Positions 1 through 64,000 of a stretch of DNA of 64,000 nt are shown piece after piece. The stretch's first letter is position 1; every line of letters starts with the position of its first letter. The stretch is taken from sequence record NC_041878.1; one strand, 5' to 3'. The position numbers and the translations under genes were made by a program. The notes beneath the pieces are model-generated. The model saw nothing but the letters and a program-made list of their open reading frames with translations. It did not search any database and had not been told where the DNA came from.

Positions 1-267
1 GCAAGTTTAGTTGATGGAAGGAATGAAGCTCCACAAAGACTAATACAAGCTAGTTTAGGTATGTACAAGTATGATTATTTGTCATGTCCTGAACCATATG
101 TTAATTTCTGGAAAGAACGTGCAATGCAAGCTCTACAAAAAGCGGTTGCAATTCTCCAGAAAACATATATACTTAAATTCAGAAACGCGACAATGTATGA
201 CTTATCTCCAGTGCCGGAGAGATTCACGCCAATAAACGCTTTTCATTGGAATATAAAAAGGACGTAA
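1..267 (+). CDS. hypothetical protein (5' partial)
   Basis: Frame open from base 1; followed by terminator. Confidence 0.6.
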   Translation, partial: ASLVDGRNEAPQRLIQASLGMYKYDYLSCPEPYVNFWKERAMQALQKAVAILQKTYILKFRNATMYDLSPVPERFTPINAFHWNIKRT

Positions 268-282
268 TTTTCGTCCTTTTTT
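256..282 (+). terminator. intrinsic terminator
   Basis: AAAAAGGACG-taattt-CGTCCTTTTTT hairpin + U tract. Confidence 0.75.
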
Positions 283-293
283 CATTTTAGCCC

Positions 294-325
294 TTGACAG
301 GGCATGAAAAATGCAGTACTATAAT
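294..325 (+). promoter_or_regulatory. sigma70-type promoter
   Basis: TTGACA-17-TACTAT. Confidence 0.85.
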
Positions 326-403
326 CACATGAAAACAACGGCTCTAGCCGTGAACTTCTATGGGTTAAAAAATAAACTTTCTATATCTTAAAAAGGAACC
401 AGA

Positions 404-943
404 ATGAAAACTGTAACTTTCGTATACACCGACAACGTAACCTACAAAGCCGCCAACGTAATTTCTATTGACAATCACGGCGATACTATTGAGTACGTTC
501 AGGACAGCACCAACACTGATGGCTCTATTGTCGGTCTGAACATGCGTTCTGTTGACACCTACGATCTTCTGTACGCAGTAGTTAAAGATGTTGACACCAA
601 AGAAGTGACTATCATTCCTGGTCTGTTTGACAGCTTTGATGTTGTTCCTAAAGGTGTAGCAGTTCAACGTCAGGCAAACATCGATGCAGAAGCGGCTCGC
701 GTAGCAGCAGATCGTGCAGCGAAAGCACCAGCACGTGAAGCAAAAGAAAAAGCAAAATACGAAGCTCGTCGTGCGGCTCGTAAAGCAGAATGGGTTGGCA
801 ACGAAGGTGATGTTGCGGTGGCCGACACCACTGAAGCGGCTCCAGTAGCAGCAGAAACCGAAGATAACAGCGTGTTCGGTCAACTGGCAGCAGCAGGTAT
901 CTCTGCTCGTGATCTGGCTGTTCTGCGTGAAGTTCTAAAGTAA
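404..943 (+). CDS. hypothetical protein, Ala-rich helical C-half
   Basis: SD AAGGA, high-expression codon bias. Confidence 0.85.
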   Translation: MKTVTFVYTDNVTYKAANVISIDNHGDTIEYVQDSTNTDGSIVGLNMRSVDTYDLLYAVVKDVDTKEVTIIPGLFDSFDVVPKGVAVQRQANIDAEAARVAADRAAKAPAREAKEKAKYEARRAARKAEWVGNEGDVAVADTTEAAPVAAETEDNSVFGQLAAAGISARDLAVLREVLK

Positions 944-976
944 TAAAATTTGACTTTCAAATAAGGAAAAGGTAAT

Positions 977-1177
977 ATGAAATCTGGTAATTACATTATT
1001 GCAGGTACTGATAAGGCAACTGGTCGTAGCTCAATTTCGGCAAAACCAAAAGAGCATGTAAGCGAAGCATCAGCGAAAGCTGAAGCAGCACGTCTTGCTC
1101 AGGACAACGACGAAAAAGATTTTACTGTACTACGTGTTGTCGCTACTGCTTCAGTAGCTAAAGTATCCTGGCGTTAA
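977..1177 (+). CDS. hypothetical protein
   Basis: SD AAGG, co-oriented ORF. Confidence 0.8.
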   Translation: MKSGNYIIAGTDKATGRSSISAKPKEHVSEASAKAEAARLAQDNDEKDFTVLRVVATASVAKVSWR

Positions 1178-1187
1178 GGTTTGTTTT

Positions 1188-1212
1188 GGGGAATGAAAGT
1201 TCCCCGCTTTTT
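1188..1212 (+). terminator. intrinsic terminator
   Basis: GGGGAA-tgaaag-TTCCCC then T tract. Confidence 0.7.
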
Positions 1213-1235
1213 AATTTAACTGCGAGAATTATAAG

Positions 1236-2432
1236 ATGAAAGGCAAATATTTTTTCAACGATGGTCGTCAGAACATTGAAATTCAAGAGTTCGATTACGA
1301 CTATGTTCGTAACTCATTGTTAAAAGTATTTGATAAGAACGTTGCTAAGAAATATATCTTCAACGTTATTGTCAGCCGTACCTATGATGGTAACGGTATG
1401 CCGATCTTTGATGTTCGTCCGTTGAATCTGAACGACATTTTCTATGATAGTACTCGGCTCCGTGTACTGGAAATGATGTTAGATGACATTTATTTCGGAC
1501 GGATCTCAATCAAAGAACTTCCGGTTCCTCGCTTACAGCAGGAATATCAGGAGTATCTTGAAGGTCGTGCAAAACCAGTAGTACAAAATACTACACCTGA
1601 CGTTCCTGCACCAATCGTGTTCGAACGTGTAGAACTGAACGAAAACGATTCACGTCTTCCTGCTATCATTGAAATGCAGAAAGATCAAGAAAACTTTCAT
1701 CCAATGAAAGTACTCGACTGGATTGAAAACTTCGAAGTGTGTAGCCAGGAAATCACGGTTAGCATTCAGAAGTCATCCGAAGAACAGATTCGTTTAGTAC
1801 AGGTCTTGAAAACTAACAGTGAATACATCCACGGTGTTTTCAACAATCTGACCTCTGTACTGGAAAGTTTGTTCCCACTGAAGCCAAGCTTTACACAACG
1901 TCTGTTCGGTTATAAGAAAGATGTTGAAGTGAAGCAGGAAGACTTAGGTACTATTCTAAGTACTCTGCGTAATGCGGTTGCTATTGACCCTAATCGCTTT
2001 AGTGGTATCTCTGAAGTCTTTAAAGGAATTCAGAGCAATTTCTCTGACATTAAAGATACTGTAGAACACGGTATCAAAGGTTGTGAGTATGTAATCACTA
2101 CAGAAGAAGATGCGTATGAGTTCGAACTTCGTCGGGAACGTCTGATGAAGATTCGTGCAACCACGGATATTTCTGAAATGTCATTAACTACGATCAACAA
2201 AAAATTCCTTTCTGACTTGAATAAGTTGAAAGAAGTACAGGAAGTGGTTGTACCACTGCTGATTGTTAAACTTCAGAATCAGGTTTCTAAGAAAGTTGAT
2301 GACGAAACAGTTAACATCATCCGTAATCTTGCGTATCGTCAAGAAGCTCCGATCCAATCGGACTCTACCGAAGCAAGTAATGATGACAGTACTGAGCAAG
2401 GCACTGGAACGTTTAGTACGGGTCCGAAATAA
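1236..2432 (+). CDS. hypothetical coiled-coil protein upstream of TelA
   Basis: 398 aa ORF, helical C-half. Confidence 0.8.
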   Translation: MKGKYFFNDGRQNIEIQEFDYDYVRNSLLKVFDKNVAKKYIFNVIVSRTYDGNGMPIFDVRPLNLNDIFYDSTRLRVLEMMLDDIYFGRISIKELPVPRLQQEYQEYLEGRAKPVVQNTTPDVPAPIVFERVELNENDSRLPAIIEMQKDQENFHPMKVLDWIENFEVCSQEITVSIQKSSEEQIRLVQVLKTNSEYIHGVFNNLTSVLESLFPLKPSFTQRLFGYKKDVEVKQEDLGTILSTLRNAVAIDPNRFSGISEVFKGIQSNFSDIKDTVEHGIKGCEYVITTEEDAYEFELRRERLMKIRATTDISEMSLTTINKKFLSDLNKLKEVQEVVVPLLIVKLQNQVSKKVDDETVNIIRNLAYRQEAPIQSDSTEASNDDSTEQGTGTFSTGPK

Positions 2433-2444
2433 TCGAAAAAACCC

Positions 2445-2473
2445 TTGACAAATCATGTGGGTGCTGTTAGAAT
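2445..2473 (+). promoter_or_regulatory. sigma70-type promoter
   Basis: TTGACA-17-TAGAAT. Confidence 0.85.
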
Positions 2474-2524
2474 GTTTACATCAAGACGGCACTCCTAATT
2501 AACTTAGAATGAAGGATTTAAAAG

Positions 2525-3667
2525 ATGGCAATTGACGACGTTAACAATGGTTTCGAAGAAGTTAAGCCACAGCGTAAAACTGGAACTCGTAAGCGTAAAC
2601 CTGCGGCAACTAAAGCAGAACCAGTAACTATCGAACAAGAAGAATTCGCACAGAGCGAAAAACAGTTACCATCTCTGCGTGATGCAAAAGGTACTTCAAT
2701 GGAACTGACTGTAGCGAATATCCATACTTTGGGTTCCGATGCTGGTCAGAACATTGGTAAACTTTCTGAAGAAATTCTTTCTAAAGTTAAAGTTGCTGAT
2801 ACTGGTGAACTCGGTGATGGTATTTCTAATATTCTGACTTTGACTCGTAAAGTCGATATTACCCGCCTGGGTGAACAACGTAATGGTCTGCTTTCTCGTG
2901 TTTGGAATATCTTTGGTGATACCAAACAGAAAGTACTGGATCAGTTCGAAACCAGTAAAGACCAAATCGAAAAGATCACTGGCACTCTCAGTACTGGTAT
3001 TGATCGTATGCGTGGTGAAGCAGTATGGCTTGAAAATGCATATGATGCGAACATTGAATATCTGCATGAACTGGAAGATATTCTGGTAAACGTTGATGAA
3101 GTTAAAATCATTGAAGATCAGAAGTTGGCTAAACTCATGGCTGATCCTGAAACTCCAATGAACGTACTGGATGACCAGCGTATGCTTACCGATGCACTGG
3201 ATAAGCAAGCCGACAAACTTCGCCGTCTGGTACAACTGGCAAAACTGACCGCACCGCAGATTGCGTCAATGCGTAAAGTTAACATGAACACCGTTGAGAA
3301 GTTTGAATCTCTCAACACCGTTGTTATCCCAGCGTGGAAAAACAACATGAGTCTTTCTCTGATTAGTTTGCAGCAGAAGAAAGATAACGAATTGTCGAAC
3401 ATGATCGACAATGAAACAAACCGTCTGTTGAAAGACAACGCGAAAACTGTTGCACAGAACATGAAAGACGCAGCAGCGGCGAACCAACGTGGGGTAGTGG
3501 ATTTGAGTACTCTTCAGTCTATCCAGAACGATATGTTGAATGGTATCAAAGAAACCATTCGCATTGAAGAAGCTGGACGCCAAGAGCGTAAACAAGCTGC
3601 AATCGAAATGCAGAAAATGGATCAAAATCTGAAAATCGCACTTCGCGATATTGCTCAGAAAAAATAA
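2525..3667 (+). CDS. telA: toxic anion (tellurite) resistance protein TelA family
   Basis: 380 aa; LLSRVWNIFG...LDQFET and SLNTVVIPAWKNNM segments typical of TelA. Confidence 0.85.
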   Translation: MAIDDVNNGFEEVKPQRKTGTRKRKPAATKAEPVTIEQEEFAQSEKQLPSLRDAKGTSMELTVANIHTLGSDAGQNIGKLSEEILSKVKVADTGELGDGISNILTLTRKVDITRLGEQRNGLLSRVWNIFGDTKQKVLDQFETSKDQIEKITGTLSTGIDRMRGEAVWLENAYDANIEYLHELEDILVNVDEVKIIEDQKLAKLMADPETPMNVLDDQRMLTDALDKQADKLRRLVQLAKLTAPQIASMRKVNMNTVEKFESLNTVVIPAWKNNMSLSLISLQQKKDNELSNMIDNETNRLLKDNAKTVAQNMKDAAAANQRGVVDLSTLQSIQNDMLNGIKETIRIEEAGRQERKQAAIEMQKMDQNLKIALRDIAQKK

Positions 3668-3687
3668 TCCAAAAAGCAGTACTACAA

Positions 3688-3714
3688 AAGCTCCCAACAC
3701 TTGGGGGCTTTTTT
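3688..3714 (+). terminator. intrinsic terminator
   Basis: AGCTCCCAA-cac-TTGGGGGCT TTTTT. Confidence 0.8.
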
Positions 3715-3733
3715 CATATGGAGAAATAAAAAT

Positions 3734-4066
3734 ATGGATAACCTATACACTCAAGAACTACTAACTAAGCTATCAGAAATCATTTCAGAAAATGATATGG
3801 ATGATGATAAAGAAGGTAAGTACAATGATGAAGGTATCAAGTACATCACAGTTGTAGAAGGTGATTGGACAGACGAAGGTAAGTACTCTTTCTGTGACTG
3901 GACTTTCTTCTTCCCTGAACTAAATGTATATGTCTATTGCTCACAATCTCGTAGTGGTTCTTACTATAGCGATTACTACTATGACGACCCTGATTTTAGC
4001 TTTGTAGAACCATACACCGAAACGGTTGTAGTTACAAATTACCGTACTGTTAAGGTGACTGCATAA
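3734..4066 (+). CDS. hypothetical protein
   Basis: SD GGAG; start moved to MDNLY. Confidence 0.8.
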   Translation: MDNLYTQELLTKLSEIISENDMDDDKEGKYNDEGIKYITVVEGDWTDEGKYSFCDWTFFFPELNVYVYCSQSRSGSYYSDYYYDDPDFSFVEPYTETVVVTNYRTVKVTA

Positions 4067-4740
4067 TGAATCTTTTTTCTTTAGACATTGAAACACTTGG
4101 TACTCCAGAGAACTCAGGTTATGGAATCGTAATTCCGAACTATGCTATTGTTAAAATCCCTGAAGTACTAACACATGAATTAGAATGGATTTATGTTCAA
4201 CTACCAATTCAAGATCAGATTGATGTAGGTCTTAAAATGGATGCAAGTACTATGAACTTCTGGTTCGATACTTGTGCACAGGAATTCCCTCTAGCATTGT
4301 GTGAAATGCAGCAATCATTTAAACTTAAAGCACCAACGGTTCTACACTCAGATGGTGATACTCATGAATCCACCAATATTCCACTAGTCGTTAAGAATTT
4401 CTTACATGGACAGGAAGAACCAAAGTTCAATACTAAAGTCTTTGGAAATGGTTGTAACTTTGATTGTAGTATTCTACAAGAGAACCATCGAGTAATGTTC
4501 GGTGACGGTAATTTGTGGCAATATGCTGCACCAAACAATGTTCGTTCACTAAGACTTCTTCTTTCTAAAGAAGATGAAGAATTAATGAAAGATACGATTG
4601 ATCCATATCTTAGCCGGTTCTGTGATTCTATTGATGAAGTGGGTTGGATGTTTGATCTTTGTTTACATAATCCTCTGTTCGATGCGGCTAAAGAAGCGTT
4701 GTTCGTAACTTATATTATGAACTTAAAAAAATCAGCTTGA
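4066..4740 (+). CDS. DEDDh 3'-5' exo(ribo)nuclease
   Basis: SLDIETLG, GNGCNFD and HNPLFDA motifs. Confidence 0.75.
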   Translation: MNLFSLDIETLGTPENSGYGIVIPNYAIVKIPEVLTHELEWIYVQLPIQDQIDVGLKMDASTMNFWFDTCAQEFPLALCEMQQSFKLKAPTVLHSDGDTHESTNIPLVVKNFLHGQEEPKFNTKVFGNGCNFDCSILQENHRVMFGDGNLWQYAAPNNVRSLRLLLSKEDEELMKDTIDPYLSRFCDSIDEVGWMFDLCLHNPLFDAAKEALFVTYIMNLKKSA

Positions 4741-4766
4741 CAAACAGCCCCTTAACGTTGTACAAT
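4737..4766 (+). promoter_or_regulatory. sigma70-type promoter
   Basis: TTGACA-18-TACAAT. Confidence 0.7.
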
Positions 4767-4796
4767 AGCCCTGTTAACCACTAATAGGGCTAGATC

Positions 4797-5894
4797 ATGA
4801 ATTTCCTCATTATTGCTGCACCAGCGTTATTGATCATGATCATCATGAAATATAAGTACTCACATCAAATAACAACTAAGGAATTAGGTTTTCATTTCTT
4901 AGCAGTGTGCGTAAGTATTGGTATCATGATGGGAATCACTTACACAAGTTTATACGTATCAATGGCTGATACTGAAATTTTAAATGGTAAAGTACTTTCT
5001 AAATCTCGTGATGTTGAATGGTGTACTTCACAAAGTTCTTCATGTAAACATTACACATGGCATGAACGTTGTTCGTACTACACAGATAGTAAAGGTAAAC
5101 GCCAGAAGTCGTGTGAATCATATAAAGTTTTTGATTATCCATACGAAGTAGATTGGACAGTACGGACTTCAGTTGATTCACATACTATTGAACGTGTAAA
5201 CCGTCAGGGAACTAAAGTACCGCCACGTTGGGCACAAATTAATATTGGTGATCCAGCAAGTACTGAACACCGTTATATCAATTACCTTTTAGGTAATAAA
5301 GATTCTTTATTCTACGAGAATGAATACGAAAAAGAATTCACCGAAGAATACAAGAAAGAGTTACCAAATTACCCACAAGTTTATGATTATTATCGTGTAA
5401 ACCACGTAATAAATTTGACAAAGGCTGATGCCACAGGGTATAATGATTACATCAACATGGCACTGCGGGAAATGGGAGCGAGTAAACAAGTTAACATTGT
5501 ACTGATTATGTATCCTGCTACTAATGTTGATTTGGTAAAAGCAACCACAGCAAAATGGCGTGGCGGTAAAAAGAACGATGTAATTATGTTCGCTGGCTTG
5601 GATGAAGATGGTACTGTAACTAAGTTTAGTAGTACTTCATTCGGCAAGGGAATGAAAAATGAATACTTACATAGTACTTTACGAATGACTGCACTAACTG
5701 AGAAAATGTCTCTGAACTTAGTACAGTTACTTGTAAAAGACGTAAATGATAATTTCAATCGTCTTCCTAATAAGGAATTCGAATACTTGAAATATAAATT
5801 AGAACCTAGCCTTTGGGTAGTTATTTTATGCTCAATCTTAGCTGCGGTATCTTCAATCTTAGTTGGTAATTACATGAGGAAAGTTGATTTATGA
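4797..5894 (+). CDS. membrane protein (2 N-terminal + 1 C-terminal TM), TPM-like C domain
   Basis: Hydrophobic termini; WRGGKKNDVIMF segment. Confidence 0.7.
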   Translation: MNFLIIAAPALLIMIIMKYKYSHQITTKELGFHFLAVCVSIGIMMGITYTSLYVSMADTEILNGKVLSKSRDVEWCTSQSSSCKHYTWHERCSYYTDSKGKRQKSCESYKVFDYPYEVDWTVRTSVDSHTIERVNRQGTKVPPRWAQINIGDPASTEHRYINYLLGNKDSLFYENEYEKEFTEEYKKELPNYPQVYDYYRVNHVINLTKADATGYNDYINMALREMGASKQVNIVLIMYPATNVDLVKATTAKWRGGKKNDVIMFAGLDEDGTVTKFSSTSFGKGMKNEYLHSTLRMTALTEKMSLNLVQLLVKDVNDNFNRLPNKEFEYLKYKLEPSLWVVILCSILAAVSSILVGNYMRKVDL

Positions 5895-6445
5895 AAGCAG
5901 GAACAGCAGTACTTCTGTCATTCGTTGCAGTGATCGCGGTGGGTGCTTTGGGTTTTGCGGGTATGTATAAGAGTTCTTACGATACTGCAAATAATTACGA
6001 AGCAAATATCAATCGTCTGAACAAAGCAAGTGAATCGCAGCTTAGTACTTATACTTTGAAAGTACAAGAACAAGCACAAATTCCTGCTATGTATTCTGAA
6101 GATCTTCAGAAAACTATTAAGGCGTACTTCGAAGGTCGTGGTAAACAAGATGAAACATTCATCCGTTCCTTCGTAACACAGAACGTACCTAATCTGTCAC
6201 CTAAGATGTATGAAAATCTGATGGTAACAATTGATGCTGGTCGTGATGCGTTTAACAACGTACAGAAACAGAAGATCGATACCTGTTCTGACTATGATGA
6301 ATTCCGTGGTAAATTCTGGAGTAGCTTTACTCTGCCAGGGAAGTTCCCAAGCAAGAATATCGAAAAGCTCTGCCAGGTAGTTTCTGATGCACGTACTCAG
6401 AAAGCATTCGAAACTGGTGTTCAGGAAACTATTAAATTCCGCTAA
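5891..6445 (+). CDS. membrane-anchored LemA-like protein
   Basis: N-terminal TM + helical domain, coupled to preceding membrane gene; family call is inference. Confidence 0.55.
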   Translation: MKAGTAVLLSFVAVIAVGALGFAGMYKSSYDTANNYEANINRLNKASESQLSTYTLKVQEQAQIPAMYSEDLQKTIKAYFEGRGKQDETFIRSFVTQNVPNLSPKMYENLMVTIDAGRDAFNNVQKQKIDTCSDYDEFRGKFWSSFTLPGKFPSKNIEKLCQVVSDARTQKAFETGVQETIKFR

Positions 6446-6453
6446 TAGTTTAT

Positions 6454-6481
6454 AAGCTGGCCTTAGTTGGTCAGCTTTTTT
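6454..6481 (+). terminator. intrinsic terminator
   Basis: AAGCTGGCC-ttagtt-GGTCAGCTTTTTT. Confidence 0.8.
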
Positions 6482-6494
6482 AAGTAAGAAGTGC

Positions 6495-6523
6495 TTGACA
6501 AATTGAATATAAAATGTTATAGT
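6495..6523 (+). promoter_or_regulatory. sigma70-type promoter
   Basis: TTGACA-17-TATAGT. Confidence 0.8.
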
Positions 6524-6557
6524 ACTAGCAAGATATGAAATTAAGTGAGGGTTCACT

Positions 6558-6737
6558 ATGTCGTACTTAATATTAGTTCTCGCAATGAAAGCAGGTAACT
6601 TAGCTCCTACGTCTGTAACAATGAAACTTGATGTAGATGTTGATAACTGTGAACAGGTCTTTATTCCTGAAGCAAAGAAACAGTATGCGAGTACGCCTCT
6701 TACAGTAATTTCAGCAAAATGTTTTCCGACTAAGTGA
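6558..6737 (+). CDS. small hypothetical protein (59 aa, below ORF-track cutoff)
   Basis: SD GAGG, MSYLILVLAM...CFPTK*. Confidence 0.65.
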   Translation: MSYLILVLAMKAGNLAPTSVTMKLDVDVDNCEQVFIPEAKKQYASTPLTVISAKCFPTK

Positions 6738-6748
6738 GGGTTTAACAA

Positions 6749-7096
6749 ATGTGGGCGTTTCTATCGATCATGCTTCTTTGCATGGTAATAAACTTTGGAA
6801 TTTGGTACGCAGTTTCGCGTTGGTATCTTAAAGACGACTTTGTTATCATCATTGGTGATAACATGAAACGCTTCATGAAAACAATGCTAATTGCAATTGT
6901 AATTTCAATTCTGTTGTGTTCTGTTAAACTTTATAAAATGGCTTCATGTCAAACTAAAGGTTGGATTACGAATGCCAGTACTCAATACTCATGGGTAATG
7001 GATCAATGCCAGGCAAAAAATAGTACTGGAGTATACGTAGATATTGAACGTACTCGTGGTACACCTGGTGAAGAAAATCACGACACAGCACAATAA
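6749..7096 (+). CDS. membrane protein
   Basis: Two hydrophobic segments. Confidence 0.75.
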   Translation: MWAFLSIMLLCMVINFGIWYAVSRWYLKDDFVIIIGDNMKRFMKTMLIAIVISILLCSVKLYKMASCQTKGWITNASTQYSWVMDQCQAKNSTGVYVDIERTRGTPGEENHDTAQ

Positions 7097-7101
7097 TAAA
7101 T

Positions 7102-7126
7102 AAAACCCTCCTAGTGAGGGTTTTTT
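7102..7126 (+). terminator. intrinsic terminator
   Basis: AAAACCCTC-ctagt-GAGGGTTTTTT. Confidence 0.8.
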
Positions 7127-7144
7127 ATATTTTAGGAGATTTGA

Positions 7145-7777
7145 ATGCCAAAAAAATTAGTTTATGAACATGGAATTAATGATTCAGACGAACCTATATG
7201 TAAACAAGAAAAAATTAATGGTAAATGGAAGGTTATTTGGAGATGCCCAATATATACTATGTGGAGAAATATACTAGAACGATGCTATTCGCAAAAACTT
7301 AAAGATAAATTTCCAACGTATAAAGATTGTACAATTCACGAAGAATGGTTGTATTTTTCAAATTTTAAGTCATGGGTTTTAACACAACCATATCAAAACC
7401 GAGATATTGATAAAGATTTATTATATAAAAATAATAAACACTATTCCCCACATACTTGCATTTTCGTTCCTCATGAAATCAATACATTTATTTTGCAATC
7501 TTCTACCATTCGCGGAGATTATGCATTAGGTGTATCTTATAATGCTTGTAGAAAAGCAAAACCTTTTTATTCTTATATTAGCGTTGAGAATAAAAAACTT
7601 CATCTTGGCGTTTTTGATAATGAATATGAAGCACATTTAGCATGGCAGCACAAAAAAATTTATTTTTGTAACCAATACATTGAGAAATACACCGATGATA
7701 AAAATATTATTTTAGTGTTAGAAAAATATAGAGATTCGATACAAAAAGATATTGACGAAAATAGGTTTACTATATAA
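7145..7777 (+). CDS. HNH-type homing endonuclease with AP2-like DNA-binding domain
   Basis: YTMWRNILERCY, EEWLYFSNF, DIDKDLL, YSPHTCIFVP motifs; lower GC than flanks. Confidence 0.75.
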   Translation: MPKKLVYEHGINDSDEPICKQEKINGKWKVIWRCPIYTMWRNILERCYSQKLKDKFPTYKDCTIHEEWLYFSNFKSWVLTQPYQNRDIDKDLLYKNNKHYSPHTCIFVPHEINTFILQSSTIRGDYALGVSYNACRKAKPFYSYISVENKKLHLGVFDNEYEAHLAWQHKKIYFCNQYIEKYTDDKNIILVLEKYRDSIQKDIDENRFTI

Positions 7778-8262
7778 TGTTTGAATTTGATGAAAATCCG
7801 ATATACAATCCTGAAGAAGATGGCATCACTCATATCAACATATATAGTCAAGCGAAAACTGAATTAGGAAGAATGCTCTCCAATTTTTATTACTCACCTT
7901 TCACATTTGAACCTTATGGGGAGTTTGCATCAGGGGAATCGTTCTGGTACTGGTATTTAACTGGTCAACAACACAATTCACTAAAAACCTTGCATGGTTT
8001 TGAAGCCAAAAAAGAAGGACGTAAATATCGTAATGACAGATTGGATGTACTTGGTCTAACTAATGAAGATTTAGAAGTTATGGAACAGATGTTAGTACAC
8101 AAGATTGCATACAATCCCAATATTGCGAAATTACTAAAAGAAAGTACTTTGCCGTTTGTTCACTATTATTCTTATCATGGTAGAGTAATAGTGCCAGATG
8201 GGGTAGACTGGTTATCCACCAGCTACGAGGATATCAGAACAGTCCTTAAAGAAACGAACTGA
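7777..8262 (+). CDS. NADAR/YbiA-like protein
   Basis: THINIYS...LGRMLSNFYYSPF...SGESFWY. Confidence 0.5.
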   Translation: MFEFDENPIYNPEEDGITHINIYSQAKTELGRMLSNFYYSPFTFEPYGEFASGESFWYWYLTGQQHNSLKTLHGFEAKKEGRKYRNDRLDVLGLTNEDLEVMEQMLVHKIAYNPNIAKLLKESTLPFVHYYSYHGRVIVPDGVDWLSTSYEDIRTVLKETN

Positions 8263-8321
8263 CCAAAGAATGGTCAATTTTATAAATAGTTCTACATTTT
8301 TTATACAACATGGAGTGTTAT

Positions 8322-10046
8322 ATGAATAAAACCAAAAATGTTCTACAAGTGGTTGTCAATTTTGAAACTGCTGAATCAGTACAAGAGCTTAAAAATCTAA
8401 TCCAATCTAAAGTTGGTGATGTTGATATTGTTCGTTACTCAGTTAATCCAACCAACGTAGTTCTTTATGTTCTTGCTGAACCGTCAGCCAATCTACATAC
8501 TATTCAGGTAGAAGATACAGGTAAAACTTACAGTACTATCAATGTAGTCGAATCTATTGTAGAAGACGGTACTAAAGAATATACAGGTACTGTTCAAGAG
8601 GCATTTGCTGAAGTTCAAACTTCTGAACCAAAACCTGCCAACGTTATCATCTTTGAACACGATCCTAAGCTCGTTGCATTACTTAATAAAGAATATAAAC
8701 TATCAAACGTTAGTGTTTATGATGGTTTGGTTTCTATCAGTACTGAAGATGAGATTGTGCTAATTGAACCACAAGTTAATGTGACTATTGATTATAGTAC
8801 TTATAATGAGAGTACTGGTACAGTCAAACTTGTTCAAACCAAAGATGAAGAATCTTCTATAATTGAAGCTTTTAACAATCGTGTTGCAGAAATTCAAGAA
8901 GAAGAATTGTCTAGTCGTGATTTTTCTGAATTAGTAAGTGCAATTGACAATATTGATAATGACCGATTATCATTAACCGAACAGTTTAAGGATAGTATTT
9001 TTGGTCCAGGTATTGCTAAAGCAGAAGACTATGCACGTATGAGTACCGAACGCAATACTATTAATCTAATGTCTGACATTATGAATACGTTTAATGCTAT
9101 TGAAAACGATTTACCTTACAAACTACCAGTTGAAGCACTTGCTAAGATGGATGAACATGAACGCAACGTGCATGAAATGAAAAACATTCTTCTAAATGTA
9201 CAAGGTTTAGGTGAAGAAATTTCTATGGCAGCAGCATTGAAAGAAGACGTGTCTCATACAACAGTAAAAGAAGTAGCTGGTGCGTCACAATCTGGATTTG
9301 TTGATGAAGATGATGATGATATAGAATCTCTATCAGCTTATAGTATTGGTGATACCGTAGTTGAAACAGTAACTCTAAAAGTTGCACTAATTAGCTTTAA
9401 TGCTTTTGATGAGTATGCTGCAAATCACAATATTGTTGGTTGGGATCTATTCACACCAACTACACTACTAATCAAGTACATGGAAGAAGGTGTAACTTCT
9501 GAAGAAAAAATTAAGAAATTTCATGAGATGATGGATAGTCTTGATACTGGTTGGGTACAGAAAGTTTCAGATGAAACTAAATTCTTATCAGAATTCAAGC
9601 AAGTACTAGACCGTGATGTAACACAAGAGTTCTTAGCTCGTGTTAAGAAACACAATGTCTTTGTTCGTGAAAATCTAGCGAAAATTCGTTCTGCACTTCT
9701 AGATATGGAAAAAGACTACGAAGAACTAAAAGATGAAGTCAATCTAACCATCGATTGGGAAAATCTAACCGCATTTGCATCCAAAAAGGAACGTATTGAG
9801 CATCGTGTAAGAGGTGTTCAAATGGTGTTCTCTGGCTCTAATCGTCCAGATGCAAACGTTGTAAGAGTTGATTCTGAATATGAAGGGAAAGATTTTTACA
9901 TTCCATTTAGTTTGATTACTGATGAAATTCGTGAAAAATATGTACTAGATAACGAACTTCTATACATTGAAAATGTTCCAGACTTCGCATTCTATGAAGT
10001 ACCTGTAAATGGTCATGTCATGATTATTGAAAAAACTGACCTATAA
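8322..10046 (+). CDS. large acidic hypothetical protein
   Basis: ~574 aa ORF. Confidence 0.8.
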   Translation: MNKTKNVLQVVVNFETAESVQELKNLIQSKVGDVDIVRYSVNPTNVVLYVLAEPSANLHTIQVEDTGKTYSTINVVESIVEDGTKEYTGTVQEAFAEVQTSEPKPANVIIFEHDPKLVALLNKEYKLSNVSVYDGLVSISTEDEIVLIEPQVNVTIDYSTYNESTGTVKLVQTKDEESSIIEAFNNRVAEIQEEELSSRDFSELVSAIDNIDNDRLSLTEQFKDSIFGPGIAKAEDYARMSTERNTINLMSDIMNTFNAIENDLPYKLPVEALAKMDEHERNVHEMKNILLNVQGLGEEISMAAALKEDVSHTTVKEVAGASQSGFVDEDDDDIESLSAYSIGDTVVETVTLKVALISFNAFDEYAANHNIVGWDLFTPTTLLIKYMEEGVTSEEKIKKFHEMMDSLDTGWVQKVSDETKFLSEFKQVLDRDVTQEFLARVKKHNVFVRENLAKIRSALLDMEKDYEELKDEVNLTIDWENLTAFASKKERIEHRVRGVQMVFSGSNRPDANVVRVDSEYEGKDFYIPFSLITDEIREKYVLDNELLYIENVPDFAFYEVPVNGHVMIIEKTDL

Positions 10047-10057
10047 TGTCTCCATAT

Positions 10058-10082
10058 ACCAGCCTAGTGCTGGTATTTTTTT
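10058..10082 (+). terminator. intrinsic terminator
   Basis: TACCAGC-ctagt-GCTGGTA TTTTTT. Confidence 0.8.
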
Positions 10083-10094
10083 AAGTAAGATTTA

Positions 10095-10123
10095 TGAAAC
10101 GTACTGAAAAAACATGGTATAAT
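10095..10123 (+). promoter_or_regulatory. class-B promoter (TGAAAC-17-TATAAT)
   Basis: TGAAAC gtactgaaaaaacatgg TATAAT. Confidence 0.75.
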
Positions 10124-10129
10124 GTCAGT

Positions 10130-10622
10130 ACAAGAATTATTAGATACAACTCTGATTGACAAGGATAGTCCTTGATGAGTAAAGAACCTGAACCTATCGA
10201 AAACGTAGATGGCAGATGAGTAGTTCAATCAGTACGATGTGCAAAAGAAACCCGTTAGAGTACTAGCAATCATACAAACGCGATGTAAGTCTACGAATCA
10301 CGGCAATGCGGCACAATAAAGGAATACACTAAGCATATCAAGTATTCCCTAGATAGACATATAAGGTCACTTACCAATACGCTAAGGGAGCCAGAAATGG
10401 CACAGTACTAATTTGGTCGAATAGATCAGTACTGAGTGTGGGAATGTTTAAATCCACGACCGTTGCATATGACTGTGATAGAGAGATTACCGAGCAACCC
10501 GCTTTCGCTCTCAGAAATTGTACAATGAAGTTGTATCTAAAATTCAGAGAAATTCACAATTCGACAGATTCCGACGACTATCATCGTCAGAAAAAATTCG
10601 TACACACTTGTGTACTTTTTTT
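10130..10622 (+). ncRNA. large structured RNA, ROOL-like
   Basis: Own promoter and terminator; no credible ORF; 12-bp helix 10140-10151/10529-10540; short motifs resembling ROOL as recalled. Confidence 0.55.
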
Positions 10623-10784
10623 ATGTCTTTATTCCCCTGCGGGGGGATGAAAATGTCCTCAACAAATCTCGTCAGTATAAATTGTGTTAAACATATAAAA
10701 TGTGAATTGAGTTAAGTACGAACAACGTGAGTACTAACGAAAATTCTTTGACATTCGAAGAATGGCAAATGAAAAGGAATAGAA

Positions 10785-11024
10785 ATGATCACTGCAATAT
10801 GTGAAATGTCAGATCAGGCTTGTGGTATTGAAGCAGTACGGATTATTGAAAATACACCTGAATCCATTGCGAGTTTTGAAGAAGAAATGGATGAAATGAT
10901 GTGTATGTTTGGTTATCAATTGTATTTCTATAATTCGATAATACCAGATACCAATAGTAATGAATCCATTGTTTATCAGTGGATGCGAGATAATGAACAA
11001 TATGAAATTGATGTGGATGTGTAA
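10785..11024 (+). CDS. hypothetical protein
   Basis: Co-oriented ORF with SD. Confidence 0.75.
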   Translation: MITAICEMSDQACGIEAVRIIENTPESIASFEEEMDEMMCMFGYQLYFYNSIIPDTNSNESIVYQWMRDNEQYEIDVDV

Positions 11025-11026
11025 TT

Positions 11027-11467
11027 ATGCCTAATATGAGTTACTGCATGTTTGAGAATACCTCAAAAGATATGCAAGATATTATTGATAAAATGTACGA
11101 AGATGATTTTGATCCTGATGAACTTTCTCGTTATGAACGTAGATACTACGATCAGTTATGGGATCAATGCGAAACTATGCTTCAGAGACTTGAAGAACTT
11201 CAAGAAATGATGGATGAACGAGAAGAAGCAGAGCAACGCCGTTTAGAAGATGAAGAACTTAGACGTGAAGAATATGACATGCATCGTGCAATTGTTGGTA
11301 CTCAACGAGCAGATGAAGATTTTGGTCATACCTTCACTCGTCATGATGATAGTAGTACTGACAATCATTCAACACATACTTTCAGTCGTGCTGATGACTG
11401 TTCTAGTTCAAGCTATGATTCTGGTAGTAGCAGTAGTGATTCAGGAAGTTCTTGTTCAGGAGATTAA
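11027..11467 (+). CDS. hypothetical protein with Ser/Asp/Gly-rich tail
   Basis: SSSSYDSGSSSSDSGSSCSGD C-terminus. Confidence 0.75.
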   Translation: MPNMSYCMFENTSKDMQDIIDKMYEDDFDPDELSRYERRYYDQLWDQCETMLQRLEELQEMMDEREEAEQRRLEDEELRREEYDMHRAIVGTQRADEDFGHTFTRHDDSSTDNHSTHTFSRADDCSSSSYDSGSSSSDSGSSCSGD

Positions 11468-11468
11468 T

Positions 11469-11672
11469 ATGTTTAACGAAGATGCAGTAAATGCTTTTTA
11501 TGCTGGTAAAGAAGATGGTTATGAGGAAAAACAGTACTCTAATCCTCACGCAGAAATGGTAGACTTTCTTGCTAAAAATGGTGTAACCGTATCAGTATCT
11601 AACAAACTACATGAACAGTACAAACGTGGTTATGAATGGGGTAAAGCTCAGAAAGATGAGGAAAAATCCTAA
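11469..11672 (+). CDS. hypothetical protein
   Basis: Start moved to MFNED; coupled to neighbours. Confidence 0.7.
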   Translation: MFNEDAVNAFYAGKEDGYEEKQYSNPHAEMVDFLAKNGVTVSVSNKLHEQYKRGYEWGKAQKDEEKS

Positions 11673-12019
11673 TGAAGCAAGAACCTTATATCATTCGTGA
11701 AGTAACACATATTATCCGTGAATATAATCCAGAATATGGTGATGACCGTATCTGTGAATGTGGTCATTCATATGATCGTCATTTTGATTCATATGAAGAT
11801 ATGGAAGCAGTAGGTTGTAAGTACTGTGATTGTTTTGAATTCATCGAAGTCTTACCTGGTCAAAAAACTGGTAAAGATGCAGAAGATGATGGTTATGACG
11901 ATGGTGTTTCGGGTTTGCCAATGCGTACCGAATATGAAAATACCAAATGGAAAGAAGTTTATGAACGTTGGTATGAATATGGAAACAACAAAAGATCTGC
12001 ACAGGACTACAAATTTTAA
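11672..12019 (+). CDS. hypothetical protein, Cys/His metal-binding motif
   Basis: CECGH..H...CKYCDC. Confidence 0.75.
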   Translation: MKQEPYIIREVTHIIREYNPEYGDDRICECGHSYDRHFDSYEDMEAVGCKYCDCFEFIEVLPGQKTGKDAEDDGYDDGVSGLPMRTEYENTKWKEVYERWYEYGNNKRSAQDYKF

Positions 12020-12020
12020 T

Positions 12021-12335
12021 ATGACTGATAATGAAGCACTAAAACTAGCAGTGAAAATGCATGATGAATTTAATGCATTAAGTACTCAATTTGATTTAGA
12101 ATTTGAACTACATAAACATATGTGGTTTAAATCTGGTTCTGATATTTGCGAAAACCGAGATAATAATAAAGAAGACCTCTTTGAAGGTGATGGTAATACT
12201 TATGGTTGGGAAGTTCGTTATATTCGTTATGAAGATGATGATTTCCTTCTCGCAAAAGTTGATAATGGTTGTGGTGACCAGTACTTTGCATTATTTTTAA
12301 AAGAGTTTGAGGTTAGTGAGTATGAAGACTGCTGA
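12021..12335 (+). CDS. hypothetical protein
   Basis: Start moved to MTDNE. Confidence 0.75.
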   Translation: MTDNEALKLAVKMHDEFNALSTQFDLEFELHKHMWFKSGSDICENRDNNKEDLFEGDGNTYGWEVRYIRYEDDDFLLAKVDNGCGDQYFALFLKEFEVSEYEDC

Positions 12336-12672
12336 TGAAGTACTTCACGAATTAAATTCAATCGTAGATGGATGGTCTTTATCATTTGACACTACTGAAT
12401 ACGCAATTCAATTAGGTGATTCATCTGGAGCAGCTTATGTCTTTTTTAATCAGACCCTATTGATTGAAATGACATATTGGACACACTCAAAAACTTATTC
12501 TGCATTACACCGCAAAGTTGTATTTGGTGATCGCCAAAATGCAGAAAGTGGCGAACGTGAATCTGCATTCGATGCTTATATTGGCTTGCAATGGATAATT
12601 AGAATGAAAGCCAAAGAATTATTAAACATTATTAATGAAATGAACAAGGATAGAAAGAATGGCAACTCGTAG
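12322..12672 (+). CDS. hypothetical protein
   Basis: Co-oriented ORF. Confidence 0.7.
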   Translation: MKTADEVLHELNSIVDGWSLSFDTTEYAIQLGDSSGAAYVFFNQTLLIEMTYWTHSKTYSALHRKVVFGDRQNAESGERESAFDAYIGLQWIIRMKAKELLNIINEMNKDRKNGNS

Positions 12673-13378
12673 TAATATTAACGTTAAAGTTGGTGATGTA
12701 TATCATACTATCTACTGTCACTTTGACGGTTATCCAGAAGGTGTAGGTAAAACTCTAGTACTAAATTATAATTCACAGGAACTGGCAGAAAAACTAGTTT
12801 CCTTTGGTGATATGTCATCTATTGATGATTCATGTGATGCACCAGCAGGTCATAGTTATGATAAACCAGTAAAAGGTCATTGTGTATATTATGGTCGTGA
12901 CCGTGGAGAAACTGGTACAGATATGAAAGTATCTGATAAACCACGTTACGAAGAAGAATACTGTTATGTATGGGAAGGTAATGGTTGGTACGTATCTGGT
13001 TATGATCTTGATCACAAGTTAGTATTAGATGTATTGGATATTGAAGTAATGACTGATGAAGTAGGTGATGAAGACGAAGAACCTATTTCCGATGGTGATA
13101 AAGTATTCAAGTACTTTGGTTGTTCAATTGAAGAAGTAATTGCAATTAACAATGAATGGGCTGTTACTTTCAATACACCAGATGAACGCATGACTGATGC
13201 ATATAACGAACGTATTCGTTGGATGGTTCGCCATCGTGAAGCACCGTATCAGGGTCTTGATGAAGATGGTATTTGGCATCACTCTTTCTTTGGTCGTACT
13301 TTGTACGAAGCAGTAAAACGTGGCGAAGAATATCTAAAACGTGGAAAAGATTGGGAAGCGGAACAGCATGGCAATTGA
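12659..13378 (+). CDS. conserved phage hypothetical protein
   Basis: MATRS...IYCHFDGYPEGVG N-terminus. Confidence 0.8.
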   Translation: MATRSNINVKVGDVYHTIYCHFDGYPEGVGKTLVLNYNSQELAEKLVSFGDMSSIDDSCDAPAGHSYDKPVKGHCVYYGRDRGETGTDMKVSDKPRYEEEYCYVWEGNGWYVSGYDLDHKLVLDVLDIEVMTDEVGDEDEEPISDGDKVFKYFGCSIEEVIAINNEWAVTFNTPDERMTDAYNERIRWMVRHREAPYQGLDEDGIWHHSFFGRTLYEAVKRGEEYLKRGKDWEAEQHGN

Positions 13379-13616
13379 TGAGAAATTGTTTGATACATTT
13401 CCCATTGATGAGCTAAAAGTTCCACAAGATAACCATAAAGTTTATATGAAACGGTACTGGATTGTATACGAAGGTTCAGTACTTCGTTTCAAGAAAACTA
13501 AAGCTTGGCAGTGTAATGGATTCAAACAGATAGTAGAACAGGTTATTGAAACCAATCCTATCTATGAAGGTTGTGAAATACAGTATTTCGAGTACTTATA
13601 CGTACCAGAGGGTTAA
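13368..13616 (+). CDS. hypothetical protein
   Basis: Co-oriented ORF. Confidence 0.7.
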   Translation: MAIDEKLFDTFPIDELKVPQDNHKVYMKRYWIVYEGSVLRFKKTKAWQCNGFKQIVEQVIETNPIYEGCEIQYFEYLYVPEG

Positions 13617-13620
13617 TACG

Positions 13621-13815
13621 ATGGATGAGCAATATATCTTTGATGAACCAAATGAATGCATTCAACGTGCTATTCGTGGTTTAGAACGTGCTGGTTTTAA
13701 CGGTACTGAGAAAGAAGCACTTGATTACTTGCAAGGGAAATTCACCAGTTACAGCAGGGATGAATTGCAACAAATTTATCGTCAGTACGGCGAAGTTGAA
13801 GATTTTGAAATTTAA
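13621..13815 (+). CDS. hypothetical protein
   Basis: Start moved to MDEQY. Confidence 0.7.
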   Translation: MDEQYIFDEPNECIQRAIRGLERAGFNGTEKEALDYLQGKFTSYSRDELQQIYRQYGEVEDFEI

Positions 13816-13831
13816 TATAAGGTAAAGAACA

Positions 13832-14851
13832 ATGTCACATTTTACAGTACTAGTACATCTGACTGAAGAAGAAGTTAAGAATAACATCCAAGAATGTGCA
13901 GCAATCAAACTGCAACCATATCATGAATTTGAATGTACTGGAGTCAAAGATCAGTACGTGGTAAAAGTTGATGAAACTGATGAAAAGTTGTATGATTACA
14001 ACACTGAAACAGTTGAAGCTGTTTATGATGAAGATGGAGCACTTCTTGGTTCTAAGTATTCTGAAGCATGTAAACGTTTCTGGCAACGTGCTGGTTATGG
14101 ATATTCTTCTGAAGATAAATTTGAACTTCCAGAAGGTTATACACTACGTAAAACTCCATTAAACGAAATTTATACCTTTGAAGGTTTCCTTCGTGATTGG
14201 CACGGTTATAGTTTAGATGGAGAGTATTCATCTTTAGAAGATGGTAAGTTTTATCGTTTTACAAACCCAAATGCTAAGTGGGATTGGTGGACTGTAGGCG
14301 GTCGTTGGTCTGGTATGTTCCTTGATACTAATGGTCAGAAGCAAGACATTATTCAGAAAAAAGATTGGGATCTTGCTGGTGAAGCTACAAAAGCAATTAC
14401 AGACTTTGCACCGTTCTTTGACCGCTTTGAAGAACACGCTGATAAATTCGACGGAGTGGTATTCATGTCATGGGATGAATGCTGTGATAAGTTTAAAACT
14501 CCAGATGGTAAAACTGATTATAATTCTGCTCGTGAATTTTATCATAACCAAGAGTACAAGAATATTTTAAAAACCGTGTTCAGTTCTGTCGGTGATGGCG
14601 AGCATGAATGGCTACTACATGACCCTAATAACTTCTATAACGTATCACGTGAAGACTTCATGAAAGCTCGTATCTTCAATCGCATAGGCACGTTCGCTGT
14701 ACTGGATGACGCTGGGTGGCACGAGAAAGGCTCTATGGGCTGGTTCGCGTGTGTGAGCGATGAAAAGGCAGATTGGAACCAAATTTACCTTGACAAAATC
14801 AACTCCATCCCTGATAATGATTACCTAGTTCTTGTGGATTGCCACATTTAA
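13832..14851 (+). CDS. conserved phage hypothetical protein
   Basis: NPNAKWDWWTVGGRWSG and LVLVDCHI motifs. Confidence 0.85.
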   Translation: MSHFTVLVHLTEEEVKNNIQECAAIKLQPYHEFECTGVKDQYVVKVDETDEKLYDYNTETVEAVYDEDGALLGSKYSEACKRFWQRAGYGYSSEDKFELPEGYTLRKTPLNEIYTFEGFLRDWHGYSLDGEYSSLEDGKFYRFTNPNAKWDWWTVGGRWSGMFLDTNGQKQDIIQKKDWDLAGEATKAITDFAPFFDRFEEHADKFDGVVFMSWDECCDKFKTPDGKTDYNSAREFYHNQEYKNILKTVFSSVGDGEHEWLLHDPNNFYNVSREDFMKARIFNRIGTFAVLDDAGWHEKGSMGWFACVSDEKADWNQIYLDKINSIPDNDYLVLVDCHI

Positions 14852-14860
14852 GGATAAATT

Positions 14861-15232
14861 ATGAATACGTTTGAAATTTGTCGTGGAATCCGCAGGGTTA
14901 TACTTAATAGTACTGCTGAAGTAATGAACTATCCTTCTTGGGGTTCTGAATTTGCATATAAACAAATTACCCAGCTTGCAGAAAGAATTAAAGATAATAG
15001 TACATTTAAATTTATTGACCCATCCGATTTAACTTTATCTGAAATGCAAGAATTAGGATTTGGGAAATGGGAAGAAGGATCAAAGTTGATGCTTATTCCG
15101 CTATGGCTAATGCAGTTTATTGATCCTGAACTTGAAGTAACTTGTATTTCTGGTGAAGTGTACAAATTTAAAGATGCTGACAATGATAATCGTTATGGTT
15201 GTCTTGCTTATGGCATTTTTCCCAAAGAATAA
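14861..15232 (+). CDS. hypothetical protein
   Basis: SD AAGGA. Confidence 0.75.
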   Translation: MNTFEICRGIRRVILNSTAEVMNYPSWGSEFAYKQITQLAERIKDNSTFKFIDPSDLTLSEMQELGFGKWEEGSKLMLIPLWLMQFIDPELEVTCISGEVYKFKDADNDNRYGCLAYGIFPKE

Positions 15233-15249
15233 AAATTGAGAATTTAAAA

Positions 15250-16299
15250 ATGAAAGAATCAGGTTTGTTTTTTGGTAAATTCGCCCCGTTACATACGGGG
15301 CATATTTCTGCAATTTTAAATGCAGCAACACAAGTAGAAGAACTTTATGTTGTACTGTGTTGGGATGAAAAGTTTCAAAGTACTTTAACCCCTGAATTGC
15401 AGAAGGTAATGACTTTACGTAATCGTCTTATGTGGTTGAAAGATACCTTCAAGCATATGAAAAAGATTAAAATTACATATGTGAATGAAACACCAATTCC
15501 TGCTTATCCGGTAGGTTGTGATGATTTCACAAAGCTGGTTCGTAATAAACTTATTACCGAATTCCACCAGCCTTATGTAGATATGGTATTCAGTTCTGAA
15601 ACTGATTATAACGATTACTTTAGTCAGTACTGGCCTGATTCTGAACATGTACTAATTGACCCACCACGTGAATTCGTGAACATTAGTGCTACTCGTATTC
15701 GCAACAATCCATATCAACATTGGGATCTGTTAGCTCCAGCTTCACATAAACATTTTGTGAAGAAAGTTTGTATTATCGGAGTTGAAAGCACTGGTAAAAG
15801 TACTTTAACTATAAATCTGGCAAACCACTTCAGTACTCAGTACGTTGAAGAAGTTGGGCGTACTATTTGCGAAAATGAATACCATTGGTCTGAAGCAATG
15901 ATGAACATTGAAGATTATGTTTACGTTGCGATGGAACATAAAGTAAAAGAACACAAAATGGCTGCTACAGCTAATAAAGTACTTTTTAGTGATACAAATA
16001 ACTTGATCACTTTATTCAGTGCTGAATGTAGCGGTCATACAAGTAGTCCTCTCCTAAGTCAAATGGCGTTCGCAGAGGATTATGACCTTGTAATAATGCT
16101 TGACATTGATGTACCGTGGGTGTATGATCCACTCAGGTTGAACAACACCGCTGAACTGCGGGAAAAAACGTTCAATCATTTAAAGTTTCTTTGTAAAGCA
16201 CACGGCGTTGAATATACCACAGTAAGTGGTGACTTTAATACCCGTTTTAAAACGGCGGTTGAACTCGTACAAAATCTATTACAAGGTAATAACAAATGA
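15250..16299 (+). CDS. nadR: NadR-like NMN adenylyltransferase / nicotinamide riboside kinase
   Basis: FGKFAPLHTGH (HxGH), NISATRIR, Walker A GVESTGKST. Confidence 0.9.
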   Translation: MKESGLFFGKFAPLHTGHISAILNAATQVEELYVVLCWDEKFQSTLTPELQKVMTLRNRLMWLKDTFKHMKKIKITYVNETPIPAYPVGCDDFTKLVRNKLITEFHQPYVDMVFSSETDYNDYFSQYWPDSEHVLIDPPREFVNISATRIRNNPYQHWDLLAPASHKHFVKKVCIIGVESTGKSTLTINLANHFSTQYVEEVGRTICENEYHWSEAMMNIEDYVYVAMEHKVKEHKMAATANKVLFSDTNNLITLFSAECSGHTSSPLLSQMAFAEDYDLVIMLDIDVPWVYDPLRLNNTAELREKTFNHLKFLCKAHGVEYTTVSGDFNTRFKTAVELVQNLLQGNNK

Positions 16300-17099
16300 A
16301 CGCACTCGTCACAAGTTTAAATTTGTCACCAACATTACTGTTGGGATACATTCTGTTTTTAACTACGGTTTGTGGAATTTACATTTACCGTATTGCTGGA
16401 ACTGATTTGAAACTTTCCCAAGTATTCAGTACTTGTGTAACAGACTTCAAAGGTTGGACAGTTAAAGAATATCTTTGGCTGTTTACTGCACCAGCAATCA
16501 TTTGTGCCGTATCACTTATTATGGGTGGCGGTTGGGTAGAATTCGTCTGCTCAGTTACAAGTATTATCGGTGCTATTCTTGTAGCTAAGGGTAAAATCAG
16601 TTCTTATGTTTGGGGATTTGTCGGTACTGCTTTGTATCTGTACATTTCTTACAAATATAAATTATACGGTGAAACGATCACATACGCATTGCTTTTCTTA
16701 CCGATGCAAGTATCAGGTTACTATTACTGGATTGTAAACAGTAAAGAAAAAGATACTGACGTAATTAAGAAAGTGATGACAACTAAACAACGTATCTGGT
16801 TGTTTGCCGGTACTGGTATTGCAATCGCTGCATATGCTGCATTCCTTCGTTATCTGGAAGGTGCAACGCCAGGTTTAGATTCAGCAACATCTATTCTGAG
16901 TATTGTAGCAACAACTCTGATGGTAAAACGTTATGCTGAACAATGGTTGATCTGGATTCTGGTTAACACCGTTGCAATCGTAATGTGGGTACTGGCAGTA
17001 CTTCATCATCAAGATCAAGGTTTCGCAGTACTGACTATGTGGATCACCTTCTGGTTGAACTCCGTATACGGTTGGTATCAATGGCGTAAAGGTAATTAA
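16296..17099 (+). CDS. pnuC: nicotinamide riboside transporter PnuC
   Basis: Multi-TM; LDSATSILSIVATTLMVKRYAEQWLIW; coupled to nadR. Confidence 0.9.
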   Translation: MNALVTSLNLSPTLLLGYILFLTTVCGIYIYRIAGTDLKLSQVFSTCVTDFKGWTVKEYLWLFTAPAIICAVSLIMGGGWVEFVCSVTSIIGAILVAKGKISSYVWGFVGTALYLYISYKYKLYGETITYALLFLPMQVSGYYYWIVNSKEKDTDVIKKVMTTKQRIWLFAGTGIAIAAYAAFLRYLEGATPGLDSATSILSIVATTLMVKRYAEQWLIWILVNTVAIVMWVLAVLHHQDQGFAVLTMWITFWLNSVYGWYQWRKGN

Positions 17100-17100
17100 T

Positions 17101-17412
17101 ATGTATGCACTCTATAATACTAAAAATAAACAATTTGCATGTTTAGGGTATATTCATACTGATGTTAGTGAGATTGAAGATACCTGTGTTTCAGTACTTT
17201 CATATGTACAAACAGATTGTGTATTCATACGCAATGATAAGAAAGAATTAGAGCGTATTATTTGTGAAAAAGATTGCAGTGATGATTCTTATGATGATGA
17301 ACTTGGTTATTTGGGAGATCTCAAAGGATCTCCATTAAATCCAATAATTATGTTTGAGTCGAACGATTATGATGAAACAATCATCATTGAAGTACAACCC
17401 AAATTGTCTTAA
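17101..17412 (+). CDS. hypothetical protein
   Basis: Co-oriented ORF. Confidence 0.7.
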   Translation: MYALYNTKNKQFACLGYIHTDVSEIEDTCVSVLSYVQTDCVFIRNDKKELERIICEKDCSDDSYDDELGYLGDLKGSPLNPIIMFESNDYDETIIIEVQPKLS

Positions 17413-17431
17413 TATATGTGACGAGGATAAT

Positions 17432-17674
17432 ATGAAATTCACTGAGTTTGTAAAATTTAAAGCAGTACAATTCCACGGTACAGAAGTACATGTACCTGAA
17501 CATATCAAGTACATCGCTGCTGATAAATCAGGTAAAGTAATTGGCTTTGAAAAAGAACCTGTACCTGATGCAGAATTTGAATGGTGGGATAATCCGACCG
17601 CAGATGATATGTACGATGTTGGTACTGTTGATCTGGAAGGAATGAACTGGACTGAAACTCTGGTCATTCTGTAA
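17432..17674 (+). CDS. hypothetical protein (related to 41202-41468)
   Basis: SD GAGG; V.FHGTEVHVP..IKYIAAD..G. Confidence 0.75.
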   Translation: MKFTEFVKFKAVQFHGTEVHVPEHIKYIAADKSGKVIGFEKEPVPDAEFEWWDNPTADDMYDVGTVDLEGMNWTETLVIL

Positions 17675-17681
17675 GAAGTAT

Positions 17682-17705
17682 CCCTGTACTAAGTACAGGG
17701 TTTTT
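17682..17705 (+). terminator. intrinsic terminator
   Basis: CCCTGTAC-taa-GTACAGGG TTTTT. Confidence 0.75.
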
Positions 17706-17720
17706 AATTGAGAGAACTAT

Positions 17721-17924
17721 ATGAAATATGAAGATTATCGTGACTTGCGTGATTGGTTTAATTTTGCACCTCGTAAGTTGAAGACCAACGTTAAATGGTT
17801 TATACTTGAACTTGGCTATGATAATAGTTCAGAATTGTGGAGTCACATTCTTGAGTGTTATCATATCCGCACCAATCGTGCAGTACTGAAACAATTAATT
17901 GACCATTACAAGGATTTAAAATGA
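17721..17924 (+). CDS. hypothetical protein
   Basis: Co-oriented ORF. Confidence 0.7.
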   Translation: MKYEDYRDLRDWFNFAPRKLKTNVKWFILELGYDNSSELWSHILECYHIRTNRAVLKQLIDHYKDLK

Positions 17925-18358
17925 AATACTTTCGTGTAAATTGCGGGGATGCTTCCGGTATGTCAGAATTTTGGGAATACTTTGCATTAAAGGAATACTC
18001 AATGTCTGATGAAGATTTGATGGATGAAGCCATTTCTCTTTTCACTGAAAATAATCATTGGGTTTATTCTCTGGATTGTGACCGCCGCCGTGCAGAAGAA
18101 TTGACTGAAGAACAGTACAAAACAGGTTTGCTGTTCAATAAGATGTACCAATATCAGCATGAACTGAATGCGTTTCGTCGTGAGCACAATATCTATCCTA
18201 CTATGGATATGGCAGTACTGTTCGCAAAGCGTGATCATAAATCTGGTTATGTTCGTGTTGGTCATCCTAACATTCATAATGTTTATAAAGTGAATGCTGA
18301 TGGTAATTTCATTTTTGTATATCATCACTGGTCTGACCGTGTTGGAGTACTGAAATGA
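17921..18358 (+). CDS. hypothetical protein
   Basis: ATGA overlap coupling. Confidence 0.75.
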   Translation: MKYFRVNCGDASGMSEFWEYFALKEYSMSDEDLMDEAISLFTENNHWVYSLDCDRRRAEELTEEQYKTGLLFNKMYQYQHELNAFRREHNIYPTMDMAVLFAKRDHKSGYVRVGHPNIHNVYKVNADGNFIFVYHHWSDRVGVLK

Positions 18359-18660
18359 TCCATATCATTTATGACATGAATGACGGCGTTTCTGTGCCAG
18401 ATAACAAGGTTAAAAACTTTGCAGCAGACATGGTATGGGATCTCGGTACTATCGATGAAGTTATTGAAGTACGAGTAGGTCAACTGAATATTATTCGTTC
18501 TGTTGCTTATGCAATGAAACACCGTAATATCCCGCATACTAATCTAACTATTAGTTATGCTCATAGTGATTCTAAAATCTGGTTAAATGCAGATTATCAT
18601 TTAGACGGTGTTTTTGATTTTTGTAATCACGATATTGAAGTACTAATGGACATGCTATGA
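18355..18660 (+). CDS. hypothetical protein, tandem paralog 1 (MIHIIYD family)
   Basis: Similar to next two ORFs. Confidence 0.75.
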   Translation: MIHIIYDMNDGVSVPDNKVKNFAADMVWDLGTIDEVIEVRVGQLNIIRSVAYAMKHRNIPHTNLTISYAHSDSKIWLNADYHLDGVFDFCNHDIEVLMDML

Positions 18661-18968
18661 TTCATATTATATACGACAAAAATTCTCCAGTTGCTTTCAA
18701 TGATGCTGCAATTATGAAAATTGCAGACAAAATTGTTAAAGAACATGGCAGTACTGAAGAAATTCATGAATGTACGGTAGGACAAGAATTGTTCTTGTCT
18801 GCTATTCGCTCTGCAATGTGTGTACAAGGCGTATCACATGAAAACCTTGTTGTATTTGCTGTTGATGATGAGAAAATACATCGAATTACTATTAATGACT
18901 GTTATAGTTTCGAAACATACGTTCATTTTCCTAATATAGTTTGTGAAATTTTAATGCCTTTATTTTAA
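18657..18968 (+). CDS. hypothetical protein, tandem paralog 2
   Basis: MIHIIYD start; GQ..I.SA.R pattern. Confidence 0.75.
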   Translation: MIHIIYDKNSPVAFNDAAIMKIADKIVKEHGSTEEIHECTVGQELFLSAIRSAMCVQGVSHENLVVFAVDDEKIHRITINDCYSFETYVHFPNIVCEILMPLF

Positions 18969-18976
18969 GGAACTGT

Positions 18977-19321
18977 ATGCTAATTGTTCAGTACAAGCCA
19001 AACGATTCTTCTGTAGCAATTGCTGATGGAAAAATAAAAGAAGTAGCCGAAGAATGGGTGCGTGATATTACGTTTCATGAACGTAAGGTTGTTTCCATCA
19101 GTCAATTACTTATGATTGATGGTATTCGTGCCGCATTGGTGGATCTGTATGTTGATCCATCATTGGTTGTAATTGAGGTTTATAACGCAGATGATGAACT
19201 TATGGAATCTGTAAGCATCACTGATCGTTATTGCTTGACTTCTTGGAATTCATTTCCACAAGTCCAAGTCGATTGTTTAAGAACTACAATTAAGAGTAGA
19301 AAATATGGACAAAACAACTAA
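18977..19321 (+). CDS. hypothetical protein, tandem paralog 3
   Basis: VAIADGKIKE..SQLLMIDGIR pattern. Confidence 0.7.
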   Translation: MLIVQYKPNDSSVAIADGKIKEVAEEWVRDITFHERKVVSISQLLMIDGIRAALVDLYVDPSLVVIEVYNADDELMESVSITDRYCLTSWNSFPQVQVDCLRTTIKSRKYGQNN

Positions 19322-19658
19322 TACAAGTAAAAGTTTTATTATTCGTTGTCATTGCTCTGATGCACGTGAACATGCTATTCATATTTGTCAGTACAATACT
19401 GGTGATGATACTGATGATTCAGAAATCGGTCTTTGTACTATCAATCTTAGTATGGAAATTCGTAATCCGTGGTATAAGCGTGTATGGATAGGTCTGAAAT
19501 ATATGTTCGGATATACTGACCATATGCATTACATGGATACAATGGTAGATGTTGATGTTTTGAAAGAAGTAGTTTCTAAACTAGACGATAACCGTACTGA
19601 AGAACAGAAAGCCGCTGCTAAAGAGCAACGTGAATGGAATAAATTTGAAGTATTGTAA
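19305..19658 (+). CDS. hypothetical protein
   Basis: Co-oriented ORF. Confidence 0.75.
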   Translation: MDKTTNTSKSFIIRCHCSDAREHAIHICQYNTGDDTDDSEIGLCTINLSMEIRNPWYKRVWIGLKYMFGYTDHMHYMDTMVDVDVLKEVVSKLDDNRTEEQKAAAKEQREWNKFEVL

Positions 19659-20017
19659 TGGAAAATATATTTGAGGGTCTAGAGTACGTTAAAAAATACG
19701 TACTCTTTGAAGATACAAAAAGTGTGTACTGGTATGATATTATTACTAATACATCAAATAACGTTGTAGTTATAAGTAATAAAAACTTCGATCCATATGT
19801 AACGTTAATTGCTGATGGCTACACACTCAAATATGATGGAACTGAATTGAAATTGACCTGTCTTATCGCAGGAAAATCATTTGATGACATTTGTGACCCA
19901 AATATTACCGAAGAATGGTTTTTCCAGTTGAGTACTATTAAAGACTTTGGTGCGTTGGAGTACATTGAAATTGAATTTGTAAAAGAAGTTTATAAAAGAT
20001 GTTTTAATACTAATTAG
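19658..20017 (+). CDS. hypothetical protein, EExxFQxxT family
   Basis: TEEWFFQLSTIKD. Confidence 0.7.
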   Translation: MENIFEGLEYVKKYVLFEDTKSVYWYDIITNTSNNVVVISNKNFDPYVTLIADGYTLKYDGTELKLTCLIAGKSFDDICDPNITEEWFFQLSTIKDFGALEYIEIEFVKEVYKRCFNTN

Positions 20018-20027
20018 GGGATTTAAT

Positions 20028-20333
20028 ATGCTTAATCCAATTTTTGAATCTATACTCAATGACGAGCGTTATGAAAGATATGACGGAATCAATGAAGTTC
20101 TGATTTTAAGTACAGTTGATTACGAAGTGAAAGTAACCAAAGAATACATGAAATTGGATAAAGTGCAATATAATATGAATTTGGTTAATCCACATCATGG
20201 AATCCCTTTACACCGCGAGACTGTTGCGGTAATCTACTATGAAACATTCCTTGCGTCAGACGACGAGGAAACATTTGGCATCACGAAAGACGATGTGAAC
20301 GCCGTTTTAAGCTATTATCGGAGTTTAGGATGA
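20028..20333 (+). CDS. hypothetical protein
   Basis: Co-oriented ORF. Confidence 0.7.
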   Translation: MLNPIFESILNDERYERYDGINEVLILSTVDYEVKVTKEYMKLDKVQYNMNLVNPHHGIPLHRETVAVIYYETFLASDDEETFGITKDDVNAVLSYYRSLG

Positions 20334-20779
20334 ATCAATTTGCAAGCGTAGTTGACCTGAAAGCAGACGAGTTGGAGTTTAAATTTAGTGAGTTCTACCA
20401 GCCCTGGAACAGTGTTAAACTAAATTACGATACCGTTGTGTTCACGGAAAAATTTAATATCAACATCAATATCTCTGAACGCAGCAGTTCTGTACATTTT
20501 ATGGATAACTTTGTCGATGATGGCAATAGTAAGCGTACTGTACATGTAGATTTCCGTACTGATGAAGACGAAGGTTACACTGTATCATTATTCAAAATGA
20601 ACCTTTCTGGTGATGAAAATGACTTCATTGAAGATTATGATGGCATTGATTATATTCCAGAGGTAGATCTCCGTCGCTGCTCGTTGGATGTAGAGACTTT
20701 ACGGGCTATGGCAAAACTTGCTGTTGAGATTGTAGAAAATCTCAAGAAAAATGAAACGATTATAAATTCTGTGCTATAA
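20330..20779 (+). CDS. hypothetical protein
   Basis: Co-oriented ORF. Confidence 0.7.
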   Translation: MNQFASVVDLKADELEFKFSEFYQPWNSVKLNYDTVVFTEKFNININISERSSSVHFMDNFVDDGNSKRTVHVDFRTDEDEGYTVSLFKMNLSGDENDFIEDYDGIDYIPEVDLRRCSLDVETLRAMAKLAVEIVENLKKNETIINSVL

Positions 20780-20780
20780 T
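20752..20780 (+). promoter_or_regulatory. class-B promoter
   Basis: TGAAAC-17-TATAAT before tRNA-Ser. Confidence 0.75.
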
Positions 20781-20790
20781 ATAAGTACTT

Positions 20791-20880
20791 GGTGAGTTGG
20801 GGGAGTGGTTTAACCCAGCACCCTGCTAAGGTGTCGGCCTCGCAAGAGGCCCGTGGGTTCAAATCCCACACTCACCGCCA
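20791..20880 (+). tRNA. tRNA-Ser(GCT)
   Basis: Cloverleaf, loop CTGCTAA, long variable arm, GTTCAAATC, CCA. Confidence 0.95.
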
Positions 20881-20894
20881 ATAAGAGAATAATA

Positions 20895-21311
20895 ATGATA
20901 ATTTTAAAAGAGAATTTTAAGCTTCGCGAAAATGAAGAAAAAGAAGTAACGTACACAAAGACTACAAGTGATGAAGGTAAAGAAACACATCATTATTCGT
21001 ATTTTGCTTGTACCTGTAGCGACGAAGATGAGAAGTACTGGAAAGATAAATTGAACGATGAGTTCAAAGATTATGATCCAGAAATTCATGCTGATTTCAC
21101 AAGCCAGTTAGCGATGGAAATAGCCCATACATTTGATGGTGGTATTAGTATTAATGCTGATATGTGGTTCGGAATCAGTACTTCCTGTAATATATGGAAT
21201 GGTGAAACTTCAGAATCTGTACATGTTTATATGTATTGTGATGAAATTGCAATTGGTCTTCTCGCTATAGTTGAAATACTTCGTAAGGTCACTGATAATG
21301 CCACAGATTAA
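20895..21311 (+). CDS. hypothetical protein
   Basis: Start moved past tRNA to MIILK. Confidence 0.7.
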   Translation: MIILKENFKLRENEEKEVTYTKTTSDEGKETHHYSYFACTCSDEDEKYWKDKLNDEFKDYDPEIHADFTSQLAMEIAHTFDGGISINADMWFGISTSCNIWNGETSESVHVYMYCDEIAIGLLAIVEILRKVTDNATD

Positions 21312-22125
21312 ATGGCTTGTGCAGGACACATCACGTATGTATTCTGCGATTGAGAATGAATTCACACCATTGGTTAGTTTAGGATATGAGGTAATACCGT
21401 TCGGTGTTATTCCCTTCACTAATACAATAACTGGAATTGATGATTTGAATCCTGACGATTTTTATATTATTCGTTCAGGTACAAAGATTGTACAATTACT
21501 TGAAAGTGGTGAACCTGATAATCTTTCTCCAGAATTAACTGCAAAGTTACGATTGGGTATTTCGTACAATCATCGTAACTTTGACCAAGCGTATTATTCA
21601 CAGTTAAACTTACCGCTACTGAATAGTACTCCAGAGATTTTAAATCTAAGTGATGAAAAAGATTTGTTTGCATCATTTAGCGTACCAAAGTTTGTAAAAC
21701 CAAGTTCAGACCTGAAAGCATTTACTGCGGGTATTCTTGAACCTGGTGAAGTACTGAAGTATTTCATTGAAAGTCATTACTACCGTTCTGGCTATCAGGA
21801 AGAAACTGCTTTAGTCCATGATGTAGTAGATATTATTGCTGAACATCGTTTCATTTGTCTTAATGGTGAAGTTATTACTGGTTCACAATATCGCCGTAAT
21901 AACAGTACTGTTTATGATGCTAATATTCCACAAGATGTACTTCGTGCCGCAGATGAATATGCAAAATTGTATGAACCTGCTGAAATTTACACGATGGATT
22001 TGGCTGAAACACCGTCCGGTATCAAGATAGTAGAATATAACTGCTGGAATGGTTCAGGCTTGTATCATATGGATACTAAAAAGCTTTTCAGTACAATTCA
22101 TGAATATTACAAAGGTAAACTTTAA
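21298..22125 (+). CDS. ATP-grasp domain protein
   Basis: KFVKPSSDLKAF, EHRFICLNGEV, MDLAETPSGIKIVEYN. Confidence 0.8.
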   Translation: MPQIKWLVQDTSRMYSAIENEFTPLVSLGYEVIPFGVIPFTNTITGIDDLNPDDFYIIRSGTKIVQLLESGEPDNLSPELTAKLRLGISYNHRNFDQAYYSQLNLPLLNSTPEILNLSDEKDLFASFSVPKFVKPSSDLKAFTAGILEPGEVLKYFIESHYYRSGYQEETALVHDVVDIIAEHRFICLNGEVITGSQYRRNNSTVYDANIPQDVLRAADEYAKLYEPAEIYTMDLAETPSGIKIVEYNCWNGSGLYHMDTKKLFSTIHEYYKGKL

Positions 22126-23390
22126 TGGGTTCTTTTAACACAACTTGTGCAGTAAGTCATTCACCCATTCGTGAAGGTGATAAAGTACGTTTATTCTTTT
22201 TAGTATCACAGCCACACTGGTATAAATTTGATCCACTTCGTCATTCATTGAATCAAGGGTGTCAATGTTATGCATGGGATGATTTTAATGTAATTGGCGG
22301 CATTTCACTTGAAGCTAAGTATAGTGATTACAATACTTATGAATTCGATGAAGATAGCATTTATGCACGTTACATTCGCTGGCTTATTCGTTCTAATTAC
22401 GTTATGAACGTTCCAGAAGAAGGTAAAGAATATAACGAATTCCACGATCACATGAATGTTCCTGTGGAAGATTTAACTTGGGAAAAGATTTTCGACATGC
22501 AACATAGCGGTCGTTTATTTTTACGAGGTTATGGTTCTGGTCCGCTTCCGTTCGTTGGTATTATGGCAATTCATGAATCTGTATATCAGATTATGTTGAA
22601 TGAACCATTCGAGGTTTATGTTGGTCGTGAAGACGGCAATGATTATCCTTATAAAATGGTAAGTTTTGAATCAGCACTTGCTAAAAAGCTTGCGGTTAGT
22701 GATCAACAAGAACTTGAAAAATTAGTACAAGAATTTAAAGAGTACTGTAAAGACCAAGATTGGTCTGAAGAAAAGCAGAATGAATGTGCATTACGAATGG
22801 CACAACACAAAATTGATAGTCGTTCTGAACGGCATCAATTGAATTTTGCATACACGAACGGGGTAACACCATACGCACAAATTCGTGATCTTTTAGCCTT
22901 TAATAATGAAAAAGATGACTCGGATGAAACTAAAATTGATTTTGGTGGTGTAACACTAGATGACATTAAAGCCAAAACCTTTGAAGGTGAATTCTTCAAT
23001 CAGCGTTTTGATGAACGTAACTTTATGTATCGTCCTATCATGACTTCTGGACAAGAACATGATTTAGTACGTGATGGTATTTTCTGGTCTAAAGTCAGTG
23101 CTGCAATTGGTTCTATCGGTTCTGAATGGGAAGAAGAAGAACATGTGGTAACACGTAAGTACTCTAGATCTTGGCAGGAAGTTACTATTGCTGAGATTAT
23201 GGAACGATTAACTGATTGGTACGAATCCGATGATGAAGAATTTATTGAACAGAAAAATCTTTTCGATGAACTTCTAAAAGATAAAGATGTAGTTGTTATT
23301 TCAGCAGAAGATTTTGATAAACCAGAATATTCAGCAATTCGTTCCTTAATTTGGAACAAAAGTTTAGACCTGCATATTTTTGCAAAGTAA
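22125..23390 (+). CDS. conserved phage hypothetical protein
   Basis: MGSFNTTCAVS start; 421 aa. Confidence 0.85.
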   Translation: MGSFNTTCAVSHSPIREGDKVRLFFLVSQPHWYKFDPLRHSLNQGCQCYAWDDFNVIGGISLEAKYSDYNTYEFDEDSIYARYIRWLIRSNYVMNVPEEGKEYNEFHDHMNVPVEDLTWEKIFDMQHSGRLFLRGYGSGPLPFVGIMAIHESVYQIMLNEPFEVYVGREDGNDYPYKMVSFESALAKKLAVSDQQELEKLVQEFKEYCKDQDWSEEKQNECALRMAQHKIDSRSERHQLNFAYTNGVTPYAQIRDLLAFNNEKDDSDETKIDFGGVTLDDIKAKTFEGEFFNQRFDERNFMYRPIMTSGQEHDLVRDGIFWSKVSAAIGSIGSEWEEEEHVVTRKYSRSWQEVTIAEIMERLTDWYESDDEEFIEQKNLFDELLKDKDVVVISAEDFDKPEYSAIRSLIWNKSLDLHIFAK

Positions 23391-23429
23391 CAAAGAAACA
23401 AATTTCTATAAACAAACAAAAGGTACAAG

Positions 23430-24620
23430 ATGTATAATCAAAGCGGTGACGTAATCACGATTGCTCGTGAATTTGGTAATAAAATTGAGAAGATTCCAGC
23501 AGGTACTTATACTGTTGAACAGAATCCTCAAACGGGGCAGTACTATCTTCTATCTTCAGCACCTTTCACACGTCCAGAGAAAGTGTACGGTGAAATGGCT
23601 TCACGTAACGAGAAAGTAATTAATACTTATCTAAAACGTGAAGGTAAAAACACTGGCGTACTACTAAGTGGTACTAAAGGTGCTGGTAAAACTCAACTAG
23701 CAAAAGATGTAAGTATTGCTCTTGCTGGTATGGGTATTCCAACCATCATTATTCAGAACTGCTACACTGATGGTGGATTTATTAACTTCATCAAAGATAT
23801 TAAAGACAAAGCTCTTATTCTTTTTGATGAGTTCGAAAAGGTTTATTCTGAGCGTGAGCATCAGGAAGCAATTCTAACGCTACTGGATGGTACTGGTTCG
23901 TACAATAAATTGTACATTCTAACCTCTAACAACCGTAACGTTTCTGAATTCCTACGTAACCGTCCTAGCCGTATCTTCTACCATTTCGAGTACAAGAAAC
24001 TTGCTAAACAAGTTATGTTTGATCTTCTGAACGACAAACTAGTGAACAAGTCGTTCATCCCACAGTTTGATACACTATGGGAAGTTGCGGAAACTATCAG
24101 TTTCGATATGATTCAGTGTCTAATCGAAGAACTGAACCGTTACCCAACTCAGACTTTCACTGAAACATTCCGTGAATTGAATGTTGAAGTTGAAACTCGT
24201 GAAGGTAACTCTTTCGCACTAACTGAGTTCACTATCGATGGTCAAGAGATCAAGTTCGATGCGAAGTACACCAACCGCTTCACTGCGTTCTCATTCATGT
24301 CTAAGTACGATTGTCTACGTGCGTATATCTACGCAGACGAAGGTACTCGTGAGAAAGAACTTCTAGCAATCGGTGCACGTGTATACGACATGGATTGGGA
24401 AGATGATGAAGTCGCCGCAGAAAGTGACTCTGAATCTGAAGAAGCAGTAGCACTTCGCGAGATTCAGTACTTCTTGAACCTAGAGTTCGACAAGGCTGAT
24501 ACTGTTGTTAACAGTACTAGCATCACCATTAATCGTGCATTCGGTGAACATCGGGTTCATGCGAAATTCTCGAAAGTGGATGCTCCAGACGTGATCGAAA
24601 CCATGTTCGATGGTAAATAA
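23430..24620 (+). CDS. AAA+ ATPase
   Basis: Walker A GTKGAGKT, Walker B ILFDEFEK, NRPSRI arginine finger. Confidence 0.9.
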   Translation: MYNQSGDVITIAREFGNKIEKIPAGTYTVEQNPQTGQYYLLSSAPFTRPEKVYGEMASRNEKVINTYLKREGKNTGVLLSGTKGAGKTQLAKDVSIALAGMGIPTIIIQNCYTDGGFINFIKDIKDKALILFDEFEKVYSEREHQEAILTLLDGTGSYNKLYILTSNNRNVSEFLRNRPSRIFYHFEYKKLAKQVMFDLLNDKLVNKSFIPQFDTLWEVAETISFDMIQCLIEELNRYPTQTFTETFRELNVEVETREGNSFALTEFTIDGQEIKFDAKYTNRFTAFSFMSKYDCLRAYIYADEGTREKELLAIGARVYDMDWEDDEVAAESDSESEEAVALREIQYFLNLEFDKADTVVNSTSITINRAFGEHRVHAKFSKVDAPDVIETMFDGK

Positions 24621-24674
24621 ATAAGAACAGAGAGAGGACTTTGTTAGTACTTGTACTTCCCCCTCTCTCGATTT

Positions 24675-24749
24675 GGGAGTATCGTATATCGGCTATTATG
24701 TTCGGTTCCAACCCGAAAGAGCAGGGTTCAACTCCTTGTGCTCCCGCCA
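24675..24749 (+). tRNA. tRNA-Trp(CCA)
   Basis: TTCGG-TTCCAAC-CCGAA arm, GGTTCAACTCC, CCA. Confidence 0.9.
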
Positions 24750-24756
24750 AATAAAT

Positions 24757-24785
24757 TTGACTTCCCATGACAGTGCGTGTAGAAT
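24757..24785 (+). promoter_or_regulatory. sigma70-type promoter
   Basis: TTGACT-17-TAGAAT. Confidence 0.75.
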
Positions 24786-24816
24786 AGCCCTATCTTAAAA
24801 GTTAGGGTTTTATTCT

Positions 24817-25290
24817 ATGAAATTGCTCACGAAGGACGGACATAAAGTTTACTACAGCCAGTACCATCTGAAAGTACACGCAGATGTTATTGAGTACTTA
24901 GAAGAAGCTATGAGCAAAATTGACAGTAAAGATGAATCATTCATTAAAGTAGCTGTTGATTTCAATAAAACCATCGGTCATAGTACTTGTGTTAAAGTAC
25001 AAGACGGTGATAAATTCCGTTATGCTAAACGTTTAGGTAGGAAATATCCAACACGCTTCGTAATGAATCGTGAACCTGAACCGTGTAGTACTGTAACTGT
25101 TATTATGAAACGTACACCTAATAGTGATAAGTATGGATACTCTTTACTTACTGCTTATATCGGTGGATTAGCAACTAAAGAAGTACACGATCCTAAATTA
25201 GAATATGAAGAAGCTCATGAAGCAAATGAGTTCTGGAGTAAACATGCTTTAATTTGGGATGAAACGATATTAGAAAAAGAAGACGCTTAG
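24817..25290 (+). CDS. hypothetical protein
   Basis: ORF ending in TAG. Confidence 0.8.
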   Translation: MKLLTKDGHKVYYSQYHLKVHADVIEYLEEAMSKIDSKDESFIKVAVDFNKTIGHSTCVKVQDGDKFRYAKRLGRKYPTRFVMNREPEPCSTVTVIMKRTPNSDKYGYSLLTAYIGGLATKEVHDPKLEYEEAHEANEFWSKHALIWDETILEKEDA

Positions 25291-25313
25291 AGCGTCTTTT
25301 TTATTGGGATAGT

Positions 25314-25646
25314 ATGACAGTACAAGAATTAATTGAAGAACTTCTAAGATACAATTTAGAAGACGAAGTTGTAATTGGTGCGAGTTATACCTTTATTACA
25401 GCAGGCCAAAGACCAAGTACTAATGTTATAGGTACACAGAAAGGGTTTGATTGGGATAGAGGAAAAATATTCATCAGAACTGAGCCGCATTTAGTACAAC
25501 TAAATAACTACCAATATGGTGAGTTCTGTAAAGAAATTAGAGAACATGACTGGATTAGAAGTGATATACATCGTGGTATAAAACCTCGTGGTGTAATTCC
25601 TCCAATGTTTAATCCTACAGCACCAGAAAATAAAACTGAGGAATAA
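25314..25646 (+). CDS. hypothetical protein
   Basis: MTVQELIEEL start. Confidence 0.7.
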   Translation: MTVQELIEELLRYNLEDEVVIGASYTFITAGQRPSTNVIGTQKGFDWDRGKIFIRTEPHLVQLNNYQYGEFCKEIREHDWIRSDIHRGIKPRGVIPPMFNPTAPENKTEE

Positions 25647-25649
25647 CCT

Positions 25650-26237
25650 ATGCCATATGGCTATTGCCCTTATTGTGGTGGTGAAGGTGTTACTGCTGCC
25701 CGTAATCCAGTTGGTCCAACCTATTGCGAAAACGGTCATGAATATCCGCATATGATGCGACAACCTACACCTAATCCATTACCAGTACTAGCAGGTACTA
25801 AACGCTCTCTCCGTATCTATGTTGATATGGATGGTGTGATTGCAGACTTTGAAAAGAATCTTAATGGTCGTAATCCTAAAGCTGTAAAATTGATGCCTGG
25901 TACATATATTCGTTTAGACCCAATTCCTGGGGCTATTGAAGCGGTACGTAAACTTATTGCAATGGGTCATGATGTTTGGATTGCTACAAAAACTCCAACA
26001 CATAACTTACTTGCGGATTCGGAAAAGAAACACTGGATTAGTGAACATATTCCAGAGTTACTTCCGAAAACCATCATTACTCCAGACAAAGGTTGTTTGC
26101 GTGGTGATGTACTAATTGATGATCGCAAGCATAAAGCAAATTGCGAATCATTTGAAGGACACTTTATTCATTATGGAACAGAAGAATTTCCATCATGGGA
26201 TGAAGTACTAAAATATATTGAGGAAATAGAATGTTAA
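25650..26237 (+). CDS. 5'(3')-deoxyribonucleotidase (HAD) with N-terminal Zn ribbon
   Basis: IYVDMDGVIADF; KKHWISEH; GDVLIDDR; CPYC...CENGH. Confidence 0.85.
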   Translation: MPYGYCPYCGGEGVTAARNPVGPTYCENGHEYPHMMRQPTPNPLPVLAGTKRSLRIYVDMDGVIADFEKNLNGRNPKAVKLMPGTYIRLDPIPGAIEAVRKLIAMGHDVWIATKTPTHNLLADSEKKHWISEHIPELLPKTIITPDKGCLRGDVLIDDRKHKANCESFEGHFIHYGTEEFPSWDEVLKYIEEIEC

Positions 26238-26785
26238 AAGAAGTACAGGACGTAATTAAACGCATTGAAGCATTTTTAGCTGAAAAAGAAAATTTCGAAA
26301 CCGTTGTTGAACAAGATGGTCTAGCAATTCGGGTATTTCCTCGTGATGCTGAACCTTCAGTTTATCATGGTTATGAACTATTCCTAATGGAAAAAGTAGT
26401 ACAGAAACTTGGTCATACTCTGGACTTTAAACTATCTAAAGATGATGAAGGTATTGAACGCTTTATCGTAACAACTGAAGCTAACTTTAATCTAATGTCT
26501 TATATTCGCAGTACTAACGAATCACTTGCGGCTGCTTGTGCACAAAGCGATGAACTAAGTACTATTTTCCTATGTGAAAAACTAACTGAAGATTCACGTG
26601 GTGAATTTACTATTCTAACTGGTTATTCTAACGGTACTTGGACACGTTGCGACATTACTAAAGCTGAACTGCTTTATGCTGCAACTCATGACCTTGCTAT
26701 TACACAGAACGAAAATGGTATCTTCTGGTACGAAGACCTAATCACTATGAATAACTCTCTTTTTGATGAAATCGAAGCAGAGTAA
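26231..26785 (+). CDS. hypothetical protein
   Basis: High-expression codon bias. Confidence 0.8.
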   Translation: MLKEVQDVIKRIEAFLAEKENFETVVEQDGLAIRVFPRDAEPSVYHGYELFLMEKVVQKLGHTLDFKLSKDDEGIERFIVTTEANFNLMSYIRSTNESLAAACAQSDELSTIFLCEKLTEDSRGEFTILTGYSNGTWTRCDITKAELLYAATHDLAITQNENGIFWYEDLITMNNSLFDEIEAE

Positions 26786-26837
26786 TTCAATACAATATGA
26801 GTGGTTCAAAAAATCACTCATTTTTAAGTAAGAAAAA

Positions 26838-26866
26838 TGAAACGACAAAATTTTTTGTGATATAAT
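26838..26866 (+). promoter_or_regulatory. class-B promoter
   Basis: TGAAAC-17-TATAAT. Confidence 0.75.
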
Positions 26867-26907
26867 ATACACATGAACAGAATGAGACAGATTGGAGAAT
26901 CAGCAGA

Positions 26908-27486
26908 ATGAAATTAACACTACGTAAAGCACATCGTTTAGTAAAAGAATTACAACAAAAAGCAGCAGTACGTTTCGCTGCAAAAGCAATTCATCATTCT
27001 GCAACGGATGAAGAAGTACTAGAAACTATCGCAGCAGTGAACAGCGAAAGTTTCAAAGCTGTTGAAACAGCACTTGCTGTACAAGATGCAATTTACGAAA
27101 TTCGTAAAGCTCTACAGGAAGCAAATTCCAAAGAAGTTGATGGTAACTCCATTGATTCTCTACTGAATCAGAAGGTTCTGGTAGAAGCTCGTATGAAAGT
27201 ACTTGCTGTCTTCCGTGAGAAGTCTAAATCCACCGATGAAGAAACGCAAAACCGCATTCTTCGTGAAGTGCAAGACAATCATACCAGTACTTCTGAGTAC
27301 CGTAACACTTACACACAAGTAAGTGGGCTATCAGCAGTAATGCATGATAATCTGAACAGTCTGTACATTCAGATGAAACAAGAACAAGAAAGTGTAAGCG
27401 ATAAACTTGCTTACATCAACAACAAACTTGAAATCGAAATTGATGACAAGTTCGCAGAATTGTTTAAAGAACTTCAGGTTCTTTAA
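26908..27486 (+). CDS. coiled-coil hypothetical protein (MKLTLRKA family)
   Basis: 192 aa helical ORF after its own promoter. Confidence 0.8.
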   Translation: MKLTLRKAHRLVKELQQKAAVRFAAKAIHHSATDEEVLETIAAVNSESFKAVETALAVQDAIYEIRKALQEANSKEVDGNSIDSLLNQKVLVEARMKVLAVFREKSKSTDEETQNRILREVQDNHTSTSEYRNTYTQVSGLSAVMHDNLNSLYIQMKQEQESVSDKLAYINNKLEIEIDDKFAELFKELQVL

Positions 27487-27489
27487 TAA

Positions 27490-27780
27490 CTGAACACTGC
27501 TCCTTGAAGTGTGTTTACAATGGAGATAGGTGAGTAATTTAGATTAACTCACTCCCTAACTCCCCTTGCTAAAGAAGCACATCGCCTACAAAGCGATGCT
27601 CTTATCTTCGTATGAAGAATGGTCAATTACAATTTATGTAATCTACTATTGAAAGAGTTTGCTCCATTTATACTGAACAGATATTATATCTTGCTTGGTT
27701 GTGGAAATGGCTTAACTCGATTGTGTGGTTGCTTGTTTGTATGGTTGCCTGGTTGCTTCGCTTCTTTAGCACAATCTTTT
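27490..27780 (+). ncRNA. candidate structured RNA downstream of coiled-coil ORF
   Basis: 12-bp helix 27567-27578/27760-27771, internal hairpins, GGTTGY repeats. Confidence 0.45.
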
Positions 27781-27818
27781 TACTATGTTTTTATATTGTT
27801 AAATAAAAATGTAGTACT

Positions 27819-27891
27819 GCTTCTATCGTATAATGGCTTATTACTTTGGCTTTGTAACCCAAAAATCTGCGTTCGATTCGCAGTGGAAGCA
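27819..27891 (+). tRNA. tRNA-Thr(TGT), C31-C39 mismatch, no encoded CCA
   Basis: Acceptor GCTTCTA/TGGAAGC, loop TTTGTAA, CTGCG-TTCGATT-CGCAG. Confidence 0.8.
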
Positions 27892-27901
27892 CAAAAATAA
27901 T

Positions 27902-28042
27902 CATATTATAAGGATGTAATAAGATGGTGATGCAGAAAATAATTCCCCATCTAATCTAAAAATACTTTGCCCGAATTGTCATTCAATGACACCGACATTT
28001 AGGGCAAGAAATAAAAACTCTAAAAGAAAAAGATAATGACTG
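27902..28042 (+). pseudogene. HNH endonuclease remnant
   Basis: HI-[IRM**]-DGDAENNSPSNLKILCPNCHSMTPTF; N-terminus missing, two in-frame stops. Confidence 0.7.
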
Positions 28043-28362
28043 AAGAACAAATTAAAGAAATATCAGAATTAATTCCAACCGTTTATCATGAACTGTTTTC
28101 CAGTAAAGAAGATATTGCTAATCGGTTTGAAATCCCATTGAGTGATATTGAAGATTTAGAAATTCTTTATGCATTTTATGAGTATGAAGATTATTCCGGT
28201 TCTGCAACTGTATTCTATTATGATCCTAAAGACAATACTTACTATGAAGTTCGTGGTGGTCATTGTTCTTGTTACGGTCTAGAAGGTCAGTGGGACCCAG
28301 AAGAAATTGGTTATTTCAGTACTTTTATTGAATACGTACAGCGTGTAAATTACAAGTACTAA
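28036..28362 (+). CDS. conserved phage hypothetical protein
   Basis: YEDYSGSA...EVRGGHCSCYGLEGQW. Confidence 0.8.
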   Translation: MTEEQIKEISELIPTVYHELFSSKEDIANRFEIPLSDIEDLEILYAFYEYEDYSGSATVFYYDPKDNTYYEVRGGHCSCYGLEGQWDPEEIGYFSTFIEYVQRVNYKY

Positions 28363-28455
28363 AGAATTCCCTGTAGGTTAGGGTATGCTGCAATAGGTTT
28401 TCTGTTGCGGATTAGACAAGTCATCATTTCTGACTATAACTGAAATTTTTTAAAA

Positions 28456-28521
28456 CGTCATACACAGCACAAGCTGTATCGAAGAAATTCTGAGGCCAGT
28501 CAGCCAAGAAACAGAATGACA
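28456..28521 (+). ncRNA. ACAGCA-helix family RNA, variant closing helix
   Basis: GTCAT-ACACAGCA...AGA-ATGAC. Confidence 0.4.
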
Positions 28522-28547
28522 TAAGAAAAGTACTTCGGTGCTTTTAT

Positions 28548-28671
28548 CGGGAATTGGTGTAATGGCAGCACAACGTTATAACATAGATTCTTGTATATAG
28601 GAATTTCACAGCAACCAATACAATTGCATAGGGAGCCGTGAGATGAGGTTCGATTCCTTGATTCCCGACTA
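28548..28671 (+). ncRNA. tRNA-Pro-like (AGG loop) with 50-nt ACAGCAA insert in anticodon stem
   Basis: Acceptor CGGGAAT/ATTCCCG-A, D arm, T arm GGTTCGATTCC; insert 28576-28625. Confidence 0.6.
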
Positions 28672-28679
28672 ATTAACTA

Positions 28680-28702
28680 AACCAGCTTTATGCTGGTTTT
28701 TT
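28680..28702 (+). terminator. intrinsic terminator
   Basis: AAACCAGC-tttat-GCTGGTTTTTT. Confidence 0.75.
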
Positions 28703-28720
28703 CATTTCTGAGGTCATACC

Positions 28721-28870
28721 ATGAAGATATTAAAAGTACACAAAAGTATCGGATATTCAATTTTGCCGTTTAAGCAGAATCCTACTTATGGTCGTTGCTC
28801 CACTTGCGGAAGATATGATAATGATGGTGGTCCATTATGTGGTAATGTATTTTGCCCAGGAGGGAACTGA
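28721..28870 (+). CDS. small Cys-rich hypothetical protein (49 aa)
   Basis: SD GAGG; CSTC...CGNVFC. Confidence 0.55.
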   Translation: MKILKVHKSIGYSILPFKQNPTYGRCSTCGRYDNDGGPLCGNVFCPGGN

Positions 28871-29124
28871 TGAATCCTAATGATTTAAACAATTCTGAAA
28901 ATTTTACATGGTGTTATACTTGGTCAGACCTTCGTGAGAATTATGATAAAGTAAAACTAGTTAATCCAGAATTCATTGAACTGTATGGATTTGCTATTCC
29001 AGATGATGTGAAAGTTGGTGATGTTTTTGCAGTCACAGAACTTACTGAAGATGGTGGAACTCGTGTTGACCGTGGATTTGTTATTCCACGTCAATATCTT
29101 GATTACTTTGAGGCTAATTGCTGA
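28870..29124 (+). CDS. hypothetical protein
   Basis: Start moved to MNPND. Confidence 0.7.
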   Translation: MNPNDLNNSENFTWCYTWSDLRENYDKVKLVNPEFIELYGFAIPDDVKVGDVFAVTELTEDGGTRVDRGFVIPRQYLDYFEANC

Positions 29125-29915
29125 TGCACTTTTTGATAATGGATAAGTACTTTAACGAAGATGGATTTCGTATCATGAAAGAATACATGGTACAGAATAA
29201 TATTCCTCATACTTCAGTTAAGCCTGTGCCATTTATTAACATATTCGTACCAGAAGACGTTAATGATTATTCTGATTCTACATATGAAAAGTACTTCGAC
29301 AAAAGCATTCCTACTATGTCATTTGGTAGTTATGCATTAGCTCATCAGCTAATTGAAGCCGGTTATACACCTGGTGGATATATTAATGATAATCATAATA
29401 TTGAAATACAGATGCGTGAATGGGGTTCTGAGAATTTCTTAAATGGTAATTGTATCTTCACTACTATGGGTGAAATTGAGAATCCTGGTTGGGATAATAT
29501 TTTCATTCGCCCTGTACATGATACTAAAGTTATGGTTGCTCGTGTAATGGAACAACGTAATTTTAATGCTGAAGTTGATGCATTCTTTTCATTCTACGGT
29601 GATCCAGAATTTGAAGTACTATTAGCAGAAGCACAAGAAATACTGGCAGAATATCGGTTATTCATTGTTAACGGTAAAGTTGTATCACATTCTTTATATA
29701 AAGTTCGTGGAACATTTTGTATCAATCCTGAAGTGCCAAAAGAAATTATTGATATTGCAGAAGAACTCTGTACTAAATGGGTTCCAGCCGATGCATTTGT
29801 TATGGATTTTGCGGAAACAGATAACGGCTTTAAAGTACTGGAAGTTAATAACATAAATTGTGCTGGATTTTATGCAGCCAACATACCAGCAATAGTTGAG
29901 GCATTCCGTGCGTAA
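29124..29915 (+). CDS. ATP-grasp domain protein (paralog of 21298-22125)
   Basis: IFIRPVHDTK, EYRLFIVNGKV, MDFAETDNGFKVLEVNNINCAGFY. Confidence 0.8.
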   Translation: MHFLIMDKYFNEDGFRIMKEYMVQNNIPHTSVKPVPFINIFVPEDVNDYSDSTYEKYFDKSIPTMSFGSYALAHQLIEAGYTPGGYINDNHNIEIQMREWGSENFLNGNCIFTTMGEIENPGWDNIFIRPVHDTKVMVARVMEQRNFNAEVDAFFSFYGDPEFEVLLAEAQEILAEYRLFIVNGKVVSHSLYKVRGTFCINPEVPKEIIDIAEELCTKWVPADAFVMDFAETDNGFKVLEVNNINCAGFYAANIPAIVEAFRA

Positions 29916-30285
29916 TCATCTTAAAGAATTTCTTGAAAAACATAATACAGTTGCGTATGAATTACAAACTGATGTTAGAAAAAGTATTGAAGATTTAGAG
30001 TTCGTTTATATAAAACTTACGTGTGTATATAATGATTATATGACTCTGCACTATTATACAGATAGTGATAATTTACAAATATGGGATGAGATTGATAAAT
30101 CGGTATACATATATAATGACTTTTCAAAGTTATCTGATGAAGCATACCATTTCCAACAAATGACAGTACTAGACCATATCGGATTTGAACATGATGAAGT
30201 GCAGCCGATGATGGATATTATAAACCGGATTAAAAGAAAACATGAAACCAAATCTACCAAAAGAACCAGATCCAAGACTAATTGA
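29908..30285 (+). CDS. hypothetical protein, EExxFQxxT family
   Basis: DEAYHFQQMTVLD. Confidence 0.65.
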   Translation: MRNHLKEFLEKHNTVAYELQTDVRKSIEDLEFVYIKLTCVYNDYMTLHYYTDSDNLQIWDEIDKSVYIYNDFSKLSDEAYHFQQMTVLDHIGFEHDEVQPMMDIINRIKRKHETKSTKRTRSKTN

Positions 30286-30703
30286 AAGTATGTGTCTACG
30301 TTATGACCATTCTCATGCTATGCGTGTACCACGCTTTAAGAATGGGTCATTTGAAATTGAAACAGAAGAAGAATTTGAACGCCGTAGAGATGCAAATCGT
30401 CGTGTAATGCGTCAATTGTATGAAGAAGTATCCGGTAACGGTTTCTATCAATATCCAAATCCAAAGGACAAAATGAATAAATCTATTTGCTTAACTCTAC
30501 CTGAAGGTGATCAGTCCGACCTTGAAATTGCAGTTTCTCGTTTTATTGAAAGCCTTAATATTGGTTCTGAAGAACCGTGGGGTGAATGCTATGTACTGCA
30601 AGGTAATATCTTACATGGTGTTCAATGGTCATTAACTGAAGATGGTGATTGTGAAATTGGGTGCTCATGGCACGAAAATGATAATTACTCTGGAGAAGCA
30701 TGA
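30242..30703 (+). CDS. hypothetical protein
   Basis: Co-oriented ORF. Confidence 0.7.
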   Translation: MKPNLPKEPDPRLIESMCLRYDHSHAMRVPRFKNGSFEIETEEEFERRRDANRRVMRQLYEEVSGNGFYQYPNPKDKMNKSICLTLPEGDQSDLEIAVSRFIESLNIGSEEPWGECYVLQGNILHGVQWSLTEDGDCEIGCSWHENDNYSGEA

Positions 30704-30972
30704 TGAGTACTAAAGTAACATTTAAAGTCACTGATGAAGATATGGAATATGCACGTTCTATTTGGGATAGTGCTGATTATGTACTTTCTGAAGTGAACCG
30801 TATATTAGCTGAACGTGGTATTGATATTAAATTTGATGTTGATAACTGCCATGATGATGAATATCTTGAAGAGTACTGGAATGAAGAACATCCAGATTAT
30901 AATCGGGGTATTGTCATTGTAGAAACACCTAACGATGATGAATGCGACTTCATGGACAAATTGATTAAATGA
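30700..30972 (+). CDS. hypothetical protein
   Basis: Co-oriented ORF. Confidence 0.7.
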   Translation: MMSTKVTFKVTDEDMEYARSIWDSADYVLSEVNRILAERGIDIKFDVDNCHDDEYLEEYWNEEHPDYNRGIVIVETPNDDECDFMDKLIK

Positions 30973-31484
30973 CAAAAACTGATCCAAATCTAAATGATGA
31001 TTTTATCGATTACTTAGCAGATGTATATCCAGATGCAGCCTGGAGTATTACATACATTCACTGGCATGAAAGTGTTGGTGAATACTGCGTGTATATCGAT
31101 GACAAATGGCGTGATTATGTTCCAGAAGAATATATCTTCAAAGCAGGGTTCGAACATTATACACGGTGGGTGAACTATTGGAACAAATATCGTGAACAAG
31201 AACTTGAAATGTATCTGGTAGGAAAACATGTTAGAACGCTTATCAAATTTTGTACGGAAAAAGGTACTGTATCATCTGATTATTTGGGCTATGTACAGTA
31301 CTTTATTGATACTATACGGAGTCGGGCGATTACTTCAGAAATGCAGGATTTTGCCTTAACACGAGCTAAAGAGTGGTTAGAACAAAATGGATACACGGCT
31401 GGTGCAGGACTTGTGGTTTCGGAAATTGGAAATAAAAGTGAGCAACATTCTAGGATTCAAAGAACTTCTCGACAAGTTCTTTAA
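30969..31484 (+). CDS. hypothetical protein
   Basis: Co-oriented ORF. Confidence 0.7.
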   Translation: MTKTDPNLNDDFIDYLADVYPDAAWSITYIHWHESVGEYCVYIDDKWRDYVPEEYIFKAGFEHYTRWVNYWNKYREQELEMYLVGKHVRTLIKFCTEKGTVSSDYLGYVQYFIDTIRSRAITSEMQDFALTRAKEWLEQNGYTAGAGLVVSEIGNKSEQHSRIQRTSRQVL

Positions 31485-31893
31485 ACATGATGCAGTACTT
31501 CGAAAAACAGTGAATCGTTCAACTGCTTGTTATTTCAAATTCGGAGTACAGGAACATTTGGAAGTAAAAATTACTGAACATGGGCTTGTTGAATTTAAAT
31601 ATAAGCCTAATGTGTATGATCACTATCATCTGAATTATGATATTAAAAATGATTCACTAATTCGATATAAAACATCTGTATCATATGCGGGTCAAAATCA
31701 TAATCGTGCTGCCCCGCAAAATGAGTTAGTACTAAGAAACTTAAAACGTCTTTGTACTGAAGAAGGATTTTTTCAAGAAATGACACGTCAGGACTTGACA
31801 AATCTAGAAGAAGCTGATATTATACGTTTCTTAGATTTGGTAGATAAGATTATAAAAATCAGGAACGAAGCAAATGACAAAGCCAGTACTTGA
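31387..31893 (+). CDS. hypothetical protein, EExxFQxxT family
   Basis: TEEGFFQEMTRQD. Confidence 0.65.
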   Translation: MDTRLVQDLWFRKLEIKVSNILGFKELLDKFFKHDAVLRKTVNRSTACYFKFGVQEHLEVKITEHGLVEFKYKPNVYDHYHLNYDIKNDSLIRYKTSVSYAGQNHNRAAPQNELVLRNLKRLCTEEGFFQEMTRQDLTNLEEADIIRFLDLVDKIIKIRNEANDKAST

Positions 31894-32302
31894 ATATAAG
31901 TGTTATGTACTTCTACGTGAAGACCTTGAGATGCCTATTGGGAAATTCTCTGCACAGGTTGGTCATGGTTTAGACCAAGTTTGGGGTCAGTACAATACGT
32001 ACAAAGAACGTAGCCGTAAAGAAGATAATGAAGACCTAATTATGCCTGTCGCTAACTTTGAAGGTTGGCATAAAGAAGGTCGTCGTAAGATTATTCTTCG
32101 TATCAAAGATGAAGATCAAATGAATAAGGTGAAAGCCAAAATTCAGGAACAGATCGACGGTGAACAGTACCATCCTGGTTATTTTGTTCATGACATTTTT
32201 GATTACGGTTTCAACTTCTTCAACGGTCTAACACAAACTGGTTTGATTATCTATCCGAACAAAGAAGAAATCAAAGCAGTAAAAAGGTTGCGTTGTTGGT
32301 AA
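31874..32302 (+). CDS. peptidyl-tRNA hydrolase, Pth2 type
   Basis: YVLLREDLEMPIGKFSAQVGHG, RKIILR, DYG...T. Confidence 0.8.
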   Translation: MTKPVLEYKCYVLLREDLEMPIGKFSAQVGHGLDQVWGQYNTYKERSRKEDNEDLIMPVANFEGWHKEGRRKIILRIKDEDQMNKVKAKIQEQIDGEQYHPGYFVHDIFDYGFNFFNGLTQTGLIIYPNKEEIKAVKRLRCW

Positions 32303-32308
32303 AATAAA

Positions 32309-32337
32309 TGAAACGGAACTAAAAATTGTGGTATAAT
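32309..32337 (+). promoter_or_regulatory. class-B promoter
   Basis: TGAAAC-17-TATAAT (TGTGG extended -10) before tRNA-Leu. Confidence 0.8.
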
Positions 32338-32356
32338 ATAGATAAATAAGACAAAC

Positions 32357-32442
32357 GGGGATGTGGCGAAATTGGTAGCACGCATGAGTTTTAGGTACTC
32401 ACGCCTTCGGGCGTGTCGGTTCGAGTCCGACCATCCCCACCA
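32357..32442 (+). tRNA. tRNA-Leu(TAG)
   Basis: TGAGT-TTTAGGT-ACTCA, long variable arm, CCA. Confidence 0.95.
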
Positions 32443-32488
32443 ATTAAAGTTTTTATTTTGGAGTCTTATAACACGTCTTAAATCTTTT

Positions 32489-32517
32489 TTGACACTAAAC
32501 GCTATAAATGTTATAGT
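32489..32517 (+). promoter_or_regulatory. sigma70-type promoter
   Basis: TTGACA-17-TATAGT. Confidence 0.75.
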
Positions 32518-32574
32518 ATGAGTGTTAAGCTTTCAAGCTGCTTAATGCAGCTTTTTTTATTTCTGGAGAATAAG

Positions 32575-32934
32575 ATGAATAATACAAACGTTGGTTGGTT
32601 TATCTTCTTTTGGATTGCATTCACTGTTGTTAACATCAAGATTAGTATGTTGGATGTTCGTGAAGAAGTAGTACAGCAATATACTAAGAAAGAAACTGAA
32701 GCCAAACGTCAAGACGAACCGATGTATATTGCAGTACTTAATAAAATCAAAGATGAATCCTGTAAAGGAACAACTGATAAAGAGAACAACACTTTCTATG
32801 TTTGTGCTGATGGTTCCAAAGTTAGCATGATACATTGGACTCGCGGCACTGATCGCAAAGGTGTTGTTACTCGTGAGTATGATCCAAATGGTAAATTAAT
32901 TCTAATCTACGGACACCCTGACGATGTTTACTAA
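32575..32934 (+). CDS. membrane-anchored hypothetical protein
   Basis: SD GGAG; N-terminal TM. Confidence 0.7.
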   Translation: MNNTNVGWFIFFWIAFTVVNIKISMLDVREEVVQQYTKKETEAKRQDEPMYIAVLNKIKDESCKGTTDKENNTFYVCADGSKVSMIHWTRGTDRKGVVTREYDPNGKLILIYGHPDDVY

Positions 32935-33157
32935 AATTGAAAACGCTGAAGTACTAATTAAAACCGCTGGTGGTTATAAAGTACTTCCTGTGTACTTCCG
33001 AAACAGCAATGAATATTTGTATGCAAAAAATGGTCAAATGTTCATCGCCCTCCTTAATAGCTCTGTAACGAGTAATGCAAAAATGACTTGGCAGGAGATT
33101 AATATTCCTGTACAATACGAAAAAGGTAATATGGTGCAATGCAACACTACATCCTAA
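32924..33157 (+). CDS. hypothetical protein
   Basis: Co-oriented ORF. Confidence 0.7.
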   Translation: MFTKIENAEVLIKTAGGYKVLPVYFRNSNEYLYAKNGQMFIALLNSSVTSNAKMTWQEINIPVQYEKGNMVQCNTTS

Positions 33158-33241
33158 CGAGTACACAAGGTAATCGTACTTTTATGATGACAAGTCACGA
33201 TTTGCACTCTTTCATTGTGTTTGACAATCCAAAAAGTGAAG

Positions 33242-33271
33242 TTGACAAACACGGAAACACACTGGTATACT
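33242..33271 (+). promoter_or_regulatory. sigma70-type promoter
   Basis: TTGACA-18-TATACT. Confidence 0.65.
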
Positions 33272-33302
33272 TCAGTACTATTCACATTCGCAGGATATAA
33301 TT

Positions 33303-33557
33303 ATGACTAAGGTAGTTCGTAAACGTCGCGTATTAGATAATGATGAGTTTAAAACTTTAGATATTCATCGCAACTTATGGCGTAGGCTTTGTGCTGGCGA
33401 ACCGCAGTTAGTAGTTACTGAAACTTACGAAGAACCTGAAAAACTGTTTGGACAGTACTTTGCTGTATTCAACCATTTTATGAATAAAGGTCTACTCAGG
33501 GTAATTACCATTGATGAGTTAGATCCATCAGAACACGAATTTACTGTAATTAAATGA
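33303..33557 (+). CDS. hypothetical protein
   Basis: SD AGGA. Confidence 0.75.
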   Translation: MTKVVRKRRVLDNDEFKTLDIHRNLWRRLCAGEPQLVVTETYEEPEKLFGQYFAVFNHFMNKGLLRVITIDELDPSEHEFTVIK

Positions 33558-33563
33558 GGATTT

Positions 33564-33926
33564 ATGTGGAATAACCGAATAATGATCGAATCATATACTT
33601 TTGAAGATGGTGAAGTTGAACTAACTGCAACTGTTCATGAAGTATATTATATGAAAGAAGGTGTTGGATATACTAGTCCTATCTCACCTGCTGGTACTGG
33701 AGAAACTGAACTTGCCGCATTAGAAGAACTGAAGTTAGAACTTCAATTAATGCTTGAGGCAGTTGATTATGCGATACAGAATAAAACTTCTGTTTTCGAT
33801 TATGATAATCCTGAAACTCATAATCCTGGTGCACCTTCTTTAATCATGCGTGAACATAAAGCAAAAAATTCAGTACTGGACAAAGATGATGCCTACATGG
33901 ATGAAAAATATGGCGAAGAAGATTGA
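33564..33926 (+). CDS. hypothetical protein
   Basis: SD GAGG. Confidence 0.75.
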   Translation: MWNNRIMIESYTFEDGEVELTATVHEVYYMKEGVGYTSPISPAGTGETELAALEELKLELQLMLEAVDYAIQNKTSVFDYDNPETHNPGAPSLIMREHKAKNSVLDKDDAYMDEKYGEED

Positions 33927-34374
33927 ACTACTTAGTTTTAGAAATATTATTGATAAAGCAAACGAATTAATTGATTCCAATCCCATTCTTCATCAAGAAA
34001 GAGATGATGAATGTAAAATAACAGTTCCTAATCCAACTAATATTGGATATGATGAATTGTGGGAAATATGGGGATATGAACGATTCGTGAGAATTAAGTT
34101 CAGAGATCCAGACCAATTAATTGAATATCAAATCGATCTTCTTCCCTGGAACATGTCAGTAAATTATAATATCTGGAATGATAATAAGAATTCCCCTTCA
34201 TCGATGGTAAGAAAAATACATATTAAATTTACCGACACAGAAGAAGAATACTTTCAACGAATGACTCAACAGGATAATTCATTCTTCACGATGGAAGAAT
34301 TGCGTGATGCAAAACTTCTAATGAAAAGAGTTTACGAGTACTTCAATATCACTCCAGTACCACAAGAACAATAA
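33910..34374 (+). CDS. hypothetical protein, EExxFQxxT family
   Basis: TEEEYFQRMTQQD; start uncertain. Confidence 0.65.
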   Translation: MAKKIELLSFRNIIDKANELIDSNPILHQERDDECKITVPNPTNIGYDELWEIWGYERFVRIKFRDPDQLIEYQIDLLPWNMSVNYNIWNDNKNSPSSMVRKIHIKFTDTEEEYFQRMTQQDNSFFTMEELRDAKLLMKRVYEYFNITPVPQEQ

Positions 34375-34395
34375 TTAAAATAGAAAAGGATTTCT

Positions 34396-35256
34396 ATGAA
34401 ACCAATAACAGTACTATCGTTATTCAACGGTATGTCCTGCGGGTATATGGCATTACAAAATGCTGGTATTCCTATTGACAAGTACTACTCATCTGAAATC
34501 GACAAGTACGCAATTGCGGAAAGTCAAGAAAACTTTCCTGATATAATCCAACTTGGTGATGTTACTAAGTGGGAAGAATGGGATATAGACTGGAGTAGTA
34601 TTGATCTTCTTATGGGTGGATTCCCATGTCAAGCTTGGTCAGTCGCAGGTAAACAAGGTGGAACTAACGATCCACGTGGTATGTTGTTCCATACAATGAT
34701 TGATATTTTCAATCATATAAAAAGTGTAAATCCAGATGTGAATTATCTTTTCGAAAACGTCAAGATGAAGAAGGATTTTGAAGAGTACTGTTCTGGTATT
34801 ATTGGCAGAACTCCGCACTTAATTAATTCAGAAAACTACACAGCACATTACAGGCAACGTTATTATTGGATTAGTACTGATAACTTTATTATTCCTCCAC
34901 CAAAAAGCATTGCACCTGAACTTTATCAAATACTTGAATCAGGATTTGTTGATAGAACTAAATCTTATTGTTTAGATGCAAATTATTTCAAAGGTGGAGA
35001 TGCTAACCAGTACTTTAATAAATCCAGGCGTCAGCTAGTATTTTTTAATTATCCTATTGACAAGCAGTATCTTGTTGAAAACGGTAAAAATGGGGTTGAC
35101 TATCGTAAGCTAAGTGTGGTAGAATGTTGTCGTCTTCAGGGTGTTCCTGATGATTTTTTTAAAGTTTCTTCAAATACACAAGCGTACAAAATGCTTGGGA
35201 ATGGCTGGACAGTTCCAGTTATTGAACATCTTTTAAGAGAAATATTTAATGGATAA
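34396..35256 (+). CDS. DNA (cytosine-5) methyltransferase
   Basis: LSLFNG motif I, GGFPCQ motif IV, FENV motif VI, RQRYYW motif VIII, KMLGNG motif X. Confidence 0.92.
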   Translation: MKPITVLSLFNGMSCGYMALQNAGIPIDKYYSSEIDKYAIAESQENFPDIIQLGDVTKWEEWDIDWSSIDLLMGGFPCQAWSVAGKQGGTNDPRGMLFHTMIDIFNHIKSVNPDVNYLFENVKMKKDFEEYCSGIIGRTPHLINSENYTAHYRQRYYWISTDNFIIPPPKSIAPELYQILESGFVDRTKSYCLDANYFKGGDANQYFNKSRRQLVFFNYPIDKQYLVENGKNGVDYRKLSVVECCRLQGVPDDFFKVSSNTQAYKMLGNGWTVPVIEHLLREIFNG

Positions 35257-35560
35257 GATCGAATTTTTAAAACAAGCCGAAGCAGACTTATGGGAACAGG
35301 TTCAGAATCTACGCAACCGTAGTAATGAATCACTTGAAAGTGATGCTCAGTACTGTTTTGTTTTGTGCAATGCGAAGATTAACTTTATTAATTCAATTTT
35401 GAACTCAGTTCGCTTCGCAATGTCTGGACATGCACCTGAAGAAGTGGTAGAATCTACCATAGAAGCAGTGAAGCACGTAGAAGAAAACTTTAAAGTATTC
35501 TTGGGTACTCCATGCGAAACTTCAGTTTGTAAACGTACTGAAAATGAACTTGGTATCTAA
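35249..35560 (+). CDS. hypothetical protein
   Basis: Co-oriented ORF. Confidence 0.7.
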   Translation: MDKIEFLKQAEADLWEQVQNLRNRSNESLESDAQYCFVLCNAKINFINSILNSVRFAMSGHAPEEVVESTIEAVKHVEENFKVFLGTPCETSVCKRTENELGI

Positions 35561-35562
35561 CC

Positions 35563-35904
35563 ATGAAAAAAGCCAAAGTGAAATTTCTTATTGATGCATA
35601 TGGTGTTATCGATGGTATTAATGATGGTACTATCTATGCACGAATTTATGATATTAATACCTATGAATATATCGACGATATAACATTAAGTATTGATGAA
35701 TTTTGTACTGAACATCAAGAACTGTTGCATCCAACTGTTATATTCACTTGGCGGTTAGGGTACATTGGTAAGAAGGCATTTTCTAACTTTAGAGTTAAAA
35801 TGCGGGAATATCCACGTTTACCAAAAATGACTTACGAGGAAATATGTGAACTTTCTCGTAGGGTACGAAATAACGATTCAATCGACTTTGGTGAAGCAGA
35901 ATGA
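35563..35904 (+). CDS. hypothetical protein
   Basis: Co-oriented ORF. Confidence 0.7.
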   Translation: MKKAKVKFLIDAYGVIDGINDGTIYARIYDINTYEYIDDITLSIDEFCTEHQELLHPTVIFTWRLGYIGKKAFSNFRVKMREYPRLPKMTYEEICELSRRVRNNDSIDFGEAE

Positions 35905-36605
35905 ATGAAAAACTGAAAAAAGCATTAGAAGCTGCTGCGGAAGATATTCGCAATATGCCACGTGATGAATTCTTTAAATCACTATTTGGGTATACTCCAG
36001 AAGAAGAAAAAGCGTATACTCAAGAACAGTTTCTTGAAGAACTGACTTATCTTCGTACTTTTTTTGTAAACGGGCAGTATTCTTTTGAGCCGAAATATAA
36101 TGGTGAACCAGAAGCAACTGTAAGTAAGTTATTCTGGAATTACATCAATAAAAATGCACGTTCTAACTATCAAGATAGTACTGAAACGTTCCCAACGTAC
36201 TATATCGAATTACCACAATATGGCATTCGTGTAACGCAAATTTACGGCCAGGGTACACTTACCATTGTCGAAGATTTTGATTACAGTGATGTGAAGTACA
36301 TCATTAGTAATGCTACACGTCTGAAGCGTGAAGCAGTTTGGCGTGAACAAGAACGTATCAAAGAAATGCTTCGTGGTAAACCGAACCTTTATGATGAAGT
36401 ACGGTTCAGTACTGAAGTGAATGGTATCGGTATTGTAGACACTGGTGTAATCACTAAGGTTTACACGAAGAAAGGTGTTATTCGTTACATGATCGATTCT
36501 GTACACAACGGAACAGTACTGGTTTATTTTGAACAGGGTGACAAATATCCTATGGACATGGTTGAAGTAACCGTGTATCATCCTGACAACTACGATAATT
36601 ATTAA
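35901..36605 (+). CDS. hypothetical protein
   Basis: Co-oriented ORF. Confidence 0.8.
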   Translation: MNEKLKKALEAAAEDIRNMPRDEFFKSLFGYTPEEEKAYTQEQFLEELTYLRTFFVNGQYSFEPKYNGEPEATVSKLFWNYINKNARSNYQDSTETFPTYYIELPQYGIRVTQIYGQGTLTIVEDFDYSDVKYIISNATRLKREAVWREQERIKEMLRGKPNLYDEVRFSTEVNGIGIVDTGVITKVYTKKGVIRYMIDSVHNGTVLVYFEQGDKYPMDMVEVTVYHPDNYDNY

Positions 36606-36615
36606 GGTACATAAC

Positions 36616-36972
36616 ATGGAAATCGATTTCAAACTGGTACGTGAAATTACCCATGATCTGGAAATGAACGGTCGCCAGTACATTATTCGTTGTCGTAAAA
36701 TTGACGAAATGAAAAATGACGGTACATACGATGTTAAACATGGACAAGATTTACAGTACTTCCATATTGTAAGTTCTATGGGTAATGCAGTACTGGAAAA
36801 GATTTTCATGTACTTTGAACTTCGCCATCTTTCTGACGAGTTAGAAAAAGCATTTCGTGAGAATGTAGAAAAAGCATATGCTGAGTACAAAGAACGTTTG
36901 ACGCACTCAGGCTTTTTAACTGAAATGGATCGTAAGTACTGTTTGAATTTTTATAATAAAACTGCGGAATAA
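36616..36972 (+). CDS. hypothetical protein
   Basis: SD AAGG. Confidence 0.75.
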   Translation: MEIDFKLVREITHDLEMNGRQYIIRCRKIDEMKNDGTYDVKHGQDLQYFHIVSSMGNAVLEKIFMYFELRHLSDELEKAFRENVEKAYAEYKERLTHSGFLTEMDRKYCLNFYNKTAE

Positions 36973-36975
36973 TTT

Positions 36976-37500
36976 ATGGATTTGAAAAAACCAGAAATCA
37001 TTTCACGTTTGAATGCAATGGCTAATAAGTACCAACAAGTAGTAAAAGATTCATTTCGTTTGTTTAATTACGATTTTGAAATCAGTTGGACAGGACATTT
37101 CATTGACCGTTTCATTCAGCGTTACCCGACTTATGAAGTAGCTCAAGGTATTGTTGAACCAATGCTGGATTTGTTCTTTGAAAACAAAAACGAACTGATC
37201 TTTAGTGGTGTTGATGGTTTCAAAGAGTACAAACTTGTAAACATTCGTCATTCGAACTTACAACGTCAAAATGTAATTGTTATGACAGTTGAACGTATCG
37301 ACAATGTTTTTAAAATCACGTTTGTAACGGTGTATCGTAAAACAACATCGTACATTAACAACAATCCAACTGAGTATGTACAGCTTCATAAGAAACCACG
37401 CTTTTTTGTTCCAGGTGTAGTTGGTAAACGTTTAAAGAAGTTTGCTGAAAATAATGAAGTGCCTGAAGAACTGAAATGCATTAGCAAACTTTGGAATTAA
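36976..37500 (+). CDS. hypothetical protein (HFIDRF motif)
   Basis: Co-oriented ORF. Confidence 0.75.
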   Translation: MDLKKPEIISRLNAMANKYQQVVKDSFRLFNYDFEISWTGHFIDRFIQRYPTYEVAQGIVEPMLDLFFENKNELIFSGVDGFKEYKLVNIRHSNLQRQNVIVMTVERIDNVFKITFVTVYRKTTSYINNNPTEYVQLHKKPRFFVPGVVGKRLKKFAENNEVPEELKCISKLWN

Positions 37501-37501
37501 T

Positions 37502-37699
37502 ATGCAAAAAGAACCACGTTTGACGCCTAAATATTGGGCTGCACATGATTCACGTACTGATGATCTACTAATCAGTACTATGTTTAAACACCGTCAAGAT
37601 ACCTATGATCAACTGGTATCAATGTTCGGGGAAAATTGGGAAGAAACACATCCTCATTTTCAAATAGATTTGGTTGAACTCAAACTAGTTCAGCAATAA
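37502..37699 (+). CDS. hypothetical protein
   Basis: Co-oriented ORF. Confidence 0.7.
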   Translation: MQKEPRLTPKYWAAHDSRTDDLLISTMFKHRQDTYDQLVSMFGENWEETHPHFQIDLVELKLVQQ

Positions 37700-37708
37700 T
37701 GATCACTG

Positions 37709-37958
37709 ACCGTTGTTAGGATGTAGGCTTAGAAGCAGCCACATTTAAAGAGTGTCGAGGACGATCCGTAATTGGGAAACATATCACAAGTACCAAACGT
37801 ATAAGTTCAGGGGAAGAAAAGACCGGATACAGTTGTATTAATATGGTATACACGGGCGGCGTATACTTAATGACATGAATCGTAGGTGATATTACGTGAA
37901 GCGTTAGATGTTAATACAGACCCTTAGAGACTTTGGCGTAACAGCACACTATCAACGG
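37709..37958 (+). ncRNA. 23S rRNA GTPase-associated-centre (uL11-binding, H42-H44) mimic with ~181-nt insert
   Basis: AGGATGTAGGCTTAGAAGCAGCCACATTTAAAGAGTG...GCGTAACAGCACACT matches 23S nt ~1054-1105; closed by CCGTTG/CAACGG. Confidence 0.8.
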
Positions 37959-38002
37959 CTTTTTAATTGAGATTTTATTAACCATAGAAAGAGGAAATAA
38001 AA

Positions 38003-38341
38003 ATGGCACAATAGAATGAAAAAACTTGGATTTACGTATTTGTTCGCACGGATCTTCCGATTGAACAAATAGTAGTACAATCAAACCACGCAGCTTATGA
38101 AAGCGGCTTGGCCTTCGAAAATAACAGTACTGAGACTAGTTCTTTAATTGTTATTTCGTGTAAGAATAAACATAAGTTACAAAAAGCATATGATGAACTC
38201 AAAGATTCTGGTATTGACTTTGTTCAGTTCCATGAACCTGATTGGGATTATGGCTTCACCGCCTTTGCTAGTGCTCCTGTAACTGCTGAACAGCGTAGTA
38301 TCTTCCGTAAGTATCAATTATTCAAGGGAGGTGCTAAATGA
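38003..38341 (+). CDS. Pth2-like protein with in-frame TAG at codon 4
   Basis: SD GAGG, ATG GCA CAA TAG AAT...; IYVFVRTDLP..QIVVQSNHAA, FHEPD..YGFTA. Confidence 0.65.
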
Positions 38342-38904
38342 TTTATCCTAACACTTTCGAAGAATTACTACACGTAATGCAGAATACAGAACAAATGAAA
38401 GATCTTAGTGTACATGCACATGGTCTGATGGTTGTTGAGCAATATAAAGTACTAATTTCTGAATTAGACACTGGATAGGGCGATTCTGTACTACTTGAAG
38501 TATATGGTAAAATCAAAGATAAGATTCTACCAGATGAAATAGTACTACGATACCAGGAATATCATGATTGTGGTAAACCATTGTGTCGTGTAGTTGATGA
38601 AGATGGAAAAGTACATTTCCCTGATCACGCTAATATTAGTGCTGATACTTGGAAGCACTTATTCCCTGAAGAAACTGTCATTCAAGAGTTAATGCGAAAG
38701 GATATGACTTTTCACATGGCAAAATCGGAAGATTTTGAATCCATCTGGAATGATCCGTTAGCACCAACTTTATATTTGACAGCGTGGGCTGAAATACTCG
38801 CGAACTGCACAATGTTTGGTGGACAGGATAGTACATCTTTTAAAATCAAAAAGAAAAAACTAATCCAAGCGGGTAAAAAGTACTTAAACTCTTTGCCTAA
38901 ATAA
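38338..38904 (+). CDS. HD-domain protein with in-frame TAG (38476-38478)
   Basis: SD GGAGG, ATGA overlap; SVHAHG...TG*GD...YHDCGKP...HFPDHA. Confidence 0.7.
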
Positions 38905-38949
38905 AAATGTATTGGCACTCATCTGAGTGCCACTATTAAGGAAACTGTA

Positions 38950-39381
38950 ATGCAAGATCCTATTTTGAAGTTTCAGAAATATTGTTCACAAACTGATAAA
39001 CTTATTGATGTGTGTCAGATTCGTTTGCAGTACTTTACACCAGAAGCAATCACTGAACTATGGGATTATGAAGTAGACCATAAAGGTGATTGGAAACGTG
39101 CATTCAAATGTGGTGAAATAAATTCACGTGAACATACTACCAAAATATTGTTCGGTGTTAATGGATATGTTTACTCTTTTGCTAAGGTATTTGCTAAAAG
39201 TGGAAAACATCATCCACATGATCATTTGGTTGCATCATTTAGTGGATATGGTGATTGTACTGGCTCTACTATTATTATGGATCTTGCACAGTACTCTAAT
39301 GCAGCTTCCTCCGCATTGAAACCGATCATTGATGATTATGATCTGCTGATGCAAAAATATAATGAAATTAATGTAACATAA
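38950..39381 (+). CDS. hypothetical protein
   Basis: SD AAGGA. Confidence 0.75.
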   Translation: MQDPILKFQKYCSQTDKLIDVCQIRLQYFTPEAITELWDYEVDHKGDWKRAFKCGEINSREHTTKILFGVNGYVYSFAKVFAKSGKHHPHDHLVASFSGYGDCTGSTIIMDLAQYSNAASSALKPIIDDYDLLMQKYNEINVT

Positions 39382-39390
39382 GGAAATGTC

Positions 39391-39585
39391 ATGATTACAG
39401 AAAACGTGACAATCTATGATAACCTAAATGAAAGTTATGGTTCTCCATATGGTTTCAGTTATCATGGGTTTATCTTTGTCTTCGAAACTGCTGAAGAACG
39501 CGATGCGTGGATTCAGGATTGTACAGTAGAAGATTTAGAATACATCATCAATGAAAGTGAAGAAGAAATAAACGCCGAGGGCTAA
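39391..39585 (+). CDS. hypothetical protein
   Basis: SD AAGGA. Confidence 0.7.
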   Translation: MITENVTIYDNLNESYGSPYGFSYHGFIFVFETAEERDAWIQDCTVEDLEYIINESEEEINAEG

Positions 39586-39586
39586 A

Positions 39587-39937
39587 ATGGGTTCGAACGT
39601 AGAAGCAGAAGTTAAAGTTAAACTCCTTAAACAACCACGTGGTGTTAAAGGAGCAACAATTGATATGTCACAGTTACACAAAGATCTTGAAACAATTGTA
39701 ACTGATGAAAGTTTTTATATTCAACGAGATACTTTTGTTGCACAGCAAGAATGTCGCTGGTATTCGATTGAAGAAGATATGCGTAAACTTTCAGCGATGT
39801 ATCCAGGTGTACTATTCACTGTAAAATCAGATGTACCTGATTATGGTGAAGATCCAGTTGTTCAGTACTTCTACGAAGGTAAAACACATAAAGCAGTAAT
39901 CACATATTCGCCATTTGACGAATCATTGTTAAACTAA
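39587..39937 (+). CDS. hypothetical protein, tandem paralog A
   Basis: WYSIEEDMRKLSAMYPGVLFTV. Confidence 0.75.
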   Translation: MGSNVEAEVKVKLLKQPRGVKGATIDMSQLHKDLETIVTDESFYIQRDTFVAQQECRWYSIEEDMRKLSAMYPGVLFTVKSDVPDYGEDPVVQYFYEGKTHKAVITYSPFDESLLN

Positions 39938-39947
39938 TAGAGGAATA

Positions 39948-40283
39948 ATGGGATATTACACAAACTACGAAATTTCTATTGATAAACATAATTCTGAAAT
40001 AGATGTACATAGTTCCGATTTTGTTGAAATTGTAGTTAATCGTTTAAACGAACTTTCTGACTACGGATTCGATGAAGACCTATCTCAGTACGGTATTAAA
40101 TGGTACGATTGGGAAGAACATATGAGGCAACTTAGTTCTGAATTCCCTTCAGTACTGTTCACCGTTAATGGTGTTGGTGAAGAAGATGGTGATATTTGGC
40201 GAGCATACTTTACTAATGGTAAAAGCCAGATTGAACAAGCACGAGTTTCTTTTGCACCGTTCGACGAAACAAAATTGAAGTAA
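39948..40283 (+). CDS. hypothetical protein, tandem paralog B
   Basis: WYDWEEHMRQLSSEFPSVLFTV. Confidence 0.8.
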   Translation: MGYYTNYEISIDKHNSEIDVHSSDFVEIVVNRLNELSDYGFDEDLSQYGIKWYDWEEHMRQLSSEFPSVLFTVNGVGEEDGDIWRAYFTNGKSQIEQARVSFAPFDETKLK

Positions 40284-40303
40284 ATAATATGCCACAAAGT
40301 TTT

Positions 40304-40332
40304 TGAAACAATCAAAGATTTTGTGGTATAAT
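40304..40332 (+). promoter_or_regulatory. class-B promoter
   Basis: TGAAAC-17-TATAAT before tRNA-Arg. Confidence 0.8.
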
Positions 40333-40344
40333 AGTAATATCAAT

Positions 40345-40419
40345 GCTCCTATAGTTAAGTGGAAATAACAGGAACCTTCTAAGTTCTAGTCCCTGGTTCG
40401 ATTCCAGGTGGGAGTGCCA
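40345..40419 (+). tRNA. tRNA-Arg(TCT)
   Basis: GGAAC-CTTCTAA-GTTCT, T arm, CCA. Confidence 0.95.
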
Positions 40420-40425
40420 ATTTAA

Positions 40426-40450
40426 ACCCAAGCATAGTCTTGGGTTTTTT
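40426..40450 (+). terminator. intrinsic terminator
   Basis: AAACCCAAG-catagt-CTTGGGTTTTTT. Confidence 0.75.
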
Positions 40451-40467
40451 CTTTTGTGGAGCAATCT

Positions 40468-40572
40468 ATGAGTAATAAAGATAAAAAGCCATCGCCTATG
40501 GATCGAGTCAAAGACCTCCTTAAAACGCCTCCTATGCCCGTCAACAAGTACCCAAAGGATGGTAAGCAATGA
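40468..40572 (+). CDS. small hypothetical protein (34 aa)
   Basis: SD GGAG; overlaps next start. Confidence 0.45.
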   Translation: MSNKDKKPSPMDRVKDLLKTPPMPVNKYPKDGKQ

Positions 40573-40790
40573 GCCTCGATCTAGGCATGAGCTTCGGCAC
40601 GTTGACTCTGGAGGGCTGGTCAGCCCAGGGTTTCACCGAACTCTTTGAAAATGCTAAAAAAGTACTTGACACGATACCAGCAATTCGGGTACAATTTCAC
40701 TTCAACGGATACATGATCGTAGTGAACGATAACACTGCACAAAGTGCGTGGGAAAAGTATCTTAACAAAGAATTTGAAAAAATAGGTTGA
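40569..40790 (+). CDS. hypothetical protein
   Basis: Co-oriented ORF. Confidence 0.6.
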   Translation: MSLDLGMSFGTLTLEGWSAQGFTELFENAKKVLDTIPAIRVQFHFNGYMIVVNDNTAQSAWEKYLNKEFEKIG

Positions 40791-40815
40791 CTATGAATCC
40801 ACGACCGAATACAAT
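40787..40815 (+). promoter_or_regulatory. sigma70-type promoter
   Basis: TTGACT-17-TACAAT. Confidence 0.65.
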
Positions 40816-40911
40816 GGCTAAGCCGATGAGTGATGAGCAAAAACTTCGCTTACTGGAAATGATTAAACCCAATAGTAATGTAGTATTCGTTGACTTCAAA
40901 AGGAAGTAATT

Positions 40912-41205
40912 ATGGATACGTTATTAACTTTGATGTACTGGTACATTGGTTTAAGTTTTGCTGGTATGCTATATATTGCATTGTACTTCGCATATACAGA
41001 TTTGCGAGCATATTTCCATATTAATGGGCATAAACCAGACAATAAATTTGGGTATGCGTATGGTTCTGGAATTGTGTTAACAATTTTCTTTATCCTTGCT
41101 GCACTTCCATTTGTTAATATAGTGTCTGCTGGGGTAGTGATTTATCTTTCTATCTTTAATAAGAAGGAAAGAGCTAAACGTGAAGCACAAAAGGCGAACC
41201 AATGA
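40912..41205 (+). CDS. membrane protein
   Basis: Two hydrophobic segments. Confidence 0.75.
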   Translation: MDTLLTLMYWYIGLSFAGMLYIALYFAYTDLRAYFHINGHKPDNKFGYAYGSGIVLTIFFILAALPFVNIVSAGVVIYLSIFNKKERAKREAQKANQ

Positions 41206-41468
41206 AACTTACATCGTACACTGAACCAGTACTGGTAACTATTAACGGTACTGAAGTAAAAGTACCTAAAGGTATTTTGTTTTTAACTATTAACCAGTAC
41301 AATCATCTTCAGGGATGGATTACTCGTCCATCAATTGATGAAGGTTTTTGGTCATCTTCCACGCAACCTATTTCTTTAGGTTTTGTTGAACTTGAAGAAG
41401 ATGATAAACGTTGGGATATTTTTGATGTTAAACGCAACGACTGGTACGAGAGTTATTACTATGACTAA
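41202..41468 (+). CDS. hypothetical protein (related to 17432-17674)
   Basis: INGTEVKVP..ILFLTIN. Confidence 0.7.
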   Translation: MKLTSYTEPVLVTINGTEVKVPKGILFLTINQYNHLQGWITRPSIDEGFWSSSTQPISLGFVELEEDDKRWDIFDVKRNDWYESYYYD

Positions 41469-41715
41469 TAGTGAAGTTTACAATGCAGCTATGATCTATC
41501 GTGAACTTCGTGCTAAACGTGGTTGTAGTAAAGATAAAAAGTACTGGAATACTGAATTAAGAATTCGTGTTGCAGTAGTTAATCATGAGATAATCATGAA
41601 TCGTGGAAAGGCTGGAACAGATAAAGAACGTCCTGAACTTCAGGATGCATATGATTATCTGGCTGAAGGTTTAAAAGAAGCCATGACTTATGCTGTTCCA
41701 CTTAAATGTCAGTAA
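41461..41715 (+). CDS. hypothetical protein
   Basis: Start moved to MTNSE. Confidence 0.7.
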   Translation: MTNSEVYNAAMIYRELRAKRGCSKDKKYWNTELRIRVAVVNHEIIMNRGKAGTDKERPELQDAYDYLAEGLKEAMTYAVPLKCQ

Positions 41716-41730
41716 AATAAAGAAAAAACT

Positions 41731-41759
41731 TGAAACGGCGATAAAAACTGTGGTATAAT
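41731..41759 (+). promoter_or_regulatory. class-B promoter
   Basis: TGAAAC-17-TATAAT. Confidence 0.8.
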
Positions 41760-41785
41760 AAAGGCATCGGTAAGGAGATAAACAA

Positions 41786-41986
41786 ATGGCAAAGAATGGT
41801 CGTTTGGGTCGTTACACGGTGATTATTAATGGTGATTATGGTTATCTGAGTAAACATGTTAAAGCACATAGTTATTCTGAAGCTGAAGAAGTCGCCACGG
41901 AAGAATACAAAAACGAGAATCCTGAAGATAAAGATGTTGGCTGTGCTGGAATTATTCGCGGCTGGCATGTAGTTTGGGGTGCTTAA
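41786..41986 (+). CDS. hypothetical protein
   Basis: SD AAGGAG. Confidence 0.75.
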   Translation: MAKNGRLGRYTVIINGDYGYLSKHVKAHSYSEAEEVATEEYKNENPEDKDVGCAGIIRGWHVVWGA

Positions 41987-41994
41987 AGAATTAC

Positions 41995-42068
41995 GCCTTT
42001 GTAGCTCAGCGGTAGAGCGGGGATCTCTAAAATCCTTTGTCGTGGGTTCGAATCCCTCCATCGGCACA
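41995..42068 (+). tRNA. tRNA with CTA anticodon (amber suppressor candidate), Phe-like body
   Basis: GGGAT-CTCTAAA-ATCCT; canonical D arm; 2 acceptor and 1 T-stem mismatches. Confidence 0.7.
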
Positions 42069-42113
42069 AATTGAAAATATAAGTGAGCTTTAGTGGTTCA
42101 TTGGTAAAACAAT

Positions 42114-42203
42114 GCGGGTAGTAGTGTTATTGACCTAGCACGTATCGGTTTCCTTAACTTTAGCCGATAAAGATTGGGGGTTTGAATCCCTCTACCCGCC
42201 GCA
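42114..42203 (+). ncRNA. tRNA-like RNA with 13-nt anticodon loop
   Basis: Acceptor GCGGGTA/TACCCGC; TATCGGT-13nt-GCCGATA; GGGGG-TTTGAAT-CCCTC. Confidence 0.55.
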
Positions 42204-42282
42204 CTAAAGGTAGCGTACATAGTACGAGCAACTAACACGAGGCGTCGGATTCCACGCCTACACTTATATTAAACTGTACAAT

Positions 42283-42369
42283 GCGGGTGTGGCGGTATTG
42301 GTAGTACGCAAGGGATTTAAAATCCCTCAGACTTCGGTCTTGTGAGTTCGAATCTCATCACCCGTACCA
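42283..42369 (+). tRNA. tRNA-Leu(TAA)
   Basis: AGGGA-TTTAAAA-TCCCT, long variable arm, CCA. Confidence 0.95.
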
Positions 42370-42371
42370 AT

Positions 42372-42483
42372 GCATAAATGACGGAATTGGTAAACGTAGA
42401 GTCTGACAATAGCGAAAGCGACGATAGGACTTCGGGAGTAGCCGTGAGGTTCCCTTGTAGGTTCGAATCCTGCTTTATGCACC
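42372..42483 (+). ncRNA. class II tRNA-like RNA with anticodon loop replaced by ~22-nt insert
   Basis: GCATAAA/TTTATGC acceptor, D and T arms intact; GC-GAAA-GC in place of anticodon. Confidence 0.6.
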
Positions 42484-42506
42484 TTTTTAATTAAGCGGAG
42501 TTTATC

Positions 42507-42740
42507 ATGGATAAATGTACTGTTTGTAATGGTGATGGTTGGCATTATGGTGGTGATGGTACTATGTACGAATGTGAACCATGTAATAGTACTGGTGTAG
42601 TTCAAACAAATCGTCGTGTACTTTCTGAAGAATCTTTCAATCAAGTACAAGAAGCAATTAACAAACCAGCTAATCCATTTTTAATGCTGCGTAAACTTAT
42701 GCGTCGTAAAAGTACTAACAGTACTTATATCAAGAAATAA
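42507..42740 (+). CDS. hypothetical protein with CxxC-CxxC Zn ribbon
   Basis: CTVCNGDG...CEPCNSTG. Confidence 0.7.
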   Translation: MDKCTVCNGDGWHYGGDGTMYECEPCNSTGVVQTNRRVLSEESFNQVQEAINKPANPFLMLRKLMRRKSTNSTYIKK

Positions 42741-42747
42741 TTAATTC

Positions 42748-42824
42748 GGCCCTTTGTACTGTCGCGTGAAAGTACTCTGCTCATAACAGATGTAAGGTGG
42801 GTTAGACTCCCACAAGGGCCACCA
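42748..42824 (+). tRNA. tRNA(CAT), probably Ile2 (lysidine)
   Basis: GGCCCTT/AAGGGCC-ACCA with C4:G69, C5:G68 like E. coli ileX; loop CTCATAA; T loop TTAGACT. Confidence 0.8.
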
Positions 42825-42850
42825 ACTTTTTAAATGGATTTTGTGTTTTA

Positions 42851-43255
42851 ATGAAAATGGATTTAGAATATCCGTACAACCAAGATTGGCAACGCGGATA
42901 CCTTGTGGTTAATCCAGAAGGAAGAAAAACAGTTATATTGTTTAATTCGGATAATGATAGAAGCTCTACTGCATATGCACGATATTTACTAGCAGTAAAA
43001 GAGGGTAGATATTTAACTGAAAATGAACAAGCTGATCATATAGATGCGGATAAAACTAATGATAGTATTGATAATCTGCAAATATTAACAATAGAACAGC
43101 ATAAAGAAAAAAGTTTATTTGAATCTCCTGGTAAAACGTATGTTGAATTTATATGCCAATATTGTGGGGAATCATTTAAAAGAGAAATTCGCCAAATTAA
43201 ACCATACACTAAGTATTGTAGTAGAAGATGTGGATGGGATAGTTTAAAAAAATAA
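42851..43255 (+). CDS. HNH homing endonuclease
   Basis: ADHIDADKTNDSIDNLQILT..H; C-terminal CQYC...YCSRRC. Confidence 0.85.
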   Translation: MKMDLEYPYNQDWQRGYLVVNPEGRKTVILFNSDNDRSSTAYARYLLAVKEGRYLTENEQADHIDADKTNDSIDNLQILTIEQHKEKSLFESPGKTYVEFICQYCGESFKREIRQIKPYTKYCSRRCGWDSLKK

Positions 43256-43266
43256 CTAAGAATTAT

Positions 43267-43437
43267 GCCGTGTACAGGTTCGATTCCTGTTCATTCACTG
43301 AGAGAAAGTACTCGAAAGGTGCACACAGTACAGTACGAGTATCAATAATGGTATTGTGATAGGGTGACAAGAAGATATTCTTGAGTGGTTGGTACTACGT
43401 TCATCTGAAATGGGTTCGAACCCCATTTGCGGCTCCT
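43267..43437 (+). ncRNA. RNA with two T-arm modules
   Basis: ACAGG-TTCGATT-CCTGT and ATGGG-TTCGAAC-CCCAT; ends GCCGTG/TGCGGC pair. Confidence 0.5.
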
Positions 43438-43455
43438 ATTAATTGAGGATTGAAT

Positions 43456-43608
43456 ATGATGCAGTACTTAAAAGAAAACTTGTGTTTTATTTTGTTCGGT
43501 ATCTTATTCTTATGCGTCTGTGGCATTATTACTAATGCAATTATTGACGGTGTACAGCGTAACATCACTCAGAAAATGATTGATGACACATATCGTATTC
43601 ACAAGTGA
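43456..43608 (+). CDS. small membrane protein (50 aa)
   Basis: SD GAGG; hydrophobic N-half. Confidence 0.55.
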   Translation: MMQYLKENLCFILFGILFLCVCGIITNAIIDGVQRNITQKMIDDTYRIHK

Positions 43609-43614
43609 GATCAT

Positions 43615-43815
43615 ATGACAATCAAAGAAATCCAAAAAGTACTCAGTACTTCGTTTAAAAACGGGGTATACATTCGCCGTCCAAGTTTTAACAACATTGA
43701 ACTTTATATTAATAAAGATGGTAAAGTGTGGCAATGTGAAAAACTAACTGGTCACGTGTTCGAAACAGAACTCATGAAGCATGAATTTAATCATGATGAT
43801 TGGGAAGTTGTATAA
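43615..43815 (+). CDS. hypothetical protein
   Basis: Co-oriented ORF. Confidence 0.7.
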   Translation: MTIKEIQKVLSTSFKNGVYIRRPSFNNIELYINKDGKVWQCEKLTGHVFETELMKHEFNHDDWEVV

Positions 43816-44030
43816 TGAATACTATGTTTGTAATACAACTTATTATTTCAGCCATTCTCGGTGTAGCTTCAAGTATTTTGTATCCAGGTTTTAAATCCGG
43901 CTCATATAGCAGTATTTTTCTTGCTATAATCTTTATATCTATTTTCCTAATGGGTAAAGGTTTTGGTGAATTGTGTACTGCAATGAAACTTCGTGAAGAT
44001 AAACCAGAATCGGGGTTTAAAAAGAAATGA
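43815..44030 (+). CDS. membrane protein
   Basis: Two TM segments. Confidence 0.7.
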   Translation: MNTMFVIQLIISAILGVASSILYPGFKSGSYSSIFLAIIFISIFLMGKGFGELCTAMKLREDKPESGFKKK

Positions 44031-44224
44031 GTCCAGTACTAGCAATTATTTGTATTTGGGCGTTTATGTTTTCGATTTATTATATGAGTAAATCTATTAA
44101 AACTATAATCGCTGGTGAATTTCGTAAATTCGGGTCTGCTGTTGGTATGTTTGTACCATTTGCAATTGTTTGGATTGATGCGTTTCTTCGTATCTTTTCG
44201 GTTCAACACACAGGTTTGTGGTAA
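44027..44224 (+). CDS. membrane protein
   Basis: Two TM segments. Confidence 0.7.
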   Translation: MSPVLAIICIWAFMFSIYYMSKSIKTIIAGEFRKFGSAVGMFVPFAIVWIDAFLRIFSVQHTGLW

Positions 44225-44664
44225 TGGAAATTCTAACCCCTGATAATATGCCAGTTAAAGTACTGGCTGAAATGGCATTAAATGAAGGTTTATATCATTC
44301 ACCAGCATGGACAATGATTTCATGTTATCGTGATATTATTACTAATCCAGATGTTGAAGAAACTTCAGTCATGCTGGTACTGCGTGATGATGAACAGAAT
44401 TGCATTGGTGCTACATTCTTCAATGATGAATTCTGTGATTATTATTGGGGTACTAACATTCAGATGTTTGTTAAGCCTCAGTATCGCGGTCAGGGGTATG
44501 CAAAATTATTATTCACACAACTGAATAATTACTTGAAAAAATCTGGCTGGAATGGTACACTGTTTTGCGGTTACGGTGTTGAAGGTTCAGGTAATTTTTG
44601 GTATCAAATGAACAAATTACATTTGAATGAACCTGAACAGTACTGTCAAGTTTGTTTAAATTAA
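44224..44664 (+). CDS. GNAT-family acetyltransferase
   Basis: MFVKPQYRGQGYAKLL acetyl-CoA motif; NFWY. Confidence 0.8.
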   Translation: MEILTPDNMPVKVLAEMALNEGLYHSPAWTMISCYRDIITNPDVEETSVMLVLRDDEQNCIGATFFNDEFCDYYWGTNIQMFVKPQYRGQGYAKLLFTQLNNYLKKSGWNGTLFCGYGVEGSGNFWYQMNKLHLNEPEQYCQVCLN

Positions 44665-44671
44665 AAATTTA

Positions 44672-44756
44672 GCGTTTGTGGTGAAATTGGTAAACACAGG
44701 AGACTTAAAATCTCCCGCCTTTAGGTTTGTCGGTTCGAGTCCGACCAGACGCACCA
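44672..44756 (+). tRNA. tRNA-Leu(TAA), second copy
   Basis: GGAGA-CTTAAAA-TCTCC, CCA. Confidence 0.95.
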
Positions 44757-44770
44757 ATCATGAGGTTTAT

Positions 44771-44983
44771 ATGGATAAGTACGTAATCTCTTATGTTGAT
44801 AGTACTGGTAACACACATTATCTTATAAGTTCAGGTGCACAGACTTATACTGCCAATGTTGGCGAAGCTACAGAGTTCGATCATGAAACTGCAATTGCAT
44901 TGCAAAACTATATTACTCGTGTGAAGAAAACTGAAGCTCAAATGTCACGTGTTGAAAAAATCTATCATAAGGTTCAAAACTGA
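44771..44983 (+). CDS. hypothetical protein
   Basis: SD GAGG; start moved past tRNA. Confidence 0.7.
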   Translation: MDKYVISYVDSTGNTHYLISSGAQTYTANVGEATEFDHETAIALQNYITRVKKTEAQMSRVEKIYHKVQN

Positions 44984-45228
44984 TGAAGACTTTGAATAAA
45001 CTGATTTTGGGTGTAGCAATTGCTGCTGCCCTAGTTAGTACTGCAAACGCAGAAAGAATGCGACCCGCACGATATATTGCAGAGTGCTCCACTCCGAAAG
45101 GAGTTTATGAAGAAAAAGTGTATGATTACGACTACTATAATGGTAGTAGTATCAAAGTAACACCACTTCTCGGAAAGCAAATTTTATTTGTAAATGCTTT
45201 TTGTGTATTTTATCCATTGGAAAATTAA
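44983..45228 (+). CDS. exported hypothetical protein
   Basis: Signal-peptide-like N-terminus (AxA). Confidence 0.7.
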   Translation: MKTLNKLILGVAIAAALVSTANAERMRPARYIAECSTPKGVYEEKVYDYDYYNGSSIKVTPLLGKQILFVNAFCVFYPLEN

Positions 45229-45230
45229 TA

Positions 45231-45458
45231 ATGAAAATTATCGAAGATGCAGTACTGGCTAAAATGAATCTGCAACGTCTGAAAGCACATCGCACTTCAG
45301 TACTTGCACATATTAGTAAAAACTTTTATGAAAACGACGAAGATGATATTCGCCGTCCAGTAAATCACGATACTCAAGAATTTAAAGATGCTATTGAGTA
45401 TCGTAATAAAGTAAACAAATACTACGACTCTGCTCGTACCGCAATTAAGGTTAAGTAA
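45231..45458 (+). CDS. hypothetical protein
   Basis: Co-oriented ORF. Confidence 0.7.
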   Translation: MKIIEDAVLAKMNLQRLKAHRTSVLAHISKNFYENDEDDIRRPVNHDTQEFKDAIEYRNKVNKYYDSARTAIKVK

Positions 45459-45718
45459 TGTCTGATAAGTTTATTCTTGAAACACGCTTTTGTATGGTAA
45501 GCAGTGATGTTAATTCAGTAGGTAAGATGCTTGGCCTGGAATGGAACTATGTTTGTGGTTTAGTTTCTGAGGCAGGATTGTACGGCGAAGATGGTGCTGG
45601 TTATACTATCGTTGAACGTGATGAATATGAATTTGATTCAGAACTGGATCAAATCTTTGACAAAATTTTTGCAGACAATCCAGAATGTAATGTAATTTAT
45701 ATTTTAGACGACTGCTAA
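45458..45718 (+). CDS. hypothetical protein
   Basis: Co-oriented ORF. Confidence 0.7.
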   Translation: MSDKFILETRFCMVSSDVNSVGKMLGLEWNYVCGLVSEAGLYGEDGAGYTIVERDEYEFDSELDQIFDKIFADNPECNVIYILDDC

Positions 45719-45724
45719 AAACCC

Positions 45725-45753
45725 TTGACAGTACTGTAACTGTATGATATAGT
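45725..45753 (+). promoter_or_regulatory. sigma70-type promoter
   Basis: TTGACA-17-TATAGT. Confidence 0.8.
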
Positions 45754-45780
45754 ACTGTTTATTAAGTGAGAGAACAAATC

Positions 45781-45984
45781 ATGACTAAAGCAGAATTGAT
45801 TGAAGCATTGAAAGATTATCCAGATGATGCCTGTATTGAAATAGTACATGGTTCTGGTGGCAATCATTATGATATTGGTAAAGTAGTACATTATAATGAT
45901 TATGGTATTCAAATTGCAGAACTGGCTATTAGTGAACCTAAAACTGTGCCAGAATCTATTATTCGTGGTATTCGCGAGGCTTAA
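45781..45984 (+). CDS. hypothetical protein
   Basis: MTKAELIEAL start. Confidence 0.7.
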   Translation: MTKAELIEALKDYPDDACIEIVHGSGGNHYDIGKVVHYNDYGIQIAELAISEPKTVPESIIRGIREA

Positions 45985-46785
45985 ATGAACGAGTTCATCG
46001 AGAAGTTTATTACAGGTTATACTGGTTTGAGTTCTAAAACTCGTAACCATATTCGTTCTTTCAACCGCCGAATCAGTAATTACAAATTTGTAATGATTCA
46101 TCCAGTACTTATTAAAGATGATTATGAACTGATGGTGGGATTTGTTAATGACAACTCCAATATCTGGCCTTTGGGTGAAGAAGAACAGCGTAAAGCGTTT
46201 GAATTCATTGGTCATCGTGGTCATGAATTCCTGCGTACTGATGATAAGCTGGATACGGAAATGTTCAACCAAACGTTGTACATTGAAACTTCCCGTTTCT
46301 CTCCAATTGCTTTGGAAACCGGTTCTTGGGAGCAATTACTGAATGCTCCGAAAATCGAAGATGGTGACTTTGAACTTCTCAGTGAACCATTTAGTACTTT
46401 CTTTAATCTGGATGAACATTACAACAACGATTTTGACGTATGGGAATTCTTTCAAGAAAAGAATAAACCATCTGACGTAGAACTGCGTGTTGTCTGGAAA
46501 GATGTTGACAGTGACCATAAGTACGGGAACATTAACACACTAATTTTCTGGCAGGGTGAATTCATCGGATGGGTGAATAGTGGTTCTAAATGGTTGGCAA
46601 CACACGTGTATAATACTGTGAATGCTGAACGTTGGGCTGCATTCATGCAGTACTTGTATCAGTGTTCCGGTCAAACGCCAAATAATACATTACGTGGAAT
46701 TTACGTGGTTGACATGAATAGCGTTACTGACGTTGAGAGTGTTATCAGTATTCCTGGATTAACTGAACCAGATTACGGTGAATAA
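45985..46785 (+). CDS. hypothetical protein
   Basis: 266 aa ORF. Confidence 0.8.
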   Translation: MNEFIEKFITGYTGLSSKTRNHIRSFNRRISNYKFVMIHPVLIKDDYELMVGFVNDNSNIWPLGEEEQRKAFEFIGHRGHEFLRTDDKLDTEMFNQTLYIETSRFSPIALETGSWEQLLNAPKIEDGDFELLSEPFSTFFNLDEHYNNDFDVWEFFQEKNKPSDVELRVVWKDVDSDHKYGNINTLIFWQGEFIGWVNSGSKWLATHVYNTVNAERWAAFMQYLYQCSGQTPNNTLRGIYVVDMNSVTDVESVISIPGLTEPDYGE

Positions 46786-47089
46786 TATGACATTCATGCA
46801 TTTTGTTAACTTCGGAAAGAAAAAACCACAAAGTGATGAAAAAATTATTATTCATCTTGAACATTCTGTTTTTGAAAGTGGCATTACTGAAGAATTGGAA
46901 GGTATAATCGCAAAAGCATTAAAAGATGGTACATGGTCACGTACTACGCTTATACCACCATCACCAATAAGTATCAATATGAGTACTGGTGAAGGTACAC
47001 CATTGCCACTAGGTCAAATGTCAACGGATATTTTAATTGACATGTGTAATGAAATCCTTAAACGTTTGCAGGATGATACTGATGAATGA
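46778..47089 (+). CDS. hypothetical protein
   Basis: Co-oriented ORF. Confidence 0.65.
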   Translation: MNNMTFMHFVNFGKKKPQSDEKIIIHLEHSVFESGITEELEGIIAKALKDGTWSRTTLIPPSPISINMSTGEGTPLPLGQMSTDILIDMCNEILKRLQDDTDE

Positions 47090-47489
47090 ACTGATTGAAA
47101 CTTGGATGCACAATGTTAAAGTGTATCCACCTGCGGAAATCTTTTTTGAAAAGTACGGGAAAGAAGCAAAAGCTGAAGAACGTATTAAGCAACTTTGTGA
47201 AGATGTTTATCGTTTCTGCTTCCCTGAAGGTACTAAAAACCCGTTGGGTGATCTTGGTCAATCGTATCGTGAATTTGAAGTTGCATATCTTATGGGCTTC
47301 GACGGCATGAAACCAGAGTACATCACAAAAGTTAAAGATGCGTTCCTTGCTGATGTGAAGTACGCAATAACTGAACTGGAAAAAATGTTCAAAAAGGATC
47401 AAATCCTTCAGCAGTACTATGCACCGTGGAAAGTCAAATTCGCGGATATTAACTCAGCCGTTTATGATATGACTAAGGATTATGTATGA
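47082..47489 (+). CDS. hypothetical protein
   Basis: Start moved to MNELI. Confidence 0.7.
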   Translation: MNELIETWMHNVKVYPPAEIFFEKYGKEAKAEERIKQLCEDVYRFCFPEGTKNPLGDLGQSYREFEVAYLMGFDGMKPEYITKVKDAFLADVKYAITELEKMFKKDQILQQYYAPWKVKFADINSAVYDMTKDYV

Positions 47490-47713
47490 AAATCTTAGCC
47501 ATTGAACGTTATGGTGATTTTGATATGCCATATCTGGTATTATTCAAAGGTTCAGAAGAATCCCCTGAACCATCGGTAGTACTTGCTGAACTTGAAGCAA
47601 TCAATGAACCAACTTGGTTGGAACAAGAGAAACTTCATAATCAAATGGTTCGTATTTTGACTAGTCATGGCTATACAAAATTTGAACCACCAATGGTCAC
47701 TATTAGTGATTAA
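47486..47713 (+). CDS. hypothetical protein
   Basis: Co-oriented ORF. Confidence 0.7.
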   Translation: MKILAIERYGDFDMPYLVLFKGSEESPEPSVVLAELEAINEPTWLEQEKLHNQMVRILTSHGYTKFEPPMVTISD

Positions 47714-47722
47714 TATTTAAAA

Positions 47723-47836
47723 GCAGTGATCGTCTAGCGGCCCAGGACACGAAAAGCGATTCTTGATTAAGAATCTTACGGCATCTATAACTTTCATTTC
47801 ACGAACGTAACGTAGGTTCGAATCCTACTCACTGCT
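47723..47836 (+). tRNA. tRNA-Glu(TTC) with 41-nt insert between nt 28 and 29
   Basis: Glu-type D arm GTCTAGCGGCCCAGGAC; CG[insert 47752-47792]TTC-ATTTCAC-GAACG. Confidence 0.65.
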
Positions 47837-47859
47837 CAAATTATAAAAGGCTTTTTAAA

Positions 47860-48153
47860 ATGAAAAGTATTTTATTCTTTCAATATGCAGCAACTGGTGA
47901 AGGTTGGCGTACAGAAATCCGTTTCTGTAATCAGTCAAGACTCAGTGATGAACAAGCGATAGAACAGTTTAAGCAGAAACATCACGAGTACTTTCATTGT
48001 GGTATAGAAATGCATGACATTGATGAAGCGAAGGAAGACAAACGTTTTCTGCAACATTTGCAAGAACACGTACCTGCTTTACATCGTTATGTTGTGGGAA
48101 ATCGTGGTTGTTTAATTGATATTGACTACGTTCATTACGTGAATTTCTCATAA
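47860..48153 (+). CDS. hypothetical protein
   Basis: Co-oriented ORF. Confidence 0.7.
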   Translation: MKSILFFQYAATGEGWRTEIRFCNQSRLSDEQAIEQFKQKHHEYFHCGIEMHDIDEAKEDKRFLQHLQEHVPALHRYVVGNRGCLIDIDYVHYVNFS

Positions 48154-48159
48154 AAATCC

Positions 48160-48188
48160 TTGACTTGCGTCGGTTGACCTGATAGAAT
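48160..48188 (+). promoter_or_regulatory. sigma70-type promoter
   Basis: TTGACT-17-TAGAAT. Confidence 0.75.
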
Positions 48189-48228
48189 GTATTTACTGAT
48201 TTGAAATATAAAAGTTAACGAGGCTATC

Positions 48229-48510
48229 ATGAGCAACGGTACTGGTATTGCAATGCGTATTCAGATATTACCTAGTGGTCTTATCATCGGTCATGTGGTT
48301 CCTGAAGAACATCCGGCAAATGGTCATATTACAATGAAAACTGATCACGTATATGAGTTGCAGTTTGAACTTGCATACGGACGTGAACAATTGCGTGATA
48401 TTGGCGAAGCCGATGTGAAAATGTTTGATATTCAACCTGGTGGTTGTGGTCTGGATAAATTCATTGCTCTGGCTGGTGGTAAACATCTTACTGTGAAGAA
48501 CGGAAAGTAA
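48229..48510 (+). CDS. hypothetical protein
   Basis: SD GAGG. Confidence 0.75.
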   Translation: MSNGTGIAMRIQILPSGLIIGHVVPEEHPANGHITMKTDHVYELQFELAYGREQLRDIGEADVKMFDIQPGGCGLDKFIALAGGKHLTVKNGK

Positions 48511-48512
48511 CC

Positions 48513-48710
48513 ATGAAAGTACAATGGATCAAAATTAAAAATCCAGACGATATGCAATTCTTCGCTGGAAAGATTTATCCAAAAGATGATGCTGACTATC
48601 AGTACATCGAAGATGAATTTGGTACTCAGTACTCAGTAAGTCCTGATGGACTTAAAGAACTTCAGAATTTCGGATGGGAAATTGAGGTACAATATGAAAG
48701 TATACATTGA
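48513..48710 (+). CDS. hypothetical protein
   Basis: Co-oriented ORF. Confidence 0.7.
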   Translation: MKVQWIKIKNPDDMQFFAGKIYPKDDADYQYIEDEFGTQYSVSPDGLKELQNFGWEIEVQYESIH

Positions 48711-49059
48711 TGATATTCGTGATCCTCAAAAGTACTTGACTGCTGAACAAGCTGAAGGTATTGTATGGCTCAAAGAATGGTGGGAAGCAAAACGTTTTTT
48801 GATTGAACATTCTTCTGAAATTGAAGTAATTCATTTTGACCATTATATGGATGAACCAACTTTAACTGGTACTGATCTGTTTATGATGGTTGCGGGTGAT
48901 TGCATGTGGGGTGATAAAGAAAATTGGCCTAATGTGAAAACCATTTATCTTCATTCTTCGGATGAAGACAGTATTGAAGAATTGATGGAAAACTATGCAG
49001 AACCTATGCATAAGGCTGGTGTAGAAGTTATCAATAATAGTCAGAGGAATAATTACTGA
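48694..49059 (+). CDS. cyclic-phosphate-processing receiver domain protein
   Basis: KVYIDDIRDP...IHFDHYM...TGTD...IYLHSS. Confidence 0.7.
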   Translation: MKVYIDDIRDPQKYLTAEQAEGIVWLKEWWEAKRFLIEHSSEIEVIHFDHYMDEPTLTGTDLFMMVAGDCMWGDKENWPNVKTIYLHSSDEDSIEELMENYAEPMHKAGVEVINNSQRNNY

Positions 49060-49415
49060 TGAAAGTATATGTTGATGATATTCGTAATCCAGAAAACCAT
49101 CTCAGTGCTGAACAGGCAGAAGGAATCCACTGGAAAAAAGAATGGTGGGAAGCAAAGAACTTTATCTTCGATAACTGCGAAGAAATTGAAACTATCCATC
49201 TGGACAATTTCTTAGGTGATCGTACTCATACTGGTGCTGATATACTTCGTATGGTAACTCGTAGTTTAAAACGCGGTACGTTCCCTAAACTGAAACAAAT
49301 TTATCTTCACAGTTCTGACAAAGAAGTTGTGAATAACTTATATAACTCTCAGATTGAGTGTTGTAAAGAAGCAGGTGTTGAGTTAATTAAAAACTCACGT
49401 CCTAATCGTACTTAA
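49059..49415 (+). CDS. cyclic-phosphate-processing receiver domain protein (tandem paralog)
   Basis: KVYVDDIRNP...IHLDNFLG..TGAD...IYLHSS. Confidence 0.7.
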   Translation: MKVYVDDIRNPENHLSAEQAEGIHWKKEWWEAKNFIFDNCEEIETIHLDNFLGDRTHTGADILRMVTRSLKRGTFPKLKQIYLHSSDKEVVNNLYNSQIECCKEAGVELIKNSRPNRT

Positions 49416-49423
49416 TAAAATAT

Positions 49424-49548
49424 GGCGAGTTAGCTCAGTGGTAGAGCACGTATGAAACCCAGGATTCCTGTACTTGAATCCCGCAGCAACTATACTCTCA
49501 AGCCTTTTAAGCTCGTGGTCATTGGTTCGAATCCAATACTCGCCACCA
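49424..49548 (+). tRNA. tRNA-Lys(TTT) with 50-nt insert between nt 28 and 29
   Basis: Removing 49451-49500 leaves a 75-nt cloverleaf: CGAGC-CTTTTAA-GCTCG, ACCA. Confidence 0.75.
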
Positions 49549-49565
49549 AACATTGAGGAAAAGAT

Positions 49566-49799
49566 ATGTCTATCTTTGCTGAAATTAAACAAAGTTTTTT
49601 AGATGCAGTACGTACTGATGTGACTTTTGCTGATCCAGCAATTGCACGTGAGCAATCATCTAAGTCAGTAAACCCTACTACTTATGATCGCTATCAGAAG
49701 TATCATTTTGACGCTGGTGAAATGTCTAAACTGGACAAAGTACTTGGCAATTTTATTAACCCTGTAATCGATAATATTAAAAAGGTTATCATTAAATGA
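49566..49799 (+). CDS. hypothetical protein
   Basis: SD GAGG. Confidence 0.7.
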   Translation: MSIFAEIKQSFLDAVRTDVTFADPAIAREQSSKSVNPTTYDRYQKYHFDAGEMSKLDKVLGNFINPVIDNIKKVIIK

Positions 49800-50419
49800 C
49801 AATTAAACTGACTCCTGTTAGTACTAAAAATCCATTAAGTCTACTTCGTGTAAAGCTATCCTTTATGCATGGTGATGCAGACGCATACACTAGTGACAGT
49901 TTTGATGTTCGTCTTCCAAATGTGGAAAACAAAAATGAACTGATCGGTCGTATTCTTCGCGGAGTCAGTATTGGCTTAGATTTGATGGATGATGATAATT
50001 ATCCAGAATGTCCGTTTATGGTTGCTGATGGGGATTGGAATACATCTAATATGATTGATGGTATTCCGTTAATCGGTACTAAAGTTCAATTCGTATATGA
50101 AGTTAAGCATTCTGAATACTGGACTGAACGTTGTATTGATACTGGTACTGTAGTAGAAGCAAACGAAGACACAGTTACTGTTGAATTCGAAGGTTCTAAA
50201 TACGTAGTACCGAACGATGAAGATCATATTGCACCAGAAAGTTCAGTTGCCATTATTGTTGATGGTAATGAATGTACCTTTACGGTTGATGGTGCGAAAG
50301 TGTATTTTAACGGTCAGGGTGATTGTACTTGTGATGGTCAACGTTCAGCCCAGCCAAGTTTTGACGAAGTACTTTACTTTGACGAAAACGGCAACAAATT
50401 CACTGTTTCGGGATTCTAA
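49796..50419 (+). CDS. hypothetical protein
   Basis: 207 aa ORF. Confidence 0.8.
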   Translation: MTIKLTPVSTKNPLSLLRVKLSFMHGDADAYTSDSFDVRLPNVENKNELIGRILRGVSIGLDLMDDDNYPECPFMVADGDWNTSNMIDGIPLIGTKVQFVYEVKHSEYWTERCIDTGTVVEANEDTVTVEFEGSKYVVPNDEDHIAPESSVAIIVDGNECTFTVDGAKVYFNGQGDCTCDGQRSAQPSFDEVLYFDENGNKFTVSGF

Positions 50420-50443
50420 GTGTAAAAAAACCAGCGGGAACGC

Positions 50444-50472
50444 TTGACAACTGCCAAACACCCCGCTATAAT
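50444..50472 (+). promoter_or_regulatory. sigma70-type promoter
   Basis: TTGACA-17-TATAAT. Confidence 0.85.
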
Positions 50473-50485
50473 AGTGGGGTATCCT

Positions 50486-50641
50486 ATGAAGTACTTTTTT
50501 GAAGTTTTAATTTTAATTATCATAGTTATGGCGTTGTTGGCATTCGTCTTTAAAAGCCATGTAATAGCAATCACTGGCATTACCATATTTCTTTTGGGAT
50601 GCTTACTTGAATACATTCTTAACAGGAATTCAAAAACATGA
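50486..50641 (+). CDS. small membrane protein
   Basis: Two TM; start moved to MKYFF. Confidence 0.65.
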   Translation: MKYFFEVLILIIIVMALLAFVFKSHVIAITGITIFLLGCLLEYILNRNSKT

Positions 50642-51012
50642 AATATTTTAGTGAAGTACTTTTCCTCGCTCTGGCACTTATTCTGTTTGTATGTGGTCAA
50701 ACTGGCCTTGCAATATTCTCTGCAATGTTCTGTGTAATTGCATGGATGTGGCCGCATTATAAAGAACCAAAAACTGCTGAACAGTTGATGGCAGAAGCTG
50801 ATCCAGGTAATGCAGTACTGGTATTTGTTGAATATGAATTTAATTCTAACAAAGGTGAAACCTTCACTGCTGAATTGCATCATGACAGTACTATTCCTCT
50901 TACTGAAGAAGAAGTACTAACTGATCTGGCTGAACATGTAACTGAACACACTGGTATTCCGATTGATGCTTCACGCCTTCATGTACTGAAGTTCAATCAA
51001 ATTGCAGCGTAA
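50638..51012 (+). CDS. membrane protein
   Basis: N-terminal TM hairpin resembling previous ORF. Confidence 0.75.
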   Translation: MKYFSEVLFLALALILFVCGQTGLAIFSAMFCVIAWMWPHYKEPKTAEQLMAEADPGNAVLVFVEYEFNSNKGETFTAELHHDSTIPLTEEEVLTDLAEHVTEHTGIPIDASRLHVLKFNQIAA

Positions 51013-51061
51013 TTAAACGATCCTTTAATAAGTATTAGTTTAATAAAAATAAATTTTAATT

Positions 51062-51085
51062 AAGCCCTTATCATAGGGCTTTTTA
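51062..51085 (+). terminator. intrinsic terminator
   Basis: AAGCCCT-tatcat-AGGGCTTTTT. Confidence 0.75.
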
Positions 51086-51088
51086 TTT

Positions 51089-51174
51089 GGGAATATGGCG
51101 AAATTGGTAGTACGCACCACACTCAAAATGTGGCGAGGCAACTCGTGTCGGTTCGAGTCCGACTATTCCCACCA
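51089..51174 (+). tRNA. tRNA-Leu(CAA)
   Basis: CCACA-CTCAAAA-TGTGG, long variable arm, CCA. Confidence 0.95.
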
Positions 51175-51203
51175 ATTTTAATTGAGAAAGGTAGTTTATA
51201 TTC

Positions 51204-51788
51204 ATGCATACGTTTGATGTTTGTGAAACGGATTTAGAACTACTAGGTGAAGGTTCTTCGCGTAGAGTTTATGGTTTAGATCCAGAATGGGCTATTAAAA
51301 AGCCAATTAATTACGGCGGCATTTGGCAAAACAAAAATGAAATAAAAGTTTTTAAAAAGTACAAGAACAGTACTTTACCGTTGTGTCCAATTGATCTTGA
51401 ACGTTCAACATCGCAATCTATTATTATGCGTAGAGTGAAGCCATTAGATGATATGCAATTAAGCATGTTTGATGGTGCAGTAATGGATTATGTTGATGAA
51501 TGTCATATAAAATATATTAGTACTGAACAGAAGCGTAACTTCATAAAAGAAATGATTGAAAGCAACTATGATCCTAAAGTAGTTGAATTCGTAAAGAAAC
51601 TTGCACGTTTCAAAAGTGAAGATATTCATCATTTCTTTTATGATGTTTGCTCTTTTAATTGTGGTATGTTAAATGATCAAATTGTAATTATTGATTATGG
51701 TTATCCTGATGAAGATTACCATGATGATCATTTTTATACCAGTACTAAGGAATATGAAAGATATTTTGAATGTTCTTTGACAGCTTAA
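51204..51788 (+). CDS. minimal protein-kinase-like protein
   Basis: LGEGSSRRVY, AIKK, NKNE, IIMRRV, D...FNCG, VIIDYG. Confidence 0.7.
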   Translation: MHTFDVCETDLELLGEGSSRRVYGLDPEWAIKKPINYGGIWQNKNEIKVFKKYKNSTLPLCPIDLERSTSQSIIMRRVKPLDDMQLSMFDGAVMDYVDECHIKYISTEQKRNFIKEMIESNYDPKVVEFVKKLARFKSEDIHHFFYDVCSFNCGMLNDQIVIIDYGYPDEDYHDDHFYTSTKEYERYFECSLTA

Positions 51789-51806
51789 TTAAAAAAGAGT
51801 AATATT

Positions 51807-52313
51807 ATGTCTGATACAATGTTTCCTTATATTGGTAAAGGTTGTTCAAGGATGGTGTACGCGATTAATGATGATATAGTCATTAAGGTTGCACGATACT
51901 TAGATAGTTCATCTGGCACTACATTAGCCAAATGGGGCATAGATCAGTGTAAAACAGAATTAGATACGTACTTAAAGTACGGAGAAAAGATGCCATTCTG
52001 TAAAATTTACGTTGACATGTGCACAGATGAGCGTATAATAATGGAACGGGTCACACCACTGTCTGACCTTCCGAGTGAAATTACAGATTTTGATGAAGTG
52101 ACTGACTTGATTTCACGTTTAGAATTTGAACGTGAGAACGAGTCTGGATATTTAGAGTCGTTACATCCTGCGATGCAGCGGTTTGCTGAAAAAGTTTTAA
52201 AAAGTGGCTTGACACGTCAGGAAATACGAGATATACTCTCTGACGTTGAGTACAGTAATATGGGTATTAAAAACGGGGAACTTTATATTTTAGACTTTGG
52301 AATATACGGCTAA
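51807..52313 (+). CDS. minimal protein-kinase-like protein (tandem paralog)
   Basis: IGKGCSRMVY, VIKVA, CKTE, IIMERV, DVEYSNMG, ILDFG. Confidence 0.75.
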   Translation: MSDTMFPYIGKGCSRMVYAINDDIVIKVARYLDSSSGTTLAKWGIDQCKTELDTYLKYGEKMPFCKIYVDMCTDERIIMERVTPLSDLPSEITDFDEVTDLISRLEFERENESGYLESLHPAMQRFAEKVLKSGLTRQEIRDILSDVEYSNMGIKNGELYILDFGIYG

Positions 52314-52330
52314 AATATTTAAAAAAGTCC

Positions 52331-52359
52331 TTGACTCTGGTTTGAAAGTTTGATACTAT
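52331..52359 (+). promoter_or_regulatory. sigma70-type promoter
   Basis: TTGACT-17-TACTAT. Confidence 0.75.
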
Positions 52360-52461
52360 AATCACATCGACGGATGTAAAGCGTAAAAGTTGGTATATAA
52401 TTATAAAATAAAGATTATAATTAGTACTTTTTGTAAAAATAAAATATAAGGTTTATAAAGA

Positions 52462-52677
52462 ATGGCTAAGAATGTTATTACTGATATTGGCGAAGTTGAA
52501 CGTACTGTGAACTACATCCAGTTCCAGATCTCTCAGGCAGATGCAATGCTTGCTCCTTTCGCTAACAGCGATAAATCAAAGATCTGCTATGCACATCTTC
52601 TGGATTGGAAGAAGTCTTTGCAGAACGAACTGCATGAGATCCGTAAGGCTCAGCAGAAAGCACGTTACCACAAGTAA
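52462..52677 (+). CDS. hypothetical protein
   Basis: High-expression codon bias. Confidence 0.75.
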   Translation: MAKNVITDIGEVERTVNYIQFQISQADAMLAPFANSDKSKICYAHLLDWKKSLQNELHEIRKAQQKARYHK

Positions 52678-52740
52678 TGTGAAGCCATGCCGCCAACATT
52701 GTTGGCGGTACTTTTAAGTTAGAAACAAAGGAACTGCAAA

Positions 52741-52983
52741 ATGAAAAGTGCAACTGACCTTAAAAACTTGCATAAACGTATTCAACAGTTGAAAGGGCAG
52801 CAGAAGTTACTTAATGTAGAATATGCTGAACTGGATGCTAAAGAAAACAAAACCAAAGATGAAACGAAACATCTTGCGTCTATTCGCAATTTGCAGTGGT
52901 CTTTGATTTATCAAATTCGTGGGCTGGAATTAACGTTCAAAGAACTGAAAGACCAGGTTATTCAAGAAATTATTAACTCGTAA
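52741..52983 (+). CDS. coiled-coil hypothetical protein
   Basis: SD AAGGA. Confidence 0.7.
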   Translation: MKSATDLKNLHKRIQQLKGQQKLLNVEYAELDAKENKTKDETKHLASIRNLQWSLIYQIRGLELTFKELKDQVIQEIINS

Positions 52984-52995
52984 CTGGAGATTATA

Positions 52996-53466
52996 ATGGG
53001 TACAATTATACTGTACTGTGTTTTGGGAAGTCTAGGTTTATTCATTCTGTACATGTTGGTGATCACTTCATCTTTGGGTACTGAACGTTTTAAAGTACCG
53101 CAATTCTTAATGTCATCTTTGACGTACAGCGAAGAAGCAACAACTAAGTTGAATCTTCTGATTGATAAGTACGAAGCTGGTCTTCTGAACATTCGCCGTA
53201 CTGATAAAACATTAATTTTTACTGATGTTGAAACTGGTCAAAAAGCTGGTGAAATCTGGATTCAGAACAAGTACTATTCGTATGGTAATCTGCATCGTTA
53301 CGGTGCACAAGATGACAAACAATGGTCTTGTAATAAACCAAACATCAAAACGTTCAAGCGTATTATCAAACTTGAACAAACTCTAGAAAAAACTTCTCAA
53401 GAGCAATCTGCGGTTAGTACTCCTAAACCAGCAGCTAAAGCTGGTGAAGAAGTTGTTCTAGACTAA
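52996..53466 (+). CDS. membrane-anchored hypothetical protein
   Basis: SD GGAG; N-terminal TM. Confidence 0.75.
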   Translation: MGTIILYCVLGSLGLFILYMLVITSSLGTERFKVPQFLMSSLTYSEEATTKLNLLIDKYEAGLLNIRRTDKTLIFTDVETGQKAGEIWIQNKYYSYGNLHRYGAQDDKQWSCNKPNIKTFKRIIKLEQTLEKTSQEQSAVSTPKPAAKAGEEVVLD

Positions 53467-53484
53467 GGGCGAAAGCCCTTTTTT
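53466..53484 (+). terminator. intrinsic terminator
   Basis: AGGGC-gaaa-GCCCT TTTTT. Confidence 0.8.
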
Positions 53485-53520
53485 AATTGAGATGTTTTTC
53501 AGTACTTTATGAAAAATAAA

Positions 53521-53549
53521 TGAAACGATAGAAATTTTTGTGGTATAAT
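53521..53549 (+). promoter_or_regulatory. class-B promoter
   Basis: TGAAAC-17-TATAAT before permuted tRNA mimic. Confidence 0.8.
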
Positions 53550-53566
53550 ATAGTACATAAGGCAAC

Positions 53567-53687
53567 GGAATCTTACAGCAAAAATAATTAATTTTTGATG
53601 AAAACAAAACGATGGCGGTTCGAATCCCCACCCACGATTTTGCCTTATTTTAAGTGGGAGCATGGTGCTGGATAAACAAGAGATTCC
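53567..53687 (+). ncRNA. circularly permuted tRNA mimic (ACAGCAA family)
   Basis: GGAATC-TTACAGCAA, T arm, CCCAC/GTGGG closed acceptor, D-like hairpin, GATTCC. Confidence 0.7.
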
Positions 53688-53709
53688 AGATTTTAATTTA
53701 GAAAATTTT

Positions 53710-53738
53710 TGAAACGAATCAAAAATTTGTGGTATAAT
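53710..53738 (+). promoter_or_regulatory. class-B promoter
   Basis: TGAAAC-17-TATAAT. Confidence 0.8.
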
Positions 53739-53755
53739 AAACGTATTAGCAACAC

Positions 53756-53873
53756 GAAATCTTACAGCAAACAATATCTTATATTTTTTATGCGAAAAAA
53801 ACGATGTGGTTCGAATCCACAACAACCATGTTGCTATGTTGGTTGTGCATGGGGCTAGAAAACAAAAGATTTC
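53756..53873 (+). ncRNA. circularly permuted tRNA mimic (ACAGCAA family)
   Basis: GAAATCTT-ACAGCAA; TGTGG-TTCGAAT-CCACA; ACAACC/GGTTGT; AAGATTTC. Confidence 0.75.
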
Positions 53874-53907
53874 AGTTTTTTTAATTAAGACAAATAGGAC
53901 AACGGCA

Positions 53908-54054
53908 ATGACCGCAGAAGAAAATTTAGAAATCCTTCGTAAAATTCTTGACGGAATTCGTGATGGCGATTTGAATGAAGTAATGTCCGAAATAGGTTTT
54001 GAAGTATCCAAAAGTACAGATAAAAGTACTGAATGGATAAACAAAAACCAATAA
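53908..54054 (+). CDS. small hypothetical protein
   Basis: SD AGGA; MTAEENLEIL. Confidence 0.6.
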   Translation: MTAEENLEILRKILDGIRDGDLNEVMSEIGFEVSKSTDKSTEWINKNQ

Positions 54055-54060
54055 CAATCA

Positions 54061-54133
54061 GTTCCCATCGTCTAGTGGTAGGACTTTTGACTTTCTATCA
54101 AAAAACCTCGGTTCGAATCCGGGTGGGAACGCA
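54061..54133 (+). tRNA. tRNA-Glu(TTC)
   Basis: TTTGA-CTTTCTA-TCAAA, T arm. Confidence 0.9.
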
Positions 54134-54142
54134 AAGATATTT

Positions 54143-54231
54143 GGGGGAATAGTCCGTAGTTGGTAGCGGGGCAGACTGTAAATCTGCTACACGAAAGTGT
54201 TCGGGTGGTTCGACTCCATCTTCCCTCACCA
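54143..54231 (+). tRNA. tRNA-Tyr(GTA)
   Basis: GCAGA-CTGTAAA-TCTGC, long variable arm, CCA. Confidence 0.95.
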
Positions 54232-54232
54232 A

Positions 54233-54338
54233 AAGAATCGCACAGCAAACATCAATCTTATATATTTCATTTGGCGAAAACACCTTCGGTTCGATTCCGA
54301 TTTACCACTGGATGTGGGGATAGAAAAACACGATTCTT
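54233..54338 (+). ncRNA. ACAGCAA family RNA with T arm and short closed acceptor
   Basis: AAGAATCG-CACAGCAA...TCGG-TTCGATT-CCGA...CGATTCTT. Confidence 0.65.
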
Positions 54339-54376
54339 GTTTCTAATTTAGCGTGAGTTAACAGAATTTAGCACAC

Positions 54377-54533
54377 GGATTCAGACAGCAAACATAAAAT
54401 CTTAAAAATCATATCATATAACGAGATTGTCTACTCGGACGTAAAACTCCCTTCGTAGTCACTTGGCAACTAGGGATATATAAATTAGTTGTATCGAACA
54501 GTGCTAAGGTTTTTGTTCGATTACATTGAATCC
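54377..54533 (+). ncRNA. ACAGCAA family RNA with inverted closing helix
   Basis: GGATTCA-GACAGCAA...TGAATCC. Confidence 0.55.
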
Positions 54534-54563
54534 AGTAATCAAAGTACTTCATTGTACTTTTAT

Positions 54564-54654
54564 GGAAGATTGGCAGAGCGGTTTAATGCACATGTCTTGA
54601 AAACATGCGGGGGTTAATAGCCCTCCCTGGGTTCGAATCCCAGGTCTTCCACCA
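54564..54654 (+). tRNA. tRNA-Ser(TGA)
   Basis: CATGT-CTTGAAA-ACATG, long variable arm, CCA. Confidence 0.95.
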
Positions 54655-54660
54655 AATTTT

Positions 54661-54781
54661 GGGAAAGTAGCTCAGTTGGTAGAGCACGTATAGACGATTC
54701 TTGTAGTTGAATCTTACAGCAACCATACAATTGCATATATGAAAGCACGGTGTCATTGGTTCGAATCCAGTCTTTCCCACA
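54661..54781 (+). ncRNA. tRNA (Phe-like body) with 43-nt ACAGCAA insert and 10-nt loop
   Basis: GGGAAAG/CTTTCCC, canonical D and T arms; CG[54689-54731]TGC-ATATATGAAA-GCACG. Confidence 0.65.
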
Positions 54782-54845
54782 TAGAATCTAACAGCAAACC
54801 TTATTTTATCAAACCTAACCTTTGAAGCGAAAATAATAGATTCTA
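54782..54845 (+). ncRNA. minimal ACAGCAA family RNA
   Basis: TAGAATCTA-ACAGCAA...TAGATTCTA. Confidence 0.6.
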
Positions 54846-54870
54846 GTACTTTTAATTTGAGAAATACATA

Positions 54871-55272
54871 TTGGAAAATGATGAAATTGAAAATATGTTA
54901 GTTGACGCATTGCGAAAAATCGACACTTCATCATATGATTTTAAATCTTCCAAAGAGATTTCGAATTCAGAATTCGGTTCTGACGGCAAACGGCGATACT
55001 TGAAACTCTACTTTCAAAAAAGTTCAGGTGAAGGTATTATAGAATTCATTTATCATTCGATAAAAGATACGCTACGATTCAGAATTCAATATATTGATAA
55101 CTCTGATGAAGATGAAGATTTTGATGGAACTAGCATATCGTATAAGATACCAAGAACTGAGGAACAATATTTTCAGTACGATACAATTCAGGACAACATG
55201 TTTAGTTTAGAATTCTATATTTTACTAGAAAAAACAATGTCAGAATTGACACTACTATGGTATAGTAGATGA
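54871..55272 (+). CDS. hypothetical protein, EExxFQxxT family
   Basis: TEEQYFQYDTIQD. Confidence 0.7.
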   Translation: MENDEIENMLVDALRKIDTSSYDFKSSKEISNSEFGSDGKRRYLKLYFQKSSGEGIIEFIYHSIKDTLRFRIQYIDNSDEDEDFDGTSISYKIPRTEEQYFQYDTIQDNMFSLEFYILLEKTMSELTLLWYSR

Positions 55273-55295
55273 TTTAATCACCACAAGGAAATGAA

Positions 55296-55505
55296 ATGTT
55301 TTACGATTATTATTATAAAGTAGATGGTGCACTTCGTCGTCATACTTCTGCGGAAGAACTAAATGATGAACAAGTAAGCAACATCTTCGGTGCACAAAAA
55401 CGTGTAGTACTTCTTGAGCCAGTAGTGTTTGAACGCGAAGTTCAGGAAGATGAAAAAACTAAAACTGTTAAAGAACATGTAGGGTTTATCGGTTACGTAG
55501 AATAA
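55296..55505 (+). CDS. hypothetical protein
   Basis: SD AAGGA. Confidence 0.7.
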   Translation: MFYDYYYKVDGALRRHTSAEELNDEQVSNIFGAQKRVVLLEPVVFEREVQEDEKTKTVKEHVGFIGYVE

Positions 55506-55532
55506 TAAATGTAACGTACTGATAAATAAAAT

Positions 55533-55577
55533 AGAATCCATCCAGCATTGACCGGAAAATAATATATTGGATTCTTG
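55533..55577 (+). ncRNA. minimal ACAGCAA family variant
   Basis: AGAATCCA-TCCAGCA...TGGATTCT-TG. Confidence 0.45.
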
Positions 55578-55600
55578 TATTAATTGAGATGAGATATATT

Positions 55601-55825
55601 ATGGATAATCAACACAAACAAATTAAAGGATACCGAGATTTATCTCAGAAAGAGATTAATCAAATGAATGCATTAAAAGATATTGCTAATAAAGTTGGCG
55701 ATATTATTGAAGCACTACAAGATGACCCTGACGTTGATCAACGATGGCTTGCAATTGCGAAGACTGACCTTCAAAAAGGTTTCATGTCAGCAGTTCGAAG
55801 CGTTGCTAAACCGGACTCGTTTTAA
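55601..55825 (+). CDS. acb2: anti-CBASS cyclic-nucleotide sponge, Acb2 family
   Basis: MDNQHKQIKGYRDLSQKEI..MN...RWLAIAKTDLQKGFM...AKPDSF matches Acb2/Vs.4 as recalled. Confidence 0.85.
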   Translation: MDNQHKQIKGYRDLSQKEINQMNALKDIANKVGDIIEALQDDPDVDQRWLAIAKTDLQKGFMSAVRSVAKPDSF

Positions 55826-56223
55826 TGGACAAATATGATCGTTTAGATTCAATAGGTGAAGAACACCTGTTGAGCTTGATGAAAGTACAAAATCCAAGAA
55901 CAATGATAGGATTATCTGACCAGATAGTGTTTAATGAAAATGATTCATTCTCACTTATTACTGGAGAGGTAATCCTTTTTCATTTGGATGATGGTAGTAA
56001 CACATTTAGTGTAATGATACTACCAAACAATACATTCAAAGTACTGTACTATGTAACAGATGATGAAGATGATGGTAACTACATATTCACTTTCAACAAT
56101 GTTCCATATGATATTACTGAAGAATGGCATTTTCAAAAGAGTACACAAAAACGTTTACCATTCACTTATGAATTTCATGAGAAGATGAAAGAATTCGTTG
56201 AGTACTGTTTGAAGTTAATTTAA
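55825..56223 (+). CDS. hypothetical protein, EExxFQxxT family
   Basis: TEEWHFQKSTQK. Confidence 0.7.
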   Translation: MDKYDRLDSIGEEHLLSLMKVQNPRTMIGLSDQIVFNENDSFSLITGEVILFHLDDGSNTFSVMILPNNTFKVLYYVTDDEDDGNYIFTFNNVPYDITEEWHFQKSTQKRLPFTYEFHEKMKEFVEYCLKLI

Positions 56224-56226
56224 CCT

Positions 56227-56300
56227 AGCGGGTTAGTATAGAGGCATTACACTCGACTGATAATCGAGCGAAGGCGGATCGTTACCGCCACCCGCTACCA
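56227..56300 (+). tRNA. tRNA-Ile(GAT), atypical T loop
   Basis: CTCGA-CTGATAA-TCGAG; GGCGG-ATCGTTA-CCGCC; CCA. Confidence 0.9.
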
Positions 56301-56310
56301 ACGAATTTTC

Positions 56311-56448
56311 GGAATCTAACAGCAATTAAAAATGTTAACTAAAAAATAGCTGCCGCAAGGCTTGTAGGTTCAAGTCCTACAAATTATGTCTTCATGAATA
56401 ATGATGGTGAAAATGGTAAACACGGCTATTAACTAAACAATGGATTCC
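56311..56448 (+). ncRNA. circularly permuted class II (Leu-like) tRNA mimic, ACAGCAA family
   Basis: GGAATC-TAACAGCAA; ATAGC; CC-GCAA-GG variable arm; TGTAGG-TTCAAGT-CCTACA; D arm GGTGAAAATGGTAAACAC; GCTAT; GGATTCC. Confidence 0.8.
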
Positions 56449-56464
56449 TGTATTAATTAAACCA

Positions 56465-56560
56465 CAAGAGCATACGTACATTGATTCAATAATCTATAGG
56501 CTTTGTACGATGGGTGGCAGATGGATTATCATCTGAAGATAGTTACGCTGCGGCTATCAA
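56465..56560 (+). ncRNA. candidate three-hairpin RNA
   Basis: CGTACA/TGTACG, CAGATG/CATCTG, GATAG/CTATC hairpins in tandem. Confidence 0.3.
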
Positions 56561-56567
56561 CAAAATT

Positions 56568-56712
56568 TGGAATTTGCCAGCAATTAACTTATTCAACGCT
56601 GCGGGTCGCAGGTTCGAGTCCTGCCAGATATGAAATGATGCTTCGTAAGATAAATCAGATTAGTACTGTAGCTCAGTTGGGAGAGCAGCAGCCCACACAA
56701 AGATGAATTCCA
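56568..56712 (+). ncRNA. circularly permuted tRNA mimic, ACAGCAA family
   Basis: TGGAATT-TGCCAGCAA; GCTGC; GCAGG-TTCGAGT-CCTGC; CAG/CTG; TAGCTCAGTTGGGAGAGC; GCAGC; GAATTCCA. Confidence 0.85.
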
Positions 56713-56725
56713 GTATTAATTAAGT

Positions 56726-56902
56726 AGGGCGGTTGTAACCAGTACTAGAATAATACTTAGGAGAGTAGTGACTCAATAGTACTAGTAGCTTTTCAGAAAT
56801 GAGAGCTTTCACGAGGCCAGCACAGTTAAGATCACAACTTAATTGTACACGTAGAGTTGGCAAAAAACGGATAAGTAGTCATTCACTGGTTAGGGTGGCC
56901 TT
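56726..56902 (+). ncRNA. candidate nested multi-helix RNA
   Basis: TAACCAGT/ACTGGTTA, GTGACT/AGTCAT, GCCAGC/GTTGGC, ACAGTTAAG/CTTAATTGT. Confidence 0.5.
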
Positions 56903-56959
56903 ATAAACTATTAATTGAGACATAAATATTCCTATACGTTTTTTAGTAAGGATATAATT

Positions 56960-57559
56960 ATGGAAATGAAAAAACTAATGGAAGATATTTCTGCCATTAT
57001 GGAAGGACAATTACCTGACTATTACTATCATGGTAGTTCTTCACCAATCACAAATTTCAGTGATGAGTTTGTTGGTAGAGGTAATGATGAATACGGTCCT
57101 GGTATATATTTTAGCTCCGTTCCTAGTACTGCAATTGGTTATGCCAAAGATGGTGCAAATGGTGTAGTATATCAGTGTCAGATAACTTTAAGAAAAGTAC
57201 TCTCAAAGAAACAAAAAATCAATAAAGCAGTACTTTTAAAGTTAATGCAAGCAACACCAGATGATGAAGCATATACTAATTGGGATGAAAACCCCAATAG
57301 AGCATATCAAAATGCATTGAATTCATATATTGATGCAGAAACTAATATGTATGATGCTTTGATGGATGTATGGTACGATTGGTATCGTTATCATGGTACT
57401 GAATTTGTACGTAATCTTGTTAAATTAGGTTATGATGGTTATATCTACGAATTTCCAAATGGAGAAAGATTTGTAGTAGTATATAATCCAGCAAGTATTA
57501 AAGTTGTAAATAGTTATTCTCCAGAAGAAGCTCTACAAACACTAGTTAAATCTAAATAA
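56960..57559 (+). CDS. ADP-ribosyltransferase-fold protein (ART-PolyVal-like)
   Basis: YHGS....F...GPGIYFS....AIGYA...LGYDGYI...VVYNP..IK. Confidence 0.6.
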   Translation: MEMKKLMEDISAIMEGQLPDYYYHGSSSPITNFSDEFVGRGNDEYGPGIYFSSVPSTAIGYAKDGANGVVYQCQITLRKVLSKKQKINKAVLLKLMQATPDDEAYTNWDENPNRAYQNALNSYIDAETNMYDALMDVWYDWYRYHGTEFVRNLVKLGYDGYIYEFPNGERFVVVYNPASIKVVNSYSPEEALQTLVKSK

Positions 57560-57593
57560 TTATAGTACTAACTATATTAGAAGGATTTTTAAA

Positions 57594-57947
57594 GTGTTTA
57601 AGACTAGATTAAAAGTTGAATTAATCAACAACGAAGGAAAGAAGTGGAAACTTATTGAAGATTTAGTTTACGAAGATGAAATGCATGGAAGAATTACTGT
57701 TCCTGCTGGATTTGAAACTGACTTTGCAAGTGTACCTAGAATACCAGTTGTGTTTGAATTGGTAGGGGATCGTGGTCATGCAGCAGCAACACTTCACGAT
57801 TGGTTGTATCATAATGATAATCTATCACGTAAAGAAGTTGATAAGATTCTACTTCAGGCTTTAAGAGATACGAATGTGGGTAAAGTTCGTTCATATTTGA
57901 TGTACTTTGGTGTACGTGGATTTGGATGGTTATTCTACATGAAATAA
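57594..57947 (+). CDS. DUF1353 family protein
   Basis: ITVPAGFETDFASVPR...AATLHDWLY. Confidence 0.85.
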   Translation: MFKTRLKVELINNEGKKWKLIEDLVYEDEMHGRITVPAGFETDFASVPRIPVVFELVGDRGHAAATLHDWLYHNDNLSRKEVDKILLQALRDTNVGKVRSYLMYFGVRGFGWLFYMK

Positions 57948-57952
57948 GAATT

Positions 57953-58210
57953 TGGAATTTAACAGCACAAAACATTTTGTCGCAGGTTCGAATCCTGCCA
58001 GAAATATTTAATTTGTAGATTACTTTATTATCATTTTCTAGATATTGATAATATTGAACATGTAACACCGTGGAGGTAACAGCTTTAGCGGGTTGTGAGA
58101 TAAACGCAGGGGTTACAATATATGTTGCAACGACCGATATGGCTAATCATAACAAATTAACTTAGTTCTGTAGCTTAGCTGGTAGAGCAAATGATAACGA
58201 ATAAATTCCA
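57953..58210 (+). ncRNA. circularly permuted tRNA mimic with 162-nt acceptor-stem insert
   Basis: TGGAATTT-AACAGCA; CATTT; GCAGG-TTCGAAT-CCTGC; CAGAA..TTCTG; TAGCTTAGCTGGTAGAGC; AAATG; AAATTCCA. Confidence 0.8.
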
Positions 58211-58245
58211 GTATTAATTAAACTAAAAAAAAAAGGTGCAATACA

Positions 58246-58680
58246 GTGGAACACGCTTTTAAAATTAACATCGGAGATTATTCTGATGATGGTCATGGTA
58301 AAAACGAAGTTATTATTGTTAAAAGTACTAAATCAGTACAAGATGTACTTAATGCGTTCATCAGTGCTGGTACTAAATTGAATGTAGTTCAACATGGTAG
58401 ATTTGTAATTGCTGAAGAATATGAAGATTCAAAGCTAAGTAATGAACATGCTGACTTCCTTCGTAATGCAGGTATCGAATTCGAAGATCTAGTTTATAAC
58501 GATGGTGACGAAGAAGAACCTGAATACATGATTAACGGCACTAATGAAATCATCCATTTAGTAATGCGTATTGCACAAACAGAATTAGACTTCGATTATC
58601 AAATTGCGAATGATACAATTCCATCATTCAATGGTTTTAGTGGAGCGGGTCCACAAATCGGATACGGTCTATTCTGGTAA
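58246..58680 (+). CDS. conserved phage hypothetical protein
   Basis: IGDYSDDGHGK...IGYGLF. Confidence 0.8.
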   Translation: MEHAFKINIGDYSDDGHGKNEVIIVKSTKSVQDVLNAFISAGTKLNVVQHGRFVIAEEYEDSKLSNEHADFLRNAGIEFEDLVYNDGDEEEPEYMINGTNEIIHLVMRIAQTELDFDYQIANDTIPSFNGFSGAGPQIGYGLFW

Positions 58681-58687
58681 TAAAATT

Positions 58688-58753
58688 TGGAATCTAGCAG
58701 CAACCATAAAATGAAATCAACTGTTAATTGAAAACCTCAAAAAATGGATTCCA
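58688..58753 (+). ncRNA. minimal ACAGCAA family RNA carrying Asn-type anticodon hairpin
   Basis: TGGAATC-TAGCAGCAA...TCAA-CTGTTAA-TTGA...GGATTCCA. Confidence 0.65.
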
Positions 58754-58760
58754 GCCTTTT

Positions 58761-59072
58761 ATGAATATAAAAGAAATTGTAGAACAAATTGAAAGTACTA
58801 TGAAAACTTCAGGTGATAATTACATGAAGGAGTTAATACTAACAAATAGGAAGAAATTACGTAACACATTCTGTGATGAATGTAATTCTTACTCCGTGTT
58901 CATGATAGTACATGATGAATTATGGAACATCATAAGTGACGGTAACTTAGATATTTTCTTATGTCCTAAATGTATGGAAAATCGATTAGGTAGAAAAATA
59001 GAAATTGCTGATTTAAAAATTTGTAATGTAAATTACCCTTACTTTTTAGCATTACAAATGATTGAAAAATAA
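58761..59072 (+). CDS. hypothetical protein with CxxC motifs
   Basis: CDEC...LCPKCMENRLGR. Confidence 0.65.
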   Translation: MNIKEIVEQIESTMKTSGDNYMKELILTNRKKLRNTFCDECNSYSVFMIVHDELWNIISDGNLDIFLCPKCMENRLGRKIEIADLKICNVNYPYFLALQMIEK

Positions 59073-59073
59073 A

Positions 59074-59102
59074 TGAAACGCCACAAGAAATTGTGGTATA
59101 AT
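59074..59102 (+). promoter_or_regulatory. class-B promoter
   Basis: TGAAAC-17-TATAAT before tRNA-Asn. Confidence 0.8.
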
Positions 59103-59122
59103 ATAAGTAAGAAAAACAACTT

Positions 59123-59196
59123 GACTGTATAGCTCAGAGGCAGAGCGGCTCCCTGTTAAGGAGAAGGTCGGGATTTCGAAATTCCCTACGGTCGCA
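59123..59196 (+). tRNA. tRNA-Asn(GTT)
   Basis: CTCC-CTGTTAA-GGAG; acceptor GACTGTA/TACGGTC. Confidence 0.9.
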
Positions 59197-59320
59197 AAGA
59201 ATCAAATTCACCAGGCGTACTATGGTGCAATACGGATAGCATGTTATTCTATAAGATTGGAATAGAATACGTATTAGAACCTTGTAAAGTTCTTCTGTAA
59301 ACTCAATTTGATACCTTCTT

Positions 59321-59387
59321 TAGAATCTAACAGCAAACACATTTAAACATATATTTTTGGGATATAAAACGTTAAAAACGGATTCTA
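59321..59387 (+). ncRNA. minimal ACAGCAA family RNA
   Basis: TAGAATC-TAACAGCAA...TATAT-TTTTGGG-ATATA...GATTCTA. Confidence 0.6.
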
Positions 59388-59417
59388 GTCTTATTAAAAG
59401 CAATCGAGAATATTTAC

Positions 59418-59648
59418 ATGAAAACGATCAAAATGTATTTGCTACAACGTCCAGGCCGCGATGATGATTATATCTCAGTACTAGATGATAAAATCAACGT
59501 TCAGTCAAGTCTATTAAAACATATGTGGAATGACCCAAGTAAGATCAATTTCAAAATTCTGACATTCCCTTATACATTAGAAACCTATTATGGTGATTCT
59601 AATGTTCTGGAAGATGCAGTACTATTATGGGAACATAATATAGATTAA
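59418..59648 (+). CDS. hypothetical protein
   Basis: Co-oriented ORF. Confidence 0.65.
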   Translation: MKTIKMYLLQRPGRDDDYISVLDDKINVQSSLLKHMWNDPSKINFKILTFPYTLETYYGDSNVLEDAVLLWEHNID

Positions 59649-59653
59649 AAATT

Positions 59654-59709
59654 TAGAATCTAACAGCAATTAAAACTCATTTGGATAATATGAAAACCGA
59701 TAGATTCTA
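59654..59709 (+). ncRNA. minimal ACAGCAA family RNA (near-identical to 60718-60772)
   Basis: TAGAATCTAACAGCAATTAAAACTCATTTGGATAATATGAAAA...TAGATTCTA. Confidence 0.65.
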
Positions 59710-59715
59710 GTCTTT

Positions 59716-59790
59716 AGGCGTATAGTGTAATTGGTTAGCACACCAGGTTTTGATCCTGGTAATCGAGGTTCAAGTCCTTGTATGCCTGCA
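59716..59790 (+). tRNA. tRNA-Gln(TTG)
   Basis: CCAGG-TTTTGAT-CCTGG; CGAGG-TTCAAGT-CCTTG. Confidence 0.9.
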
Positions 59791-59809
59791 AAATAAAATA
59801 AGGCAAATT

Positions 59810-60058
59810 ATGTTCGAACAAGAATACAGCAATTCAACTCCAGTACAAGATATGCTTGCATATTTTGTAACCGGTACAGTACGAATTAGCGATTATATGG
59901 TTGAAGAACCAAGAAGATATAATAAGTCACACATTGTTTATGCTCTTGATGAAAATGACGCAGAACGTAAGTTCATAGAACATTATGAAAAGAAAACTTC
60001 AGAGTATGAACGTTACTACAGTGTAAGTAATGTAGAAGTTTCAGAAACCTTAATTTAA
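59810..60058 (+). CDS. hypothetical protein
   Basis: Start moved past tRNA to MFEQE. Confidence 0.7.
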   Translation: MFEQEYSNSTPVQDMLAYFVTGTVRISDYMVEEPRRYNKSHIVYALDENDAERKFIEHYEKKTSEYERYYSVSNVEVSETLI

Positions 60059-60194
60059 AAAATTTCATTTCCTTGTGAAACAAGCTCGCATGATTCCCCT
60101 AGCTTGTAAAATTGTATGATGGGAACCGCGTTGCACCTGTACAGGTCAGATTGTAAAGATCAAGTATGTACAGTACTGAGAGCGGCAGTACACT

Positions 60195-60269
60195 GCATCC
60201 ATCGTATATCGGCTATTATAATTGGCTTCCACCCAATAGAACGGAGTTCGACCCTCCGTGGATGCTCGA
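60195..60269 (+). tRNA. tRNA-Gly(TCC)
   Basis: ATTGG-CTTCCAC-CCAAT; U73. Confidence 0.9.
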
Positions 60270-60383
60270 AGATTAACAAACAATAAGGTAAATTATATGC
60301 TATAGAATCCTAGTACTGGTCCTCCTGATAAGTTTAATTCAGAACAAACTACTAAATTAAACAATATCAAAAAGGAACATATT

Positions 60384-60710
60384 ATGTTAAACAAAGAACA
60401 ATACATTACTGTAAAAGCAACCTGGAAAAAAGTAAAAGAGCACACTGTACACGAACACATTATCTATAATGTACTTCGGGGTAAAGAGGCTGATGAAGGG
60501 TTTGTAGCTTTAACTGATTGGGGTCGTTTGAATGCAAGTGATAACAATCCGTGGTTCAACTATGATAACGCAGTACGCGAAATTCACTATCAGTTGAATG
60601 CTAAACGTTATAACTATGAAGGTACAGTAAAACATTATTCCGATGTTTTCGGCATTGATTTAACACCTGAACTAATTGCAGAAGTACTACAAGCAATTAA
60701 GTTCAAGTAA
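60384..60710 (+). CDS. conserved phage hypothetical protein
   Basis: SD AAGGA; HIIYNVLRGK. Confidence 0.75.
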   Translation: MLNKEQYITVKATWKKVKEHTVHEHIIYNVLRGKEADEGFVALTDWGRLNASDNNPWFNYDNAVREIHYQLNAKRYNYEGTVKHYSDVFGIDLTPELIAEVLQAIKFK

Positions 60711-60717
60711 CAGAATT

Positions 60718-60772
60718 TAGAATCTAACAGCAATTAAACTCATTTGGATAATATGAAAAACAATAGATTCTA
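60718..60772 (+). ncRNA. minimal ACAGCAA family RNA
   Basis: Direct repeat of 59654-59709. Confidence 0.65.
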
Positions 60773-60797
60773 GTACTTTTTTAGCTAAGAGACAAAT

Positions 60798-61034
60798 ATG
60801 AAACGTGAATTCATGCATTTTATGCCTGAGCCAAAAGCGAAAGAACCAAAGAAAACAATGACTCCTGAAGCATTTGCTGATATGGTTGAAGAACAAATCA
60901 GAAAAATGTTGGAAGATGGTGAAGAATATGGTGAACTTCGAATTGATATTCCTGAGAATTTAACTCCAGAACAAGCTGCACAGTTTGTTGAAGAAATCAT
61001 CAAACGTTTCAATAGTGAGGAAGATGATGAGTAA
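60798..61034 (+). CDS. hypothetical acidic protein
   Basis: Co-oriented ORF. Confidence 0.7.
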   Translation: MKREFMHFMPEPKAKEPKKTMTPEAFADMVEEQIRKMLEDGEEYGELRIDIPENLTPEQAAQFVEEIIKRFNSEEDDE

Positions 61035-61512
61035 TACTACTGAAAGAACTTTACAGGTATTACGGATGTTCTTCAATAATAAAGAACAACTACAATCAAT
61101 GGTTGACAATGATACATTAAAATGTCATCCTTCTTTGAAGTTCTATGTTAAACATGTACTTGATGGTACTGTTGATAGTCTGGATATGCAACTATATTCA
61201 CGTGACATTAATGAGTATCACAAGATTTTCTTAGACTTAAAAGAAAAGAGTAAGCCAATTCACGGTAACTTCTACGATGACTTGCGTCAGCGTTACTTTG
61301 ATTTACTTAACTGTACACCAATTGAAAATCCCAATGAACCACTAAATGATACACATTTAGCATGGATGTTAACTAAACTCTCAGATGATACAATGTCTGA
61401 AACTAAAAAGCATCGTTGGTTGGGATACATTCAGGGTTGTATGGCGTACCGTGGATTTATTACAGTGAATGAGGAACGTGATAATACACGTGAAATATTC
61501 AAAGGAAAATAA
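61027..61512 (+). CDS. hypothetical protein
   Basis: C-terminal KKHRWLGYIQGCM motif. Confidence 0.75.
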   Translation: MSNTTERTLQVLRMFFNNKEQLQSMVDNDTLKCHPSLKFYVKHVLDGTVDSLDMQLYSRDINEYHKIFLDLKEKSKPIHGNFYDDLRQRYFDLLNCTPIENPNEPLNDTHLAWMLTKLSDDTMSETKKHRWLGYIQGCMAYRGFITVNEERDNTREIFKGK

Positions 61513-61513
61513 T

Positions 61514-61717
61514 ATGAAGTACTTTGTACGATACACATATAAAGCTGATTATAATAATGAAATTCATGATTATGATCGAATTGAAGAAAGTGATATTATT
61601 AGTACTGAAGAAGAATTTGATGATATTTACGATGTGAAAACAGTACTGAAAGGTATGTTCACATGGAAAAATCTTCAAGAAACAGATTTTGATATTATAG
61701 CTTTAACCAAGCTGTAA
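61514..61717 (+). CDS. hypothetical protein
   Basis: SD AAGGA. Confidence 0.7.
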   Translation: MKYFVRYTYKADYNNEIHDYDRIEESDIISTEEEFDDIYDVKTVLKGMFTWKNLQETDFDIIALTKL

Positions 61718-61724
61718 TATTTTT

Positions 61725-61798
61725 GGAGCCATCGTTCAACGGTTAGGATACGGCACTGTCACTGCTGAGATGGGGTTTCGATTACCCCTGGTTCCGCA
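61725..61798 (+). tRNA. tRNA-Asp(GTC)
   Basis: CGGCA-CTGTCAC-TGCTG; G73. Confidence 0.9.
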
Positions 61799-61818
61799 AA
61801 ATAAACAAAGAGACATAT

Positions 61819-62202
61819 ATGAGTATATCAGCATCCATAGATTTTAAAATAATACAAAAATCTGATTTTGATGGTATAAATTTAATCAGAGAAATACAAA
61901 CATTCATAGAACGTATTCAGCGATTGTCTTATTATACTGTTGAATTCGATAATGATTTAAATTATTTTTCAATTTTTTATGATAGATGGGATCATGTAAA
62001 TCATGACCATATTAAACAATCTATTTCAGGATTACATTCATTTGATTTAGAATACAAAGAACATGTTTACGATGGCAGTACTGAACCCTATACAATTAGA
62101 TTAGTAAAAGGTACTGGTGAATGTATCAATCAAATGATTAAATATTATCCGTGGCTTGAAATAGAAGATGAATCTGTACAGGTCGAAGATCTACATGAAT
62201 AA
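61819..62202 (+). CDS. hypothetical protein
   Basis: Co-oriented ORF. Confidence 0.65.
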   Translation: MSISASIDFKIIQKSDFDGINLIREIQTFIERIQRLSYYTVEFDNDLNYFSIFYDRWDHVNHDHIKQSISGLHSFDLEYKEHVYDGSTEPYTIRLVKGTGECINQMIKYYPWLEIEDESVQVEDLHE

Positions 62203-62458
62203 GAAAGCTAAGCAACGAATAATGAATAAATTAATCGAAGCTGAACCATCATTAAGTACTGACTATAAAAGACAGAATCGTTTTAAAAAGATTATTCTGA
62301 TGAGTAGTAGATGTACTGGTGACAAGATGAATGAAGAACGTATACTTAATATGTTGCTTCGTCATATTGAAAATGCAAAACAGTTTCATGCAGCAATAGC
62401 AAAAAGTGCAGTTCGTGAAGAACAATACTATGGTCTGTTGTGTGGTAAACCAAATTAG
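62195..62458 (+). CDS. hypothetical protein
   Basis: Start moved to MNKKA; ends in TAG. Confidence 0.65.
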   Translation: MNKKAKQRIMNKLIEAEPSLSTDYKRQNRFKKIILMSSRCTGDKMNEERILNMLLRHIENAKQFHAAIAKSAVREEQYYGLLCGKPN

Positions 62459-62641
62459 TAACAAAGAGTGTAAGGGTTAGTACTCAGTATCATATTCCCC
62501 CTCTGCCATCTTCCCCCATATGTTATGGGTTCTAGTCGCAGACACAGTTAGTACTTTGTTACTCGCGATTTTCCCGAAAGGGTGACGGTGTGAATAGTGC
62601 ACATCACTGCTGTACGTGACAGTACAGATTTTACAATAATT

Positions 62642-62719
62642 GTTTGTGTAGCTCAGTTGGAATTAGAGCATTTGTCTACGAAACAAAGGGTCGCAGGTTC
62701 GAGTCCTGCCATGAACACA
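62642..62719 (+). tRNA. tRNA-Arg(ACG)
   Basis: TTTGT-CTACGAA-ACAAA; GCAGG-TTCGAGT-CCTGC. Confidence 0.9.
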
Positions 62720-62739
62720 AAATCTAAAGGATTAATGAA

Positions 62740-62958
62740 ATGAGTAAATTACTAGACATGGTTAAAGACAAACACGTTAAGTTTAGCCATTATAAAGAAA
62801 ACGAGTTATGGTACAGTACTGAATGCGGCTTTATGTTTCCGGTTCCGGTATCTGATACAGGTAACGCAGAATTTAAAAATGAAGACAAAGCCACGTTCTT
62901 CATGCGTTGGATTCGTAAACATCTAGAAATGCTTACGAAAGAACAAGAAAATGCATGA
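62740..62958 (+). CDS. conserved phage hypothetical protein
   Basis: LWYSTECGFMFPVPVSDTGNAEF..EDKATFFMRWIRK. Confidence 0.8.
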   Translation: MSKLLDMVKDKHVKFSHYKENELWYSTECGFMFPVPVSDTGNAEFKNEDKATFFMRWIRKHLEMLTKEQENA

Positions 62959-63301
62959 TGAAACTTGGAAGGATTATCCCGATAAAAGGGATTTTCCATC
63001 CGAAGACCAATGGAAGAAGGTGCACTACGTACTCAATGTTTGCCAAACGGTAGGTGTTAAGTACTGTACATCGTACTTCACATATGAGTACTTTAGAAAG
63101 TACTGCTATGTACCGGATACGGGGTTTTGTTTTAACACACAATATGTGTATTTTGACGGAATTCCCCGATACATAGATAAAGTACATTCAGAAGAATCAT
63201 TCTTTCAGCAAAGTACTGTACATGATTATCATGATCTCACATTCGAAGAAATCATGATACTCAAAGAAATCTATGAATTTATAGTAGGGGATTTTCCGTA
63301 A
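62951..63301 (+). CDS. hypothetical protein, EExxFQxxT family
   Basis: SEESFFQQSTVHD. Confidence 0.7.
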   Translation: MHDETWKDYPDKRDFPSEDQWKKVHYVLNVCQTVGVKYCTSYFTYEYFRKYCYVPDTGFCFNTQYVYFDGIPRYIDKVHSEESFFQQSTVHDYHDLTFEEIMILKEIYEFIVGDFP

Positions 63302-63331
63302 GGGAAATCCCTTTTTTCGTTTAGGGATTAT

Positions 63332-63727
63332 ATGGCAAGCTTAGTACAAAAATTTAAAGCATTTACTGATATATCAAGTAATGACATTACAAGAATCTAT
63401 GATGCTCTTTACATACAAAAAATATTAGTTAAGTTTCATCCTAATTTCACATTGTATGCAGATAGAGAAGATATTCTAATACTAGATGTTCAGCAAAAAG
63501 AAGTACTAACATATATTGAATTCCATGAGAATCATATGCTTGTTAATGTATCACGAGATTTCACGGATGACGAAGTAAACAGTGCTGAAGAATTTATTTT
63601 GAAGTACGATGCAACATCAGAATGGTTGTTCCAATTAAGTACTATTCACGATTTAGGATTTATTGAGAATCGTTATATGAAGTACTTGAATAAGTTACGT
63701 GACCTTTATAGTACTGACTATGATTAA
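63332..63727 (+). CDS. hypothetical protein, EExxFQxxT family
   Basis: SEWLFQLSTIHDLG. Confidence 0.7.
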   Translation: MASLVQKFKAFTDISSNDITRIYDALYIQKILVKFHPNFTLYADREDILILDVQQKEVLTYIEFHENHMLVNVSRDFTDDEVNSAEEFILKYDATSEWLFQLSTIHDLGFIENRYMKYLNKLRDLYSTDYD

Positions 63728-63730
63728 AAA

Positions 63731-63759
63731 TGAAACGAAAAAATAAACTATGGTATAAT
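63731..63759 (+). promoter_or_regulatory. class-B promoter
   Basis: TGAAAC-17-TATAAT before tRNA-Pro pair. Confidence 0.8.
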
Positions 63760-63780
63760 GTAGTTAGAAAATAAAAAATT

Positions 63781-63854
63781 CTCCGGTTGGGTCAATGGTT
63801 GATCGCTTGTTTTGGGAACAAGAATATGGAAGTTCGATTCTTTCACTGGAGACA
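63781..63854 (+). tRNA. tRNA-Pro(TGG)
   Basis: CTTGT-TTTGGGA-ACAAG; C1:G72, A73. Confidence 0.85.
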
Positions 63855-63857
63855 AAA

Positions 63858-63933
63858 CGGGATGTAGCTCAGTTGATAGAGTGCGTCGTTTGGGGCGATG
63901 AAGCCGCTGGTTTGAGTCCAGCCATCCCGACCA
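63858..63933 (+). tRNA. tRNA-Pro(TGG), second copy
   Basis: CGTCG-TTTGGGG-CGATG; CCA. Confidence 0.9.
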
Positions 63934-63948
63934 ATTAAGGATAACATA

Positions 63949-64000
63949 ATGAAACGTAATAGACAAATGATATTGTCCAGTACTTCAGAAACCGATATTA
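63949..64000 (+). CDS. hypothetical protein (3' partial)
   Basis: SD AAGGA; runs off window. Confidence 0.5.
   Translation, partial: MKRNRQMILSSTSETDI

What the first reader, a model, noticed from the sequence alone, without database searches (positions are those of the whole stretch)
38003..38904. Two coupled genes (Pth2-like and HD-domain) each carry one in-frame amber TAG: a readthrough-gated operon
Seen: after a strong SD (GAGG), ATG GCA CAA TAG AAT GAA... continues in frame into a Pth2-like motif (YVFVRTDLP...VQSNHAA), so the ORF-track start at 38108 truncates the domain. The next gene starts at 38338 (SD GGAGG, ATGA overlap) and reads SVHAHG...ELDTG-TAG-GDSV...YHDCGKP in one frame, with the TAG at 38476-38478 lying between the first His and the HD motif. 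Two independent TAGs in adjacent genes, next to a 23S-GAC mimic and 3 kb from a CUA tRNA, are unlikely to be random decay. Inference: expression is conditional on amber suppression or impaired RF1, i.e. a translational switch for ribosome-rescue/nucleotide-processing functions.
Basis: partly seen in the sequence, partly recalled or inferred. Interest (0 to 1): 0.88.

Follow-up and report, generated by a model that had tools for sequence, protein, structure and literature searches.

The report
Amber-gated tRNA-care genes in phage
Two neighbouring genes of a giant bacteriophage each carry a conserved in-frame UAG stop that almost certainly has to be read by the phage's own UAG-decoding tRNA, and the same tRNA-plus-gated-genes cassette recurs in many unrelated large phages, which gives these previously target-less "suppressor" tRNAs a job.

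Summary
The window is Pectobacterium jumbo phage vB_PcaM_CBB.

They are not decay. Both are invariant in 10 related genomes down to 82% DNA identity, and substitutions on both sides fall mostly on third codon positions.

The start pattern ATG, 1-2 codons, TAG, then the Pth2 domain recurs in at least 14 lineages (28-66% protein identity). These include Acinetobacter, Salmonella, Ralstonia and Tenacibaculum phages and a 595-kb megaphage. The stop is always TAG.

The HD gene has gained an in-frame TAG at three different codons in different lineages.

Every TAG-bearing locus has a tRNA-CUA on the same strand, 30 nt to 13 kb away and often adjacent. None of these genomes is recoded genome-wide.

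Best reading: a conserved cassette of suppressor tRNA plus two amber-gated tRNA-end enzymes, wired as a natural feed-forward gate. The decoding step is inferred from comparison, not measured. The inserted amino acid and the reason for gating are unknown. I found no description of this in the papers searched.

The parts
37991..37994 (+). Shine-Dalgarno GAGG serving ATG 38003
   Evidence: A purine-rich SD sits at the same spacing before the ATG-X-X-TAG start in GAP32, XbC2, Kaldavass, BF and Yen9-04.
38003..38341 (+). Gene 1: Pth2-fold protein, 112 codons including the in-frame TAG at codon 4 (GenBank CDS CBB_406 covers only 38108-38341)
   Evidence: Translation. Pfam PTH2 E=0.002, below the cut-off; 10 of 21 family members hit PTH2. 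AlphaFold model pLDDT 92.8. Foldseek top hits are archaeal Pth2 and human Bit1, TM 0.73-0.79. Variable sites per codon position 12/9/54 across 9 genomes.
38012..38014 (+). TAG1, amber codon at codon 4 of gene 1
   Evidence: Invariant in 10 CBB-like genomes. The same ATG-X(1-2)-TAG start occurs in at least 14 lineages.
38338..38904 (+). Gene 2: HD-domain protein, 188 codons including the in-frame TAG at codon 47 (GenBank splits it into CBB_407 and CBB_408); start overlaps the gene 1 stop (ATGA)
   Evidence: Translation. Family alignment has invariant H36, H84-D85-C-G-K, H105, D130, H134 on both sides of the TAG. Pfam HD in 8 of 34 members. Profile and fold best match the HD-type region of a bacterial tRNA nucleotidyltransferase, 3WFO-3WFS.
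38476..38478 (+). TAG2, amber codon at codon 47 of gene 2
   Evidence: Invariant in 10 CBB-like genomes. The 34 codons after it, which are unannotated, vary 11/4/21 by codon position. It aligns with V, I, S, F or L in intact homologues.
38913..38932 (+). Hairpin GGCACTCATCTGAGTGCC straight after gene 2 (possible 3' end or stability element)
   Evidence: also present in GAP32.
41995..42067 (+). Phage tRNA with anticodon CUA (amber suppressor; ARAGORN's 'Pyl' label reflects the anticodon only)
   Evidence: Rfam tRNA 58.3 bits. Syntenic tRNA-CUA in GAP32, XbC2, Kaldavass, BF and Yen9-03/04. Three stem mismatches in CBB, two of them conserved in BF, Yen9-04 and L034.
60297..60710 (+). Candidate third amber-gated gene: ATG CTA TAG(60303-60305) followed by 134 codons; annotated start is ATG 60384
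   Evidence: The 26-codon stretch between the TAG and the annotated ATG is conserved as protein, with synonymous changes, in GAP32, XbC2 and Yen9-04; tblastn also covers it in Kaldavass. It is out of frame in BF.

Best explanation
The two genes form one translationally coupled unit whose products are made only when UAG is decoded as an amino acid by the phage's own tRNA-CUA.

Proposed course of events: ribosomes start at ATG 38003. With RF1 alone they release a tripeptide. With charged tRNA-CUA they read through codon 4 and make a 112-residue Pth2-fold protein. The same test applies at codon 47 of the HD-domain gene, where termination would leave a 46-residue fragment that lacks the HD motif.

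The tRNA and the two gated genes lie on the same strand, often within tens of bases of each other. The arrangement therefore looks like a coherent feed-forward AND gate: the enzymes appear only after the phage tRNA cluster is expressed, processed and charged, and in proportion to suppressor activity.

The cargo is a pair of tRNA-3'-end enzymes that work together: a Pth2-type aminoacyl/peptidyl-tRNA hydrolase and a phosphohydrolase of the type found in CCA-adding enzymes. They most plausibly recycle or repair tRNA ends during infection.

Shown here: the conserved in-frame TAGs, coding constraint on both sides, co-occurrence with tRNA-CUA, the two folds, the gene fusions, and the absence of genome-wide recoding.

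Inferred: that the tRNA is charged and decodes these TAGs, which amino acid goes in, what the enzymes' substrates are, and why gating is advantageous.
For: 1. TAG1 and TAG2 are invariant in CBB, GAP32, XbC2, Kaldavass, BF, Yen9-03/04 and three IMG/VR genomes (82-96% DNA identity). Variable sites are third-position biased before and after each TAG: 12/9/54, 7/3/29, 11/4/21 and 23/17/80.

2. The ATG-X(1-2)-TAG start of the Pth2-like gene occurs in Arash-like phages, ME3, RsoM2USA, pT24, megaphage LR756511 and contigs L027-29, L034, L035, L038, L039/L049, L040, L053 and L059. The stop is TAG every time. In the window TAG ends only 4 of 126 strong ORFs.

3. The HD gene carries an in-frame TAG at three different codons in different lineages: codon 47 in CBB-like phages; 'DLPP-TAG' in L027-29, L038, L039, L040 and L049; codon 4 in L053. 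Conserved catalytic-type residues lie on both sides.

4. Every TAG-bearing locus has a same-strand tRNA-CUA 30 nt to 13 kb away. RaK2 and L058 lack the TAG and have 8 and 12 tRNAs nearby, none of them CUA.

5. The tRNA-CUA sequence has been replaced within the CBB group (three unrelated sequence types) while the TAGs stayed.

6. The standard code gives dense ORFs in all these genomes.

7. The base after every such TAG is a purine, mostly A. From my own knowledge, this is the context known to favour amber suppression in E. coli.

8. Folds. Pth2+HD fusions exist in both orders.

9. The few genuine TAG terminators in the window have a second stop 0-8 codons later.
Against: - There is no expression, charging or peptide evidence.
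- The CBB copy of the tRNA has three non-standard stem pairs and no encoded CCA, so its efficiency is unknown.
- L035 and L038 have an ATG directly after TAG1, and several lineages have ATT there. Some reinitiation cannot be excluded for gene 1.
- The candidate third gene works from an internal ATG in BF.
- XacN1 and L060 carry tRNA-CUA although their Pth2-like genes have no TAG, so the tRNA has other roles or targets.
- A weak ribosome-binding site could lower expression more simply, so the selective reason for gating is not explained.
Confidence: 0.77

Rival explanations
1. The ATG-X-X-TAG is a mini-ORF. After termination the ribosome reinitiates at a nearby, partly non-canonical start, independently of any suppressor tRNA. 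Gene 2 is made as two separate polypeptides that assemble.
For: L035 (ATG GAA TAG ATG) and L038 (GTG CGT TAG ATG) have a start codon right after the TAG. ATT follows the TAG in ME3, RsoM2USA, pT24, Yen9-04, L027 and L040.
Against: The stop is always TAG, never the far commoner TAA or TGA. A tRNA-CUA always co-occurs. CBB, Arash and L034 have AAT/AAC after the TAG, and no start codon precedes the conserved K-T-W residues. After TAG2 the first start codon is 34 codons downstream with no SD, yet those 34 codons evolve as coding sequence. Intact single-chain homologues and fusions are the rule.
Confidence: 0.1
2. Low-level readthrough by the host machinery alone (leaky termination in a favourable context, or a drop in RF1 activity during infection). 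The phage tRNA-CUA would serve other purposes.
For: The purine after each TAG and the very early position both weaken termination (own knowledge). XacN1 and L060 show that the tRNA can exist without these TAGs.
Against: There is strict co-occurrence and frequent direct adjacency of tRNA-CUA with TAG-bearing genes in at least 14 lineages. The TAGs are retained while the tRNA sequence is swapped. RaK2 and L058 lack both features.
Confidence: 0.07
3. Pseudogenes or sequencing errors: the TAGs are recent nonsense mutations in decaying genes.
For: GenBank annotates only fragments.
Against: The TAGs are identical in independently sequenced genomes from five host genera and from metagenomes. Substitutions downstream of both stops are third-position biased. 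Gene 1 is 99% identical in protein between CBB and GAP32.
Confidence: 0.02
4. The phage uses genetic code 15 (TAG = Gln) genome-wide, or inserts pyrrolysine.
For: Public protein collections hold code-15 translations of these genes with Q at the TAG. ARAGORN labels the tRNA 'Pyl'.
Against: The standard code gives dense ORFs, and making TAG a sense codon adds less ORF length than making TGA or TAA sense. Only 2-3 genes in 64 kb contain an in-frame TAG. TAG still ends four strong ORFs. The tRNA has a canonical cloverleaf with GG in the D loop, a TTCGAAT T-loop and a 5-nt variable loop, unlike tRNA-Pyl (own knowledge).
Confidence: 0.03

Closest known systems
Stop-codon-recoded (code 15) gut phages with suppressor tRNAs: crAss-like, Lak, Garnet, Topaz and others (bioRxiv 10.1101/2021.08.26.457843)
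   Same: A phage-encoded tRNA-CUA decodes in-frame TAG in a standard-code host. Recoding is proposed to act as a post-transcriptional timer. TAG is depleted as a terminator.
   Different: In those phages tens to hundreds of genes, mainly late and lysis genes, are recoded and standard-code coding density collapses. Here the genome is standard-code. Only 2-3 genes are gated, the cargo is the same enzyme pair across distant lineages, the TAG sits at codon 3-4, and the tRNA is usually next door.
Synthetic suppressor-tRNA feed-forward 'leak dampener' (Ho et al., NAR 2021, PMC7969014)
   Same: The same circuit logic: a suppressor tRNA and a target gene carrying silent nonsense codons are expressed together, so output needs both.
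   Different: That circuit is engineered. This would be a natural, evolutionarily conserved counterpart.
Orphan suppressor tRNAs of jumbo phages (XacN1, PMC5852040; RsoM2USA, PMC8504454)
   Same: The same kind of tRNA-CUA in large standard-code phages.
   Different: The XacN1 authors read through 18 amber stops in silico and found no targets. The RsoM2USA authors named none. Here a target is identified, including in RsoM2USA itself, where the gene is unannotated.
PTH2 of jumbo phages, discussed as part of tRNA repair and ribosome rescue (Iyer et al. 2021, PMC7824862); the ordinary PTH2 CBB_392 at 31874-32302
   Same: The same fold and the same presumed chemistry on tRNA-linked esters.
   Different: The gated protein belongs to a divergent subfamily below Pfam's cut-off. 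It is always paired or fused with an HD protein. The review mentions neither amber gating nor suppressor tRNAs.
Programmed readthrough in RNA phage Q-beta (A1 protein) and lambda bar minigenes with Pth (own knowledge, not checked here)
   Same: Q-beta: a stop codon read by a tRNA yields a needed protein. Lambda bar: a 2-codon phage mini-ORF is linked to peptidyl-tRNA hydrolase biology.
   Different: Q-beta uses a host tRNA at UGA to extend a minor fraction of coat protein. The bar minigenes end in TAA and are not in frame with a gene.

Membership tests
Pth2 (PF01981) peptidyl-tRNA hydrolase | Sequence match to the Pfam model above its gathering score | tested here: not met
   The window protein scores 18.8 bits against a cut-off of 23, E=0.002. 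10 of 21 relatives match at E<=0.01, best 2.6e-4. The profile against PDB finds one Pth2 at E=0.011. It is a divergent subfamily, not a clean Pfam member.
Pth2 (PF01981) peptidyl-tRNA hydrolase | Pth2 alpha/beta fold | tested here: met
   Model pLDDT 92.8. The top 14 Foldseek hits: 13 are chains of archaeal Pth2 or Pth2-family structural-genomics entries or human Bit1/PTRH2 (probability 1.00, TMq 0.62-0.79, mostly 0.69-0.79); rank 12 is Atu0240, a protein of unknown function. The next hits fall to probability below 0.25.
Pth2 (PF01981) peptidyl-tRNA hydrolase | Catalytic residues and hydrolysis of peptidyl- or N-acyl-aminoacyl-tRNA | not testable with these tools
   Invariant R11, D13, Q22, H25, E29, E74 and T82 are listed but were not mapped onto a characterised active site.
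HD-domain metal-dependent phosphohydrolase (PF01966) | H...HD...D metal-binding motif | tested here: met
   H36, H84-D85, H105, D130 and H134 are invariant in 34 sequences. In CBB the first His precedes TAG2 and HDCGKP follows it.
HD-domain metal-dependent phosphohydrolase (PF01966) | Pfam HD match and HD fold | tested here: inconclusive
   The CBB pieces give no Pfam hit. 8 of 34 relatives hit HD, best 4e-6. The model of a 65%-identical intact homologue has pLDDT 93.9. Its best Foldseek hits are tRNA nucleotidyltransferase 3WFO-3WFS (TMq 0.6), then YfbR, PhnZ and OxsA (TMq ~0.4).
Phage stop-codon recoding (genetic code 15) | Conserved in-frame TAG in coding genes plus a phage tRNA-CUA | tested here: met
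Phage stop-codon recoding (genetic code 15) | Genome-wide loss of coding density under the standard code, with many recoded (late) genes | tested here: not met
   Standard-code ORFs cover the window and seven related loci densely. TAG-as-sense adds less than the TGA- or TAA-as-sense controls. Only 2-3 TAG-containing genes occur in 64 kb.
Pyrrolysine system (tRNA-Pyl) | Atypical tRNA-Pyl architecture and pylS/pylBCD genes | tested here: not met
   The tRNA is a canonical cloverleaf (Rfam tRNA 58 bits; GG in the D loop, TTCGAAT T-loop, 5-nt variable loop). The pyl genes were not searched for. The tRNA-Pyl features are from my own knowledge.
Programmed suppressor-tRNA-dependent readthrough (functional class) | Full-length product that depends on the tRNA | not testable with these tools
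   Needs reporters, proteomics or a tRNA deletion.

The most novel reading that the evidence does not exclude
The tRNA-CUA, the amber-gated Pth2-like protein and the HD-like protein form a self-contained, mobile 'suppression cassette' with feedback. The enzymes would act on the suppressor tRNA itself, or on the products of its action: deacylating or releasing it, or trimming its 3' end. The conserved U4.C69/U5.U68 acceptor-stem mismatches would mark the tRNA for them. The early TAG would then sense the level of charged suppressor, letting the phage set and stabilise the level of UAG readthrough in the infected cell.
Probability: 0.2. Interest if true: 0.92.

Novelty: new variant of a known kind. 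Interest (0 to 1): 0.8.

Why it matters
- It names natural targets for the suppressor tRNAs of standard-code jumbo phages. The papers describing XacN1 and RsoM2USA looked for or speculated about such targets and found none.
- It shows a natural version of a circuit that synthetic biologists built on purpose: a suppressor-tRNA feed-forward gate. It is conserved from Enterobacterales phages to a Bacteroidota phage and a megaphage.
- It exposes a systematic annotation error. These genes are truncated, split or missing in GenBank records, and they appear in large protein collections as code-15 translations with a spurious Gln.
- It ties a divergent Pth2 enzyme and a CCA-enzyme-type HD enzyme together by adjacency, fusion and shared gating. 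That gives a concrete, testable lead on tRNA maintenance during infection.
- It may represent the early, gene-specific stage from which genome-wide TAG recoding evolves.

Tried and rejected
- The search for related loci with the 11-sequence alignment A1 failed because no stretch was conserved enough. A 4-sequence alignment and single proteins worked.
- Pfam on the two pieces of gene 2 gave nothing. Its function came from relatives, a profile and a fold instead.
- The identity of the inserted amino acid is unresolved. Comparison with the phage's 20 other tRNAs gave at most 70% identity to several unrelated species. The A73 plus U35 features suggest Lys or Gln by E. coli rules (own knowledge).
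- The tree of Pth2-like proteins is poorly resolved: 108 residues, 10 of 18 inner branches open. I therefore make no claim about the number of gains or losses of TAG1.
- The TAG at 29893 was rejected as a candidate. The upstream 'MQPTYQQ' lies inside the previous gene in another frame, and a TTG start follows the TAG.
- L021 looked like a TAG-bearing locus without tRNA-CUA. Reading the DNA showed a tRNA-CUA-like gene at 13831-13904 that ARAGORN had missed.
- Frameshifting at the A-run after TAG1 (ATG AAA AAA C in another frame) was rejected because BF and Yen9-04 lack the run.
- Rfam found no family for the 23S-like element at E<=0.1.
Full report
**Identity of the window.** A 3-kb stretch around the finding (window 37000-40000) is 100% identical to Pectobacterium phage vB_PcaM_CBB, KU574722. 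Window coordinate = record coordinate minus 248000, and the finding lies at about 286.0-286.9 kb of the record. CBB is a 378-kb jumbo myovirus of genus Mimasvirus. The window holds 21 tRNA genes, one with anticodon CUA at 41995-42067.

**The observation.**
- GAGG lies at 37991-37994 and ATG at 38003.
- TAG1 is codon 4 (38012-38014). The same frame then runs through NEKTWIYVFVRTDLPIEQIVVQSNHAAYESG... to TGA 38339-38341.
- There is no ATG/GTG/TTG between the TAG and TTG 38108. That TTG is where the ORF list and GenBank CDS CBB_406 start.
- Gene 2 starts at ATG 38338, preceded by GGGAGG, with an ATGA overlap onto the gene 1 stop.
- TAG2 is codon 47 (38476-38478), and the same frame continues to TAA 38902-38904.
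- GenBank splits gene 2 into CBB_407 and CBB_408 and leaves 34 codons unannotated.

**Not decay and not error.** I aligned the 902-nt unit from CBB, GAP32, XbC2, Kaldavass, BF, Yen9-04 and three IMG/VR genomes; Yen9-03, which is 908 nt, I read separately.
- Pairwise DNA identity ranges from 82% to 96%.
- Both TAGs are invariant in all 10 genomes.
- Variable sites by codon position are 12/9/54 after TAG1, 7/3/29 before TAG2, 11/4/21 in the unannotated 34 codons after TAG2, and 23/17/80 in the rest of gene 2. This is the pattern of translated sequence under purifying selection on both sides of both stops.

**The start-proximal TAG reaches far beyond this family.** tblastn with the piece after TAG1 found the gene in distant phages, and reading the DNA showed the same device in each.

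| Phage or contig | Start of the Pth2-like gene |
|---|---|
| Salmonella phage Arash | ATG CTG TAG |
| Acinetobacter phage ME3 | ATG ACT TAG |
| Ralstonia phage RsoM2USA (gene not annotated at all) | ATG TTG TAG |
| Tenacibaculum phage pT24 | ATG AAA TAG |
| 595-kb megaphage LR756511 | ATG ACT CAT TAG |
| L034 | ATG TTG TAG |
| L035 | ATG GAA TAG ATG |
| L038 | GTG CGT TAG ATG |
| L039 / L049 | ATG AAA TCG TAG |
| L040 | ATG AAA CTC TAG |
| L053 | ATG CGA TCG TAG |
| L059 | ATG CAA TAG |

- All 15 IMG/VR loci from the first scan show the device, including a new lineage with ATG ACG TAG (L027-29).
- That makes at least 14 lineages at 28-66% protein identity, and the stop is TAG in every one.
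- In the window TAG ends only 4 of 126 strong plus-strand ORFs.
- Residues just after the TAG (K/H-T-W/Y before the first strand) are conserved, so they must be translated. In most lineages no start codon lies between the TAG and them.
- Family members without the TAG are RaK2 (ordinary ATG), L060, and proteins where the domain is not N-terminal: XacN1 and RAS14 (HD-Pth2 fusions), Hallingskeid and L058.
- The tree is too poorly resolved to count gains and losses.

**The second gene gained TAGs repeatedly.**
- In intact homologues (ME3, Arash-like, L034, L035) the CBB TAG2 position aligns with V, I, S, F or L, in a variable loop after a conserved Gly.
- A second class has the TAG six to seven codons further on ('DLPP-TAG') in L027-29, L038, L039, L040 and L049.
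- L053 has the TAG at codon 4 (ATG TAT GCT TAG), followed by the conserved N-terminus TFDDL...CYQFEN.
- The family's invariant residues lie on both sides of these TAGs: H36, H84-D85-C-G-K, H105, D130, H134. A functional protein therefore needs both parts.

**The tRNA always comes along.** A same-strand tRNA-CUA accompanies every TAG-bearing locus.

| Locus | Position of tRNA-CUA relative to the gene pair |
|---|---|
| L035, L039, L040, L049, L059 | 30-60 nt upstream |
| L034 | about 60 nt downstream |
| L038 | about 0.2 kb upstream |
| ME3, L027-29, L053 | 0.3-0.7 kb upstream |
| Arash-like phages | 0.5-1.1 kb downstream |
| CBB-like phages and pT24 | 2-4 kb away |
| LR756511 | 8 kb away |
| RsoM2USA | 13 kb away |

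- The one apparent exception, L021, has a tRNA-CUA-like gene that ARAGORN missed.
- RaK2 and L058 have no TAG and have 8 and 12 neighbouring tRNAs, none of them CUA.
- Within the CBB group the tRNA-CUA exists as three unrelated sequence types at the syntenic site, while the TAGs are unchanged. What is conserved is the suppressor function, not a particular tRNA.
- XacN1 and L060 carry tRNA-CUA without TAGs in these genes, so the dependence runs one way.

**Not a recoded genome.**
- The standard code gives dense ORFs in the window and in seven related loci. Treating TAG as sense adds less ORF length than treating TGA or TAA as sense.
- A coding-potential scan of all 690 plus-strand TAGs in the window left only three that interrupt coding sequence.
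- The four strong ORFs that end in TAG each have a second stop 0-8 codons later; two are TAG-TAA tandems. That fits a cell in which UAG is leaky.

**What the proteins are.**
- *Gene 1.* It scores below Pfam's PTH2 cut-off (18.8 against 23 bits). The AlphaFold model (pLDDT 92.8) nevertheless matches archaeal Pth2 and human Bit1 at TM 0.73-0.79 with nothing else close. CBB also has an ordinary, ungated PTH2 at 31874-32302 (45 bits).
- *Gene 2.* It has the H...HD...D pattern. Some relatives hit Pfam HD. The family profile and the model of a 65%-identical intact homologue (pLDDT 93.9) both match best the HD-type region of a bacterial tRNA nucleotidyltransferase (3WFO-3WFS, shared HDxGKP motif), then generic HD phosphohydrolases.
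- *The pair.* The two genes are adjacent in nearly all lineages. They are fused in both orders: pT24 (Pth2-HD), XacN1 and RAS14 (HD-Pth2), a 324-residue Sphingomonas protein and P0113. They are therefore functional partners acting on tRNA 3' ends.
- Their real substrates are unknown. Candidates include peptidyl-tRNA, N-acyl-aminoacyl-tRNA and damaged or modified CCA ends.

**Mechanism proposed.** The comparative evidence supports a cassette of suppressor tRNA plus two amber-gated enzymes. It would work as a coherent feed-forward gate: no charged phage tRNA-CUA means a tripeptide and a 46-residue stub; with it, full-length proteins appear in proportion to suppressor activity.
- Placing the TAG at codon 3-4 makes failure cheap.
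- From my own knowledge, that position is also one where release factors act poorly on very short peptides. The purine that follows every one of these TAGs is the context that favours amber suppression in E. coli.
- The engineered 'leak dampener' uses the same logic (PMC7969014).

**Weak points.**
- There are no measurements of readthrough.
- The CBB tRNA has three non-standard stem pairs and no encoded CCA. Two of the mismatches (U4.C69, U5.U68) are conserved in BF, Yen9-04 and the unrelated contig L034, while other stems change by compensatory substitutions. That argues they are selected rather than decay.
- L035 and L038 have an ATG right after TAG1, which leaves room for reinitiation there.

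**A third gated gene?** At 60297 the sequence reads ATG CTA TAG, followed by 134 codons, right after tRNA-Gly.
- The 26 codons between the TAG and the annotated ATG (60384) are conserved as protein, with synonymous changes, in GAP32, XbC2 and Yen9-04. tblastn also covers them in Kaldavass.
- A 1-nt deletion puts them out of frame in BF.
- I treat this gene as probable. Its function is unknown, with no Pfam hit.

**Prior knowledge.**
- The CBB paper mentions 33 tRNAs and the ordinary Pth (CBB_392), but no suppressor or amber codon.
- The XacN1 paper read through 18 amber stops in silico and found no target.
- The RsoM2USA paper notes the suppressor tRNA without naming targets.
- A comparative review of jumbo phages discusses PTH2 in tRNA repair without any gating.
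- The recoding literature concerns genome-wide code change.
- Five full-text searches found no description of this cassette. The library lacks most subscription journals, so absence of a report is not proof.

**Verdict.** The links to the 23S-like element, to RF1 and to ribosome rescue remain untested.

Noticed in passing
window 37705-37790 (core 37717-37754): This intergenic element contains ~38 nt that are 92-94% identical to E. coli 23S rRNA, with 7 hits per genome, all in 23S genes. It is conserved at the same place, just after the CBB_405 homologue, in GAP32, BF, XbC2 and Kaldavass. It gives no Rfam family hit at E<=0.1. Other genes separate it from the Pth2-like gene in GAP32 and BF.
   Followed up: partly
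window 41995-42067; L017 8572-8647; L015 8395-8467; L034 3287-3362: The suppressor tRNAs of CBB, BF, Yen9-04 and an unrelated metagenomic contig share the acceptor stem GCCUUUG/CAUCGGC, with two conserved non-pairs (U4.C69, U5.U68). Their other stems differ by compensatory changes. GAP32's copy is fully paired. This may be an identity or recognition element.
   Followed up: partly
window 60297-60710: This is a candidate third amber-gated gene (ATG CTA TAG, then 134 codons) right after tRNA-Gly. Its N-terminal extension is conserved in GAP32, XbC2 and Yen9-04, is covered by tblastn in Kaldavass, and is frameshifted in BF. Its function is unknown.
   Followed up: partly
window 31874-32302: A second, ordinary PTH2 gene (Pfam 45 bits; CBB_392) has no in-frame stop. 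The phage therefore encodes two Pth2-fold proteins, only one of them gated.
   Followed up: partly
window 42372-42481: Rfam's tRNA model matches a 110-nt stretch at 37 bits, directly after tRNA-Leu(taa), and ARAGORN did not call it. It may be a tRNA with an insertion or intron, or a decayed copy.
   Followed up: no
window-wide; ORFs ending at 12672, 20017, 25290, 62458: Only 4 of 126 strong plus-strand ORFs end in TAG, and each has a second in-frame stop 0-8 codons later. Two of them are TAG-TAA tandems.
   Followed up: partly
proteins P0001-P0021, P0028; loci L033, L034: Large public protein collections hold these genes as genetic-code-15 translations with Gln at the TAG. The underlying DNA has TAG. 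GenBank records truncate, split or omit the genes.
   Followed up: yes
L035 10001 and L038 2768 (metagenomic relatives): In these two lineages an ATG follows TAG1 directly (ATG GAA TAG ATG; GTG CGT TAG ATG). This might allow suppressor-independent reinitiation.
   Followed up: no
window 38913-38932: A perfect 8-bp hairpin (GGCACTCA TCTG AGTGCC) lies right after the HD-like gene and is also present in GAP32. On the plus strand it has no T-run after it.
   Followed up: no

Follow-up and report, generated by a model that had tools for sequence, protein, structure and literature searches.

What is a 41-nt sequence doing inside the anticodon stem of a phage tRNA gene, and does it stay in the RNA? 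Group I introns are, by common view, the only intervening sequences in the tRNA genes of bacteria and phages, and phage tRNAs of excess length are as a matter of routine recorded as pseudogenes or assigned the wrong anticodon. The 64,000-nt stretch of DNA analysed here (the window) corresponds to bases 248001-312000 of the genome of Pectobacterium phage vB_PcaM_CBB (KU574722.1), a 378-kb Rak2-like jumbo phage. At 47723-47836 on the + strand of the window lies a tRNA-Glu-type gene with an interrupted anticodon stem, recorded in GenBank as CBB_tRNA9, 'tRNA-OTHER'. Judged by sequence comparison, this gene is a member of a large and strongly selected family of module-bearing tRNAs and tRNA-like RNAs of big phages, and the module family is apparently undescribed so far.

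The target gene is 114 nt long and does not encode CCA. Its cloverleaf comprises a 7-bp acceptor stem (47723-47729 paired with 47829-47835), a Glu-type D arm (47732-47748, with U11:A24 and U13:G22), a 4-nt variable loop (TAAC), a T arm carrying GTTCGAATC (47812-47828) and a discriminator T; all arms pair and covary. A26 is followed by C27-G28 at 47750-47751, after which an insert of 41 nt, read from the sequence at 47752-47792 on the + strand, separates tRNA position 28 from position 29. Beyond the insert, the rest of the anticodon arm, assigned by pairing and compensatory changes, occupies 47793-47807 on the same strand and consists of the inner stem and loop TTC/ATTTCAC/GAA (47793-47805, with the anticodon TTC at 47798-47800) and of C42-G43 (47806-47807), the partners of C27-G28. 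The departures from a bacterial-type tRNA are thus a stem split into 2 + 3 bp by 41 nt and a length beyond the usual ~72-93 nt, and removal of the insert in silico leaves a 73-nt tRNA-Glu(UUC). The first-pass annotation of this DNA, which had described a gene of tRNA-Glu(UUC) type interrupted by 41 nt at 28/29, is correct to the base, and its reading of the insert as a variant of a module in a neighbouring Lys gene is borne out by what follows. It had also held that this copy is not needed for decoding, and the genome agrees: a canonical tRNA-Glu(UUC) lies at 54061-54132 (ARAGORN, Rfam) and a canonical tRNA-Lys(UUU) just outside the window, at 313823-313895 of the CBB record. Routine searches pass over the interrupted gene, which was not called by ARAGORN in the window and was missed by an Rfam run over the whole window. 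On the target region alone, Rfam RF00005 gives 36.1 bits against a gathering score of 29, with 54 nt taken as insertion; a covariance model built from the Glu alignment (R1) scores the gene at 139 bits.

The insert is one copy of a conserved module, consisting of a covarying 7-bp hairpin followed by A-C-N-G-C-A and set between A-rich, G-poor strands. In the target, a leader, AAAAGC (47752-47757), is followed by the hairpin GATTCTT/gatt/AAGAATC (47758-47775), the linker with ACGGCA (TTACGGCA, 47776-47783) and a 9-nt G-free tail (47784-47792), and the order of the parts (leader, helix, CNGCA element, tail) is identical in all inserts. Across the family, inserts are 41-50 nt long. The leader is A-rich and often reads UA(U)GAAA(C)C, and the helix has 7-10 bp and is commonly GAUUC.../...GAAUC, other sequences occurring too. 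On the 3' side of the helix there is usually one unpaired A and then C-N-G-C-A (CAGCA, CGGCA or CCGCA), and the tail, of 9-14 nt, is G-poor and usually ends in AU. The borders are near-constant, with C27-G28 preceding an insert that mostly starts with UA and ends with AU.

When the anticodon arm of the target is folded alone the hairpin is the sole stable element, and folding of the unspliced arm predicts that the 2 + 3 bp of the split stem are thermodynamically negligible. In an alignment of ~50 genes fitted to the covariance model, a procedure that leans towards structure, the hairpin is 94% paired, with changes on both sides at 7/7 pairs, and the outer 2 bp and inner 3 bp of the split stem are 90% and 88% paired and likewise show many double changes. 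The transcribed strand is the only one on which G:U pairs are seen (D479 and window position 28601 are examples), which points to an RNA rather than to a DNA palindrome.

Several other readings of the insert were considered and set aside. A pairing of UUACG in the motif with CGUAA (positions 42-46), proposed by RNAfold and RNAalifold, shows no covariation (the alignment cells are 'same' or 'broken') and is impossible in Lys-type genes, and a pairing of leader with tail within the insert is seen in single genes (D479 8850-8973) and is not conserved. An internal sigma-70 promoter picked out by eye in the Glu insert (TTGATT-17-TATAAC) left the promoter scanner silent, and its spacing is absent from the other inserts. 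A tmRNA-like frame starting from the GCA of the motif gives a short frame and a stop in the Glu copy and in E1, one of the small RNAs described below, and is absent in the others. Resemblances to a boxA/NusB site, to Hfq ARN repeats, to MazF/ToxN sites and to a MotA box are loose, with no consistent fit across the variants.

Is the interrupted gene under selection? At least eight genomes of related jumbo phages have the same insert at the same site, as does Vibrio phage D479, a T4 relative of the KVP40 type; the first-pass annotation had named a non-conserved insert site in homologs among the things that would count against its reading. Orthologs of the target occur in Serratia phage BF, Yersinia phages fHe-Yen9-03 and fHe-Yen9-04, six Erwinia pEa_SNUABM phages, Cronobacter phage GAP32, Erwinia phage Kaldavass and Xanthomonas phage XbC2, and the ortholog in D479 shares 74% identity with the CBB gene. 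Between CBB and BF, Yen or GAP32 the target gene is 90-92% identical, whereas their canonical tRNA-Glu genes reach 51-75% and the genes flanking the target only ~78%. It is the best-conserved tRNA-like gene of its region. An alignment of seven sequences has 97.9% of its cells paired and changes on both sides at 10 of 28 pairs; its covariation score was reached by 0/500 column shuffles, and slid controls collapse. The stem halves that read CG..CG and TTC..GAA in CBB read CC..GG and TCC..GGA in D479, with the compensations G28:C42 to C:G and U30:A40 to C:G, so the halves of the split anticodon stem are kept complementary. The Glu anticodon itself is not kept among the orthologs. The loop is ATTTCAC (anticodon UUC) in CBB, GAP32 and BF and ATTCAAC (UCA) in fHe-Yen9-04, ATTTCAA and ATTCATA also occur, and Kaldavass, XbC2 and other orthologs have an 8-nt loop, ATTCATAA/C. 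The module stays near-invariant across the same orthologs while the anticodon loop varies.

These comparisons bear directly on whether the locus is simply a dead tRNA gene, disrupted by a selfish MITE-like repeat with no function of its own. Such a history would suit a multi-copy repeat with palindromic arms, the damaged loops of some members and the pseudogene labels in several records (three members are labelled 'tRNA-Pseudo-3/4/5' in the KVP40 record, and 'pseudo' annotations are attached to such genes in BF and fHe-Yen9-04 as well). It is nonetheless very improbable in our view, and already poorly compatible with the data. The gene shows neither the relaxed evolution nor the loss of pairing of a tRNA pseudogene and is instead the best-conserved tRNA-like gene of its neighbourhood; all helices carry compensatory changes, and the restriction of G:U pairs to the transcribed strand counts against this history too. 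The joined-exon pattern expected of an insert-free allele of the Glu gene had 0 matches in IMG/VR and the JGI metagenomes, and 8 IMG/VR contigs carry the insert in the Glu gene. Because no insert-free allele was found there and the exons form a lineage of their own, the gene does not look like the product of a mobile insertion of the MITE or homing type; the lineage, moreover, is old and common to vibriophages and enterobacterial jumbo phages.

The module is found in three contexts, namely tRNA anticodon stems, a set of small RNAs (E RNAs) and intergenic hairpins. Copies of its core, GAWTY-N3-4-C-N-GCA, number 16 on the + strand of the window (17 with one AAATC variant), all between 28.6 and 60.7 kb, and 3 on the - strand, where shuffles give an expectation of ~1.2 per strand; the next 33 kb contain none on the + strand. 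The elements given below with both ends lie on the + strand. Four tRNA genes in the window bear the module. Besides the target (47723-47836), these are a Pro-type gene at 28548-28668 (C1-G72, A73, loop ATAGGGA; tRNA-Val(AAC) in GenBank), a tRNA-Lys(UUU) gene at 49424-49545 (tRNA-Phe(GAA) in GenBank) and a Lys-type body with an aberrant 10-nt loop at 54661-54779 (tRNA-Ser(AGA) in GenBank), whose ortholog in GAP32 has a normal Lys UUU loop. Five CBB genes carry a wrong annotation, either a pseudogene-type label or a wrong anticodon. The earlier count of insert-bearing tRNAs is amended accordingly to four with the module; a fifth over-long tRNA, at 42372-42481, has a different, module-free expansion.

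The E RNAs share a part order that runs from a module arm through ACAGCA, tail, small hairpin, T arm and capped acceptor-like stem to a mini D-like hairpin, an A-rich leader and the complementary module arm. E1 (53555-53695), a small RNA with its own promoter, shows compensatory changes, and its minimum-energy fold forms the terminal helix. From its 5' end it consists of a 5' strand, a GGAATC arm, TTACAGCA, an A/U hairpin and a T arm, followed in its 3' part by the capped acceptor-like stem, the mini D-like hairpin, the A-rich leader, a GATTCC arm and a U run. Its paralog E2 (53744-53882) has the arms GAAATC and GATTTC, a 7-bp capped acceptor-like stem, a T arm and a U run. E3 (54232-54350), of E1-like architecture, adjoins the 3' end of tRNA-Tyr and has the arms AAGAATC and GATTCTT, a hairpin with the loop ATTTGGC and a T arm, and E4 (54366-54510) is a module with the closing stem TTAGCAC/GTGCTAA that lacks a T arm. 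E1 and E2 also share an extra conserved helix, and both have a U run at the end and the promoter TGAAACG-N17-TATAAT, which is CBB's own promoter type (PMC5259590). The terminal helix covaries between paralogs (GGAAUC/GAUUCC, GAAAUC/GAUUUC, AAGAAUC/GAUUCUU), and E3 in BF and Yen has the arms AGGATTC/GAATCCT, amounting to two compensatory pairs. The E RNAs are circular permutations of the insert-bearing tRNA topology, with ends that fall at the hairpin loop of the tRNA versions; E1-E3 have the permuted order and the covarying terminal helix, yet no credible anticodon arm or identity elements.

The intergenic hairpins have the form UAGAAUCUA-ACAGCA, ~45 nt, UAGAUUCUA-GUAC-Un. The stand-alone copy at 54781-54848 (TAGAATCTA-ACAGCA, ~45 nt, TAGATTCTA-GTAC-Tn) lies in an intergenic spacer and has a z-score of -2.7; similar copies start at 55534, 58690, 59323, 59656 and 60720, and the arm pair of the 58690 copy, TGGAATC/GATTCCA, is a compensatory variant. 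The sequence GAUUCUAGUAC, which forms the 5' arm and loop of Lys-type hairpins, reappears as the 3' arm and tail of the intergenic copies. A module followed by a T arm is present at 56300-56390, directly 3' of tRNA-Ile, and two more mini tRNA-like elements of this kind (module and T arm) have their motifs at 56570 and 57955.

The placement of the intergenic copies, immediately 3' of stop codons or of tRNA 3' ends, invites the idea that the module directs cleavage or 3'-end formation and that no re-ligation follows; as a processing site or a terminator-like element, it would punctuate long transcripts of tRNAs and small ORFs. The tRNA bodies would then yield nicked or half molecules, comparable with the intervening sequences of bacterial 23S rRNA. 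The U run after the 3' arm would fit this, as would E3-like elements, which are a module plus a 3' tRNA half placed directly after a complete tRNA. As a terminator, however, a long-range A/U-rich stem of 7-9 bp around a 45-nt loop is poor, and a simple scan of the target detected no intrinsic terminator. With identity-consistent acceptor ends and a conserved ACNGCA also left unexplained, we consider cleavage of this sort improbable.

How far does the family extend, and what do its tRNA bodies have in common? Members were located by a pattern scan of IMG/VR and by BLAST against GenBank phages, and R1 was then applied to the retrieved loci, among which it recognises ~50 distinct insert-bearing tRNA-like genes. 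The carriers are Rak2-like genomes of 350-385 kb, KVP40-like vibriophages and uncultured contigs of 160-210 kb, and among the IMG/VR matches listed and the GenBank BLAST matches at least 82 records of KVP40-type Vibrio phages have members. In bacterial genomes the pattern matches listed, at least 120, look like chance, and those that pass the hairpin/motif filter show no tRNA-plus-hairpin context. The T4 species 1 and 2 RNAs (rnaC and rnaD; NC_000866) were considered as homologs and have no module in register; on T4, R1 finds ordinary tRNAs only.

With the inserts removed in silico, 45/50 distinct genes are recognised by ARAGORN. The calls comprise Glu 6, Lys 6, Asp 4, Gln 3, Asn 3, Tyr 1 and Pro 5, and the remaining tRNAs are unusual (UCA, four-base 'anticodons' and others). 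The bodies of insert-bearing genes are more alike, at 80-88% across specificities, than each is to its canonical namesake in the same phage: identity is 0.86-0.88 between Gln and Pro versions, 0.82 between Lys and Asn and 0.78 between the Glu genes of CBB and D479, as against 0.50-0.78 between insert-bearing and canonical namesakes. Because the bodies are closer to one another than to these namesakes, the comparison indicates that the insert-bearing genes are one old lineage that radiated by anticodon change, not the outcome of repeated insertion into unrelated tRNAs. The first-pass annotation had concluded from the common site in the Glu and Lys genes that a shared mechanism or structural constraint was at work. 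The site does reflect something common, since nearly all of the ~50 relatives have C27-G28 and then the insert, but descent explains this best.

The acceptor end tracks the anticodon. C1-G72 accompanies xGG (Pro) in three lineages, UUG (Gln) goes with a weak 1-72 pair and G73, and GUC or GUU (Asp, Asn) goes with G73. Rules of tRNA identity for the acceptor end and the discriminator are well established, and since the acceptor ends follow them despite bodies that are so alike, selection appears to act on these RNAs as aminoacyl-tRNA synthetase substrates; the sequences thus suggest that the RNAs are substrates of the cognate synthetases. Canonical, insert-free twins for the same anticodons exist in every phage checked (CBB, D479, KVP40 and uncultured contigs). 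Relative to canonical phage tRNAs, the insert-bearing genes are enriched in U35 (NAN-decoding) species, with an odds ratio of 11 and p ~1e-4, although this may stem from ancestry, as those anticodons are single-step mutational neighbours. The loops of the insert-bearing tRNAs are host-like. Host-like loops and the U35 enrichment would fit, if only indirectly, a decoy or target mimic for anticodon nucleases; the link to these nucleases, which the first-pass annotation had raised by way of the modified U34 wobble bases of Lys-UUU and Glu-UUC, is a lead. Odd loops recur in distant phages, ATAGGGA in CBB, D479 and KVP40 and ATTCATAA in KVP40 and Kaldavass, and a few members have no anticodon hairpin or have the module in the loop (D479 9140-9255, KVP40 L079:4702-4814, L122:1643-1760 and L124:2688-2803).

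Several of these features would suit an insert that stays in place. The RNA would then be a stable chimera: its tRNA body would provide for processing, stability and recognition by tRNA-binding factors, and its module would offer a phage or host protein something to hold. The same handle would be borne by E1-E4 and by the intergenic copies, and the whole could act as bait, decoy or sponge in a conflict over tRNA cleavage, or could serve to assemble an RNA-protein particle. The module is the most conserved part of the gene, with a variable anticodon loop. Its 16-17 copies on one strand extend to small RNAs bounded by promoter and terminator, to permuted arrangements and to hairpins between genes, and circular permutation, a common property of RNAs that work through their fold, counts on the same side. 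A chimera would also be in keeping with the canonical twins and the enrichment of U35 species, and the recurrence of non-standard loops in distant phages suggests that the loops are read by a protein rather than by codons. The module region, finally, falls within the early, host-takeover part of the CBB genome (PMC5259590). It is nonetheless not obvious why, in a decoy for enzymes that read anticodons, acceptor end and discriminator should change along with the anticodon, and selection maintains a split 2 + 3-bp stem that barely forms alone. Nor is there a gene family common to the surroundings of the Rak2-like and KVP40-like clusters: proteins common to the neighbourhoods of the CBB loci and of the D479, KVP40 and uncultured loci (BLASTP) are limited to an AAA ATPase and trivial matches. 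The 'RNA ligase' gene 57B beside the tRNA clusters of D479, KVP40 and T4 is Acb1 (anti-CBASS) and is irrelevant here. We consider a permanent chimera the main rival to the intron reading set out next, and somewhat less probable than it.

The reading that we favour, tentatively and at somewhat short of an even chance, is that the module may be a cis-acting processing signal, which would make the insert a small, protein-dependent tRNA intron of a kind not known to have been described in bacteria or their viruses. A trans-acting factor would recognise the module helix and its flanking strands and would cut at both borders, typically CG|UA... and ...AU|, after which position 28 would be joined to 29, perhaps by one of the phage's RNA ligases; the product, 73 nt long, would have a normal anticodon stem of 5 bp. 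The same machinery would also act on the E RNAs, as substrates in circularly permuted form, and on the intergenic copies, as substrates that stand alone, and the twins might be worth keeping for timed or factor-dependent maturation or for shelter from nucleases that read the anticodon arm.

Removal of the insert is favoured by the behaviour of the split stem, which is kept complementary though too weak to form around 41 nt, and by exons that make canonical, identity-consistent tRNAs in the great majority of genes (the 45/50 ARAGORN calls). It is favoured likewise by the constancy of site and borders and by the E RNAs, which mirror the relation of introns to permuted genes in Cyanidioschyzon and archaea. 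The 30S subunit contacts base pairs 29-41 and 30-40 of tRNA in ribosome structures, and an insert at 28/29 should therefore clash with the ribosome, an expectation that again argues for removal. CBB, finally, has two RNA ligases, one of which has been proposed to serve tRNA repair (PMC5259590), and their presence points the same way. Against an intron stand the lack of an archaeal-type splice motif and of a match to any known ribozyme in the searches reported below, and the canonical twins, which make the spliced product dispensable. The anticodon loop of the orthologs drifts while the module is near-invariant, and an intron more conserved than its exon loop is unusual. Members without an anticodon hairpin or with the module in the loop also count against it, as do E1 and E2, which, with promoter, terminator and extra helix, would give no decoder. 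The wider proposition, to which we assign a slightly smaller chance than to the intron itself, is that large phages (Rak2-like jumbo phages, KVP40-like vibriophages and others) own an unrecognised RNA cut-and-rejoin system, for which the module would mark both anticodon-stem introns and permuted tRNA-like RNAs.

The module unites tRNA bodies, permuted tRNA-like small RNAs and intergenic hairpins in one family. If spliced, its inserts would be the first tRNA introns outside group I among bacteria and their viruses; enzymes of phage RNA repair might mature them, and the supply of particular tRNAs could be timed or protected in this way. Phages would then possess RNA-processing enzymes of a new sort and a further means of controlling their tRNA supply, which is currently central to phage-defence research on anticodon nucleases and tRNA-depleting systems. 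If not spliced, the genes would represent a tRNA scaffold of natural origin that displays an RNA aptamer, probably as an RNA-based device for anti-defence or takeover. In both cases this is a new RNA family for annotation, and one that can be tested in the cultured phages CBB, GAP32 and KVP40.

With regard to known systems, Rfam has no family that matches the module, whether the gathering threshold or permissive E-values are applied. Neither that threshold nor E up to 10 brought out a group I intron in the target. Among small self-cleaving ribozymes, the hammerhead, twister, pistol, hatchet, hairpin and HDV-like types were absent from the whole window at the gathering threshold, as they were from local searches of the target's surroundings (E up to 10) and of E1-E3 (E up to 5). 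The one resemblance that Rfam offered for the E RNAs is to the Dictyostelium Class I RNAs (RF01414), which have CUUACAGCAA directly 3' of the 5' strand of the closing stem, as in E1 and E2. At 17-20 bits against a gathering score of 41.5 (E 0.5-3.7), and between unrelated organisms, this match is probably due to chance. Nothing that we found in the literature describes the common module, the covariation in it, the copies outside tRNAs or the selection on them. In the paper on the CBB genome, which lists 33 tRNAs and regards 31 as 'functional', inserts and repeat go unmentioned (PMC5259590). The 'tRNA-Pseudo-3/4/5' features of KVP40 and the 'tRNA-Pseudo/Undet/OTHER' features of related records are the genes described here or their orthologs and paralogs, annotated as pseudogenes or with wrong anticodons.

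Group I introns in bacterial and phage tRNA genes resemble the module in interrupting the anticodon arm, but they are at least ~200 nt long, sit in the anticodon loop and have a P1-P9 core, whereas the module insert measures 41-50 nt and lies in the stem. The only published parallel found is in Lak megaphages, whose tRNAs carry 'enigmatic' conserved introns (Devoto et al. 2019, PMC6784885). Like the genes studied here, those are over-long phage tRNAs with highly conserved inserts, mis-called by standard bacterial tRNA finders; one example differs in having a 93-nt intron at position 37/38 in the loop, with a tRNA-like T arm and no visible ACNGCA module. Engineered tRNA scaffolds share with the target an intact core of acceptor, D and T arms and a foreign structured RNA in the anticodon stem, but they are man-made and their payload replaces the anticodon loop, whereas the target is natural and keeps its distal anticodon hairpin.

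The protein-spliced tRNA introns of archaea and eukarya, those at non-canonical positions among them, are, like the module, short and ORF-less, sometimes lie in the anticodon stem and leave exons that restore a cloverleaf. They differ in their host domain, the module being found in viruses of bacteria, and in their signal: a bulge-helix-bulge has two 3-nt bulges with a 4-bp helix between them at the exon-intron borders, whereas the module has an internal hairpin and ACNGCA away from the borders. No bulge-helix-bulge was found at the borders of the target, where GACACG at the end of exon 1 has no complement at the 3' end of the insert, or in the predicted folds. The permuted tRNA genes of Cyanidioschyzon merolae, for which the relation between intron-bearing and permuted genes is established, have their ends at the position that the insert occupies in other genes, as the E RNAs would, and in archaea a single splice motif serves introns, permuted tRNAs and rRNA processing stems.

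Genes interrupted by the module, the conserved insert of a hairpin followed by ACNGCA that splits anticodon stems, are also found among existing phage tRNA annotations. All three features annotated as 'tRNA-Pseudo' in vibriophage KVP40 (L249, AY283928.2, 179301-181213; L079) are module-bearing tRNAs, and R1, the covariance model built from the insert-bearing Glu alignment, identifies at least five such genes at the KVP40 locus, of which two carry no annotation. The same model identifies one additional unannotated module-bearing gene in vibriophage D479 (L007:9591-9717). The Erwinia phage Kaldavass and the Xanthomonas phage XbC2 encode a 'tRNA-Lys/Glu' of 77 nt whose anticodon region is irregular (L005:9646-9722 and L006:9648-9724, respectively). 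It appears to be related to an insert-bearing gene (compare L034:9917-10038) but to have lost both the module and its own 5′ anticodon-stem strand. The insert-bearing Glu gene carries the anticodon UCA in the Yersinia phage fHe-Yen9-04 and in a single uncultured relative; this version would read UGA if matured. An amber-suppressor tRNA with the anticodon CUA (window 41995-42067; labeled 'Pyl' by ARAGORN) has conserved counterparts in phages BF, Yen, GAP32, Kaldavass and XbC2.

The tRNA-Ile(GAU) gene (window 56227-56300) possesses an unusual T loop, ATCGTTA as opposed to TTCGAAT, and is directly followed on its 3′ side by a module-plus-T-arm element. The same pairing, that is a tRNA-Ile with the T loop ATCGTTA and then the module with a tRNA 3′ half, occurs in uncultured phage contigs of 160-175 kb (for example L018, L111 and L125). 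The ACNGCA module is absent from the fifth over-long tRNA gene (window 42372-42481; tRNA-Val GAC in GenBank, 110 nt), which is built on a type-II body: its variable arm is long, and the near-repeat AGCGA-A-AGCGA lies in an 'anticodon loop' of 24 nt. The 5-bp stem is preserved in the Kaldavass and XbC2 orthologs through a compensatory change from GAGTC/GACTT to GCGTC/GACGT.

With regard to neighboring genes, the gene labeled 'RNA ligase' in D479 (L007:5567-6022) and in T4 (gene 57B, L008:4953-5411) encodes Acb1, the anti-CBASS phosphodiesterase (Pfam E-values of 4e-40 and 3e-60, respectively). The Acb1 gene lies just upstream of the tRNA clusters in T4-type phages, and these clusters therefore adjoin anti-defence genes. 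Directly 3′ of the canonical tRNA-Lys(UUU) of phage CBB, at L128:1918-2902 (KU574722.1 313917-314901), are CBB_476, with a PrlF-antitoxin domain (E-value 1.5e-11), and CBB_477; the latter has no Pfam match, and its GenBank note records similarity to a protein from Vibrio phage nt-1, which is KVP40-like. A permuted tmRNA with a tag of 16 residues ending in LAAA is predicted by ARAGORN on a 185-kb contig from an uncultured phage (L015:2976-3383, minus strand), and an insert-bearing tRNA-Gln gene is ~450 bases away.

The phage's TGAAACG-N17-TATAAT promoter type occurs twice (window 53523-53550 and 53712-53738) where it drives non-coding RNAs, E1 (window 53558-53695) and E2 (window 53744-53882), instead of ORFs. 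Under permissive E-values, cmscan aligned E1 and E2 to the Dictyostelium Class I RNA (Rfam RF01414) with 17.1 and 20.4 bits, respectively, far under the family's gathering score of 41.5. The RF01414 consensus has CCUUACAGCAA immediately 3′ of the 5′ stem strand, and the identical 10-nt string occupies the equivalent position in E1 and E2. The likeness of these phage RNAs to the Dictyostelium family, though odd, is probably due to chance.
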